This document shows positions 1 to 64,000 of a stretch of DNA of 64,000 bases, in pieces. Under the pieces are notes generated by a model. The model was not told the origin of the DNA. It made no database searches and worked only from the letters and a program-made list of their open reading frames with translations. Position 1 is the stretch's first letter, and each line of letters begins with the position of its first letter. A program made the position numbers and the translations under genes. The stretch lies in contig JBHLLT010000007.1 in the NCBI GenBank assembly GCA_048938855.1, forward strand, positions 34,063-98,062. The letters are read 5' to 3'. Source of the DNA: Promethearchaeota archaeon. GTDB lineage: Archaea > Asgardarchaeota > Lokiarchaeia > Sigyniarchaeales > SOKP01.

Positions 1-289
1 TAAAATCTTTTCTCAAAATTTCTATCTGCTCGTCAAATTTGTCGTGAGCTTGTTTTAATTTTCTAAAAATTGTTTTATCTTCCCTTTCTAGATGAGGAAA
101 TATGAATTCCTCCTCTCCCGCAGCATGCACTATTAAAATATCCCAGAGATACTGTAATTTTTCACCGACAGACATTAATTCTTCTGGATTATTTACATCA
201 GCTCTTCCCAATTCAAACATAAGTTCAGTCATTAAAAACCGCAATCCTTTATGAACGGATCCATACACATCAAATCTAAGTTGACTCAT
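1..289 (-). CDS. Hemerythrin HHE cation-binding domain protein (partial, runs off the window start)
   Basis: Read manually (not in the ORF track): ATG at 289, MSQLRFDVYGSVHKGLRFLM...ILIVHAAGEEEFIFPHLE...LKQAHDKFDEQI. Shows the H...HxxxE(E)xxxFP...H hemerythrin pattern. Confidence 0.75.
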   Translation of the reverse strand, partial: MSQLRFDVYGSVHKGLRFLMTELMFELGRADVNNPEELMSVGEKLQYLWDILIVHAAGEEEFIFPHLEREDKTIFRKLKQAHDKFDEQIEILRKDF

Positions 290-450
290 TTTTTTCCACT
301 TAATTTTATATTTATATGGATTATTATTCCAAGCATTATTTAAAGCTAATATTAATAATTCTTAAATTTCATTGTAGAATTCTATAGATTTAATAGGAAT
401 ATAAAAAGAATATCATTAACTCACTATTATTTAATTGAGTATTTAAGTAT

Positions 451-1065
451 TTAATCTTGATATGAATATCTTTGCTGTTTCCAAGGATCCGCTTTATTTG
501 AATAACCTCCTCTTTCCCAATAGCCTAACCGATCCTCCTTTAGAAAAGTGATCCTTAATACCCACTTTGCTGATTTATAAAAATATAAATCAGGGATAAT
601 TGGCCTAACGGGACCTCCATGTTTTTCAGTTATCGGTAACCCATCATAAGTTAAAGCTAAGATCGTGTTTTCTTTTTTTAATTTCTCTATTGGAACCGTT
701 GTAGTAAAACCGTCATCAGCACATAAAAATTCCACATAATTAGCAGCGGGTTTAGGTTTGGTTAAGTTAAATATTTTATTAAATGAGATACCCCCCCATC
801 TTGTATTATACTTGCTCCAAGAAGTTACACAATGGATATCGACCATAATCTCTTTATCTTGAATTTCTTTTAGCTGTTTCAACGTAAATCTCATAGGATT
901 TTCTATTTCTCCATCAAATTCCAAGATATAATTCTCTCGATCTATATTAGGAATTCTGCCTTTTTGTAATACAGGAAATCGTTCCGTCAAATGCTGACCA
1001 GGTGGTAATCTTGATTTTCTTTTTTCTTCAAGATTTTGAGTTTCACGTTCATTATGAAAAACCAT
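451..1065 (-). CDS. Molybdopterin-dependent oxidoreductase, sulfite oxidase family (YuiH/MsrP-like)
   Basis: RLPPGQ, DIHCVTSWS (Mo-ligating Cys), HGGPVR, YFYKSAKW and GYWE..GY motifs. Confidence 0.9.
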   Translation of the reverse strand: MVFHNERETQNLEEKRKSRLPPGQHLTERFPVLQKGRIPNIDRENYILEFDGEIENPMRFTLKQLKEIQDKEIMVDIHCVTSWSKYNTRWGGISFNKIFNLTKPKPAANYVEFLCADDGFTTTVPIEKLKKENTILALTYDGLPITEKHGGPVRPIIPDLYFYKSAKWVLRITFLKEDRLGYWERGGYSNKADPWKQQRYSYQD

Positions 1066-1266
1066 ATAAATCTCCTATTTTTGTAAATTTTGCTAAATCT
1101 TGTAATATAGAATTAAATAGAGACTATATAACTTGATATAATCCTATATACTTTTTTACCATAAAGTAAAAATTTTTATATCAGTAATATATCTTTTTTA
1201 TAACAATGAAATATCTTCTTATAACAAAATATATTTTTTGATAACAAAAAATTTAGTGGCGATTAT

Positions 1267-1524
1267 ATGCTAGGGAAACATGCTTCAAATAATGTTTTAA
1301 ATAAAGATGATTATAAGATTGAAATAAGTCATAATTCTAAAGAGAAGCTTAATGTTGCTGAGTTAGTTTTAAAAACCTTAGGAATACAATATCATGTACA
1401 AGCACCCAAAACTCATACTACAGGGTTACTAAAATCTCTACTTAGGAAGTCTTTAGGTGAAATAAATGATGAATTAACTGATTTTGAACTCAATAGAGAG
1501 GATGACAATCATGGAAGCAATTGA
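1267..1524 (+). CDS. Hypothetical protein
   Basis: 85-aa ORF with an upstream GTGG; overlaps the next small ORF. Confidence 0.55.
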   Translation: MLGKHASNNVLNKDDYKIEISHNSKEKLNVAELVLKTLGIQYHVQAPKTHTTGLLKSLLRKSLGEINDELTDFELNREDDNHGSN

Positions 1525-1654
1525 AGTTGAAAACGAAATTTATGAATCAAAAATGCGCCTATATAGTTGGCTTTATGATGAAAAAGAAATCCAACCAAAA
1601 ATTCTTGAGGAAATGATTCATAATAAAGGTAAATTACTACCAATTAATCTTTAA
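1511..1654 (+). CDS. Small hypothetical protein (47 aa)
   Basis: Read manually: GAGG then ATG at 1511, MEAIEVENEIYESKMRLYSWLYDEKEIQPKILEEMIHNKGKLLPINL. Overlaps the end of the previous ORF. Confidence 0.5.
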   Translation: MEAIEVENEIYESKMRLYSWLYDEKEIQPKILEEMIHNKGKLLPINL

Positions 1655-1743
1655 TCCTCCATATATGATGAGTATATAAGATATCTGAAATCCCAAAATA
1701 ATAAGATTTAATTATTCGGGAATGCTTTTTAATATATATTATT

Positions 1744-1815
1744 GGGCCCATGGATTAGTGGAAGATCGTTCGCTTGGCATGCGAAAGGCCGCGGGTTCAA
1801 TTCCCGCTGGGTCCA
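1744..1815 (+). tRNA. tRNA-Ala(GGC), intronless, CCA not encoded
   Basis: Acceptor stem GGGCCCA/TGGGTCC with the G3:U70 alanine identity pair and A73. Anticodon arm TTCGC-TTGGCAT-GCGAA; T-arm GCGGG-TTCAATT-CCCGC. Confidence 0.97.
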
Positions 1816-2031
1816 AATTCTATTCTTAATTTAAGTCAATCTTATTATACATAAATTTACAATCATCCAAATTTTTGCTTTTATCTTATTAATATAAAGA
1901 ATAAAGGAATTATAAGAAAAAAATAAGGTTATAATATCGTAATGAACTGGAACATTAACTTTTTATAATTAATAAATATAAATTATACTCAATTAATTCG
2001 ACAATATAGTATAATTATTAAGGCAGGTAAC

Positions 2032-2415
2032 ATGTCTGATGAAAAAAAAATGCTAGCAAGAAAGAGAGCAGGGTTAAGTTTAAGTGGTATTGGTGGAGTA
2101 TTATATCTCATTGGTGGGATTATTCTTGCAACAGAGGGTTATTTTTATTTTGGTATTGGCTTTCCCCTTTCTTATTTGGTCACAGGCATAACTTCAATAA
2201 TAGGGACTGTAATAGGATTCAACCAAATAAAACTCGGCGGTACTTTAATTCTTATTGCGATGCCTATTGCGATTCTTATAACAATCATAACTTCTTTCTT
2301 TAGCATCTTCTATATCTTTATTAATTTAATAATCCCACTTTACCCGATTCCTTATTTCCCGTATGTGGTGTTAATAATAATTGGTGGAGCTCTCTGTAGA
2401 ATAAGCTCTGATTAA
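2032..2415 (+). CDS. Small integral membrane protein (about 4 TM)
   Basis: 127 aa with four hydrophobic Gly/Ile-rich segments; CAGGT upstream. Confidence 0.75.
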   Translation: MSDEKKMLARKRAGLSLSGIGGVLYLIGGIILATEGYFYFGIGFPLSYLVTGITSIIGTVIGFNQIKLGGTLILIAMPIAILITIITSFFSIFYIFINLIIPLYPIPYFPYVVLIIIGGALCRISSD

Positions 2416-2483
2416 AAATTGAGCGATTTGTTGATTAATGTTAAAAATATGATATTTTTTTGCAGTATCTATCAAATTCAACA

Positions 2484-2684
2484 TTACAATATTTGGATAA
2501 TTATTACTAATATAGATACTAAAACCATAATAATACAAAAGATAATCCAAATAAAGATCCTGAATCTAAGATTGTGTCTGTATGTTATTTTCCATGAATT
2601 ACATTTAGGGCATCTTATATATCTGCTTTGAAGAAATTTTATATTCTCCTCTTCATACCCACAAGCTCTACAAATAAATCTCAT
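2484..2684 (-). CDS. Zinc-ribbon protein with C-terminal TM helix
   Basis: CRAC...CPKC followed by a hydrophobic C-terminal segment. Confidence 0.65.
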   Translation of the reverse strand: MRFICRACGYEEENIKFLQSRYIRCPKCNSWKITYRHNLRFRIFIWIIFCIIMVLVSILVIIIQIL

Positions 2685-2882
2685 TTTTGGATTCTCTTCT
2701 AATATATATGGAGGAAATATTAAGATTAATAAATATAGTTTATAGTCAATAAATTAAGAATTTAACTCGAGTTAAGATATTGATGATTCTATAGGATTAG
2801 AATATATATGTTTTTATTAAATCAAATTTTTAGGATATTACAAGAAAGATTAAATAAACAATATTCTATTCTACATTAACCT

Positions 2883-5800
2883 ATGACATTAAAACTAAAA
2901 AGAAAATCAAATTTCATAATAATTTTACTAATTTTTGTTAGTTATTTTGTAATCCCATTTAGTGGAATATTATTAAATTATTCTAATACTTATAATCAAT
3001 TAGAACATGAGTTTATTCCAAAAGAATCTTTATCTACGTCTTTAAACTCAGAGGCTAGTTCAAAATATTTGAATTTTGAGAGTCAATCTAAATCTAAATA
3101 TGCCAAATTTGATACTAGTTTAAATGAATATTTAGTAAATTTAACACTTGATAAAACTGAATTGTATAAACGGATACAAGTTGTAGTTCTTTTTGAGGAT
3201 GGTATAAGTAAAGAGGAACGTATGAAAATTATAGATTCTACTTTTGATGATTATAAATTTGTGAGACATTATGATATAATTCCTGGAACATATATAAAAA
3301 TTAATTCTAAGCAACTAATTGATAATTATCAAAAGATTGAAGGACTTAAATCAATAAAAAAAATCTTTAAATCTAATTATTACAAAAGTCCTTACATTAT
3401 AGAAGGAAATCTTCAAACAAGTTCTTTAAATTCTGAAGATTATCCAAATTGGTGGGTCTCTGCAGTAGGAGCAAATAACCTCCCCTATAATGGCTCAGGT
3501 GTGAAAGTAGCAGTAATTGATACGGGAATATACAATCATCCCGATTTGAATATAATAAATAATAGTAATTTTGTGACTGATGAAAATCCATTAAACTATG
3601 ATGATACTCTTGGGCATGGTACTCATGTAGGAGGTATTATAGCAGGGAGTGGTGAAAGTTCCTCAGGAAAATATAGAGGAATAGCACCTGGTGCCTTATT
3701 AATTAATGCTAGAGCGGGAAATGCAAGTGGGCTAACTGATACGGATATTATAAGTGCTATTGAATGGAGTGCTACTCCAACAAGTTTAAAGGGTGCTGGT
3801 GCGGATATTATATCTATGAGTTTTGGAGGAGGTTATCCTGTGCTTTCAGATTTAATAACCCAAACCATAACATCTGCAAGAGCACTCTATGGGGTCGTAT
3901 TTGTTTCTTCAGCAGGTAATTCTGGTCCAGAATATCTTACGGGATCTACTCCTGCTTCTAGTGCTGAATCTATTGCTGTAGGTGCAACTAATAAGAATAA
4001 TGAATTAGCATCATTTAGTAGTTGGGGCCCAACTTATAGATATATAGGATATCCTGATGTAGTTGCTCCTGGAGTTGATATAATATCAACAGAGGCACCT
4101 AATTCAATAATTTCAGAGGAGAAACGTCTTATCGGAGATTTCTTCGATTTTCCAGGTGATGGTGATTATATACCCCTTAGTGGAACAAGTATGTCTTGTC
4201 CTGTAGTTGCAGGGGCATTAGCAATTTTATTAGAAGCTTATCCTAACATAACACCTGAAACTGCAAGAATTGCTTTAATAGAAGGAGCTAGAAAACTTAA
4301 TGATGAAAATGAAGCTGATTATCTTAAATCTGGAGCGGGAATCATAAATGTAAGTGCTTCCCTCGATTACTTAAATAATTTAAATGAATCTCATACAAAC
4401 ATTAATGATATTGTAAAAATTTATCCAGATACTCTTCCTGTTAAACCATTTGATCTATTAAACTTTCCTGGAGATTATCAAAAATTTAATTTAACTGTAA
4501 TTTCGGGGAATAGTACAACTTATAATATTGAGATTCCTAATAACATTCAGGGAGTCTCAATTTCATATAATACCTTTCTTCCATCGTATTCTGAAATCGG
4601 GATAAGCTTTTTAGAATTAGGAATTGAAATTACTCCAGATGCAATACCAGGTATTAGAAATTTTCAGATTAATCTAACTGTAGGTGGAGTACTATATGAT
4701 TCAGTAAATGTTTTATTAGATATTCGATTACCAGAATCCAAAGTATTAATGGAATCTTATCATGGATTAAATGATTGGTTTCCAGAAATTTCAAAATTCT
4801 ACCAAATGGGATTTTATGAAGCTATCGCAGATTTTACTGAGAGAAATATATCAGTTGATTATAATATGGAGTATTGGACACCTGACTATAATAAAAACTT
4901 TAATAATTCAATTTTAACTGAGGAAAAATTAGCTCAATATAATCTAATAGTATTACAAAACCCACTTTTGCCTTATAGCTCATTGGAAATAAAAAATCTT
5001 AAAGATTATTTTGAAAATGGGGGTAATATATTTTTTCTAGGAACTCGTTATCAAGATTTAGCATTGGAAAATCTCAACTACTTATTCTCACAGTTAGATG
5101 TAGATATTCAAATTAATGAAGAAAATATAATGGATGATAACTGGCTTGGCATAGGAACTAGTGTTAGTGCACAAACTATAAAAAATTTCAGTAATATAAA
5201 ACTTTTTAACAATGTAAATGATGTTTATTGGCAATATGGAAATAGTTTTACAGTCTCTGGTAATGCTGAATCAGCAGCCACAATAGGCAATAACACAGTA
5301 GTTGCTTTATACAATGGAACATCACACGGAACAGGAAGTCTTCTAGCATTCGGAGATTTACATTGGATGTATTATGATTATCAATCAACCAATTATAGTC
5401 AAAGTCATTTTAATGTATTAAATAATATTATAGATTTCTTATTACCTGAAGAGCAAGTATCAATTAATATAAATTTAAGAAGCTATGATATCCCAACTTC
5501 AAAAATCAATTTGTACTTATATTTAAAAAATCAAAGTTCCGATTCTCCAATATCACAATCAGATTATGATTCATTAGAAGTAAAAATTAGAAATTCCACT
5601 TTTACTAAATCCATCAAATTAAACACCAATTTTTCAGATAATGGCATATATTTCAATAATACCTTTAACTTACCTCTTCCAAACTATAAGGCTTATATTA
5701 TTGAAGTAAATCTTACCATTGGAATAAATAGTTATAATAAAGTATCTAAAATTCTCTATTTCGATAAGAGTGAAATGCCTCAAATTATCCAATTATCAAG

Positions 5801-6929
5801 TACGGATCGAGCAATAACGAGAGCTCCAATAGTCTCAACTGTGTTAGAAGCGGAAATGGATGCTTCAACATACAAAAATATAACGGGATACCTTTCAATA
5901 TATTCTCATTCATTCTATAACTCAAAAATGTCTGTTAACAAAACAATAGTACTTACTAATCAATCTTTAAATATGTATAGCTATAATTTCGATCCAGCTA
6001 CGTCAGATCCTTCAGGATTTGGAATTTATTACATAGTTCCTGTAAATTCAAATTATACCAATCCATACTCCCCAAGATACGACTTTGAAATTGTAAACAA
6101 CCCTCCTTCTATACTAAAGTCAAGTTCTAGTTTTAATCTGGTAGGATACGGAGACGTTTATTTTGACGAAACTGAATCTGACAAAGGATCTTATGTATAT
6201 ACCGCAACTCAAGGGGATAAGTTCATTTTTGCTGTAAATGTGAGAGATTCGGTAAATTATGAAGATCCTAGTTCTAATATGAGAGTATTTGTAAATTTAT
6301 TTACATGTTCTGTATCTGGTGATAACTATATCTTTTTGATTCCTCCCCATACAATTGAGGTAACTGAACTAAATTATGAAACATCGTCAGGCAAATATGA
6401 AGGTTCGTTTATTATTCCAGATACCATGCTCTATAGTTCTATTACTGGTATAAAGCCGATTTCAACAGCAGCAGGATTTAATTTTGATACAAGTGAAGGA
6501 TATTTGAGCCTATTTTATATTACTGTGTACGATAGTGAAGGAGAAACTGATGATTTTATTATTATTCTGAAAATATCAGTACCTCCAATTGATATTTCTT
6601 TACTTATAATCATCATTATTTCAATTGTAGCTCTCATAGGAGTGGTTAGTCTATTTGTCTATTATGCAAGAAAGAAAAAATATCCTAGAACAACGCAAAT
6701 TCAGCCAATATATGAAGATATTTATTATAGTCCGGCATATGATGAACCAAGCGAAGAATCATATTTGGTACCAGATTCATTATCCTCAGTTGGCGCTTCA
6801 TTTTATTGTCCTTTCTGTGGACATGCTCTTAGAACACCAAAAAAGTTTTGCCCATCATGTGGTGAATCTCTTGAATTTTTTAACCAAAATGAAGAAAATA
6901 ATGTAGAAAATGGAACTAATAACGATTGA
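2883..6929 (+). CDS. Membrane-anchored S8 subtilisin-like protease (propeptide, S8 domain, DUF4350/GldG-like domain, beta-rich domains, TM, cytoplasmic double zinc ribbon)
   Basis: N-terminal signal/TM. Catalytic triad VAVIDTG, GHGTHVGG, SGTSMSCP; oxyanion SAGNSG. C-terminal TM (LLIIIIISIVALIGVVSLFVYY) then CPFCG...CPSCG. Confidence 0.92.
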   Translation: MTLKLKRKSNFIIILLIFVSYFVIPFSGILLNYSNTYNQLEHEFIPKESLSTSLNSEASSKYLNFESQSKSKYAKFDTSLNEYLVNLTLDKTELYKRIQVVVLFEDGISKEERMKIIDSTFDDYKFVRHYDIIPGTYIKINSKQLIDNYQKIEGLKSIKKIFKSNYYKSPYIIEGNLQTSSLNSEDYPNWWVSAVGANNLPYNGSGVKVAVIDTGIYNHPDLNIINNSNFVTDENPLNYDDTLGHGTHVGGIIAGSGESSSGKYRGIAPGALLINARAGNASGLTDTDIISAIEWSATPTSLKGAGADIISMSFGGGYPVLSDLITQTITSARALYGVVFVSSAGNSGPEYLTGSTPASSAESIAVGATNKNNELASFSSWGPTYRYIGYPDVVAPGVDIISTEAPNSIISEEKRLIGDFFDFPGDGDYIPLSGTSMSCPVVAGALAILLEAYPNITPETARIALIEGARKLNDENEADYLKSGAGIINVSASLDYLNNLNESHTNINDIVKIYPDTLPVKPFDLLNFPGDYQKFNLTVISGNSTTYNIEIPNNIQGVSISYNTFLPSYSEIGISFLELGIEITPDAIPGIRNFQINLTVGGVLYDSVNVLLDIRLPESKVLMESYHGLNDWFPEISKFYQMGFYEAIADFTERNISVDYNMEYWTPDYNKNFNNSILTEEKLAQYNLIVLQNPLLPYSSLEIKNLKDYFENGGNIFFLGTRYQDLALENLNYLFSQLDVDIQINEENIMDDNWLGIGTSVSAQTIKNFSNIKLFNNVNDVYWQYGNSFTVSGNAESAATIGNNTVVALYNGTSHGTGSLLAFGDLHWMYYDYQSTNYSQSHFNVLNNIIDFLLPEEQVSININLRSYDIPTSKINLYLYLKNQSSDSPISQSDYDSLEVKIRNSTFTKSIKLNTNFSDNGIYFNNTFNLPLPNYKAYIIEVNLTIGINSYNKVSKILYFDKSEMPQIIQLSSTDRAITRAPIVSTVLEAEMDASTYKNITGYLSIYSHSFYNSKMSVNKTIVLTNQSLNMYSYNFDPATSDPSGFGIYYIVPVNSNYTNPYSPRYDFEIVNNPPSILKSSSSFNLVGYGDVYFDETESDKGSYVYTATQGDKFIFAVNVRDSVNYEDPSSNMRVFVNLFTCSVSGDNYIFLIPPHTIEVTELNYETSSGKYEGSFIIPDTMLYSSITGIKPISTAAGFNFDTSEGYLSLFYITVYDSEGETDDFIIILKISVPPIDISLLIIIIISIVALIGVVSLFVYYARKKKYPRTTQIQPIYEDIYYSPAYDEPSEESYLVPDSLSSVGASFYCPFCGHALRTPKKFCPSCGESLEFFNQNEENNVENGTNND

Positions 6930-6939
6930 GTTTTCTTTT

Positions 6940-7647
6940 CTATTTTTTTAAAATTATAACATCCCCTTCACGAGTACCAACATACACTCTTGATGTCATA
7001 TTATAAAAAAGTCCAGTATCGACTACCCCAGGAATGTTCTTAATTTTCTGATCAAGGTCCATAGGGTTACTAATTTCTCCAAAATCAACATCTATGATAA
7101 AATTTCCATTATCTGTAATTAACGGACCACTTTTTGATTGAGCCATTCGAAGTCTTGGAGTTCCACCTAATTTTTTAAATTTTTCCATCATTGGATAATA
7201 TGACATTGGAATTACTTCTATGGGAACTCCCTTTTTCCAATTTCGCCCTAATTTACCCGAATTTTTCCTAAAATCCACTATTATAATCAAGTTCTTTGAA
7301 TTTGAAGCAAGAATTTTCTCCTGTACCAGACAACCTCCTCCACCTTTAATAAGATTAAGTTCTTTGTCTACTTCATCTGCTCCATCAAAATCAACATCTA
7401 CTATTGGATATTGTTCTAAAGACACTAACTCTAACTCATTTTCTATAATCAATTGATAAGCTTGAAATGAACTTGGAATACATCTTAAATTCAGAGATTT
7501 TTCCTTATTTAATTCTCCTAATTTTTGTACTGCATAAACAACCGTAGATCCACTACCAATACCAACAACCATATTTTTTTTTATATTTTCTTCAATAGCT
7601 TTTATAGCAGCTTTTTTTTTCCCTACTTCTACTAAATCTTCATTCAA
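6940..7647 (-). CDS. rpiA: Ribose-5-phosphate isomerase A
   Basis: GIGSGST, DGADEVD, IKGGGG, TDNGN and IPGVVDTGLF motifs. Confidence 0.97.
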   Translation of the reverse strand: MNEDLVEVGKKKAAIKAIEENIKKNMVVGIGSGSTVVYAVQKLGELNKEKSLNLRCIPSSFQAYQLIIENELELVSLEQYPIVDVDFDGADEVDKELNLIKGGGGCLVQEKILASNSKNLIIIVDFRKNSGKLGRNWKKGVPIEVIPMSYYPMMEKFKKLGGTPRLRMAQSKSGPLITDNGNFIIDVDFGEISNPMDLDQKIKNIPGVVDTGLFYNMTSRVYVGTREGDVIILKK

Positions 7648-7662
7648 TATTCCACCAACTCT

Positions 7663-8064
7663 TCATTTTTTGAACAAATTTAGAATTCTTATCGCCAAAT
7701 ATGCAGCATTTTCGCCCCTGTCAATACCTACACACCCTACTGGGACTCGTGGAGGCATTTGTGCAATTGATAATAATGCGTCTAATCCCCCTAATTTTGC
7801 GCTTACTGGTACACCAATAACAGGTTTATCTGTCTTGGAAGCAATAACACCAGGTAAAGCTGCAGATAATCCTGCAACAGCAATATAGATTAATGCATTA
7901 GAAGATTTTAAATACTCATCTAATTTTTCAGGATCTCGATGAGCTGAGAGAATTTTTAACTCGTGCGGGATGTCATTTTCCTCTAGAACTTTAATTGCTT
8001 TATTATAGACTCCCTCATCAGAGGTGCTTCCCGCTATAACAGCTACATCAACTTTTTGACTCAT
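7663..8064 (-). CDS. purE: AIR carboxylase / N5-CAIR mutase PurE
   Basis: [36 protein letters not shown]. The start is probably ATG 8064 (MSQKVD) rather than 8097. Confidence 0.95.
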
Positions 8065-8236
8065 AATAAATGTAAAGTTTCCACTAATATTAAGCATTTT
8101 ATTAATTTTGTATTAATAACAATATCCACCAATATTGATTAAATCCACTACTTTCTGATCTTTTCAAAAATTAAGTATTTCAGAGTTTTTAAGAAAGAAA
8201 GTTCAAAAAAGCCATAACAAATGTTGAATCAAGTCC

Positions 8237-8491
8237 TTAATAGACGGGATCCCCTCTTTTTTTATATAAATCAATTGATTTCTTTGTAAATACTAAAATG
8301 AGTATTCCTGCAATAATGAAAATAATTCCCGTCTGTAGAATAGTTTCGGGTGGGACTGAAAATGAACCATTGTCATGAACAATAATTAAAATAATTCCTC
8401 CTATTATTAACGCAATACCTAGTATTGCTGAAAAGATTCCGTGATAATAAAACTCATGGTGTTTAATAAGATAAGATATTTTTTTTGGAAT
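8237..8491 (-). CDS. Small 2-TM membrane protein with no ATG/GTG/TTG start (candidate ATT start)
   Basis: Read manually: (I)PKKISYLIKHHEFYYHGIFSAILGIALIIGGIILIIVHDNGSFSVPPETILQTGIIFIIAGILILVFTKKSIDLYKKRGDPVY*. An in-frame TAA lies immediately upstream. Confidence 0.55.
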   Translation of the reverse strand: MPKKISYLIKHHEFYYHGIFSAILGIALIIGGIILIIVHDNGSFSVPPETILQTGIIFIIAGILILVFTKKSIDLYKKRGDPVY

Positions 8492-8637
8492 TTAAAATTT
8501 AATCCCTTTCCTCATAGATCTATATTAATAAAACACCTAAGATTCTCTTCAATTATCACAAATTTTAATTTCGGGTAAAAATTCAATAATCTAATTACAA
8601 ATTAAACATATGAAAATTAATCAAAAGTGATTTAATA

Positions 8638-9924
8638 ATGGTGGAATTAAACGAAGTATGGTTAATAGATTATGCTAGAACTGCATTCTCCCGTTCAAGA
8701 CCACGACAACCAGAGAGAGATGTTTTTGGTGAAATTCGTGGCGATGAACTCTTAGCTAAACTATTGATGAAATTTTTTGATGGAAAACTTGCTGATAAAG
8801 GAATCAAAAAGGATGAGATTGAAGAATTCACTGTAGGTACAGCAATGGGTGTATATGAGGCCTGGACATATGGTGGAAGATTACCTCTATTTCTAGCAGA
8901 ATTCCCTGCGCATGTTCCTGCTATGTTCGTTGATCGTCAATGTGGCTCAGCTGGATCAGGGATGCATGTGGGTATTATGGAAATTATGACTGGTAATAGT
9001 AAAATCTGTTTAGCTGGAGGTGTAGAACACATGACTAGAATTCCAATGCAAAATGATTGGATTCGCCCAAACCTCGCGATGGTTAATAAAAAAAGTGAAT
9101 GGTATAGACCTCAGTATGATTTAATGACTACAATTAATATGATTCAAACAGCACAAAAACTCTATGAACAAGAAATCCCAGCATTCACAAAAGAAGATTT
9201 GGATAAGTTTGGAGTTAGAAGTCATAATTTGACAGTAGATAATCAAGAAAAAGGTTGGTTTAATGGTGAAATCATCCCAATTGAAGGTCATGCCGAAGGA
9301 AATGTTGAAGAACCTCTAATAGTTGATAGAGATATGGCCGCAAGAAAATCTAGCTTAGAAAGAGTTTCTCAATTACCTAGATTATCAAAACCCTTTTATT
9401 TGGAAAAAAATGGTGGTAAACAGGGATATATAGATCGTGAAGGAACTAAAGACGGTGTAATTACTCCAGGGAATTCTTCACCCCTCAATGCTGGCGCTAC
9501 TACATGTTTAATGATGGAAGCAGAGGAGGCGAAAAAGAGAGGTCTAGAACCATTAGCTAAAATTGTATCGATTGGTTGGGCCGCAGTGGATCCATCCGTC
9601 ATGGGACGAGGACCTGTTCCCGCTACTCAAAAAGCATTAGATCATGCAGGATTAAAAGCAGATGATATTGATTATTGGGAGATTAATGAAGCTTTCACTA
9701 TTGTAGCACTTAATTGTATGAAAGAATTTAACATTCCTGAAGAAAAGGTTAATGTTATGGGGGGTTCTACCGCTATTGGGCACCCATTAGGAGCAACAAT
9801 GATACGATTGCCTGGTACTCTTGCTCGTATCTTAAAAGATAAAAAAGCTAAGTATGGTGTCGCTAATGCGTGCGTTGGCGGCGGGCAAGGCGTTGCAACA
9901 ATAATAGAAAATTTAGATGCATAA
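8638..9924 (+). CDS. Acetyl-CoA C-acyltransferase (thiolase)
   Basis: RQCGSAG (nucleophile Cys), GGVEHM, NEAF, GHPLGATM and CVGGGQG. Confidence 0.95.
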   Translation: MVELNEVWLIDYARTAFSRSRPRQPERDVFGEIRGDELLAKLLMKFFDGKLADKGIKKDEIEEFTVGTAMGVYEAWTYGGRLPLFLAEFPAHVPAMFVDRQCGSAGSGMHVGIMEIMTGNSKICLAGGVEHMTRIPMQNDWIRPNLAMVNKKSEWYRPQYDLMTTINMIQTAQKLYEQEIPAFTKEDLDKFGVRSHNLTVDNQEKGWFNGEIIPIEGHAEGNVEEPLIVDRDMAARKSSLERVSQLPRLSKPFYLEKNGGKQGYIDREGTKDGVITPGNSSPLNAGATTCLMMEAEEAKKRGLEPLAKIVSIGWAAVDPSVMGRGPVPATQKALDHAGLKADDIDYWEINEAFTIVALNCMKEFNIPEEKVNVMGGSTAIGHPLGATMIRLPGTLARILKDKKAKYGVANACVGGGQGVATIIENLDA

Positions 9925-9950
9925 ATATTTAGTATAAAAAATCTTACACT

Positions 9951-9970
9951 AATTTTTTTACTTTTTTTAA
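9951..9970 (+). terminator. Archaeal-type oligo-T terminator tract
   Basis: Two T7 runs shortly after the thiolase stop codon. Confidence 0.5.
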
Positions 9971-10115
9971 TTTGTATTATCTCATTATCCTAATTTAAAA
10001 TGGCTCAATAACTAAAATTGAAATTCTTTAGATTTATCGATAATCTGCGAAATGTTTAAATATTAGCCAATAACAAATTATCTTACAACGAAATTAAAAT
10101 GAAAGTGAATTCAAA

Positions 10116-10322
10116 ATGACTGTATATAAAAGTATTCAATTAGTTGGAACCTCAGATAAGAACTGGGCTGACGCGGTTAAAAATTGTTATGATGAAGCAA
10201 AAAAGAGTTTACGTGGTATTCGAAACATTCAGATTATTGAATCTGATGTGAAGATTAAAGAAGATATAGATAAATTAATCTACAGGGTTCGTGTCCAAGT
10301 TAACTTTCAGTTAGAGAGATAA
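10116..10322 (+). CDS. Dodecin family flavin-binding protein
   Basis: 68 aa: VYKSIQLVGTS..W.DAV....A.KSLRGI...YRV.V.V.F.L pattern. Confidence 0.9.
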   Translation: MTVYKSIQLVGTSDKNWADAVKNCYDEAKKSLRGIRNIQIIESDVKIKEDIDKLIYRVRVQVNFQLER

Positions 10323-10331
10323 ATCCTCAAA

Positions 10332-10356
10332 CTTTTTTTATTTTTTTCTATTTTCT
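10332..10356 (+). terminator. Oligo-T terminator tract
   Basis: CTTTTTTTATTTTTTTCTATTTTCT right after the dodecin stop codon. Confidence 0.5.
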
Positions 10357-10478
10357 ATAATGTTTTAATTTTATGATATAAATTAGGTTTTGATTTCATA
10401 AATTAAAATCTTCCAATTTTTAGAATCAAATTTTAATAGGTTGAATCTTATTTTAAAATTAATTATTTTCAGAATGGG

Positions 10479-10619
10479 ATAATTATATTTCAGTTTTCAA
10501 GCGGGATTATAGATTTTTTGTTAGATCCTACCGTTTTGCGGTATATTATTGCGGGAATTATAGCGCTTGTGATAATAATTATATGCTGTGCTCTCCATAA
10601 GAAATTCACCTCAGATTGA
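10479..10619 (+). CDS. Putative single-TM micro-protein (start uncertain, candidate ATA/ATT)
   Basis: Read manually: IIIFQFSSGIIDFLLDPTVLRYIIAGIIALVIIIICCALHKKFTSD*. Clean TM helix followed by a basic tail. Confidence 0.4.
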   Translation: MIIFQFSSGIIDFLLDPTVLRYIIAGIIALVIIIICCALHKKFTSD

Positions 10620-10648
10620 AATCAGTTCAAGAAATAAAGTCGATTATG

Positions 10649-11167
10649 TTACATTCTCAGTTTTAACTCATCTAATTTTCGTCTCATTTCAGATCTTGCT
10701 GTTAGGGCATAAGTAAAATTAGGATCAATTTCTAATGCTTTTTCATAGAATTTTAAAGCTTCCTCGTAATTTTCCAAATCTTCATAAACTAATCCTAAGT
10801 TATATAGACTATATTTATAATCAGGTTTTATTTCTAATGCTTCATGAAAGTGAATGATAGCATTCTCTATTTCACCTAAATTAAAACAAGCAATCCCTAA
10901 ATTATAAAATGCTCTATAATTTTTGGGATTGATTCGAGTAATTTTATCAAAGCATATTTTAGCTTTTTCATATCCTTGAATATAATGATCATTAAGATAT
11001 CCTCCATACTCGAACAATGTATCTATTAGGAGTTTTTTAATCTCTTCAGAATCAGGATGATCATTATATAATTCTCCCATGATTTCTAAAGCTTCATCAA
11101 ATTTTTCTTGATCTTTTAGATTTCTTGCTTTTTCAAGGAGATCCTTTGAATTGTTTGATGCTCTCAT
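10649..11167 (-). CDS. Tetratricopeptide repeat protein
   Basis: Repeated YNLG..Y..LG.YE.A...Y.KALEI.P TPR consensus. Confidence 0.92.
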   Translation of the reverse strand: MRASNNSKDLLEKARNLKDQEKFDEALEIMGELYNDHPDSEEIKKLLIDTLFEYGGYLNDHYIQGYEKAKICFDKITRINPKNYRAFYNLGIACFNLGEIENAIIHFHEALEIKPDYKYSLYNLGLVYEDLENYEEALKFYEKALEIDPNFTYALTARSEMRRKLDELKLRM

Positions 11168-11209
11168 AATATAGCTTCACAAAGGGAAAAAATATATAAT
11201 AAGATTTAA

Positions 11210-11674
11210 TTATACTTCATTCTCATACCATATGTACCTAGACTTTTTCACTCCTAATTTGAGGAATAAACTTCTTAAAGCTCCATCTGAATCTGGACAT
11301 ATAAAATATATTTTATCTATTTTTAGAGATCGTTTGATATATAATTGCAACTCTTTGATTATTTTTTCTTCAATTCCTTTTTTAAATGAGTCTTCTTTTT
11401 TAGTCATTACTTGATGGATTAATACTCTATCGTTTCCTAAATAATCTCTAAACAATGTGTAAGTCCCAAAACCTATGATTTTTCCATCTTCTTTAGCTAC
11501 CACCATAGAATTCCTATATTGAAGGTCTAAAGTCCTACGATTCAGTTCTTCTTCGAATTTCTCCCAGTGAGAGAAGAAATATGACTTAACCGAAATAAAA
11601 TCCTTGAATAATTCCTTCAATGCTTCTTTATCAACTCTAGGATCATATCTATCAATAATAATCAATATCTTCAC
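11210..11674 (-). CDS. GNAT-fold protein (degenerate acetyltransferase-like)
   Basis: MVVAKEDGKIIGFG, FKKGIEEKII (degenerate motif A) and LFLKLGV. Confidence 0.65.
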   Translation of the reverse strand: MKILIIIDRYDPRVDKEALKELFKDFISVKSYFFSHWEKFEEELNRRTLDLQYRNSMVVAKEDGKIIGFGTYTLFRDYLGNDRVLIHQVMTKKEDSFKKGIEEKIIKELQLYIKRSLKIDKIYFICPDSDGALRSLFLKLGVKKSRYIWYENEV

Positions 11675-11758
11675 CGTAGTAAATAGATATTTAACAAAAT
11701 ATCTATTCTTTAATAAAAATTATTTTTTAAAATTGGAAATTATTTAAATTGATGTATT

Positions 11759-12274
11759 ATGAGCCAAAATAATAGCAACAGAAATATTTCAATTCCTTTA
11801 AAGAAATTAAATAAGGATACTATCGTTCCAAATCCATCAAAACCTGGAGACGCCGGTGCTGACGTAAGAATAATCAGTTTTAAGAAGATAATTCACGAAG
11901 GCAACAAAAGGGAATTAATTGATATTGATTCAGATTCGTATACGTTAAAACCACTTGAGAGAGTTGGTTGTCCCTTAGGGTTTTCAACAGCTATTCCAGA
12001 AGGATATTATTTCAAAGTTGTTCCTAGAAGTGGATTGGCTTTATGGGATGGAATCTCAATTGTGAACTCCCCAGGTACGATAGATGCGGGTTACAGGAAT
12101 GAATGGATGGCAATTGTAGTAAATCTTTCAAATAAAGATGTTATACTAAAAAAAGGTGAAAGAATTTGTCAGATTATTTTATCAAAAATGTATGATTATA
12201 AATTTATTGAAACAGATGAATTACCTGAATCTGAACGAGGAAAAGGAGGATTTGGGAGCACAGGTAAGATTTAG
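11759..12274 (+). CDS. dut: Trimeric dUTPase
   Basis: Motifs GDAGAD, PRSGLA, GTIDAGYR, GERICQ and RGKGGFGSTG. Confidence 0.97.
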   Translation: MSQNNSNRNISIPLKKLNKDTIVPNPSKPGDAGADVRIISFKKIIHEGNKRELIDIDSDSYTLKPLERVGCPLGFSTAIPEGYYFKVVPRSGLALWDGISIVNSPGTIDAGYRNEWMAIVVNLSNKDVILKKGERICQIILSKMYDYKFIETDELPESERGKGGFGSTGKI

Positions 12275-12316
12275 AGTTCAAATAACTATTAATATGTTGA
12301 AAAAGAAAGATATATT

Positions 12317-12529
12317 ATGCCAGAAATTACTGATGAAGAAAAATTCATCATAGAAAGACTTAAGGAAAAAGGCGGAAAATTGAATTACAAGGAATTACAA
12401 AATCTTTGTGAAGATAAATTCGAAGGCGTAAGACTTATTCTTAAAAAATTAAAAGAAAAAGGAATTGTTGGTTATGAAGGAATGATACCTGGATTTTCTG
12501 CTGAAATTGAGTTGTTAAAAGAAATTTAA
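12317..12529 (+). CDS. Small winged-helix protein
   Basis: 70 aa with an HTH-like ..LNYKELQ...VRLILKKLKEKGIV pattern. Confidence 0.7.
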   Translation: MPEITDEEKFIIERLKEKGGKLNYKELQNLCEDKFEGVRLILKKLKEKGIVGYEGMIPGFSAEIELLKEI

Positions 12530-12607
12530 ACCTTAATAATAACTATTAATAAAACTCATAATAGATTTTTAATTTTTTCCTTATAGCTATTTGGTTCAAA
12601 AAATATT

Positions 12608-14113
12608 ATGTCTGAAATTAATTTGCATAACCTAAAGACTAATTTTCTATATAAATTTCTCAATCCCGACAGTATCGCTATATTTGGGGCATCAAATTCT
12701 TTTTTGGATAATATGGGTGCTATGATGCTTCGAAATATTATCGTTGGGGGATTATCAAAACAAAAAATCTACCCTATTCATCCAAGATTAGAAAATATTC
12801 AAGGGTTAAAGGCATATAAAACAATATTAGATCTTCCTGAAGTTCCAGAATTAGCCTTTATTATTCTAAGACCAAATAAAGTGTTAAATGTATTAGAAGA
12901 ATGTGGAATAAAGGGAGTTAAACGCGCAATTATTGTATCTGGAGGATTTCGGGAGTTCGGTTTCGAGGGGATCGAGTTATCTCAAAAAATTCGTGATATC
13001 GCTAAAAAATATAATATAAGATATATCGGTCCGAACTGTTTGGGGGTTTATAATGCCTTTTATAAATATCCTGAGTTAGATGGTAAATGTTTTAATACTA
13101 TGTGGATATACGAAACTCCTGAGCGAGGGAATATTTCCATCATTGCTCAATCAGGCACGGTTGCTTCTCATATTTTTTGGTTCTGCAATCAAATAGGGGT
13201 TAAAATAGGAAAAACATTTTCAATCGGAAATGAAGAAAATATTGATTTAGTTGAATTTTTAGATTATCTTAAGGATGACCCTCAAACTGATGTAATCGGG
13301 CTCTATATTGAGGAAATCAAAAGAGGTAAAGAATTTATAGAAAAAATAAAAGAAATAACTCCTAACAAACCGATTGTAGCGATATATGCAGGCGGGACTG
13401 AAGCTGCCTCACGTTCAATCATGGGGCATACAGGCTCAATTGCAGGAGATGATAAAATATTTGAGGCAGTATTTCGAGAGACAGGGATAATTTCTACAGA
13501 TTCAATAAAAGAATTTTTATATTATTTGCGAACATTCTCCTATAAAATCATTCCTAAAGGCAATAGATTGGGAATTATTACAGATTCAGGAGGATGTGGG
13601 GCTATGATGGCAAAAGTAGCTGAAAAACTAGGATTAGAGGTTCCTGAATTTTCAGAAGAATTACGAGAAAATTTAAAAAAATATATACCACCTGTGGCAA
13701 ATATAGATAATCCATTAGATCTAACTTTTCAATTTAATCAGTATAATATTTACATAAAAATACCTAAAGCTATGATTAATTCGGGTGAAATTGACGGGAT
13801 TATTATATATGCTGTATTCGGTTTTGATGAAATATTAGACATAATAAATAGCTCTGGAGGCAAAAGATATGATGAATTTGAAATATCAAATGAAATGATG
13901 AAGAGACTTTATCTAAAACCAATACAACGCTCAATTAGAAAAAAGAATGTTCCAGTTTTTTATATTGGTCCTCAAGGCTATAATAATCCATGGGTTAGAG
14001 AATTCATAAATTCAAATCTTCCTATTTTTGATTTATGGGACATGCCAGTAAAGTGCTTTTCAGTATTAGCTAAATATTCAGAATTTTGTAAAAAAAAAGA
14101 ATATCAAAGCTAA
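12608..14113 (+). CDS. Acyl-CoA synthetase (NDP-forming) alpha-subunit-like, CoA-binding protein
   Basis: SIAIFGAS, GPNCLG, QSG, SIGNE, GHTGSIAG (phospho-His), SGGCG and NPLDL. Confidence 0.9.
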   Translation: MSEINLHNLKTNFLYKFLNPDSIAIFGASNSFLDNMGAMMLRNIIVGGLSKQKIYPIHPRLENIQGLKAYKTILDLPEVPELAFIILRPNKVLNVLEECGIKGVKRAIIVSGGFREFGFEGIELSQKIRDIAKKYNIRYIGPNCLGVYNAFYKYPELDGKCFNTMWIYETPERGNISIIAQSGTVASHIFWFCNQIGVKIGKTFSIGNEENIDLVEFLDYLKDDPQTDVIGLYIEEIKRGKEFIEKIKEITPNKPIVAIYAGGTEAASRSIMGHTGSIAGDDKIFEAVFRETGIISTDSIKEFLYYLRTFSYKIIPKGNRLGIITDSGGCGAMMAKVAEKLGLEVPEFSEELRENLKKYIPPVANIDNPLDLTFQFNQYNIYIKIPKAMINSGEIDGIIIYAVFGFDEILDIINSSGGKRYDEFEISNEMMKRLYLKPIQRSIRKKNVPVFYIGPQGYNNPWVREFINSNLPIFDLWDMPVKCFSVLAKYSEFCKKKEYQS

Positions 14114-14258
14114 ACATTAAAATGTTGAGATGGTATTTATCTCTTTATTTCACTAATTATATATATAAATTCTATCTATAATTATTAGAATACTTAAATA
14201 AGAATTAATTAAGCAATAGAATTTTAAATTTTCTAAATACTAATCTTTTGGTTTAAAA

Positions 14259-15257
14259 ATGCCTATAGAATTTGTTAATCCCCCTTCTGCGATTTTAGCT
14301 TCTGGATCCAAATTAGGAGTTGAACTTGGAGGAAGTAAAAGCATTTTAAGCATCGATGCTTTTCACAATTTATATTCAGAAGGCGTAATTTTTAGCGAAC
14401 TGAGCTGGGGAGCCTTTTATCAAGAAGAAGGGTTGGAAGATCAAATTAACACTTTCGAAACTAAGGAATTTGATTCTATTCGTGAAGATCCAGACGCATT
14501 GGTTAAAGCTATTATAGAAACAATTTACAATATTATTAACAATGAAAAACTTTTTTATGGGATTGTAGATTTTGAAGTAGATGCCTTTCTTAATCAAAAT
14601 ACTGTTATCCCTGGCCTTAAATTAGATTATGCTATCATAAATAAATTATTAGAGGCTCATAAAAAAACAAGGGATAAAGACTTATTTCCAAAACTAGTGT
14701 CTGATGCAAAAGGAACGCATAGAATAAAAGTAGAATTTCAAGGAAAAAAAAAGAAAAATCTTCATCTTAAAGGAAGTAAATTAGAAGATTTAGCTAATAT
14801 CTTAAGATTTGCTAATGGATTTGCTACAGGGATTGTCTGTACTTCTCGAGGTGCTGCAAATCTCTATGTTTTAAGTGATAATATTGTTTTTGAAGAAGAC
14901 ATAATACCAGACCTTCATATAGACGAAGAAAATCTAGAAATTATTGAACTCGGTATTCAAAGAGAGTTATTGTTTCCAATTAGTTGGTTCAGAATTGATT
15001 TAGGGATTAAATCATTAGAGACATTGGAACTCTGGGATAATATCAAAAATGATGCAAAATTAAGTAAAGCTTTAGAACGCTATGAGAAGTATATAACAGG
15101 TCTAGTTTATAAAAAGTTTAAATTTATGGCTTCAACAGAGCAAATAGGAACTGATTTTGAAGAAGAATTTTATACATTGAATCCTGCTGAAAGAAGAAAA
15201 GCATTAAGTGACATGGCTGAAGCAATAAGAAAACTGACTGATGAATATAAGAAATAA
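14259..15257 (+). CDS. Hypothetical protein
   Basis: 332-aa ORF with typical composition and no recognisable motif. Confidence 0.8.
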   Translation: MPIEFVNPPSAILASGSKLGVELGGSKSILSIDAFHNLYSEGVIFSELSWGAFYQEEGLEDQINTFETKEFDSIREDPDALVKAIIETIYNIINNEKLFYGIVDFEVDAFLNQNTVIPGLKLDYAIINKLLEAHKKTRDKDLFPKLVSDAKGTHRIKVEFQGKKKKNLHLKGSKLEDLANILRFANGFATGIVCTSRGAANLYVLSDNIVFEEDIIPDLHIDEENLEIIELGIQRELLFPISWFRIDLGIKSLETLELWDNIKNDAKLSKALERYEKYITGLVYKKFKFMASTEQIGTDFEEEFYTLNPAERRKALSDMAEAIRKLTDEYKK

Positions 15258-15265
15258 ATATTTTG

Positions 15266-15571
15266 CTATTCTTTCAAAATTCTGGGAGCTTTGAAATAAC
15301 CATCTTTTTTATGTTTTGCATTTCTTAAAGCTTCCTCATTACTAAGAGAGTCCCATGGTACATCTTCACGGAAGACATTTTTTAATCCATCAATAGGATG
15401 AGTGGTAGGTTTCACAGTACTAGTGTCTAGTTCATCCAATTTTTTAAAATAATTTAAAATATCACCCAATTCCTTTGATAATTTCTCTTTTTCTTCTTCA
15501 GATAGATCTATTAAAGCTAATTTCGAGATATGATCAATGGTTTCCTTTGAGAATTCCTTTTTATTTGTCAT
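15266..15571 (-). CDS. gatC: Asp-tRNA(Asn)/Glu-tRNA(Gln) amidotransferase subunit C
   Basis: HISKLALIDL, NVFRED and ALRNA....GYFKAPRI. Confidence 0.95.
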   Translation of the reverse strand: MTNKKEFSKETIDHISKLALIDLSEEEKEKLSKELGDILNYFKKLDELDTSTVKPTTHPIDGLKNVFREDVPWDSLSNEEALRNAKHKKDGYFKAPRILKE

Positions 15572-15662
15572 ATACTAAGTCAATAAAATATAAGAACAGA
15601 TAATAATTAAGGTTGACCGCATTAAATTACAATTATACAAATTAATAATAAAGATTAATTGG

Positions 15663-16031
15663 ATGTCTAATTTTATTTTAAATATGGATGATAAAGAAGA
15701 AATAATTTACCCTAGCTATGCTTTTATAGCGCTTGCACGACGTGGGATGGAAAAAATATCTTTAGATCAATGCTTTCTTGATAACTGTGATAACGAAGAT
15801 CCAAATCTTTTAGAACCATTTAAAAAGGAAGTAGTTGAGGAAGATAAGAAAAAAATTGAAAACATTTACATAAAATGTAAAAAATGTAATCGTACATTCA
15901 TTCTTAAATTTGAAACTATAAAATATGTAGCGAAATCAACTAAAGAAAAAGAAGAAAAGCCTCTTTCTATGGGATTAGTCCATGCACTTGATGAAAATGG
16001 AAAAAATCTAGGACATATAGGGTATTTCTGA
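15663..16031 (+). CDS. Hypothetical protein, probably zinc-binding
   Basis: CFLDNC ... CKKC; directly coupled to the downstream HAD gene. Confidence 0.7.
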   Translation: MSNFILNMDDKEEIIYPSYAFIALARRGMEKISLDQCFLDNCDNEDPNLLEPFKKEVVEEDKKKIENIYIKCKKCNRTFILKFETIKYVAKSTKEKEEKPLSMGLVHALDENGKNLGHIGYF

Positions 16032-16032
16032 A

Positions 16033-16722
16033 ATGAAATTCGATTGCTACATATTTGATTTAGATGGAACGTTATTGGATCTTGGGAATATTGGATTTTA
16101 TGCTGATCAAATATTAGTTGAGACTTTAAAAAAGATTGGAGTCAAAAGAATTCCTAGTAAAATCGAAAGGAGGGAATTATGGTATTCTGGAGGAAAATTT
16201 CAGCCGATATTAAAGAAATGGGGTATTCCTGAATCTATTGCATTTTGGAAATACTATGATAAAACTGATTTTGAGAAGAGAAAAATACTTCTTATGAATA
16301 ACCAGCTTTCACTATATAATAATGTAGTAATTTTATTAGACCAAATCTACAATTACAAAGAAAATAAAAAACTGGCTATTTGTACAAACACAGCAGATTA
16401 TATCGTTGATTATTTCTTAAAACACTTTGAAATCAATAATTATTTTCATGAAATCTTTAGTATGAGAGGGAACAACCAGGAATTTGCTAAACCCTCTCCT
16501 AAAGGAATTCTTACAATCTTAGAGAACTTTAAAATTATTTCTCGAAAAGATACTGCTATTATGGTTGGAGATTCAATTAACGACATAAAAGCTGCAAAAG
16601 CTGCAAATATTTCTTCTTGTTTAATTAATCATATGAAAAGAAATGAAAATAAATTATTTAAAAAATGGATTGTTCAACCAGATTATGTTATCGGAAATCT
16701 ATCCGATCTGGCTGAATTATAA
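16033..16722 (+). CDS. HAD-superfamily hydrolase (Gph-like)
   Basis: IFDLDGTLLD, ICTN, KPSP and MVGDSIND. Confidence 0.93.
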   Translation: MKFDCYIFDLDGTLLDLGNIGFYADQILVETLKKIGVKRIPSKIERRELWYSGGKFQPILKKWGIPESIAFWKYYDKTDFEKRKILLMNNQLSLYNNVVILLDQIYNYKENKKLAICTNTADYIVDYFLKHFEINNYFHEIFSMRGNNQEFAKPSPKGILTILENFKIISRKDTAIMVGDSINDIKAAKAANISSCLINHMKRNENKLFKKWIVQPDYVIGNLSDLAEL

Positions 16723-16858
16723 TTGCTCTTAATAATTTTTCTAATTAGCTAATTTGAAACAACAATTTACAGTCGGATTCATTTATACTTTAAGAAAAAA
16801 AAATAAATAATCAAACTGCTTTTTATTTAATATTGAAAATCTTATGAGATCATTCTAA

Positions 16859-18586
16859 ATGTCGACAAATCTAGGAGAAGAAGATATTTTAAGAAAAAAA
16901 GTGTGGAAAATCATTAATTTAACTCAAGCTAATCAATTATTTGTTCACTATAAAGATTTGAGCATTAAGTATTTAGATAAAAAAAATAAAAAAGTCAGTA
17001 CGAAAAAATTACCTGAAATATTGTCTTTATGTGTCTTGAACGCAATAGTTCCTAATTCTGCTATGTTATTATATGGGGGCCATGGAGGAGGTAAAACTAC
17101 TCTTGTAAAGCTTCTAGGAAGGATGTTTACGGCAAGTTCACTAAATACCATAGAAAATTCTATTATTAGAGGTCACCCTCAATTAACTGAAGAGAAATTG
17201 ATTGGGACACTTAAATTAGGAAAATTAATGAAAGAGGGAGAGGAAGAGGTTGTATGGAGACAATTTGTCACAAATTTTTGGAAGATCATTGATGAAGTGA
17301 ATCGATTGACACCTTATGCACAAGATATTCTCTTATCATTATTAGCTGAAGGTACAGTTAAATATTACGATTCATTAGCAACTATTAATAAATTTTGTTT
17401 ATATGCAACGATAAACCCTAATGACATTGGGACTTTTGAACTATCTCAACCATTTCTAGATAGATTTGGAATCTCTGTGCCTATTTCAATGCCAGGAAGT
17501 CATGATTTACAACTAATATTAACTGGTAAAGATGAAAAATACTCAGGAATGGATGAATTAATTCAGGTTCCTAAAATTCTAACTATTGATGAATTAATGG
17601 AGATCTGGTACTATGTAAATAGAATAGTCTTTAATCCTGAAGTTAACAATTATATCCATGCAATTATAAGAGAATTTACATTATGTTCTAGGATAGACAA
17701 AGGTAATACAACAGATTTAAAACCAAGTACGGGATTGTGTTCTGGTTGCCATTTCAATACAGCTCAGAATATTTGCAATAAAATCGACTCAATTCTAAGT
17801 GTAAGAGTTGCAAAGGATTTATTGAGATATTCAAAAGCTTTAGCGTGGTTGTTAGGATTAGAAAAGATTGATGTTAATATTGTAAATACAATTGCACCAT
17901 ATGTTATTTCACATAGGGCTTTGTATGTAAAAAGAGAACTAGATTCGTCACCCTATTTTGGAAACCGATATGAATTTTCTAAGAATATTTTAACAACAAT
18001 TCAGAAAAGGTTTAAGAATCGAGAACTCTGCTACAAAATAGCAGATAGGTTCCGAGGAGGGAACCCTAAAGAAAATGATTTAGCAGAATTGAAGAAATTT
18101 GAAAAAAGTGATTTAATTGTAAAATATGATTTAATTCCTTTCGTAAACTCCGTGAATATTAAGGAATATGCCCCTATTGCCCTACAAATACAAGGAGCAG
18201 CAAAAAATGGGGATATTGTTAGTTTAGCTGAAATTCGAAATAATTTGTTAGAGAAATTGGATTTTCCTAATAGAGGGGATTTAATTGAGTGGTGCAATCG
18301 AGAGCTTTTTAGGCAAACAGTTACCGATTATATCTTTAAATACAATGACTGGAAGGAAGTATGGGCAGACATAGCGACTGAATTTTCTAACTTAGACCAA
18401 CCATTGAAAGAAGCATTTAGTAAAAGACAAACTAAACAAATCCGAACTGAAGATATGCTAATTGAGATTAATGTTACTGGAACCAAAGAAGAATCTTTAG
18501 TAAACATACAAATTTCTGGAGGTTCTGAAGCCTTGAAATTAAGAAAAATTCTAGATAATTTTGATTATATACAAAAAGAAGAATAA
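16859..18586 (+). CDS. MoxR-family AAA+ ATPase
   Basis: Walker A GGHGGGKT, Walker B IIDEVNR, ATINP, FLDRF and sensor-2 SVR. Confidence 0.9.
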   Translation: MSTNLGEEDILRKKVWKIINLTQANQLFVHYKDLSIKYLDKKNKKVSTKKLPEILSLCVLNAIVPNSAMLLYGGHGGGKTTLVKLLGRMFTASSLNTIENSIIRGHPQLTEEKLIGTLKLGKLMKEGEEEVVWRQFVTNFWKIIDEVNRLTPYAQDILLSLLAEGTVKYYDSLATINKFCLYATINPNDIGTFELSQPFLDRFGISVPISMPGSHDLQLILTGKDEKYSGMDELIQVPKILTIDELMEIWYYVNRIVFNPEVNNYIHAIIREFTLCSRIDKGNTTDLKPSTGLCSGCHFNTAQNICNKIDSILSVRVAKDLLRYSKALAWLLGLEKIDVNIVNTIAPYVISHRALYVKRELDSSPYFGNRYEFSKNILTTIQKRFKNRELCYKIADRFRGGNPKENDLAELKKFEKSDLIVKYDLIPFVNSVNIKEYAPIALQIQGAAKNGDIVSLAEIRNNLLEKLDFPNRGDLIEWCNRELFRQTVTDYIFKYNDWKEVWADIATEFSNLDQPLKEAFSKRQTKQIRTEDMLIEINVTGTKEESLVNIQISGGSEALKLRKILDNFDYIQKEE

Positions 18587-18602
18587 ATGAAAAAACTGTA
18601 AG

Positions 18603-20321
18603 ATGTTTCAAGTAAGAAAAAGAAAAGGAAAGGGTAATAAAAACCATCTAACAGAAAAGGAAAAGAAAACAATAGAATTAGCTAACATCGCTTGGAGCAA
18701 GACATTAAAAGAGTTTTATTATCCTCCTTTAAACGATCCCAATTATGTATTTGATTATACACATTTAGAGGGATTTTATATCGATCCCGAACACCGCTGG
18801 CAAATTACTATGAATCTAGCTAATACACCAATATTAAAAGATGATAATGAGTATATTAATTATTTTTTCATAATTTCACTTCATGAAGTATCCCATTACC
18901 AAATTATCCCTTATGATGGCCTCACACACGCCAGATTATTAAGAGCCGCTATAACTCAGCTAAATCAAAATTATGCCCCAATTGTTGTAAATATTTTTGC
19001 TGATTTGATTATTGATACTAAATTATATCGGAAATATACGAGTCTAATTGAATGGGAAATTACTAAGACTTATAAACATCTTACTTCTAAAGGACCTCTT
19101 AGTGATTTTAGTAAATTCCTATTTAGAACTTACGAAAAAATGTGGAAAAAAGAGGTAATCAATGATAAGAAGCTTAATGAGATGGATTCTTTAGCAGAAA
19201 GAGTTGCAAAAATAATCCTTAAGGATTTTGAAGATGAATCAACTTGGGAAAAAAAGGTTTCCCAAGTCGCAAGATCTTTGAAGAGTTTAATACAAGATAC
19301 CTTTACTTTAATAGGTACTGGTGGAGTAATAGATAAAAACAAAGAGAAGAGAAAAAGTCCGGAAGGTGCATATATCGAAATCCCTAAAGATGTACTCGAA
19401 ATAATGGATAATCCTTTAGAAATTAAAAATACAGACAAATTAAAAGAGGGAAATGAAGAAGATTTAAGAGCAAAATCAGAGGAATTTGCGAAAGATATTC
19501 CCTACTCTGAGTTTGGTGGACCTGCGCGTCAATCTGGTATACTAATTGACGGAAATCCATTAGCTACTTGGTATCGAGGATTAGCTAAAAATTTAATTCA
19601 AATAAAAATTTTTGAAAATAAACCTGGGGGTCAATTACCTATTTATCCAGAGGTTTGGCGGATTGGGGATAGAATAGAAGAATTAGATGTAGTTCAGAGC
19701 TTATTGAATAGTCCTATAATAATACCTAACATCACTACAAGAAAATGGACGTATAAAGAAGGACCAGGAAATCTAGTAGAGAAAGAGATTCCTGATTTAC
19801 TAATTGTTTTAGATTCTTCAGGATCTATGAGTTGGAATTATTCATCAAGAACAACAAGAGAAAAAGGTCAATATCATACTGCTTTAGTAGCTGCCTTCGC
19901 TTCTTTACATTATGTTGCAAGTAAAGGAGCAAAATTTAGTATAATTAATTTTTCCAATAAAGCAGATATTTGTAATTGGACCTCTGATTATAGGAAAGCC
20001 GAAAATATTTTATTAAGGTATCAAGGAGGTGGCACATTTCTCCCAATTAATGAAATCACAAGTCAGTGTGAAAAAACAGAAAAAAACGTTTTAGTGTTTA
20101 TAATTACCGATTTTGGAATATATAATTGGGGCAAAGCGAAAAAAACTATACTAAATCTAACTCAAAAAGGGCATAAATTAGTAGGCTTTTTCATAGGATC
20201 TAAGAAAATTCCCAAAGAAAAATTTGGAAGTTTATTAGATAAAGTTAAATTTTACGGGATAGGTAATTCCAAAGATCTTATTAACTTAGTCATTAAAGAA
20301 GTTCATAATTATTATTCTTAG
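18603..20321 (+). CDS. VWA-domain protein with N-terminal HEXXH metallopeptidase-like region (MoxR partner)
   Basis: LHEVSHY...NIFADLIID; C-terminal MIDAS LDSSGSM, GGGT and ITD. Confidence 0.88.
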   Translation: MFQVRKRKGKGNKNHLTEKEKKTIELANIAWSKTLKEFYYPPLNDPNYVFDYTHLEGFYIDPEHRWQITMNLANTPILKDDNEYINYFFIISLHEVSHYQIIPYDGLTHARLLRAAITQLNQNYAPIVVNIFADLIIDTKLYRKYTSLIEWEITKTYKHLTSKGPLSDFSKFLFRTYEKMWKKEVINDKKLNEMDSLAERVAKIILKDFEDESTWEKKVSQVARSLKSLIQDTFTLIGTGGVIDKNKEKRKSPEGAYIEIPKDVLEIMDNPLEIKNTDKLKEGNEEDLRAKSEEFAKDIPYSEFGGPARQSGILIDGNPLATWYRGLAKNLIQIKIFENKPGGQLPIYPEVWRIGDRIEELDVVQSLLNSPIIIPNITTRKWTYKEGPGNLVEKEIPDLLIVLDSSGSMSWNYSSRTTREKGQYHTALVAAFASLHYVASKGAKFSIINFSNKADICNWTSDYRKAENILLRYQGGGTFLPINEITSQCEKTEKNVLVFIITDFGIYNWGKAKKTILNLTQKGHKLVGFFIGSKKIPKEKFGSLLDKVKFYGIGNSKDLINLVIKEVHNYYS

Positions 20322-20431
20322 ATAATAATTAGCAATATCTAATAAACTCAGGAAAATAACATTTAAATTTAAAAGACCAAATTATTTTATCTTAATTAAA
20401 TTAGAAGACTCTAATAAAGAAAAGAACGGGA

Positions 20432-21364
20432 ATGGTTAATTTTTGTACTAATTGTGGGAATCCAGTAAAGCCTAATTGGGAATATTGTCCCTCCTGCTCA
20501 AATCGCTTATATCATATTCCGAAAATAGTTGGTAATACAGATATAGGATCTTATCAATCTGTTAAAATTGAATCAGAAAAATTAGTAACTCTTGGAAGAG
20601 AGATAGAAGAAAAGCCAAGACTAACAAAGAAACAAAAAAAAGCGTTAATTATAGGTATAATTGCAATTACTGCTTCAGTAATAACTCCAGTTGCAGGAGT
20701 TTTAACATTTCAGTATTTCTACCCACAACGGAATATTCAATTCTATGTAAATCATGGAGCTACTCCTTCATCATACACAATTTCGACTTCGCGAGATATT
20801 CTGGATTTTTTTCATGAGGCACCACATCCTTCACATACTCACTGGGATCCTGATTATGTAGCTTCAGTTATCGCTTCCTATTGTACTCCTAATTACTCAA
20901 AAATTATACAAATTTCAGAAGCAATTAAATCAAAATGCCTTGATCCATATGATTCAGAAGAAGTTGTGAATGCATTATTAAGCTTTACCCAAGCCATTGG
21001 ATATAAGGCGGAGATCATAGATTTAACTAAATATCCAATGGAAACATTATTCGATCAAGGAGACTGTGAAGATCTTTCTGTTTTATTTGGGTCGTTGGTT
21101 GTTTCATTAGGTTATGAAGCAATTTTAGCAGTAATAAATTATTATGATACTATTGAGGAACGATGGTTTGGTCATGCCTGTATTGGAGTATATTTAAATT
21201 TTACACCAACTCATCATCTGGGTTACCCTCCTAGTAATTCTTTTACAATAGATACAAAAGAATACTGGATTTGTGAGACTACCTCTCAGGGTTGGATGAT
21301 AGGGCATTTACCAACTTTAGATCCAAGTTATTATGTAATGGAGGCATATGAATTTATAAATTAA
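20432..21364 (+). CDS. Zinc ribbon + TM + transglutaminase-like cysteine protease domain
   Basis: CTNCG..CPSC, a TM helix, then YPMETL..GDCEDLSVL, GHACIG and ETT. Confidence 0.85.
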   Translation: MVNFCTNCGNPVKPNWEYCPSCSNRLYHIPKIVGNTDIGSYQSVKIESEKLVTLGREIEEKPRLTKKQKKALIIGIIAITASVITPVAGVLTFQYFYPQRNIQFYVNHGATPSSYTISTSRDILDFFHEAPHPSHTHWDPDYVASVIASYCTPNYSKIIQISEAIKSKCLDPYDSEEVVNALLSFTQAIGYKAEIIDLTKYPMETLFDQGDCEDLSVLFGSLVVSLGYEAILAVINYYDTIEERWFGHACIGVYLNFTPTHHLGYPPSNSFTIDTKEYWICETTSQGWMIGHLPTLDPSYYVMEAYEFIN

Positions 21365-21669
21365 TCCACAAATTCTTTATTAATTTCCCTTAAATAAAGT
21401 TTCATGAAATATCGTTGACTTTGACAATAAAGAAGTTTATCTTTACTTGTTAAATGCCTACACTTTTGAAGTACATTTGAAATGTCGGTTAGGAGTTTAA
21501 AATTATCATATTTTGATTTTTGTGGTATTTTATCAACTATTTTAGCTATTGGTTTATTAAAAGCTTCAAGTTCATAAAATAGGTCCTTTAGATTAAGAAC
21601 AGGTTCTGAATCATCTAATTTTGAAAAAATCATTCCTGTCATTTGTATATCAAGTTTATTATGATTCAT
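21361..21669 (-). CDS. Hypothetical protein
   Basis: 102-aa ORF whose stop codon overlaps that of the convergent gene. Confidence 0.6.
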   Translation of the reverse strand: MNHNKLDIQMTGMIFSKLDDSEPVLNLKDLFYELEAFNKPIAKIVDKIPQKSKYDNFKLLTDISNVLQKCRHLTSKDKLLYCQSQRYFMKLYLREINKEFVD

Positions 21670-21963
21670 TCAAATTATCGTATATCTCTATAATAGCTGA
21701 GAGATATCGACATATATATTAAAAACATATGATAAAATTTTAAGAAACTAGGTAATATTTAGGTAATATCTATAACAGTAAATCATTGCTTTAAATAAAA
21801 GCTACTCTCATATTTTATATTTATATACTTCAGAGAAAATTTACCGAAATAGTAAATTAAATTTAGAACTTTTGTGTCAAAAAGCATGGAATATTTTATT
21901 TTGTAAAAAATATTTCCCAAGTCAATAATTAATTATTGTTCAAGAATAATAGAGGTAAATAAT

Positions 21964-23121
21964 ATGCAAAATGGAGATGAGATTTATAACAAACTTCATA
22001 AAGAAATCGATGAACGTATGCCTGTTGCCTTCCCAGAACATGAATCCAGCTTAGAAATTCAAATTTTGAAATCGCTTTTTACACCTGAAGAAGCTGAGGT
22101 TGCCATCCATTTAAGTGCTTTACCAGAGCCTATAGATAAAATTCATAAAAGAGTTACAAAAAAAGGGATCTCAATATCTAAAGAAAGATTGGAGGAATTA
22201 TTAAAAAATCTTAGCGATAAAGGGGCAATTCAGGGAGGAGGTTCGGTATATGATAAAAAACATAATAGAAGGCGTTATAGATTGCTTCCATGGGCTATTG
22301 GTATTTTTGAATATCAATTAGGACAAATGACAAAAGAGTTTGCTGAACTTGCTAAAAATTATTCACTTGATGTATTTTATAAAGAATTTCACAAAAAAAA
22401 TACAGTAGGGCAGATTCGTACAATTCCTGTAGAAAAAAGTCTTTCTCCAGATTACACAGTAAGCACATATGATGATATAAGAGATATTATCACTGAAAAA
22501 GTTAATAGGATCGCAATAATAAACTGTGTATGCCGAGAGCAGCATGAAATTCTTGATGAACCTTGTAAACTTTCAGATATTAGGAGGTGTTGTGTCATGT
22601 TCAATGATGCGGCGGTTAGAAGGATTGATGACGGACTAGGAGAAGAAATTTCTAAAGAAGAATTCTTTGAAATTCTAAAAGATTATCAAAAAGCTGGTTT
22701 TGTACTCCAACCCGAAAATTGCCAGAATCCATCTTTTATGTGTATATGTTGTGGTTGTTGTTGTGGAGTTTTGACAATGGCAAAACAATATCCTAAACCT
22801 GCGGAATATTATTCCTCGAATTTTTATGCCCTATCGAATTCAGAACTCTGTAATGGATGCGAAACTTGTCTTAAACGATGCCAAATGGAAGCCATTACTA
22901 TTGAAAATAATCACGCTGTGGTAAATTTGGATAGGTGTATTGGATGTGGGAATTGTGTACCTACCTGTGGAATGAAAGCCATGAAACTCTATAAAAAGAA
23001 AAGAATCATTACACCACCTAAAAGTTCTGGGAGAATGTATGCGAGACTTATGATGAAAAAAAGGGGCTTTATTGGAACTCTTAAAATGGTAGGGAAGATT
23101 CTAACTAAAAGTAAAGTATAG
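21964..23121 (+). CDS. 4Fe-4S dicluster domain protein with N-terminal wHTH-like region
   Basis: CVCR, CICCGCCCG, CNGCETCLKRC and CIGCGNCVPTC. Confidence 0.9.
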   Translation: MQNGDEIYNKLHKEIDERMPVAFPEHESSLEIQILKSLFTPEEAEVAIHLSALPEPIDKIHKRVTKKGISISKERLEELLKNLSDKGAIQGGGSVYDKKHNRRRYRLLPWAIGIFEYQLGQMTKEFAELAKNYSLDVFYKEFHKKNTVGQIRTIPVEKSLSPDYTVSTYDDIRDIITEKVNRIAIINCVCREQHEILDEPCKLSDIRRCCVMFNDAAVRRIDDGLGEEISKEEFFEILKDYQKAGFVLQPENCQNPSFMCICCGCCCGVLTMAKQYPKPAEYYSSNFYALSNSELCNGCETCLKRCQMEAITIENNHAVVNLDRCIGCGNCVPTCGMKAMKLYKKKRIITPPKSSGRMYARLMMKKRGFIGTLKMVGKILTKSKV

Positions 23122-23227
23122 ATCATTAATATTTAATAAAAAATAAAGATATTAAGAAAATTATTGAATTCAAAACAAATGAACTAACAATTTTAGTTTA
23201 TTTAACTGCTTTATTTTTTTAGGAATA

Positions 23228-23752
23228 CTATAGAACAGATAATATACTATCAACATCAAGCCAACCTTTTAAGGCATGGATGATCTTTCCTTGTTCATTT
23301 ATAACGAATTGTCCAGGTCCTTGTTTCTCCCAACCTTCATATTCTCCATGTTTAATACCTAATTCTGTAGCTTCTTTTAATTTAGATTTTACCTTTGTGA
23401 ACGCTCCAGTTGTCATCAATCCAAGTCCATACTCCTTATATAATTCCTCCTTAGAGCTTGGAATTACCGGAAAATCTATTTTTTCTTTCTTAATGAATTC
23501 GTTCGCTACTTTTTCTCCAGATTGTGTAATATAGAGAATTTTAGCTCCTTTTTCTTGAATATCGCCAGCACGGTTTAGCAAATTTTTTAGGTCTAATTGA
23601 CAAATATTACATCCGAAATATCTTGAAAAGATTAGAACAATTTTTTGTCCTTTAAGCTCTGCTAAGTCAACAATACCTGAATTATATGATTCTAATTTAA
23701 ATAGAGGGGCAATGTCTCCTTCCTTTAAATCTTTTGTTCCCATAATTTCCAA
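23228..23752 (-). CDS. Peroxiredoxin-like AhpC/TSA family protein (CxxC)
   Basis: GDIAPLFKL, FSRYFGCNIC, LYKEYGL and QGPGQFVINEQGKI. Confidence 0.85.
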   Translation of the reverse strand: MEIMGTKDLKEGDIAPLFKLESYNSGIVDLAELKGQKIVLIFSRYFGCNICQLDLKNLLNRAGDIQEKGAKILYITQSGEKVANEFIKKEKIDFPVIPSSKEELYKEYGLGLMTTGAFTKVKSKLKEATELGIKHGEYEGWEKQGPGQFVINEQGKIIHALKGWLDVDSILSVL

Positions 23753-23870
23753 CCTTTATTATGATAATATCTTTAAAAATTAATTTTTTCATAAAAGATT
23801 TATTAAAGCCATTCACTTAGAAAAAAAATAAAAAATAAAAAATTACAGAATCGATGTTACAGTATAAATT

Positions 23871-25742
23871 ATGAATGACATTAAATTGAAGGGATTTGTA
23901 GGAAAGCTTTTAACTATAAATTTAACTAACAGGGAGATAAAAAACGAGCCCTTAGATGAAGAAATTGCTAAAAATTTCCTAGGTGGGGCTGGTTATTGTT
24001 GTAAGTATTTGTATGACAAATTAAATACAGATACGGATCCTCTATCTCCAGATAATATTCTAATGTTTATGACTGGCCCATTGTGCGGATCAAGTGTTCC
24101 TACTAGTGGAAGATTTGTAGTATGTGCGAAATCTCCTTTAACTGGAATATGGGGTGAATCTAATTGTGGGGGTTTTTTCGGTCCTGAATTAAAGAAAGCA
24201 GGATATGATGGAATTATAATAAAGGGATCTTCTAATAAACCAATATATCTTGAAATAAATGATAATGATATAAAAATCAAGGATGCGGGTATGTTATGGG
24301 GAAAGGGGATCTTAGAGACATCAAAAATATTAAAAGAAAGATTAGGTTCAGAATCCACACGTGTTGCTTGTATTGGACCTGCAGGAGAAAATCTCGTTAG
24401 ATATGCAATAGTAGCATCAGAAGAAAAGGCAGCAGGCAGAACTGGTATGGGAGCGGTAATGGGGTCAAAAAAATTAAAAGCAATTGCTATTAGAGGCGCT
24501 AAAATGTCATATAATGTTCATAATCAAGATAAATTTAAAGTAGCTATAAAAAATGCAGGGAACCACATCAAGCAGTCTTATATGTCTGAAGTCTTTGGTA
24601 GATACGGAACATCAGGAACAGTTGATGCTGGTAATGCTTACGGAGATTTGCCTATAAAATATTGGACTTTAGGTAAATGGGATAAAACTTATAAAATATC
24701 AGGTGTAACAGCCGCCGATACTATGTTTACGAAACAATATCATTGCTTTTCATGCCCAATAGGATGCGCTCATAAAGCTATGATCAAGGAAGGAGAGTAC
24801 AAAACTGAACACGAAATTGAAGCTGCTGAATATGAAACTGTAGTTGGATTTGGATCTCTAATTTTAAATGATAATTTAGAGTCAATCCAAAGAGCAAATT
24901 ATCTATGTAATGATTATGGAATTGATACAATTAGTGGTAGTGGTACCATAGCTTTTATTTATTACATTTTCAATAATCATTGGATTAAATCGGAAGATAT
25001 TGATGGCTTAGAACCAAATTGGGGAAATTTTGATGCTGCACTTAAAATGATAGAAAAAATTGCTTATAGAAAGGGGATTGGAAATTTACTTGCGGAGGGT
25101 TCTGATATTGTCGGTAAGCATTTTAACATTCCTCAGGATGAAATTGCAACAGTATACGGGATGGAAGTAGCTTATCATGATTTAAGACATATTTATGGTA
25201 TGGCTGTAGCTTATGCCTTAGGTACTCCAAGAGGCCCATGTCATGAATCATGTGATATGTTCTTATTGTTATTTGGCTCTCAACTTGAAAATTACGGAAT
25301 AAAAATGATTGGTTGGAAGCAAGATAATAAGGAAATGGCAATTGTAAGTGCACTGACACAAAATTATAGAGCCCTCTATAATTCCATGATAATGTGTAAT
25401 ATGACAAGTTTATCACCAGAAATTCTTATAGAAATCATTAATTCGGGAATTGGTTTAAATTTAAACCTTGCAGAACTTAAAGAATTAGGAGAAAGGATAT
25501 ATATGATGAAAAGAATGTTTAACCTAAAAATGGGCATTACTCCTGCTGATGATAGATTGCCCCAAATTTTACTAAATCCTGTCAGTGAAGGAGGGGCAGC
25601 TGGTGATACTCCTAATTTTGATAAATTAAAAAAGGCATATTATGAATTTAGAACTTTTGATCTTCTAACAGGTTATCCAAATCACCAAAAATTAAAATTT
25701 TTAGGCCTAGATAATCTTTTGAAACAAGATTATCTTTATTAA
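23871..25742 (+). CDS. Aldehyde:ferredoxin oxidoreductase (W/Mo-pterin, AOR family)
   Basis: KSPLTG..GESN.GG, AGRTGMGAVMGSKKLKA, CFSCPIGC, EYET, DYGIDTIS, GPCH and DDRLP. Confidence 0.95.
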   Translation: MNDIKLKGFVGKLLTINLTNREIKNEPLDEEIAKNFLGGAGYCCKYLYDKLNTDTDPLSPDNILMFMTGPLCGSSVPTSGRFVVCAKSPLTGIWGESNCGGFFGPELKKAGYDGIIIKGSSNKPIYLEINDNDIKIKDAGMLWGKGILETSKILKERLGSESTRVACIGPAGENLVRYAIVASEEKAAGRTGMGAVMGSKKLKAIAIRGAKMSYNVHNQDKFKVAIKNAGNHIKQSYMSEVFGRYGTSGTVDAGNAYGDLPIKYWTLGKWDKTYKISGVTAADTMFTKQYHCFSCPIGCAHKAMIKEGEYKTEHEIEAAEYETVVGFGSLILNDNLESIQRANYLCNDYGIDTISGSGTIAFIYYIFNNHWIKSEDIDGLEPNWGNFDAALKMIEKIAYRKGIGNLLAEGSDIVGKHFNIPQDEIATVYGMEVAYHDLRHIYGMAVAYALGTPRGPCHESCDMFLLLFGSQLENYGIKMIGWKQDNKEMAIVSALTQNYRALYNSMIMCNMTSLSPEILIEIINSGIGLNLNLAELKELGERIYMMKRMFNLKMGITPADDRLPQILLNPVSEGGAAGDTPNFDKLKKAYYEFRTFDLLTGYPNHQKLKFLGLDNLLKQDYLY

Positions 25743-26383
25743 AAATTCTTTTTTACCCACTCTTCAAATTTAATTTTTCTAAGCTGTTCAGCCCATAATG
25801 CTTTTAGATTTGGATCTTTAGAAATTATGTTCTCTTCTTTCAGAATGCTATATAATTTTTGGATGGCTTTTTCAATTAAAATTTCATATACGGGAGTTTT
25901 CTCATACACATCTTTAAAATTGTCTTGGACTTCAATCCCTAATTCTTTGATGATTCTCATCCAATTTTCTGTAAATTTTATAATGTAATTCTCTAATTTC
26001 TCAGAATCATCCATTGATATTATTGGAATTGTTAATTTGTAGTATTTATCTTCTAATTTAATTAAATTATACCATTCTAAATTCATGAGATGGTTTTCAA
26101 CAGTCCGTTCAGTCCATCTAAAGGATATTTGACAATCGTATTCTTCTTTGGTTATTAACAATGGTTTGGGTGAAAAATTGACTCTTTCATAAATTTCTTG
26201 AAAGGTTTTTGGACCTTTTGAAAGGATTATTAAAATTTCTCGTCTTACTTTATTATCCAAAATCCATGGAATTTCTGGATCATCCCATGGTTTTGCTGTA
26301 GTGAAATCAAACCATGGTTGAATTTCATCAACATTTATTTTTCCTATAAAACGATAATTATGATATTTTGTGTTTTCCTTCAT
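25739..26383 (-). CDS. Winged-helix (ArsR-like) domain protein
   Basis: RREILIILSKGPKTFQEI ... TVENHLMNLEWYNLI. Confidence 0.65.
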   Translation of the reverse strand: MKENTKYHNYRFIGKINVDEIQPWFDFTTAKPWDDPEIPWILDNKVRREILIILSKGPKTFQEIYERVNFSPKPLLITKEEYDCQISFRWTERTVENHLMNLEWYNLIKLEDKYYKLTIPIISMDDSEKLENYIIKFTENWMRIIKELGIEVQDNFKDVYEKTPVYEILIEKAIQKLYSILKEENIISKDPNLKALWAEQLRKIKFEEWVKKNF

Positions 26384-26412
26384 TTTAAATCTCCATTTAT
26401 CTTTTCATAAAA

Positions 26413-27375
26413 TTATTCTTCTTGAAGCATAGCCTCGATGAGCACTTCTGTTGCCTCTTCTTCAGTTAATCCTTTAGCTTGTAACTCATCTAGCCATTTT
26501 TGTGGAAATCTTCCTAAGGATGCTTCATGGGAGACACTTGAAGTAGGATCAATTGCTCTAATAAATGGTCTAGCTCTACAAATAGATCCCTTACCTAATA
26601 CAATTTCATTACATTCTACATGACCATTACAATTTGGAGCATTACCCTCAGTAACGCCGAACATTAAAACTTCTCCTCCGTCTCGGGCTGCAGCTTTCAT
26701 CTTAATAACACTTCTTGCATTTTCTCCTTCAAGAAATACTGAATCTCTAATCCTTATGGAATCCTTTTTACATTTACCAAAAGCTCTTATATTTGATTTT
26801 ATTATGCTATTTTTCATGGCATAAATATCAAGTAATATTTTTACTTTTCCCGGAGTTCCTCTTGTAAGATTAAAATTATTTTCAAATATACTGTTTTCAC
26901 CAACATACATATATCCAACTGGAGCGACTAATGCTCCTGAATTTTCACCATGATAATGAGTTTCACTGTATGTAAAATTGCAATTTCTTCCAATGTAAAA
27001 ATGCCCAAACATTTTGTGAATTAATCCATTTGCCTTTGGAAAGCTACAATGTGCTTGAACAATTACATCTGTATTATCTTCTGCAATAATTCTTGGAAAA
27101 ATTTCTTGAACTCCAGTTTCTTTATTTACTCCAAAACATAAGTGAACTGGTTCTTCGATTTTTGTACCTTTTTTAATAATTATATCAGCAACAATACCAT
27201 TTTCAATTTCTCTTCCTTTTAATATAACTCCATCAACTTGTTCTACTCCACTAATCTTATTAAAATCTAGTAGAAGTTTAGCTCCTTTACCGTGTCCAGG
27301 GATGAAATCTCTGATGTCTATGTTATAATCTTCAAGGCTTTCTAATATTTCTCTTGGATATTCTACACCACTCAT
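26413..27375 (-). CDS. SufB/SufD-family Fe-S scaffold (SmsB-like)
   Basis: PVHLCFG, AHCSFP, GHVECNEI, HEASLG and GLTEEEA. Confidence 0.9.
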   Translation of the reverse strand: MSGVEYPREILESLEDYNIDIRDFIPGHGKGAKLLLDFNKISGVEQVDGVILKGREIENGIVADIIIKKGTKIEEPVHLCFGVNKETGVQEIFPRIIAEDNTDVIVQAHCSFPKANGLIHKMFGHFYIGRNCNFTYSETHYHGENSGALVAPVGYMYVGENSIFENNFNLTRGTPGKVKILLDIYAMKNSIIKSNIRAFGKCKKDSIRIRDSVFLEGENARSVIKMKAAARDGGEVLMFGVTEGNAPNCNGHVECNEIVLGKGSICRARPFIRAIDPTSSVSHEASLGRFPQKWLDELQAKGLTEEEATEVLIEAMLQEE

Positions 27376-28169
27376 AATCCTTGTTCCTCTCTGAAAATTC
27401 TATCAATATAATCTTCATCAAAACAAGCACCTTCTCCATTAAACAATTTTCTCTCGCAAAATTCACGAAGCCCCGCTTTAGCGCAATATCTTAGCATAAC
27501 TTTCGGAAAAACATCTGTTAATATAGCGTCACCCCTCCATATGAGAGTTCCATAATCTGCAACCATACCTATGTCTTCTCTATGTGTAATCAATAAAATT
27601 GTCATATCTAATTCCTTAATTTTTCCAAAGATATTTAGAAAATCTTCAATTACAATGAAATCTAAACCAGAATCAGGTTCATCTAGCATGATTAACCTTG
27701 GTTTCATAGCAATCGCAGCAGCTAATTCAACTCGTTTTCTCTCTCCTCCACTTAATGTTTCATCAATTGTTCGATTCATGTATCTTTCGGGCTCTAAATT
27801 TACAATTTTTAACGTTTCAATAATTTGTTCTTTGATATTTTTCTTATCCTTAATCCCTAGGGAGATATACTTTGGAATAGATAGACCCTCTATTCTTGCA
27901 GGTTCTTGCCATGCTAACGTTATTCCTAACATAGCACGTTCAGTTATATTCATATTTGTTATGTTAACACCATCAAAAATAATTTCTCCCTCAGAGGGTT
28001 TATAATTTCCCAATCCCATTATTGTATATGCTAATGTTGATTTACCTGAACCATTTGGGCCTATTATTGCGTGAATAGATCCCTCTTTCACTCCAAATGA
28101 GACTTTATTTATAATTACACAATCTTGATCTGGTGTAGGTATTGTTAAATCTTTCACTTCCAAAATCAA
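27372..28169 (-). CDS. sufC: SufC-like ABC ATPase (SmsC-like)
   Basis: GPNGSGKST, WQEP, LSGGERKR, LDEPDSG and C-terminal cysteines; overlaps the SufB-like gene. Confidence 0.88.
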   Translation of the reverse strand: MILEVKDLTIPTPDQDCVIINKVSFGVKEGSIHAIIGPNGSGKSTLAYTIMGLGNYKPSEGEIIFDGVNITNMNITERAMLGITLAWQEPARIEGLSIPKYISLGIKDKKNIKEQIIETLKIVNLEPERYMNRTIDETLSGGERKRVELAAAIAMKPRLIMLDEPDSGLDFIVIEDFLNIFGKIKELDMTILLITHREDIGMVADYGTLIWRGDAILTDVFPKVMLRYCAKAGLREFCERKLFNGEGACFDEDYIDRIFREEQGL

Positions 28170-28393
28170 ATTAATTCACTTCTAAAAATATTATTAGGTT
28201 TTCAGAATGATTCTCAATTAAATTAAAAGTTATATCTTTAATAAAATTTTAAATCAAAGTAATTAATATTAGATTGAACTTCACTATAATGATTTATATA
28301 GGTTAATTTTAATAATGTAAGCTCAATAAATAACATAAGAAGAAATTACATTATAATCAAAAAATAGACTTTTAATAAAATTCGACTAAGTAT

Positions 28394-29194
28394 GTGAGAA
28401 ATATGGTAAAGAAAGAATATATTTGTAAGAAAGGTGAGAAATCCAGTATAATTATTGAAGATGTATCGATTGAAATTCAAAAAGGTGCAACTTTTGTTTT
28501 AGGTTTTGCTGGAATAGGATTAATTGGTCCTATTGTTGCTAATACGCTTATTGAACAACTTACGGATATAAAAGAAATAGGGTTTGTTACTTCTGAATAT
28601 TTACCACCCATTTCAGTATTTTATGCTGGAGTATTGAAACATCCATTCAGATTGCTTTATTCTCCGCAACATAATTTGATTGTAGGTATTTGTGAAGTTC
28701 CCTTTCAAATTCCAACTGCTTACAATGATTTAAGCAAGACAATTTGTAATTGGGCCTTATCAGAAGATGTTAAAGCAAAAGAGATAATAATCTTTCAAGG
28801 TATTCCACAAAGAGGAATTATTGATGATTATCCTGTCTATTATGCAGCGGAAGAAAACATGATGGAACATCTCGAGAAATTCGGCATCAAAAAGGTTGAG
28901 AAGGGAATCATAGTTGGTCCGGAAGCAACTATCTTAAACGAGGCACTCACGAACAGGCTCAATGCTTTTGCTTTATTTACACCTGTTTTAGAAATTCCTA
29001 CTCCTGAGGGTGCTGCGAGTATTCTAGAAGTACTAAATAAGATGTATGATTTAACAATTGATACAGCATCTCTTATTGAACAAGGTAAAGAAATAAAAGC
29101 GAAGATGCTAGAACTTGCACAAAAAGCTCAACAATATCAGCAACAGCAGCAACTACCTGGAACTGGAAAAGAATATACCGGTTACTTTCAATAA
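28394..29194 (+). CDS. PAC2-family proteasome assembly chaperone
   Basis: LGFAGIGLIGPI, LPP....G...PFRL and PTPEGAA. Confidence 0.88.
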   Translation: MRNMVKKEYICKKGEKSSIIIEDVSIEIQKGATFVLGFAGIGLIGPIVANTLIEQLTDIKEIGFVTSEYLPPISVFYAGVLKHPFRLLYSPQHNLIVGICEVPFQIPTAYNDLSKTICNWALSEDVKAKEIIIFQGIPQRGIIDDYPVYYAAEENMMEHLEKFGIKKVEKGIIVGPEATILNEALTNRLNAFALFTPVLEIPTPEGAASILEVLNKMYDLTIDTASLIEQGKEIKAKMLELAQKAQQYQQQQQLPGTGKEYTGYFQ

Positions 29195-29399
29195 AGTAAA
29201 ACATTTTCCAGAATTTTTTGAATAAACCTTATTTTTTCTTTAATTTATTTTATACATTAACCTAATTCTTTAGATTCGTTTAATGATATTCTATAAAAAA
29301 TAAATTTATAATTATAGTAAAGTTTGATAATATAGATAAGTTAAACCTTTAATAAACAAATATTTGAGGTAATGCATTATTAGAGAGAAATTCATACCT

Positions 29400-29819
29400 G
29401 TGCAAATTGATCAAGAGTTATGTGTAAGATGTGAGCGATGTATGCGCGCATGTAAAGCTAAAGCGATTTATTTTGAACATGGAATTAGAAAAGTTGATTA
29501 TACTCGGTGTAAAGCTTGTCTCAATTGTGTTCAAGTATGTCCAAGAAACGCAGTAGAAGTTACCTCAATTACAAGCCCAGAACAGATAGTTAGCATTAAA
29601 ATAGATCATGAGAAATGTAATATGTGTGAAAAATGTCTTGATGAAAATGGTAACTTTTGCCCCAAAAATTTGTTCTATAAGGATATTGTTAAAAAAGTTG
29701 GAAGAGAAGAAGAAGGGATTAGATATAAATATCAAGAAATTGTTAAATGTCAAGGCTGCTTAAAATGTGAATTAACTTGTCCAGAGGGTGCAATTGAACC
29801 TGTAAAATTTGAAGCTTGA
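29400..29819 (+). CDS. Polyferredoxin (4 x 4Fe-4S motifs)
   Basis: CVRCERCMRAC, CKACLNCVQVCP, CNMCEKC...CP and CQGCLKCELTCP. Confidence 0.9.
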   Translation: MQIDQELCVRCERCMRACKAKAIYFEHGIRKVDYTRCKACLNCVQVCPRNAVEVTSITSPEQIVSIKIDHEKCNMCEKCLDENGNFCPKNLFYKDIVKKVGREEEGIRYKYQEIVKCQGCLKCELTCPEGAIEPVKFEA

Positions 29820-29836
29820 CCTGTTTATATTAATTT

Positions 29837-30439
29837 TTAATTAGTTTTATTAACTTTTTCTAGAATAAGGGATTTAATCTCTGAAAAATCTGAAATAACA
29901 ACAATCCCTTCCATTTGTTTTAATTTCTTAATGTTTTCGAGTTCAACATCTCTAATTTTTAAAACTAGGGGAGATCCATTTGGTCTAGATGTCACTATTG
30001 GTTCTAAATCTTGATCTGAAGGGAAAATGTGAACGATTTGTCCACCTTTAATTGCTTGAGCTACACAATTGGTAATGATCGTATCAGCAATACCATGTAC
30101 AATCTTTGCAACACTGTTAGCAGAAACCGGACAAACTAAAAACATATCATAATTTCCAAGCTGTAGAGGTCCAGCATAAAAAGGTATATTAGGCGTCTTT
30201 TCAATTTTTACTTTTTTGACGGCTTCATTAAGTGCTAGCCATTTCTTATACCATTTAATAACAGCAACTCCTTCTTTTGATACAATTACCGTCAAATCCA
30301 CATTGAAATCATCTTGTAATTCTTTCATTAAATCAATAGACTCCTGAAGAACATAACCCGTCCCTGTCATGCCCCACATAAGCTTCATATCGCTATGATC
30401 ACCGTTCTTCTTCATATAATTTTGGTAAAAATTCAGCAA
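29837..30439 (-). CDS. Archaeal flavoprotein, AfpA/DmrX-like (HFCD flavoprotein fold)
   Basis: WGMTGTG, G.LQLG.YD and PVSANSVAKIVHGIADTIITNCVAQAIKG. The start may lie further downstream (MKKN or MKLM). Confidence 0.85.
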   Translation of the reverse strand: MLNFYQNYMKKNGDHSDMKLMWGMTGTGYVLQESIDLMKELQDDFNVDLTVIVSKEGVAVIKWYKKWLALNEAVKKVKIEKTPNIPFYAGPLQLGNYDMFLVCPVSANSVAKIVHGIADTIITNCVAQAIKGGQIVHIFPSDQDLEPIVTSRPNGSPLVLKIRDVELENIKKLKQMEGIVVISDFSEIKSLILEKVNKTN

Positions 30440-30911
30440 AATGTCCTATTTCTTCTATGTTATGTTTTCTCAAATGTTTAATGAACGAATTTGGGATGTT
30501 AGCAGGTAAACAAAATGTAGATCGGATAAAAGTTCCATTAGGAATTGAGTGATATTCATGTAAAATCCAACTCATCGCTTTGTCTTCATTATTTAAAACA
30601 CATCCCGCATTTTTGTGGTTAAACTCCGCTTTTATTGGTATTGAGTCAGGATCTTCCCATCGAATTCTTAATGTTGTTGGCCTTCCTTCGATTGTTTCAA
30701 CTACACGTTGTATTGCTCCCACATGGCCCTTCAAATCTTCAGGAGAGATCTCCCATTGAAAGGATTTATGGTTTTCAGGATGCCATAGTCTATAGCGTTC
30801 TGTATTATCAATATGATCCCACCACCAATCAATCATTTCAGGAGAAACTCCAAGTAGTTCATGTTCTACAATAAGATCGATAGTTTTGTTATTAGATTGT
30901 TGTTCATTCAT
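30399..30911 (-). CDS. PhlG/DAPG hydrolase-like protein
   Basis: GVSPEMIDWWW...YRLWHPENH...HNIEE...FLP.LY. Confidence 0.8.
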   Translation of the reverse strand: MNEQQSNNKTIDLIVEHELLGVSPEMIDWWWDHIDNTERYRLWHPENHKSFQWEISPEDLKGHVGAIQRVVETIEGRPTTLRIRWEDPDSIPIKAEFNHKNAGCVLNNEDKAMSWILHEYHSIPNGTFIRSTFCLPANIPNSFIKHLRKHNIEEIGHFAEFLPKLYEEER

Positions 30912-31055
30912 TTTTATATTTCTATTAGTGTTTTTGTAAGTTAAGATAATTCTTAATTTATGAAAAATTAGCTTTATTTATAAAATCTCATGATAAGAAA
31001 TAATAATTTAAGTATGAAATATTAAACTAGAATAAAAAAAATTATTACCTTTTTA

Positions 31056-32294
31056 TTGATTATGAGCGATTCAAAATATATTTATCTGGATAATGCTGCT
31101 ACTACTCCAATGGATCCCAGAGTTATTGAAGAAGTGACTAAACATTTTAAAGAGACATATGGAAATTCTTCTAGTTTGCACACAATAGGACAAAAAGCAG
31201 GCCAAATATTATTAAAATCTCGTGAAATAATTGCCTCACTAATTAATGCAAATAGAGACGATATTTTTTTCACCTCATCAGGAACCGAAGCCGATAATAT
31301 TGCTATTTTTGGTGTAACTTCGAAAAATAAAGGAAGAGGTAATCATATTATAACAACTTCTATTGAACATCATGCTGTAGAAAATCCGTATAAGGAATTA
31401 GAAAAAAGAGGATTTGATGTTACATTCTTACCGGTTGATAAATATGGACTTATTAATATTAATGATTTAGAACAAGCAATAACAAAAAAAACCATATTAT
31501 TGAGCATAATGTTCGCTAATAATGAGATTGGAACTATTGAACCAATAGAAAAGATTGGAGCGATAGCAAAAAAATATGATGTTATTTTTCATACAGATGC
31601 AGTCCAAGCTTTTGGAAAAGTTCCTATTGATGTGAATCAGATGAATATTGATTTGTTATCTGCTTCTGCTCATAAAATCTATGGTCCTAAAGGAGTAGGA
31701 ATGCTATTTATCCGCAATAAAGGAGTAAGAAAAGGATGGGGTAAATTTATTGAACCTATCATGTATGGTGGAGGTCATGAGAGGGATATGAGACCAAGCA
31801 CAGTAAATGTTCCGGGAATTGCTGGTTTTGCAAAAGCTGTAGAGATAGCAAAAGAAGAAATGGATGAAGAAGCTAAGAGACAAATATATTTACGAGATAA
31901 AATTATCAAATGGGTCACAGAAAATATTGAAGATAGTTATCTGAATGGGCATCCGACCCAAAGATTACCCAATAATGTGAATTTAGGATTCAAATATATT
32001 GAGGGGGAATCAATCGTATTAGATTTAGATATGGAAGGGATTGCTACTTCGACAGGTTCAGCATGTTCGTCTAAATCCTTAGATCCTAGCCATGTACTTT
32101 TAGCAATTGGATTAAAACCTCAAGAAGCTCATGGTTCTTTAAGAATTTCTTTAGGACGGTTTACAACAGAAGAAGATGTAGATTATTTTCTAGAAAAATT
32201 ACCCAATGTAATAGAAAGATTAAGAAAGATGTCTCCACTCAAAAAAGGAGTTAAATATATGTTTGATGAGAGTAAAAAGAATCACAAACATTAA
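31056..32294 (+). CDS. iscS: Cysteine desulfurase, IscS/NifS type
   Basis: YLDNAATT, SGTEADN, EHHAV, HTDAVQ, SAHKIYGPKG and STGSACSS. Confidence 0.96.
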   Translation: MIMSDSKYIYLDNAATTPMDPRVIEEVTKHFKETYGNSSSLHTIGQKAGQILLKSREIIASLINANRDDIFFTSSGTEADNIAIFGVTSKNKGRGNHIITTSIEHHAVENPYKELEKRGFDVTFLPVDKYGLININDLEQAITKKTILLSIMFANNEIGTIEPIEKIGAIAKKYDVIFHTDAVQAFGKVPIDVNQMNIDLLSASAHKIYGPKGVGMLFIRNKGVRKGWGKFIEPIMYGGGHERDMRPSTVNVPGIAGFAKAVEIAKEEMDEEAKRQIYLRDKIIKWVTENIEDSYLNGHPTQRLPNNVNLGFKYIEGESIVLDLDMEGIATSTGSACSSKSLDPSHVLLAIGLKPQEAHGSLRISLGRFTTEEDVDYFLEKLPNVIERLRKMSPLKKGVKYMFDESKKNHKH

Positions 32295-42291: not shown

Positions 42292-42379
42292 AAACTCTGT
42301 ATAAAATATAACCCATAAAGCTTTTAGTTAAGAACAACTTTTACTTCATAGAATTTAATGAATAGTAAGGTGATTACAA

Positions 42380-42757
42380 ATATATTCAGAAAAGGTAATG
42401 GAGCACTTTAAAAATCCACGAAATATGGGTGAAATGAAAGATCCTGATGCCATAGGAGAATTTGGAAATCCTGTATGTGGTGATTTAATGTACATTTATA
42501 TTAAAGTGAAAGAATTAAATGGAAAGGAGATTATTAATGACATATCTTTTCAAACATTTGGATGTGCTGCTGCTATTGCCACATCTTCAATGATCACAGA
42601 ACTAGCTAAGGGAAAAACATTAGATGATGCAAATAAAATAACGCGAGATGATGTCGCTAATTCTCTGGACGGTTTACCTCCAATAAAACTTCATTGTTCA
42701 AACCTAGCAGCCGATGCACTAAAAGATGCAATTAAAAAGTACCGAGATAAAAAATAA
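42380..42757 (+). CDS. iscU: Fe-S scaffold IscU/NifU-N
   Basis: YSEKVMEHFKNPRN, GNPVCGD, FQTFGCAAA and KLHCS. The conserved N-terminus extends upstream of ATG 42398 to ATA 42380. Confidence 0.95.
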   Translation: MYSEKVMEHFKNPRNMGEMKDPDAIGEFGNPVCGDLMYIYIKVKELNGKEIINDISFQTFGCAAAIATSSMITELAKGKTLDDANKITRDDVANSLDGLPPIKLHCSNLAADALKDAIKKYRDKK

Positions 42758-42892
42758 TAAAATCTATAATTAAGATTTATAATTTGTCCTAATTTTAAGT
42801 AACAATATATACTGCAAGTAAAGCTTAAATTTAGCAATCCCCTTTATGATATAATTTATTTTAACAAAATTATTCAAGTAGATAAAGCAATT

Positions 42893-43459
42893 ATGGTTAT
42901 TATTTACCATTTCGCAAATCCAAATATATCAAATATTATTCTTTTAGTAGCTTTTATTGTTCTTATTATTGCAGGATATAATTTTAAAAAGAAAATGGAT
43001 CAATTCAACAACTCAAAACTCTTTTTGATTTGTGGCATTATTGGAACGATATGGTTTATAATATCATTTCTAATTCCTGCATATATGTTTACTACTCCAC
43101 CAACGCCTGCAGAAATTCAATATACCTATATTTACAGTCTTATTTGGCACAATTTAGTTCCATCAATAATTCTTATTGGAATCTTTGGTATTATAAGCAT
43201 TATTCTTGGATTAAAAAATCTAGAAAATCATGGTTTATGGATAGTACTTTCAGGTACTTTCTTTATAACATCAATGTTGTTAGATCTTTTTTCTATATTA
43301 GCAATTATAATTTTCATTGGTATGATGATAGCATCATGCTTTTATTTGTATTTTAGTATAAGGCTTAAAAATCCTTATCTCATTGCGTTCAGTGTTTTAT
43401 CTATGATATCTCTGACCCTTCCTGCTATTGGGGTCATACTTTATATACCTATATATTAA
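42893..43459 (+). CDS. Integral membrane protein (about 6 TM)
   Basis: Multiple hydrophobic helices. Confidence 0.75.
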   Translation: MVIIYHFANPNISNIILLVAFIVLIIAGYNFKKKMDQFNNSKLFLICGIIGTIWFIISFLIPAYMFTTPPTPAEIQYTYIYSLIWHNLVPSIILIGIFGIISIILGLKNLENHGLWIVLSGTFFITSMLLDLFSILAIIIFIGMMIASCFYLYFSIRLKNPYLIAFSVLSMISLTLPAIGVILYIPIY

Positions 43460-43467
43460 GATTTATC

Positions 43468-44334
43468 ATGAATTTTACTAAACCAATTTCTGACATAATT
43501 CGAGAACGAACATCTCGTAGGACTTATTCTGGGAAACCACTTAATGATAATATGAGGAAAAAAGTGATAGAATTAATAGAAAACCATGATTTAAAAAGTC
43601 CATTCAGTGAACGAGCCGGAACTGTAAGATTTAAACTTGTTAATATACCAGAATTTGAACCAAATGAAAAAAAGAAACTGGGAACTTATGGATTTATTAA
43701 AGGTGCTCAAAATTTTATTGTAGGAGCTGTTGAGAAATCTCAATATGGTCGTGAACATTATGGCTACCTTATGGAAAGCTTAATTTTAGCTGTAACTGAC
43801 TTAGGCTTAGGTACATGTTGGTTGGGTGGCTTTTTTAATAGAAGTCTATTTTCAGCTAAAATTAATCGTACTTATGATGAAATTGTACCTGCTATCACAC
43901 CAATTGGATATTCAATTCAAAGATCTACGAGAGAAAACCTTATACGTTCATTTGCGAAGGCAGATAAAAGACTATCTTGGGATCAATTATTTTTTGAAGG
44001 AACTCTCACAAATCCTATCATGAAGAATCATATAGGAGAATATTCAAAACTACTTGAAATGGTTCAAATTGCTCCATCTGCAGGAAATAAGCAACCTTGG
44101 CGGATTATTAAGTTGGGCAATAAAAATATTTTTCATTTTTATACTATAAATCCTAAAGACGGACGATTCATGAAATATAGTAAATTTAGATCTATAGATA
44201 TCGGAATCGCTGTGAATCATTTTGATCTAACTGCTAAAGAATTAGGGATTGAAGGGAATTGGATTTTTGAAAATCCTCAAATTCTAGGTACCGAGGATTT
44301 ACTATATAAAATTACCTGGCAAGGAGATATTTAA
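43468..44334 (+). CDS. Nitroreductase family protein (two-domain)
   Basis: RTSRRTY, LGLGTCWLGG, APSAGNKQPW and DIGIA. Confidence 0.92.
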   Translation: MNFTKPISDIIRERTSRRTYSGKPLNDNMRKKVIELIENHDLKSPFSERAGTVRFKLVNIPEFEPNEKKKLGTYGFIKGAQNFIVGAVEKSQYGREHYGYLMESLILAVTDLGLGTCWLGGFFNRSLFSAKINRTYDEIVPAITPIGYSIQRSTRENLIRSFAKADKRLSWDQLFFEGTLTNPIMKNHIGEYSKLLEMVQIAPSAGNKQPWRIIKLGNKNIFHFYTINPKDGRFMKYSKFRSIDIGIAVNHFDLTAKELGIEGNWIFENPQILGTEDLLYKITWQGDI

Positions 44335-44408
44335 ATATAAATCAATTTAATAATTAAATTCAATGAATTTAATACCAGATAAAGTTTCAGACATTCTTAA
44401 TAATTAAT

Positions 44409-44852
44409 TCATTTACTATTATAGGAGTTTTTGTATGCTTTTGCACAGTGTTTGCAACAAAAATTCATTTCTTTCCCATCAATTTTTTCTACATGAAAAT
44501 CTTCATAAAGTTTCACGCCACAACTGGCACATATTTTTAATTTTGATTGGATTGTTACTTCTATCAAGCTGTCAAATCTTGAAAAAATTCTATCTATAAA
44601 AGCAATTCCAGAATTAGTTAACCTAAACCCTTTAGATCTCTTTGATTTTGGTGTAGGAATTTCTTCAATATATCCCTCTTCCTTTAATTTTTTCAAAAAA
44701 TCATAAACATAAGTAGGACTAGCTGTCATATGCAAATCTTTATCAAGACGCTTCAGAATAGAATATCCTGTAATTGAATTTTCTGATTTTAATAACATTA
44801 AGATAAAAAATCTTGATAGACTTTGAACCTTTATTTCTTCGTCTTCTCCCAA
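44409..44852 (-). CDS. PadR-like wHTH + TRASH domain metal-responsive regulator (CopT/CopR-like)
   Basis: GYSI...VY..LKKLKEEGYI...LT.SG, then CASCG...FCCKHC; divergent from the copper operon. Confidence 0.85.
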   Translation of the reverse strand: MGEDEEIKVQSLSRFFILMLLKSENSITGYSILKRLDKDLHMTASPTYVYDFLKKLKEEGYIEEIPTPKSKRSKGFRLTNSGIAFIDRIFSRFDSLIEVTIQSKLKICASCGVKLYEDFHVEKIDGKEMNFCCKHCAKAYKNSYNSK

Positions 44853-44904
44853 AATTTAATTCACCAATCAAGTTAATATTAAATTAATACAATAAAAAAA
44901 TAGT

Positions 44905-44954
44905 GTATATATTTTATAATAGTTATGTTTAAATATATACTTTTCAGTATATAT
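44905..44954. promoter_or_regulatory. Overlapping inverted repeats, candidate operator
   Basis: GTATATATTT(44905)-N16-AAATATATAC(44940) and ATATATACT-tttc-AGTATATAT (44933-44954), located between the divergent regulator and the cop genes. Confidence 0.45.
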
Positions 44955-44993
44955 ATTATAGAATTAAAATTATTTTGTCAAGGTGGCAAGAAA

Positions 44994-45287
44994 ATTTATC
45001 ATGACGATTTTACACACATGATGGATATAGGAGTCGAAGGTTGGATTTTTATGATCATATGTGCAATAGCTGTAATCTTATTAATAATAGTATTTGTATA
45101 TCTTTATAATCACTATTCCACCTTTTCTAAATCTAATAATCGATTAAAAAACAACATAGCTAATAATGATACGGAAAACCCATATATTTCTGAAACTAAA
45201 ACAAAAGCCAATTTTTGCCCTAATTGTGGTAAAAAATTAATTGACCAAGATGTAATATTTTGTCCTTATTGTGGGGAGCGAATATGA
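44994..45287 (+). CDS. His/Met-rich N-terminus + TM + C-terminal double zinc ribbon protein
   Basis: YHDDFTHMMD, TM, then CPNCG..CPYCG. The start is uncertain: track ATG 44925, ATT 44994 (behind AGGTGG), or one of the MM codons. Confidence 0.65.
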   Translation: MYHDDFTHMMDIGVEGWIFMIICAIAVILLIIVFVYLYNHYSTFSKSNNRLKNNIANNDTENPYISETKTKANFCPNCGKKLIDQDVIFCPYCGERI

Positions 45288-45425
45288 TAAATTTGAATTT
45301 TTATAAATGAATTGATTCAAATGAAGCCATCTTGTAATTAGGATATGAATATTAATTACAAAATATAAACAAAACGTATAATAATTAAACAAGAAAATAA
45401 GACATATGAAAAATGGTGATTTTTT

Positions 45426-48400
45426 ATGACAGAATCCAAAGAAAGAGTCAAAATTAAACTTGGTGGAATGACATGTGCTTCATGTGCCTTGAAAATAGAA
45501 ACAAAATTAAAAGGTCTTGAAGGAGTTAATAGTTCAATTGTCAATTTTGCTAATGAGGAAGCAACGGTAGAATATGATCCTAAAAAAACAAATTACAATA
45601 TATTTGACAATGCTATTCGCAACTTAGGTTACAAAGCCTCGTTAGCTAAAATGGATCTTAAAGTACTTAATTCTCTTACTAATGAAGAATTTGATAACTT
45701 GGAAAAAAAAGTTCTAGAGATCAATGGAATACAGAATGTCAGGAGCAATTTTGAAACATTAAAACTTTTCATAGAATTTAATGAATTAAAATTAACTGAG
45801 AATGAAATTTTTTCAATTGTTAAAGGTTTTGGATATAAAATTGAAAAAGTTGCTGGAGCTATTGATAAAGAAATTGAACAACATAAAAAAGAAATGAAAT
45901 ATCGCTTGATCCTTCTAATAACTTCGCTAATTTTCGCGGCAATTATAACCCCAATTAATTTCATTATACCATTTTCTTTTACACGTAATCTTTTACTTAC
46001 TATTTTTGCAACTGCTAATTATGCCATTTCTGGTTCATTTTTCTTGGGTGGGGCATATAAATCTCTTAAAAACAGGTCTACAAATATGGATGTTTTAATT
46101 GTTTTAGGAACTACTACGGCATATGTGTATTCTGTTCTGACAACTTTTTTTATTAATGGTGAAGTTTTTTATGATGCTATGAGTATGATTTTTGCTTTTA
46201 TCCTAATAGGTAAATATCTAGAGCATAAAACTAAAGGTCAAGCATCTGAAGCAATAAAGAAGTTAATTGGTTTACAAGCTAAAACAGCAACATTATTAAA
46301 AGATGGTAAAGAAATAGAAATCCCAATAGAAGAAATTGAGATCGGAGATATTTTAATTGTTAGACCTGGCGAAAAAATACCTGTAGATGGTAAAGTGATT
46401 GAGGGAAAAACAAAAGTGGACGAATCAATGATTACAGGCGAAAGTAAATATGTAAAAAAAGAATTGGAAGATTCAGTTATTGGAGCTACTGTAAATCAAA
46501 CAGGTTTAATAAAGATTTTAACTGAAAAGATTGGTAAAGATACTCTTTTATTTCAAATTATTGATTTTGTTAAAGAGGCTCAAGCTCGAAAAGGGTCAAG
46601 GCAACGTTTAGCTGATAAAGTGAGTAGCTATTTTGTTCCTATTGTTATTATTGTAGCTACAGCAGCATTTCTATACTGGCTATTTATTGCAGGTGAAACT
46701 ATTGAGGTAGCTTTATTGGTCTTTACTTCAGTAGTGGTTATATCTTGTCCCTGTGCTTTAGGTTTAGCTATACCAACAGCAATAATGGTTGGGACTGGAA
46801 AAGGTGCTGAAAATGGCATTTTAATGAAAGGAGGGGATTCTTTAGAAGCTGTGAATGAAATAAATGCTATAGTATTTGATAAGACAGGTACTCTTACAGT
46901 AGGAAAACCAAAAGTAACTGTGATATTTTCTGAAAAAGATTTAAAAAATGTGGGATTTAACACAAAAGAAATTCTCTATCTCGCTGGCAGTGCTGAAATG
47001 GGGTCTGAACACCCTCTAGGACAAGCTATAATTGAAGAGGCGAACCAACAAGGATTAACTCTTACGACTCCTAAAGAATTCGATGCTATACCTGGAAAAG
47101 GATTAATAACTAAAATAGATGATAAACAAGTTTTAATTGGTAACGAAAAATTATTATCAGAAAATCATATTTCGTTCAATGAATATAATTCTCAATACAA
47201 AGAATTTCAACAAAAAGGATATACCACAATTATAATTAGTGTTGATGGTGAAGTTAAAGGAATAATTGGCATTGCAGATAAATTGAAAGACCAAGCATCC
47301 TATACTCTTGAAAAATTGAGAGAAAAAGGTTTGGAAATTTACATGTTAACAGGAGATAATAAAGAAACTGCTATGACAATAGGTAAAGAATTAAATTTTG
47401 ATGATAAACATATTTTAGCAGAAGTATTACCTAATGAAAAAGCATTAAAAGTAAAGGAAATCCAAGAATCTGGAGAAAAAATACATGTTGCGATGGTAGG
47501 AGATGGTATAAATGATGCTCCCGCTTTAGCTCAAGCAGATATTGGAATAGCAATAGGTTCTGGAACTGATGTTGCCATTGAAACTGCCGATATCGTACTA
47601 ATGAGAGGAGATTTAAGAAACGTTGTTGCAGCTATCAATTTATCGAAAAAAACATATAGAAAAATGATTACGAATCTGTTTTGGGCATTTATATATAATA
47701 TAATTGGAATACCGTTAGCAGCGGGGTTATTATATGCTTTAACTGGATTTTTCCTCCCCCCATATTTAGCAGCTATATTTATGGCTTCAAGTTCCGTCTC
47801 AGTGGTCACTAATGCATTATTTCTAAAAAGATTCGAACCAAAAACTGAACAACAAATCCAAGAAATGAAGTTATTAACTGAAAAACGAGCTATAGATCCT
47901 ATATGTGGAATGGAAATTATTCCGAGTCAGTCAATTGAATATAAATATAAAGAGCAAAATTATTATTTTTGTAGTACTGCCTGTGAAAAAGAATTTAAAT
48001 TAAATCCAGAAAAATATGCTAATTTTGATAATATTAATCCAAAATTAATGCAAACACAATCAGATTCATCGTTTTTAGTTACAGATCCTGTTTGTGGAAT
48101 GACAGGAAAGCCAGAAGATTGGATTGAATATGAATATTCAGGTCAAAAATACTATTTTTGTAATGAATCATGTGTAGCAGAATTTAAGAAAAATCCAGAA
48201 AAGTATATTGAAAATAGAAATGATAGTAATAAGTCTGAAATTAAAGAATTAAAAGAGGATGATAAGAAAATGGGAATATTAAAATGTTCTGAGTGTGGAT
48301 ATGAACAAGAATTACCAACACATTGTGGAAAACCAATGCATAAAGAAGAAGATCAGTTAATATGTTGGATGGGGTCGTCGTGTGGTTGTCAACCTATCCC

Positions 48401-48437
48401 AGAACATCATGGGAAACCAATGGAAGTAATTGAATAA
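45426..48437 (+). CDS. copA: P1B-type Cu(I)-transporting ATPase with N-terminal HMA, two YHS/TRASH domains and a C-terminal Cys/His domain
   Basis: [40 protein letters not shown] and DPICGM/DPVCGM..YYFC. Confidence 0.96.
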
Positions 48438-48449
48438 TATTAAAAAAAA

Positions 48450-48487
48450 AATTTTTTATACTAAAATTATTTTTATTTTTTTTTTTA
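48450..48487 (+). terminator. Oligo-T terminator tracts after copA
   Basis: Several T runs, the longest T10. Confidence 0.5.
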
Positions 48488-48634
48488 AAAATTTACGCAA
48501 TTACTAAAGTTATAGATATAATAAGAACAATCAAACACATGAGAGTAATTTGATATACCAAAACTTAAGATGTTAATAGAAAGAAAAAAGAAAAGGAAAA
48601 TCAAAAAACACAAAAAATAGAAGATGATAAAAAA

Positions 48635-48799
48635 ATGAGTAAACTAAAATGTTCAGAATGCGGAGAAGAACAAGAACTTCCAATGCATTGTGGAAAACCT
48701 ATGCATAAAGAAGGAAACCAATTAGTTTGTTGGATGGGTGCCTCTTGTGGAGCCCAACCAATACCAGAACATCATGGTAAGCTTATGGAAGTAATATAA
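48635..48799 (+). CDS. Stand-alone copy of the CopA C-terminal Cys/His domain (54 aa), putative metallochaperone
   Basis: Read manually (not in the ORF track): [54 protein letters not shown], near-identical to the CopA tail. Confidence 0.9.
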   Translation: MSKLKCSECGEEQELPMHCGKPMHKEGNQLVCWMGASCGAQPIPEHHGKLMEVI

Positions 48800-48829
48800 T
48801 AAATTTTAGAAAAAGTAGTGATTTTAGAA

Positions 48830-49012
48830 ATGGGACTATATAAATGTGCGGGATGCGGCAAAGAAATAGATACAATTCCTAAATGCTGTTCGGAAGATAT
48901 GATTTTCAATTCAGAGAAAAATCGATTTGAATGTTATATGGGTCCAAAATGTGGATACCTTCCTTTAGACGAGTTAAAATGTGAAGAATGTTGCAAAATT
49001 AATAATTCTTAA
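48830..49012 (+). CDS. Small Cys-rich desulforedoxin-like metal-binding protein, diverged paralog of the preceding domain
   Basis: MGLYKCAGCG...PKCCSEDM...ECYMGPKCG...CEECC; AGTGA RBS before ATG 48830. Confidence 0.8.
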   Translation: MGLYKCAGCGKEIDTIPKCCSEDMIFNSEKNRFECYMGPKCGYLPLDELKCEECCKINNS

Positions 49013-50379
49013 TTATTTTTTTTCTTTCTCCTTTTTTTTTCTTTCGATTTTTGTATTTTTAACCATATTTCTAAAATTATAAAAATTAAAAGTCCAATAA
49101 GACAAATAATTGCTGCTATTATAAATCCCATTTGATATGCAAAAACCTCATTTACTCCCTCTCTTATCAAAGTATCGATTATAGGTCCTGAGATTAAAGT
49201 ACCTGCAATACCCCAAGATAAAAAAAAGGTGGCATTATAAACTGCAAACAATTTTGCACGCATTCTTGATGGTATTAAAATGGAGGCAAGGGCATATGAA
49301 GATGCATAGATTAGGACCTCCGCAGCTCCAATTAAAAAACTTCCAACAAATATAATAGGCAAGAGTGAAGTTGTTGCTGTAATTATCAAAGCAATAATCC
49401 CTATAGATGTTCCAATAATTAATGTTCTAGAATGCCCAAATCGTTTACTTAAAATACCTGCTGTGAAACCTATTATCAATGTTGCAACTGAACGAGAATT
49501 CGTAATAAAACTAAGCATTATGCTATCTACATTAAATCCGTTATCTAAACTGAGATATTGAGAATATGGTATTGCGATAGAATTTCTGCCAAAATTAATT
49601 GCTGCAAGTGCAATAATAAAAACAATAAAAGTTAATATATTTTTTCGATTATCGTTATTCTTCCCTTCTGGAATTTGTTCATCCCGCTTATTTTCTTTCT
49701 TAATCCCTCCCTCAGGACTGAATAATAATATTGGAATCGTAGATATGAACATAAAAGAGGAAGCCACAAAAAATAGTGGTCCATTCCTAAATCCCAAACC
49801 CCCGTTATATAATATCCCTCCTAATAAGATTCCAAAAATACGTCCCATACCTCCAAGACCAGTTAATTGACCCATGATTTTACTTCTTTTTTCAGAAGGA
49901 TACAAATCACTGATTAGTGCACTCCAGCCAATATTAGACATTGACCAAAACATTTCTACAAAACTAAGTCCAATAATAATCACATAGCCCGAAATGTACA
50001 GTGCACTATAACTAATACCCCAAATATTAATTGTAAATCCAGATGTGTAAAGACTTGCTAAAAGAAAATGGATACTCCAGACAACTAAAGTCCCTATACC
50101 AGCCAAAATTTCCCCTAGCACGATTAAAGTTCTACGACGTTGAATTTTGTCGCTAATTGGCCCCCATACAAAATTTTGAAAAACAATACTCATGATCATT
50201 GGAAGGGTAGCATATAAAGTAGTTTCGAACACTGATAAATTCAAAAATTCTCTCATGTATAAAGACAAATAGGTATAAAAGAGACCTCTTCTAAACATAG
50301 CTAGGATTTGAAAAGAAGAGAGGCCTGAAAAGATCCTTATCGGGGTTTTAGTTATTTTAATTGTCGACAATCTTGTCAT
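49009..50379 (-). CDS. MFS transporter
   Basis: About 12 TM; motif A WGPISDKIQRRR, plus ALISDLYP..KR and GILSKRFG. Confidence 0.92.
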   Translation of the reverse strand: MTRLSTIKITKTPIRIFSGLSSFQILAMFRRGLFYTYLSLYMREFLNLSVFETTLYATLPMIMSIVFQNFVWGPISDKIQRRRTLIVLGEILAGIGTLVVWSIHFLLASLYTSGFTINIWGISYSALYISGYVIIIGLSFVEMFWSMSNIGWSALISDLYPSEKRSKIMGQLTGLGGMGRIFGILLGGILYNGGLGFRNGPLFFVASSFMFISTIPILLFSPEGGIKKENKRDEQIPEGKNNDNRKNILTFIVFIIALAAINFGRNSIAIPYSQYLSLDNGFNVDSIMLSFITNSRSVATLIIGFTAGILSKRFGHSRTLIIGTSIGIIALIITATTSLLPIIFVGSFLIGAAEVLIYASSYALASILIPSRMRAKLFAVYNATFFLSWGIAGTLISGPIIDTLIREGVNEVFAYQMGFIIAAIICLIGLLIFIILEIWLKIQKSKEKKRRKKKNN

Positions 50380-50516
50380 TTAGCAATTTTAGAAATTTTT
50401 TTAATTTATTGAAAGTATCGTCTTTTCTAAAATTAACTAATCATTAATGATTAAATTCAATATATCAATAAAACTCCTTTTTATATTGGAAAATTAAAAT
50501 TTCTAAAAAATTATTG

Positions 50517-52970
50517 CTAAATAGGAAAATTTTTATTTTTCTTCTCTGAAAATACATTTTTCCATTTAACTATCTGTTTTAAAAGCTTTTGAGTGTCTGG
50601 AGCGTTATTTAATTGTTCAGTATATAGAGGATAATATTTATATAAATTATTTAATACTTCTTTCCAAGACTTTTGCATTTCCGATGTATCGGGGATCTCT
50701 TTCTTCAATTGAAAAATACTTCTTTTTTCTCTCTTTGCTTTTAAAGCCTTCAAAAAGTTTTTAGTAATAGATATTCTAAAGTTGGAGTATTCATCAGGTC
50801 TGAAATTTGCTAGTGCATAACACATTTCTTCATCACCAATAGGGAAAAACATTATTTTTTGGTCTTCAGGTTCATCAGGGTTATCAATTTGAGTTATTTC
50901 TATATCTATATTACTTAATTCCTCTAAAATGGAGTAAATTTCTCCGGGATTCATTTTTAATCGTTTTTCAATTTGACCAGAAATAACAGAAATTGGAAAA
51001 GATATTTCAGTTAGCTTTTCTGGATTTTCAATTCGATACATAGATTCTTTTCTTACAATTTGTTTAATTTGATCAATCACACTTTTAGAGAATCTAGCTT
51101 CAGTAAAGGTTATTTGAGTATCTTTTAATTTACGCTGATGGATTTCTTTCTCTTTTTCTTTTTTAGTATAATTAGCTGTGAGTGAAGAAATGAAACTTTC
51201 AGTAGGTTTATCAGTATCTTCTCCTGTACTCAATCTACTAGTTTTGCTTCTCTTTTCTAAAGCTGTTTCAAATAATCTTTCACTAAGATATTTCCTTGCT
51301 TTTTGTTGAGCGACTCCTTTCTTTTCAAAACGTTCAGTAACAGATACAAAATCAATCATTTTTATAGGTTTACCAAGTTCTTTCTTTTCCTCCGTTATCA
51401 AAATGTCCATATCTTTCTTTGCCAATTGATCTAAGAGAGCATATACATTATTCTTTGATAATTGAGTAGCTTTTATTAATTCTCTTTCTATGATTTCAAT
51501 AGGAAAAGCTTCTCCTCTCCTAATATACTCTCCTCGTATTATTTTGTAAACACGATCCATGCCTCTTTCCTCCTCTGTGACTGTTTCTTTTTGCAATCTC
51601 ATAAACATTGAGGTTTCTTGAGGTTTAAGATAATAGATCAATAATGTACTCCCTAAGAAAAAGATCATTAGCACAGAAATTATGTATTTATCTGCCATTA
51701 AAAAAATCCCAATATCAGATATTTCCTGATTTGGTACTTGAATATTTGGAGAGAGAGTAAAACGTGTTAGTGTTTGAGCAAAAATACAAGCTAAACATAA
51801 CAAAATCAGACCATCTTTTTTAAAGAAAAGAATTCTCCAGCCTAGACTTCTACCTAACTTTCGAACAATTCTATATAAAAAATACATAGAAATAATGAAT
51901 TCAAATATAAATACGTATGACACTGCTGAACCAGTTGCCCCAATTGTCGATTGAAAGGCATCTATTGTGGGATCTTGGAGAAACATATAAATACTTATTT
52001 CCATAATTTGAAAGAAAAAGATAAAGAATACTATTAAGGAAAAGGTAAAATTATCAAACGTCCCTGCTCTTTTGGTTCCTGCCCGACTTCTTGAAAATAC
52101 ATATTCAAAAATGATGAATATTAATGTCATCACTAAACTGAAATAAATTAATGGCATAACTTGGCGCATTTGGATATTAAACACCAGTACAGCATCACTT
52201 GGATCAATTGGACCAAAAATATCTAACGATAACCATACTAAGAGACTTCTGTAAAGCAATGATATTACAACAAGAACTCCTAATATAAAAAACGGAATTA
52301 TCATAGCAAATAAACGTCTTGGCATTGAATATTTTTTGATAAATCTTGATTCTATTTTTGTAGCAAATTTTCTTGAATAAATATAAAATCGACTACTTAA
52401 CAAAATCAACCATATCATTGCTAATGTAAGTAAATAAGTTAATAAGTTGAAACTTGTACCAATATATAGAAAAAGCATATACAATAATGCAATTAAAGTA
52501 CAATATAATACTAATTGTTTAATAACAGATTTATCCTCGAAAATAAATATTCTTACTTTATCGATGCTAAATAAAAAAGATAACACCAAAAACAAAGCTA
52601 TAATCGTGTTTGAAAACGCAAATGGATTCCCGAGCATTAAATATTGAATCCATCTGCTCTCTGGAACATTAATTGCTATAATTAAAATGAGCGAATAGAA
52701 GATAAAAATCCCATACAGCCCCCAAAATTTTTTCTCAAAGGAATAGGATTTTGGTTCTTTACCATCAATATATACTTCTTGATGTATAATTTTGTCATAA
52801 AAGTTAGTTTTAACTTTTGATTTTAAAGTATTTAGCTTTACTCTCTGTCTTGAAACAAAGTTATTAACCTTATATTTTCCACCCAATTTTCCCGGTCTTG
52901 AGAGTTTAGGCAATTTTAATGGTTTAAATTCCTCTTTTTTTACCGTTGTTTCTTTTTTATCTTCAGACAT
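50517..52970 (-). CDS. Large polytopic membrane protein with cytoplasmic C-terminal wHTH-like repeats
   Basis: About 11-13 hydrophobic segments followed by roughly 370 soluble residues containing two similar helical repeats. Confidence 0.8.
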   Translation of the reverse strand: MSEDKKETTVKKEEFKPLKLPKLSRPGKLGGKYKVNNFVSRQRVKLNTLKSKVKTNFYDKIIHQEVYIDGKEPKSYSFEKKFWGLYGIFIFYSLILIIAINVPESRWIQYLMLGNPFAFSNTIIALFLVLSFLFSIDKVRIFIFEDKSVIKQLVLYCTLIALLYMLFLYIGTSFNLLTYLLTLAMIWLILLSSRFYIYSRKFATKIESRFIKKYSMPRRLFAMIIPFFILGVLVVISLLYRSLLVWLSLDIFGPIDPSDAVLVFNIQMRQVMPLIYFSLVMTLIFIIFEYVFSRSRAGTKRAGTFDNFTFSLIVFFIFFFQIMEISIYMFLQDPTIDAFQSTIGATGSAVSYVFIFEFIISMYFLYRIVRKLGRSLGWRILFFKKDGLILLCLACIFAQTLTRFTLSPNIQVPNQEISDIGIFLMADKYIISVLMIFFLGSTLLIYYLKPQETSMFMRLQKETVTEEERGMDRVYKIIRGEYIRRGEAFPIEIIERELIKATQLSKNNVYALLDQLAKKDMDILITEEKKELGKPIKMIDFVSVTERFEKKGVAQQKARKYLSERLFETALEKRSKTSRLSTGEDTDKPTESFISSLTANYTKKEKEKEIHQRKLKDTQITFTEARFSKSVIDQIKQIVRKESMYRIENPEKLTEISFPISVISGQIEKRLKMNPGEIYSILEELSNIDIEITQIDNPDEPEDQKIMFFPIGDEEMCYALANFRPDEYSNFRISITKNFLKALKAKREKRSIFQLKKEIPDTSEMQKSWKEVLNNLYKYYPLYTEQLNNAPDTQKLLKQIVKWKNVFSEKKNKNFPI

Positions 52971-53170
52971 ATTTGACTTTTTTGAAGAATTAGAATCTGA
53001 TTACTTACCAGACATTATATAAATAAATTTTTTTTATTCTAATAAACCTAATTATAATATATAAATAAAGTTCATACAAAGTATATCCAAGATCAGATAT
53101 GAAATTTTAATGTAAATTTTAAAAACTTTAAAATATAACAAATAAATATAGTCATTATTTTACGATAAAA

Positions 53171-53449
53171 ATGGATATAAATCAAAGTGATAATAAAGAA
53201 TCACTAATCCAGTTAGTTAGAAAGGCAATTGAGTTACTCTGCGAAAAAAATATATCTAGTGTTGTTATTCTCTCATCTTATAAAATAAATAGTGTACTAA
53301 AAGAATCCTTTGGCGTAGATATTAAGGTTGATAAAATAGGGAGAATTTTAAGCAAAGTGGCTAAGTTAAATGAATTAAAAAGATTAAATACAAATATTCC
53401 TAAATATAGATTACATATTTCTAGAGTTTCAAAATTGGAATTCTTTTAA
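53171..53449 (+). CDS. Small basic hypothetical protein, possibly wHTH
   Basis: 92 aa; ..SSYKIN...KVDKIGRILSKVA...KYRL. Confidence 0.7.
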   Translation: MDINQSDNKESLIQLVRKAIELLCEKNISSVVILSSYKINSVLKESFGVDIKVDKIGRILSKVAKLNELKRLNTNIPKYRLHISRVSKLEFF

Positions 53450-53457
53450 TATGATTT

Positions 53458-54825
53458 TTAGGTTAAATTTCTAAATTCTGTTATAATTTTTTGTAGTTTA
53501 TCAAGTAGTATTCGAATTTCTGAGTAATTTTCTTTAAATGGGTCTAGTTCAAGGCTTAATTTTTCAATTTTCTCACTAATATTACTCTGGAATGGATTTA
53601 GTGTTATTTCGATTTTCTCTTCAATTTCTTGTGTGAAAATTTTTGTTTGACTCTCTAGTTTATTAAGATGCTCATCTAGTCTATCTATCATTTCCTCAAT
53701 TTTATAGTAGATTTGGGATGTTTCCTCCAATTTAGAATTTGTTGAATCAGCTGAAGCTTCTAGTTCCAATTCGATATTTTTAACTTTATTTTCAATAAGA
53801 TTCTTTAAATTATTAACAAGACTTTGTTTAACTTCTTTTATGTGTTCGATAACTTGTCTATGATCTTCAATTCTAATATCTACATAATTAGTAATTTTAT
53901 TTTTAGAATCATATACTTTTTCATTTAGTGTTTTTTTAAACCAACCACTTACTTTCAAGAGTCCTCCAATTACCGCCTGTTTCATCTTGTCTATAGCATC
54001 AACAATGAATTCTGTACCACGTGAGCTTCCCTTTTCCATATCATTTATCCAATTTCCAAATTGAAGTTGAATTGTATTCATAAAGACTTCAGAGAATTTT
54101 TCTGATCCTTGCTTAAATCCAGAAATTATAGAATTTATCTCAGGATACTTTTCAATCTCCTCTTCAATTGGTTCTTGTGTTTCAGAAATAGGGATTTCTT
54201 GCAGATTACCAGGGGTTGTTTCAACAATTTCGTTAACTTCTTTAATTAGAATAGGATCTTTTTTCTGAAAATCTTCCATAAATTTTTGAATCCATTTAAA
54301 ATACTCTAAAGAAGAAGGAATTTCAATTTCATATGGAACGCTGGAATATTTATCTTTTTTCGTAAAATTTTCTAATCGAAAGATATCAAATCCAAAATCT
54401 CCTGCCAATCCCATTAAAGTGTGATCAAAAACTATACAAACACCTTGAGGACACTTCTCATTTTGGAAATATTGATGATTTGCAATTGTGACATCAGTAA
54501 AATCTAACCCCCAGCTAGGTCTTGAAATATACCACCCAACTAATGATTTTTTGTATTGATTTTCTATCTGTTTAATCAATTCAATTTCATTTTTTGAAAA
54601 CCCTACTGATACTGGTGTACCATGCATAACAGGAATTGCATTCTCTATAATTAGCGTTCCATCAACTGCATTAAAGTTTCCTAAACAGACACCCATAACT
54701 TCTTTACTTTTTTCTAATGCAGTGCTCCCAAAACGTAGGACATGAGTTAGCATATTTCTGAATGCTTCTTTCTTAATTAAGACTTTTTCTTGAGTAGAAT
54801 TATCCTTAGTTATATTTTCAGCCAT
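53458..54825 (-). CDS. Catalytically inactive MPN (MPN-) domain protein with long coiled-coil tail
   Basis: MPN fold cues KEVMGVCLG, IENAIP, LVGWY and CIVFDH, but the JAMM motif is replaced by I-S-R-x7-T-x2-T. Confidence 0.88.
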   Translation of the reverse strand: MAENITKDNSTQEKVLIKKEAFRNMLTHVLRFGSTALEKSKEVMGVCLGNFNAVDGTLIIENAIPVMHGTPVSVGFSKNEIELIKQIENQYKKSLVGWYISRPSWGLDFTDVTIANHQYFQNEKCPQGVCIVFDHTLMGLAGDFGFDIFRLENFTKKDKYSSVPYEIEIPSSLEYFKWIQKFMEDFQKKDPILIKEVNEIVETTPGNLQEIPISETQEPIEEEIEKYPEINSIISGFKQGSEKFSEVFMNTIQLQFGNWINDMEKGSSRGTEFIVDAIDKMKQAVIGGLLKVSGWFKKTLNEKVYDSKNKITNYVDIRIEDHRQVIEHIKEVKQSLVNNLKNLIENKVKNIELELEASADSTNSKLEETSQIYYKIEEMIDRLDEHLNKLESQTKIFTQEIEEKIEITLNPFQSNISEKIEKLSLELDPFKENYSEIRILLDKLQKIITEFRNLT

Positions 54826-54829
54826 TTTT

Positions 54830-56311
54830 TTAATCTCCTCCTTTTTCGAAGTTATTTAATTTCTTCTGTAGTTCTTCTTTCTCCTCTTTTAATTCTGCGA
54901 TATTTTTTTGAAGGGTTTTATTTTCAACTTGTAGTGTATCAAGTTTATCCTGTATTGGATTTTTTGAACTTTCTAAAAGTATTATTGCTGCTTTTAAATC
55001 TGAAAGAAAACTTTTTGAATCTTTACCAAGATTAATAAAATTTCCAATAATTTTGTTTAGGTTTTTATTATAAGATTCGGATAATTCATCAAATTCTTTT
55101 TTTAATATATTCAGAGTTGAATCTTCAATTATATCGATGCTATTTTTCAAATTTTCAATGGTGTCAATTTTTTGCTCCAGGTTGTCAGAAACTTTTAATC
55201 CTTTAGTATTAATCGCTGTTAATTTATCTATATTCTCACTAATATTATTTAACAATTTAAGCATAATTCCCTTTATTTGTTGTTCAAATAATACATTAAA
55301 TTGTTCTTCAAGGTCTGTTTTAATTTGATTAAATGAGTTTTTAAAAGCCTCCTGATTGGTGTCAAATTCTTCAAATTTATCATCAACATACATTTCTAAT
55401 TCATTTAATTTCTCTCCCAATGAAAATTTAAAATCTTTTTGCAAACCTGAAATACTGCTACTGAGAGCATCTTTTATTTTAATTATATCTTTTCTCATTT
55501 GGAGATTATTTTCTACAGTATTTCTAATCAAATTTTCACTCCATTTATTTAGAATTGAGAATATTGGGTTAAAGGATAATTCTAAAAATCCCATTAAACC
55601 GTTTTTAAGCGAATCAATGATTAATGAGGTGTTAAATTCCGGTTTTTCAGCAAAAATTTGACTTTCACTTGGAAATGTAATATCTCCAAATATGTCAGGC
55701 ATTTCATTAATCTCTAATATAGGCAACTCTTTAGAGTGAACAGAATTAATTAATTCTATTAGTCTTAGATAATATTCAATACTATCAGGAGGTTCTACGG
55801 TCGCTTTTACTTCATGATACCCTGACATTTGACCTTTATTAGGATTATCCAATCTGAATGTACGAAATCCTAATTCTCCAGGTTTTTCTAAAAAGGTATG
55901 ATCAAAAACTATACCAATTGCACTTGGAAATGGAGTTTGCCACCCAAGTTGGTTTCGAATATCCGTTGAAGAAAAGAATATATCAAGTCCGGGATGAGAA
56001 TGATACCATCCACAACTAAACCATCCTTTTTCTGCATATTTCTCATCAACTGTACTAAATGTTATATAATCTTCGGGAGCAAAAGCAACCTCTATTGCTC
56101 CACCATGAGAAATCGGAACAGCATCCTCGATGATAACATCCATTATTCCCTTTTTATCAGGTTCACCATCTATATGACCAATAAGAATACCCATTACCTC
56201 TTTAAATTGCCTTCGATCTCTTGCTTTATTACCAAAACGGAGAACATGGAGGAGCATTTTATAGTAAGCATCAGGTTTAATAATTATACTTTTCTCAGAG
56301 GGCAAAATCAA
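54830..56311 (-). CDS. JAMM/MPN+ metalloprotease (Rpn11/CSN5-like) with long coiled-coil tail
   Basis: KEVMGILIG; GWYHSHPGLDIFFSSTD (intact H-x-H-x7-S-x2-D); GIVFDH and GFRTFRL. Confidence 0.93.
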   Translation of the reverse strand: MILPSEKSIIIKPDAYYKMLLHVLRFGNKARDRRQFKEVMGILIGHIDGEPDKKGIMDVIIEDAVPISHGGAIEVAFAPEDYITFSTVDEKYAEKGWFSCGWYHSHPGLDIFFSSTDIRNQLGWQTPFPSAIGIVFDHTFLEKPGELGFRTFRLDNPNKGQMSGYHEVKATVEPPDSIEYYLRLIELINSVHSKELPILEINEMPDIFGDITFPSESQIFAEKPEFNTSLIIDSLKNGLMGFLELSFNPIFSILNKWSENLIRNTVENNLQMRKDIIKIKDALSSSISGLQKDFKFSLGEKLNELEMYVDDKFEEFDTNQEAFKNSFNQIKTDLEEQFNVLFEQQIKGIMLKLLNNISENIDKLTAINTKGLKVSDNLEQKIDTIENLKNSIDIIEDSTLNILKKEFDELSESYNKNLNKIIGNFINLGKDSKSFLSDLKAAIILLESSKNPIQDKLDTLQVENKTLQKNIAELKEEKEELQKKLNNFEKGGD

Positions 56312-56449
56312 TCACATATTTCTTAGATTTAGATATAATTAATTAATGATATATATATAGTTTATTTATTCGCTAAAATATTAAGCTTAACTCCTTTTTA
56401 TTAACCAACATATTAAAAAATTAGATTAAAAATATTATTCAACATTTAA

Positions 56450-57094
56450 TTAATGGGGTAATCTTTTTCCGCAGTAAGGGCAAAATCGGAATCCTAAGTC
56501 TTTACCGCAAAATGGGCAGAATTCACCCTCTGAGTCCACTTGTGCTGGTTCGGGGGCACCTTCTTTTGGAATAGACGGTAAATTTCTTGTTGTTTTAAGA
56601 GTTGGAGCTGAATCTTGCGCTTCAGTTTTTCGTTCTGCAATTGCTGCTTTAAAAGCTTGTCGTTTCTCTTCCTCTATTTCCGTTTGAGTTTTAGATTCTT
56701 CTGATTTTACCCATCCTTGAACTTGAGGCCTTTTTAATTCATTTCCAGGAACACCCGTTAATTCAACTTCTTTGGCTTCGGTTACGGTGGGTATCATCTT
56801 CTTTTCTTCCTTATTCTTTATTGCTTGTTTGACTAAAGCTTGAGTTGTTTTCATTATTTGATGTGGATTGATATTAGGAATAGCTACAGTTCTAAGTACC
56901 CATCCTACAATAATATTTTGATTTGGGAAATCACCTTGAACATCTTCATCTTTGAAAACATATGAATCGATTACATCTTTTCCTTTTAATAGACGTACTG
57001 CCCATTTTTCATTGATTTCTCCTAATTGTATTCTATAACTTGTACCTGCCACACCCAGTTGGGAAGAAAGGGGCACAAAGCCAATTTCAGCCAA
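56450..57094 (-). CDS. Hypothetical protein with low-complexity linker and C-terminal double zinc ribbon
   Basis: TTG start behind AGTGA; ends FCPFCG...FCPYCGKRLP. Confidence 0.85.
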   Translation of the reverse strand: MAEIGFVPLSSQLGVAGTSYRIQLGEINEKWAVRLLKGKDVIDSYVFKDEDVQGDFPNQNIIVGWVLRTVAIPNINPHQIMKTTQALVKQAIKNKEEKKMIPTVTEAKEVELTGVPGNELKRPQVQGWVKSEESKTQTEIEEEKRQAFKAAIAERKTEAQDSAPTLKTTRNLPSIPKEGAPEPAQVDSEGEFCPFCGKDLGFRFCPYCGKRLPH

Positions 57095-57346
57095 TTTAAA
57101 TCACTTTTTTAAAATTTTTTATATGATTTGAGTAATATTATAATGATAAATTATCAATTTAAATTATTACGTATTTAAAGTAGAAATGAGTTTTAAGATT
57201 AAAAAATCTTATTAGATTAGATACTTGAAACATCAATTAAGAGTTAGAATTTTTCGGTTTAATTTTTGGGATTAAAAACACATAAATAGAAAAATTAGTA
57301 TTTTACAAATTAATAAATTAAAAACAATTGTTACTATTTTTTCAAA

Positions 57347-58300
57347 ATGATTATTATTCCTAAAAAGGTATATCTAACTGTAGTAGCGGCTTCAGTCAGA
57401 TTTGCCAATGCGCGTATTCCAAAAGATGATTGGTTAGAGGTTAGTGGAATTTTTACAGGTCGAAATGAAGCTGATGATGTAATTATTTCAGAAGCTTTCC
57501 CTATTATGCATCAAGAATTAGATAAAGACGCTGTGATTGATCAATATAAATGGTCAGATGAAGATTATGAAGCGACATATGTTATTGACGAACTAGCTTT
57601 CTCAAAAGATCCACCTGATTTTGTAATTGGATGGTGGCATTCACATCCCGGATTTAAAGTTATGATGAGTCATATTGACATCCGTACTACTCTCTCTTAT
57701 CAACAAAACAATCCATTAGCAATCTCTCTCGTTTTTAACCCTACAAGATTAATTCGACAAATTGAAGTAGCTGATAAAAAAGGAGATCCAGATAAACAAT
57801 TAAAAAATGATCCCGGTTTTAAAATATTTCGATTAGATGATACAAATCGAGGTATAGAAGCCTCCTATCATACAGTAGATTACAAAGTTGAAGGATATGA
57901 CAGTATAGAACAATTAGTTACTTTAACTCAAAAATTCATAATTGATATTACAAACTTTTTCCCTAAAAGCAACGTACCACAAACTTATGAAAAATTTGTA
58001 GATAGCAAAATAAATGAATTTAATTCATTGTTTATGGGCACCGAAGAATATCTGACTACATTAACTCGTCGTGGTGAAAACATTAGGATTCCTGAAGTTT
58101 TAAAAAAACAAACTCAAGAAATTCGAAAGTTTGTGGCAGAAACTTATGTTAAAATTGAGACTATTAAAGAATTCATGAATTACTTAGAATTTAAAGAAAG
58201 AGAAACAATAATTCCTATGGTTGAGAGTATATTGCATAGATGGGATGAACTCGTGGCGGGCTTAGATAAAAAATTAAAAAACCTCTCAAAGAAATTCTAG
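57347..58300 (+). CDS. JAMM/MPN+ metalloprotease with helical C-terminus
   Basis: LEVSGIFTG; GWWHSHPGFKVMMSHID (intact JAMM); SLVFNP and GFKIFRL. Confidence 0.92.
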   Translation: MIIIPKKVYLTVVAASVRFANARIPKDDWLEVSGIFTGRNEADDVIISEAFPIMHQELDKDAVIDQYKWSDEDYEATYVIDELAFSKDPPDFVIGWWHSHPGFKVMMSHIDIRTTLSYQQNNPLAISLVFNPTRLIRQIEVADKKGDPDKQLKNDPGFKIFRLDDTNRGIEASYHTVDYKVEGYDSIEQLVTLTQKFIIDITNFFPKSNVPQTYEKFVDSKINEFNSLFMGTEEYLTTLTRRGENIRIPEVLKKQTQEIRKFVAETYVKIETIKEFMNYLEFKERETIIPMVESILHRWDELVAGLDKKLKNLSKKF

Positions 58301-58427
58301 ATGTTATAATAATTTTCATCTTATTTTTAATTTTGATAAATTTTTATTTGATTGCGCTTTTTGATGTTTAAGTATACGTTTGTTTAAAATCAAGCTATTA
58401 TAAAATTTTTAGAATAGGATTATAATA

Positions 58428-60632
58428 ATGAAAAAAATAAACTTCCCTTTCACAGCAATACTCGGACAAGACAAAATGAAAATGGGTTTAATATTAAATG
58501 TTATTGATCCTCAAATTGGAGGGATATTATTAACCGGACATCAAGGAACTGGGAAAAGTACTGCTGTAAGGTCTCTCGTAGAATTAATGCCTCAAATCGA
58601 AGTTATCACTGGTTGTGAGTTCTCCTGTGACCCTAATTCAGATATTGATAATTTATGCCAGAATTGTATTGAGAAAAAGGAAAAAGGTAAAGTTGATACA
58701 GAATTTAGGGATATGCTATTAGTGAATCTCCCGTTAGGAGTAACAGAAGATATGGTTTGCGGTAGTTTATCTATAGATAAAGTTTTAACAGAAGGAATTC
58801 GAGCTTTACATCCTGGATTATTAGCAAAAGCTAATCGTGGTATTTTGTATGTAGATGAAATAAATTTACTACAGGATCATATTGTTGATGTTTTGTTAGA
58901 TTCTGCAGCTTCAGGAGTAAATATTATAGAGAGAGAAGGTATATCTGTATCTCATCCTTCAAGATTTATTTTGGTGGGATCCATGAATCCTGAGGAAGGT
59001 GATTTGAGACCTCAAATTGCAGATCGTCTAGGATTAGAGGTTACAATAAAAGCACCACGAGATTCAGAATTAAGAGCAGAAATAACTAAAAGAGTGATAG
59101 AATTTGATGATAATCCGAAAGAATTTATTAAAAAATATGAAATTGACCAGGAAAAATTAAGAAATAAAATTATTAATGCTCGAAAAATTATAAAAGAAGT
59201 TCAGATTCCTAGCTCTGTTTATGAATTTGTATCTAAACTTGTTAATGAGTTGGAAATATTTTCACAAAGAGCAGATATCACTTTCATTAGATGTGCTAGA
59301 GCTCATGCTGCTTTAAATGATCGAAAAACCATAGTTCAAGAGGATTTAAATGTAGCAATGGATTTAGTATTTGAACACAGAATCCAATCACTTCATTATG
59401 AATTAACACCTAAAGAAATAAAAGCAAAGATTGCTGAAGTCTATGGAAAAATCAAAGAAGCTTATGAAAACACACAAATCCTGCTACCAAACAGAGAAAC
59501 AGAAGGGCCTTTAAAGCATAGTGATGAACCTCAAAATGAATTCAAACGTCAATCTGTTGATCCCGATAAAGTTGATATTCCAGAATCTAAAGAGCAAAAA
59601 TTACCTCCTCCTAAATATCCGGATAATCGACCAAGGAGTCCTCGACCTGCAGGAGGATGGAAAGTAAAAAATATTCCTCTTGATGAGGATATCAAATTCT
59701 TCGAAGCAAAGAATTCATCATTACCATTTGTGTATAAAATGGAAAAAAAGATGACATCAATTTTAGATAATATTAGAAAAGACCGAAAAATATCTGATTA
59801 TGGTGGAAGAGGAATCGGAAGAAGAATCAAAATATCATCTTCTCAAAAAGGCCGATATATATCATATAGAACGCCAATAAGGGATGAGCCAAAAAGTATT
59901 GCTTTAGACGCTACAATTAGAAATTACTTAAAAAATTCTGTATATAATAAAACTGAAATAGATTTTCCTATACATTTCAATAAATATGATTTAATGGATA
60001 AAATTTATGAATATCGCGCTCCTCTGGCTCTTTTTTTTGTATTAGATAGTTCAGCATCTATGTTTTATGTAATAAAACAAATGACCGATGTAATCCTTTC
60101 TCTTCATAGAGAAGGATATAGAAAAAGAGATAAGATCTCATTAATTGTTTTTCGGGGTAAAAAAGCTGTCGTATTACAAAGGCCGACAGTTAATTTTCAA
60201 ATGGCTATTAGAAAATTAAAGAAGCTTGAAGGAAAGAGTTACACCCCCATGGCCTCAGCGTTAAAAAAAGTGTCTGAACTAATAAAAACAGAAAAATTAA
60301 AGGATAGAAATATTATACCTATTGTATTTATTTGTAGCGATTGCGGAGCAAATATCTCTGTTAAGTATCCTGATTTGATTGCTCAAGTAGAATCAGATTA
60401 TGTTTTGATCACAAAAGAATTAGAAGGATTAACAAAAAAATTGTCAAAACAAAATATTCACTTAGTTGTGCTTGAACCGAAAAAATCCTATGCTACACAG
60501 GCTCTCGGTGTGCATACATATTCTGCAGAGCAGATTAAAAGGAATTTCAAAAAGTTTGGCAATGCTTCAATTTATAAATTTGATAAGTATAATCCATCTT
60601 CTTTAGTATTGGAATTAAAAAAGATTTTGTAA
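58428..60632 (+). CDS. ChlI/ChlD-like chelatase-family AAA+ ATPase with C-terminal VWA domain
   Basis: FPFTAILGQ, GHQGTGKST, PGLLAKANRGILYVDEINLL, EREG.S, NPEEG, a Pro-rich linker, and MIDAS LDSSASM with TP and SD. Confidence 0.9.
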   Translation: MKKINFPFTAILGQDKMKMGLILNVIDPQIGGILLTGHQGTGKSTAVRSLVELMPQIEVITGCEFSCDPNSDIDNLCQNCIEKKEKGKVDTEFRDMLLVNLPLGVTEDMVCGSLSIDKVLTEGIRALHPGLLAKANRGILYVDEINLLQDHIVDVLLDSAASGVNIIEREGISVSHPSRFILVGSMNPEEGDLRPQIADRLGLEVTIKAPRDSELRAEITKRVIEFDDNPKEFIKKYEIDQEKLRNKIINARKIIKEVQIPSSVYEFVSKLVNELEIFSQRADITFIRCARAHAALNDRKTIVQEDLNVAMDLVFEHRIQSLHYELTPKEIKAKIAEVYGKIKEAYENTQILLPNRETEGPLKHSDEPQNEFKRQSVDPDKVDIPESKEQKLPPPKYPDNRPRSPRPAGGWKVKNIPLDEDIKFFEAKNSSLPFVYKMEKKMTSILDNIRKDRKISDYGGRGIGRRIKISSSQKGRYISYRTPIRDEPKSIALDATIRNYLKNSVYNKTEIDFPIHFNKYDLMDKIYEYRAPLALFFVLDSSASMFYVIKQMTDVILSLHREGYRKRDKISLIVFRGKKAVVLQRPTVNFQMAIRKLKKLEGKSYTPMASALKKVSELIKTEKLKDRNIIPIVFICSDCGANISVKYPDLIAQVESDYVLITKELEGLTKKLSKQNIHLVVLEPKKSYATQALGVHTYSAEQIKRNFKKFGNASIYKFDKYNPSSLVLELKKIL

Positions 60633-60674
60633 CTATATAAAACTTCATTAATTTTTATATCTTTAATTTCGATA

Positions 60675-61916
60675 ATGTTTAATGATTCTAAATCTGTTCT
60701 TGTTGTTGGATTTAATACTCGCCCCTTAGCTTATTCTTTAAAAAAAGCAGGTTATGATGTATTCGCAATTGATTTTTTTGGAGATTTGGATCTATTTCCA
60801 TTTGTTAAAGATTATATAATTGTTATGGAAGAGATAAGTAAAAATTATGACTCATTAAAAGATAATTATAGTAAGTATTTAGCTCAGTTTGCTATCCGCT
60901 TATTTCAAAAACATCAAGATATAAAGTATTTGCTGATTGGAAGTGGTTTAGATGATGCTTATGAAGAAAGAAAACTCATTTTAGAACAAATTGAAAATTT
61001 TAATACGATAAGTTTAAACAATAATTTAGAAGTCTTAAAAAAATCAAGGGATATTGAATGGATTTGTGAATTACTCAAATCCAATGGATATAAAATACCT
61101 ATTCATTATTCTTTAGAAAATTTTCATTTTCAAAAATGTGATCTAAAATTCCCTTTAATATTGAAGAAAAAAAGAAGTGCTGGGGGTTTGAATGTCATCA
61201 AAATTGAAAATGAATTGGAATTGGCATCTCAGATTCAAATTATTAATAATCTTCACTCTCATCCTTCAGATTGGCTAATTCAGGAGTATATCAAGGGTGT
61301 TCCAGTTAGTTGTACTGTAATATCAAATGGAAAGGAATGTGAAATAATCACAATCAATAAACAAGTTATTGGTGAAGAATTTCTTAATCCACCAAAACAA
61401 TTTATGTATTGTGGTAATATAGTGCCTGCGGGGTTATTAGAAGAGGAAGAAGAAATAATCTCAGAAATTTCAATGTTCTTAACAAAAAAATTAGGTTTAA
61501 AGGGGATTAACGGATTTGATTTTGTATTAAAAGACCATTACTCATACCTAATGGAATGCAATCCAAGAATTCCGGGTTCAATTAGAGTTTCTGAGAGTGT
61601 ATTAAATATAAATCTTTTAGATCTGCATATTAAAAGTTTTGTACCCGAAAAATGGAAGGCTATTAAAAAAATAATTAGTACTGCTAAACCACTCGCTTTC
61701 GCGACAAAATTTATCTATTTTGCCTCAAAAGAAGTAGATAAAAGTCTTTTATCAGAAATCAATGCATTAAAACATATTCATGATAAAAGTGAGCCAAAAA
61801 GTAACATTTTAAAAGGTGAGCCTATTTGTACAATATTATATAAGGGGAATAATCTTTCTGAGTCTTATTCGGGAGCTATGAAGGTTGTAAGTAAAATAAA
61901 AAAAATAATTGGATAA
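60675..61916 (+). CDS. ATP-grasp domain protein (archaeal COG2232-like)
   Basis: DFFGDLD, LKK..SAGG, IQEYIKG, YCGN, GINGFDF and ECNPRIPGS. Confidence 0.85.
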   Translation: MFNDSKSVLVVGFNTRPLAYSLKKAGYDVFAIDFFGDLDLFPFVKDYIIVMEEISKNYDSLKDNYSKYLAQFAIRLFQKHQDIKYLLIGSGLDDAYEERKLILEQIENFNTISLNNNLEVLKKSRDIEWICELLKSNGYKIPIHYSLENFHFQKCDLKFPLILKKKRSAGGLNVIKIENELELASQIQIINNLHSHPSDWLIQEYIKGVPVSCTVISNGKECEIITINKQVIGEEFLNPPKQFMYCGNIVPAGLLEEEEEIISEISMFLTKKLGLKGINGFDFVLKDHYSYLMECNPRIPGSIRVSESVLNINLLDLHIKSFVPEKWKAIKKIISTAKPLAFATKFIYFASKEVDKSLLSEINALKHIHDKSEPKSNILKGEPICTILYKGNNLSESYSGAMKVVSKIKKIIG

Positions 61917-62110
61917 TTGGCTATTATTCTTTAAACACGACATAACCAAGAACAGTAATCCAAACAATTACAGCGACATTTCCAATTATAACTATAGGGA
62001 AGATAAAATAAAATTAATTTATATAATATAGAATTTAAAAGTTAATCCAAACAAATGATTCTATTTTGAATTAAAGATAATCTTTTGCCTATATAATGAC
62101 TCATTTAACC

Positions 62111-62302
62111 TTATTCTTCATCAGATTTATCAATGAGATATATAGAAAGCCTTAACTTCGATTTTTGTTGAATTTCATTTAGATTTTTTAGTATTTCAAT
62201 TAATTTTTTGGAAAATGCAGGTGAATTATATTCATTTCGGCACAATTTTTGTATTTTATGGCAATAATCTATAAAGTTTCTACTTTGTTCGTATACTGCC
62301 AT
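62111..62302 (-). CDS. Small hypothetical protein
   Basis: 63 aa with AAGGAAAGGA upstream. Confidence 0.55.
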   Translation of the reverse strand: MAVYEQSRNFIDYCHKIQKLCRNEYNSPAFSKKLIEILKNLNEIQQKSKLRLSIYLIDKSDEE

Positions 62303-62342
62303 GATTCATCCTTTCCTTACTTTTTATTTAAAATTATTTGAT

Positions 62343-64000
62343 TTAACTATTATTTAAGTCAAGTTCTTCAATTTTAGAATAACAATTATTAAGTGAATCT
62401 AATAATATGGACGATATATCTACTGAGATCTTGTTATTTTCTAATAAATCAAGTGTTTCTTCCCTAGCACGATCTATAAATTGCTTAGCTAATGATAATG
62501 CCGAATCTGGATTAATATCACGAGAAAGTTTAATAATTGCGAGTTCTAGTTGCATAGCACTCAATTTTATTAGATGTTCTAAATATTTACAATTGCAATC
62601 TCCAAGTTGTTCTTCAATAAAATCCTCAAGATTCAGAAGCTCAACTTCAATTGAAGCAATATCATATCCACAACTAATACCTTTAACATAATCAACAGAA
62701 TTTCCCATCATTAATACAACAAAATTCCTTATTTGATGGAGAAATGAGATCATATCATCTATTATTGCGGTAGATATTAAATCAATTTTGTTATAGAATT
62801 CTGTCTCGAATTCTACAAACTCTATAATTGCTTGAATTATAAGCTCATTAAACACTCCCTTATTAAGATCTCCGGCTTCAACAAGCAAATAAGCTTGCCA
62901 TAAATCTTGTCGGGCAAAACATAATTTAAAACCTATACTATTAGCAATTATAAAGTAGAGATTTTCATCTACATAATCAATTAAATCTCCTAATAATTTA
63001 TCCACGCGGAGAAAACAATTTTCAAGATCTACACTAATCCGAAATATTTCATTGTTATATTCTTCATCACCCTCAAAATCCCGGTCATTATTTGTTGTAT
63101 ATACTTCTAAACAATAATTTCCTGGTTTTAATGGTATATTGATTGTGTAATTAACATCTTCGAGTAAAATAACACCAGATTGCAATATTATACCTTGTTC
63201 ATCAATTAAGAAAAATTCTCCAGTAGCTTTACTATCTTCAATACCATCATTATCAACAATGGATAATTGATAACTAAAATCCTCATAATAAAAATGTATC
63301 TCTGGAGGTGTAGAATCATCATCGAAAACTTCAAAAGAACAAATAAGCTCAGAAACTTTTTGATCTTCTTCGCGATCATTATCGGCATCTATTGCTACGA
63401 CTGTAAAATAATTAAAAATCTCAAGAAGCCTTGGATTTTCAATTAAAATTTGGTTATCTCTGTCATCATCATAATACCGAGTATCATTAACCTCAATAAA
63501 TAGATCAGAAATTCCTGATGCATCTTCAACTGAAATAACAATAATTATAAACTCATAGTAATCATAAACTCTATTATTAATAATATCCACATCTATAATT
63601 AAGGGGCCCTCATCGTCGTCATCCGTAATGTTAATCCAAACAGTAATAGTGGTATTTAAATAGTCACCAAGTCTATCAACATCTGCATCACTAGCCGTAA
63701 AAGTAAATTCATGAATCCCCAGAGTGCTAGGCACATCATAAATCCCGCTGGGGTCTAAAGTTAAACCTGAATTATCTGAAGCATTAACAATGAGTTGTCC
63801 AGGATCCCCATCAGTGTAATTGCCTGTATAAATATATGTTATAACTGGAGATAAAATGTCATCATCCGTAATATTGATTGAAACAGTTATAGTGGTATTT
63901 AAACAATCGCCAAGTCTATCAATATCTGCATCACTAGCCGTAAAAGTAAATTCATGAATCCCCAGAGTGCTAGGCACATCATAAATCCCGCTGGGGTCTA
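62343..64000 (-). CDS. Large repeat-containing, probably extracellular protein (partial; start lies beyond the window end)
   Basis: The frame is open to the window edge. Acidic Ig/cadherin-like repeats (FTASDADxDRLGD...ITDDD) are followed by a helical C-terminal domain. Confidence 0.8.
   Translation of the reverse strand, partial: DPSGIYDVPSTLGIHEFTFTASDADIDRLGDCLNTTITVSINITDDDILSPVITYIYTGNYTDGDPGQLIVNASDNSGLTLDPSGIYDVPSTLGIHEFTFTASDADVDRLGDYLNTTITVWINITDDDDEGPLIIDVDIINNRVYDYYEFIIIVISVEDASGISDLFIEVNDTRYYDDDRDNQILIENPRLLEIFNYFTVVAIDADNDREEDQKVSELICSFEVFDDDSTPPEIHFYYEDFSYQLSIVDNDGIEDSKATGEFFLIDEQGIILQSGVILLEDVNYTINIPLKPGNYCLEVYTTNNDRDFEGDEEYNNEIFRISVDLENCFLRVDKLLGDLIDYVDENLYFIIANSIGFKLCFARQDLWQAYLLVEAGDLNKGVFNELIIQAIIEFVEFETEFYNKIDLISTAIIDDMISFLHQIRNFVVLMMGNSVDYVKGISCGYDIASIEVELLNLEDFIEEQLGDCNCKYLEHLIKLSAMQLELAIIKLSRDINPDSALSLAKQFIDRAREETLDLLENNKISVDISSILLDSLNNCYSKIEELDLNNS
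63618..64000. repeat. 243-nt (81-aa) intragenic tandem repeat, near-identical at DNA level
   Basis: AGAGTGCTAGGCACATCATAAATCCCGCTGGGGTCTA occurs at 63721 and 63964; ATCCGTAAT occurs at 63621 and 63864. Confidence 0.9.

Follow-up and report, generated by a model that had tools for sequence, protein, structure and literature searches.

The window examined here (the whole analysed stretch of 64,000 nucleotides from a Promethearchaeota archaeon) carries two adjacent genes for MPN proteins, one with a complete JAMM motif and one without zinc ligands. It raises the question whether these archaea possess counterparts of the eukaryotic MPN+/MPN- heterodimers and, if so, whether the pair is ancestral to the eukaryotic complexes or convergent with them. 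The proteasome lid, the COP9 signalosome, eIF3 and BRISC/BRCA1-A are all built around such dimers. The eukaryotic MPN+/MPN- transition is ancient, and we know of no surviving intermediates. In archaea, this heterodimeric organisation is described as unknown in the paper on CsRpn11 from Caldiarchaeum subterraneum (PMC6043591). A description of the pair was not found in the literature searched, most subscription journals lying outside that search.

The gene pair and its stalks

The host genome (3.95 Mb, 30% GC) encodes seven MPN proteins. The genes of two of them, designated here A and B, have the following features:

54830..56311, minus strand: gene A, 493 aa, TTG start; MPN+/JAMM domain (about aa 6-195), linker and helical stalk (aa 229-489)
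56198-56200, minus strand: catalytic E38 of A
56090-56092, minus strand: Ins-1 glutamate of A (E74)
55961..56002, minus strand: intact JAMM motif of A, H-x-H-x7-S-x2-D (H104, H106, S114, D117)
54845..55627, minus strand: stalk of A; 11-residue (3.67) periodicity at aa 229-310, near-heptad (3.55) at aa 400-490
54835..54841, minus strand: GGAGGAG, Shine-Dalgarno-like, in the last codons of A; precedes the 4-nt gap and the ATG of B
53458..54825, minus strand: gene B, 455 aa, ATG start; MPN domain without zinc ligands, linker and helical stalk (aa 228-454)
54487..54528, minus strand: dead JAMM motif of B (I100, R102, T110, T113), aligned with the positions of A
53464..54144, minus strand: stalk of B, in register with that of A (offset +2 at all anchors checked, A229 to A400)

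This layout agrees with the initial annotation, which had recognised two co-oriented paralogs 4 nt apart (54826-54829), a ribosome-binding GGAGG within the end of the first gene, an intact JAMM motif in the upstream gene and the loss of all three zinc ligands in the downstream one (I100, R102 and T113). In the alignment, B retains the glutamate at the catalytic position as E42, and I, R, T and T replace H, H, S and D. The two proteins are 28% identical across 405 aa, tails included (E 2e-36), and both match the Pfam family JAB above the cut-off. The dead motif of B is not an assembly artefact, because contigs of other studies agree with it: one, covering 54371-54600, has the same letters with zero differences, and a second, independent contig crosses both the A/B junction and the motif. 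GGAG or GAGG occurs close to 89 of 112 A/B junctions (a raw count without a chance baseline); promoter and terminator scans stayed at chance level, with a bacterial scan model and an archaeal host.

In the AlphaFold models, A and B each consist of an MPN domain, a flexible linker and a single continuous helix (aa 229-489 and 228-454, respectively) that makes up more than half of the chain. The helical tails of about 250-290 aa expected at the outset are thereby confirmed as helices, their lengths being corrected to about 260 (A) and about 230 (B) residues. The first 80 residues of each helix follow an 11-residue periodicity and the helix ends are near-heptad; at 0.15 nm per residue, the stalks would be about 35-39 nm long. 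Fold matches of the stalks were set aside as generic long helices. By fold, the MPN domain of A is closest to Rpn11, with Z 17.8 (rmsd 2.8, 158 residues), and that of B matches it with a Foldseek E of 2e-12. The top PDB sequence match of A is CsRpn11 (E 4e-11).

Distribution of the pair and state of the B site

Synteny, proposed earlier as a check, is conserved: the two genes lie directly next to each other in 117 genomes, which belong to three families of a single order of the Lokiarchaeia, and none of the near-complete genomes examined has A or B singly. Both genes are absent from two single-contig genomes of the order. Two other near-complete genomes lack A, B and also the neighbouring membrane gene; the region is probably unassembled or wholly deleted there, and these genomes were therefore left out of the co-loss count. 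In one genome, A and B are both present about 6 kb apart. Family f3 and other orders of the class possess single-copy, intact JAMM-stalk genes, several of which adjoin E1, E2 and vWA-RING genes. The encoded proteins (families f3 and f5-f7) resemble A and B in layout, and their post-MPN region is similar to that of A, weakly but in register; they differ in being encoded by one gene that is always intact and has no tandem partner. Such a single-copy gene is the probable pre-duplication state.

The surroundings of the pair include the following genes:

57347..58300, plus strand: gene C, 317 aa; third MPN+ protein, with an intact JAMM and a short helical tail; separate clade, about 1 kb from the pair
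56450..57094, minus strand: 214-aa protein with a C-terminal zinc ribbon, co-oriented and upstream of A; conserved neighbour
50517..52970, minus strand: 817-aa membrane protein with about nine hydrophobic segments and no Pfam match; conserved neighbour

Gene C, on the other strand, had been overlooked initially. An AAA+-vWA fusion is a further conserved neighbour of the pair. Gene C, the zinc-ribbon gene and the membrane gene were rejected as obligate partners, each being found in genomes without A/B; these three proteins and the AAA+-vWA fusion are candidates for partners at the far end of the stalk. Family searches revealed ubiquitin-like and E2 genes in the host genome. Two other JAMM genes of the host (on contigs C49 and C58) are located in operons with E1 and E2 genes; these, and not A, are the host's operonic archaeal JAMMs, and the A/B pair is located outside any ubiquitin operon.

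The active site of A is intact and invariant in all orthologues where it is readable. A genes that looked broken proved to be cut by locus edges or contig ends or to contain N runs; one A orthologue carries a single TGA at a conserved Trp. For B, 43 of 124 orthologues (35%) have an intact site, among them the earliest-branching ones (three of the four main f2 copies, and genus g3), and the other 81 have a broken one. The broken sites show 32 residue patterns, His102-to-Arg recurring in separate clades, and at least 8-10 changes of state are needed when the motif columns are left out of the trees. Near-full-length copies number 121; in 23 of them the zinc ligands are kept and the catalytic Glu is lost, in most cases to Gln, and a further 55 are without zinc ligands. 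As B is intact in 35% of the relatives, the term "pseudo-enzyme" fits lineages and not the B family. Of the 66 B copies that are zinc-competent, 61 have the Ins-1 glutamate (B73, A74), versus 15 of 55 others, a trend which suggests that intact B sites are in use and which is not significant over independent pairs (5 in the same direction, 0 opposite, 2 without change; p 0.06). In tracking the zinc ligands, this residue recalls Glu104 of CSN5 (PMC4822132), from which it is about two residues away in the alignment.

In the host lineage, part of the B domain differs in its affinities from the rest of the pair:

54487..54696, minus strand: mosaic segment of B (about aa 44-113, ends approximate), siding with a distant dead clade

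The remainder of B, like the whole of A, groups with close relatives bearing an intact B. In the tree built outside aa 62-125, four genomes with the host's dead motif join three intact-B genomes (100/99); inside aa 62-125, those four join the distant dead clade (100/98), and by AU test each of the two groupings is rejected for the part of the protein that supports the other (p 2e-6 and 2e-4). The distant dead clade is favoured by 12 of 13 informative sites in B aa 44-113, by 0 of the 40 beyond that segment and by 1 of 99 in A (permutation p <= 0.002), for a segment picked after the pattern had been seen. Furthermore, dead-B genomes interleave with intact-B genomes on the A tree. Synonymous-codon identity over the segment is near saturation and weakly consistent with the mosaic. 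On these sequence comparisons, and as the most economical interpretation, the dead site of the host B was probably brought in by recombination and replaced a live site, the direction of transfer being tentative. Strong convergence would be an alternative source of the mosaic signal.

The mosaic also bears on a further reading, according to which the dead site has acquired a new job (binding of the tag or of another protein), and live and dead versions are selected alleles exchanged between related species. In the 13 genomes with the host's dead motif, aa 97-117 are 71% invariant versus 25% in the rest of the domain; this constraint, the site counts and AU rejections given above, the interleaving on the A tree and the repeated change of His102 to Arg speak for such reuse. 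However, the segment was selected after the pattern was seen, the nearly saturated synonymous sites add little, and strong convergence would give the same picture. We regard a new job as a possibility to be entertained seriously, if tentatively. It is compatible with the heterodimer explanation developed below and would extend it.

Probable association of A and B

Modelling of complexes covered the pairing of A with B only. The complex of A(5-345) and B(10-346) scored 0.73, and the best of three controls scored 0.00. Of 80 solved complexes 58 attain the score mark, as do 2 of 110 mismatched pairs; close cousins of the true partner pass this test too (10 of 12), and because similar MPN dimers have already been solved, the pass may reflect likeness and not binding. 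At least 89% of the contacts were common to the runs, and the partner pLDDT was at least 76. In the model, the chains touch through alpha1 and alpha4 and through a coiled coil in which A 254-338 runs parallel to B 259-340. Of the six conserved sites that are paralogue-specific, four fall in the interface (p 0.018; six sites only). Beyond the score, the conserved abutment, the stalk register and the interface sites lend the pairing modest support. A and B probably pair, as the model suggests, in the manner of the eukaryotic deubiquitinase cores that consist of an enzyme and its dead twin. Of the MPN+/MPN- heterodimer proposed in the initial annotation, we retain the conserved coupled pair, the selected pseudo-enzyme in the host and, in the model, a eukaryote-like head interface with an in-register coiled coil; its MPN- half does not hold across the B family.

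In BRCC36-KIAA0157, active and inactive MPN heads are arranged around an alpha1-centred pseudo-two-fold axis and joined by C-terminal helices (PMC4579573). The A-B model resembles BRCC36-KIAA0157 and BRCC36-Abraxas in using alpha1, alpha4 and a coiled coil. A and B differ from BRCC36-Abraxas in that each tail is a single helix of 230-260 residues instead of a short bundle. Furthermore, the two proteins, at 28% identity, are sisters that a recent duplication produced, the partner B is live in a third of the genomes, and a BRCC36_C match is absent from both. CsRpn11 shares with A the catalytic motif and an organism with a ubiquitin system. However, CsRpn11 is a monomeric protein of about 200 aa encoded in a ubiquitin operon, whereas A possesses a long stalk and a coupled partner.

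The motifs, the coupling, the sister relationship, the repeated loss, the purifying selection and the mosaic signal are established by sequence comparison. We consider it likely that A and B are translated together and form an obligate heterodimer, A serving as a zinc isopeptidase that acts on ubiquitin-like tags and B keeping the alpha1, alpha4 and stalk of A in place. A single JAMM-plus-stalk gene, whose product was probably a homodimer, would have been duplicated in tandem within one Lokiarchaeia order. Translated together, A and B would assemble into a parallel heterodimer, with the MPN heads predicted to be joined via alpha1 and alpha4 around a pseudo-two-fold axis and the stalks predicted to form an in-register coiled coil of about 35 nm. 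A would then act as a zinc isopeptidase, most likely removing ubiquitin-like tags, and may depend on B as its structural partner. Since B would be retained in this structural role, its own site would be dispensable and free for loss or reuse; depending on the lineage, the site would persist intact, change from Glu to Gln or lose the zinc ligands, and in the host lineage a live site was most likely swapped for a dead one via recombination. It is conceivable, as a rather speculative extension, that the relatives represent a living series from the single gene through a live/live pair and a Glu-to-Gln stage with zinc kept to the dead partner. The B site would then be a swappable cassette whose live and dead versions are each under selection and are exchanged between related species, and the dimer would alternate between having both sites active and having one active, the other serving for binding.

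Alternatively, A and B could be separate homodimers, or the pair could be mainly a structural rod or tether, B being unneeded for catalysis by A. The single-copy relatives must indeed function partnerless, the stalk accounts for more than half of the chain, apolipoprotein-like Pfam matches below the cut-off occur in 39 of 62 B proteins, one genome has the two genes separated, and CsRpn11 is active though monomeric in solution (PMC6043591). Nevertheless, the conserved abutment, the kept stalk register, the paralogue-specific sites at the interface and the complete genomes that miss A and B together make this alternative unlikely.

Relation to eukaryotic MPN pairs and fate of the dead copies

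The proposed heterodimer shares its paralogous logic with Rpn11-Rpn8, CSN5-CSN6 and eIF3h-eIF3f, and Rpn11 and CSN5 are the top sequence and fold matches for the MPN domains of both A and B. However, A and Rpn11 are non-orthologous in the best tree. Trees of the MPN domain place A and B as sister clades (SH-aLRT 95-98), adjoining the single-copy f3 genes in a Lokiarchaeia expansion. The eukaryotic sequences in the tree were those of Rpn11; CSN5, BRCC36 and the MPN- proteins Rpn8, CSN6 and Abraxas were outside it, and Rpn8, CSN6, Abraxas and CSN5 were compared via profile-to-PDB scores only. In the best tree, Rpn11 groups with the small JAMMs that TACK and other Asgard archaea encode in operons, the host's C49 gene among them, and starred branches separate it from A; grouping A with Rpn11 is not rejected by the AU test (p 0.18, about 180 columns).

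Against yeast Rpn8, a dead-B profile reaches 36 bits and the A profile 17 bits. Against human Rpn8 the dead-B profile is only about 4 bits above the A profile, and its highest scores are still those for Rpn11 and CSN5 (49 bits). Relaxed motif columns would lift the scores of a dead-B profile on Rpn8 regardless. The Abraxas MPN model is weakly matched by 5 of 62 B proteins (best E 0.009). The C-terminal domains RPN11_C, CSN5_C, BRCC36_C and MitMem_reg have no Pfam match in A or B (E <= 0.1), nor do they appear among the 25 families listed for the 62 B proteins. A search of the host genome for PCI subunits yielded no credible set, with one marginal match of 24 bits, and control genomes also match.

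As the early-branching B copies are live, the inactivation of B must be later than the duplication, and it is therefore not the event behind Rpn8, CSN6 or Abraxas. Because no inactivation shared with the eukaryotic proteins was found, A/B is not classed as a member of the eukaryotic-type MPN+/MPN- group. Our best reading is that the pair is convergent with Rpn11-Rpn8 and BRCC36-Abraxas and not ancestral to them, the pairing having arisen separately in these archaea. Of the two origins offered in the initial annotation, ancestry thus gives way to convergence, A and B having arisen as sister paralogues when a gene was duplicated within a single order of the Lokiarchaeia.

That the pair is nevertheless the ancestor or an orthologue of Rpn11-Rpn8, CSN5-CSN6 or BRCC36-Abraxas could be argued from the modelled head geometry, which is the same as in the eukaryotic dimers, from the AU test, by which a grouping of A with Rpn11 is not rejected, from the score on yeast Rpn8, higher for the dead-B profile than for the A profile, and from the weak Abraxas matches. 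We consider it very unlikely: A and B are closest to each other, tails included, the early-branching B copies are intact, Rpn11 sits with the small operonic JAMMs, the dead-B profile favours Rpn11 and CSN5 with little gain on human Rpn8, and the long-tailed tandem pair was not found in a sample of 36 genomes of other Asgard families. Furthermore, eukaryotes are placed closer to Heimdallarchaeia than within a Loki order. The origin of the lid or the signalosome is not pushed back into archaea by A/B, and an Asgard "Rpn8-like" gene is not automatically one that eukaryotes inherited. What the family offers is more than 100 natural pairs spanning each stage, in which the order of heterodimerisation and loss of catalysis, as well as the role of the dead partner, can be addressed.

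An intact JAMM motif in the second gene of relatives had been named initially as a sign of recent decay, and intact copies do exist, including the earliest-branching ones; however, the view of B as a redundant, decaying duplicate, for which the many independent losses (some on long branches) and the about 1.6-2x faster evolution of B than of A in the MPN domain might be cited, is largely refuted and has next to no probability left, given that the dead copies keep their full length (422-471 aa among those aligned), have a dN/dS of about 0.14 and are retained across whole genera. For the MPN domain, dead B has a median dN/dS of 0.14 (16 dead pairs), intact B one of 0.17 and A one of 0.09, and, judged by these values, the dead B of the host genome is under purifying selection and not a pseudogene.

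Variant arrangements of the A/B pair

Gene A, encoding the MPN+/JAMM protein with a helical stalk, and its tandem sister B, whose JAMM motif is dead in the window, occur in several variant forms among the relatives. Two genomes of the family f2 possess a second, shorter pair (designated here A'/B'), which is a duplication of the entire A/B pair:
L073:4195-6271, A'/B'
L074:531-2634, A'/B'
In both genomes A' (~370 aa) is intact in its active-site residues and B' (~334 aa) is dead. In genome G032 (L082:4494-13356), ~6 kb of other genes lie between A and dead B, and both genes are still full length. Furthermore, A of locus L229 (genome G040) carries a single in-frame TGA at a conserved Trp just 3' of the JAMM motif, which represents either a sequencing error or a nonsense change.

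Genes near the pair and elsewhere in the window

50517-52970, minus strand, 817-aa protein with ~9 hydrophobic segments
57347-58300, plus strand, gene C, third MPN+ gene
58428-60632, plus strand, AAA+-vWA fusion with ChlI-type AAA+

Throughout the family f1, and likewise in a single genome of f2, A/B is adjoined by the gene for the 817-aa protein. This protein has no Pfam match; its C-terminal part, judged by eye, looks winged-helix-like. Gene C, a single ORF of 317 aa in the window, is syntenic across the family and can also be found in genomes without A/B. In most f1 loci examined, it is directly followed at its 3' side by the ChlI-type AAA+-vWA gene, whose product is possibly an unfoldase partner. 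Two further regions of the window were identified by eye only, i.e., a vWA gene preceded by one for a MoxR-like AAA+ protein (16859-20321, plus strand) and a methyltransferase-ATP-grasp ligase domain fusion (35064-37046, plus strand).

Other JAMM genes and ubiquitin-type operons

L068:3447-4839 and L105:2615-3890, two short, dead MPN proteins encoded in tandem next to a gene for 675-814 aa
L098, L100, L102, L103, L104, L106 and G000 C34:67661-69247, fusion proteins that combine a JAMM domain with long helical repeats
G000 C49 (126764-132122) and C58 (20425-22402), two operons with JAMM and E1/E2-like genes

In genome G107, a dead/dead short MPN tandem is located directly upstream of A-B. The repeats of the JAMM fusions, found in several Lokiarchaeia families, can be placed at either end of the protein, and those of L098 and L106 are TPR (Pfam). 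The C49 operon of G000, the window's own genome, contains ubiquitin-like genes as well; contig C66 encodes a closely similar ubiquitin-like protein with the C-terminal end Ala-Gly, not Gly-Gly.

A/B genes at odds with genome taxonomy

Genomes G106, G128, G108 and G131 (loci L120, L121, L113, L126 and their kin) are assigned to the window's genus; their A and B group with the genus g4, not with the window's genus, possibly as a result of whole-operon transfer. The cluster is also present at 60-73% identity in L031 and L035, from records titled Ca. Hermodarchaeota, which may be mislabelled bins.
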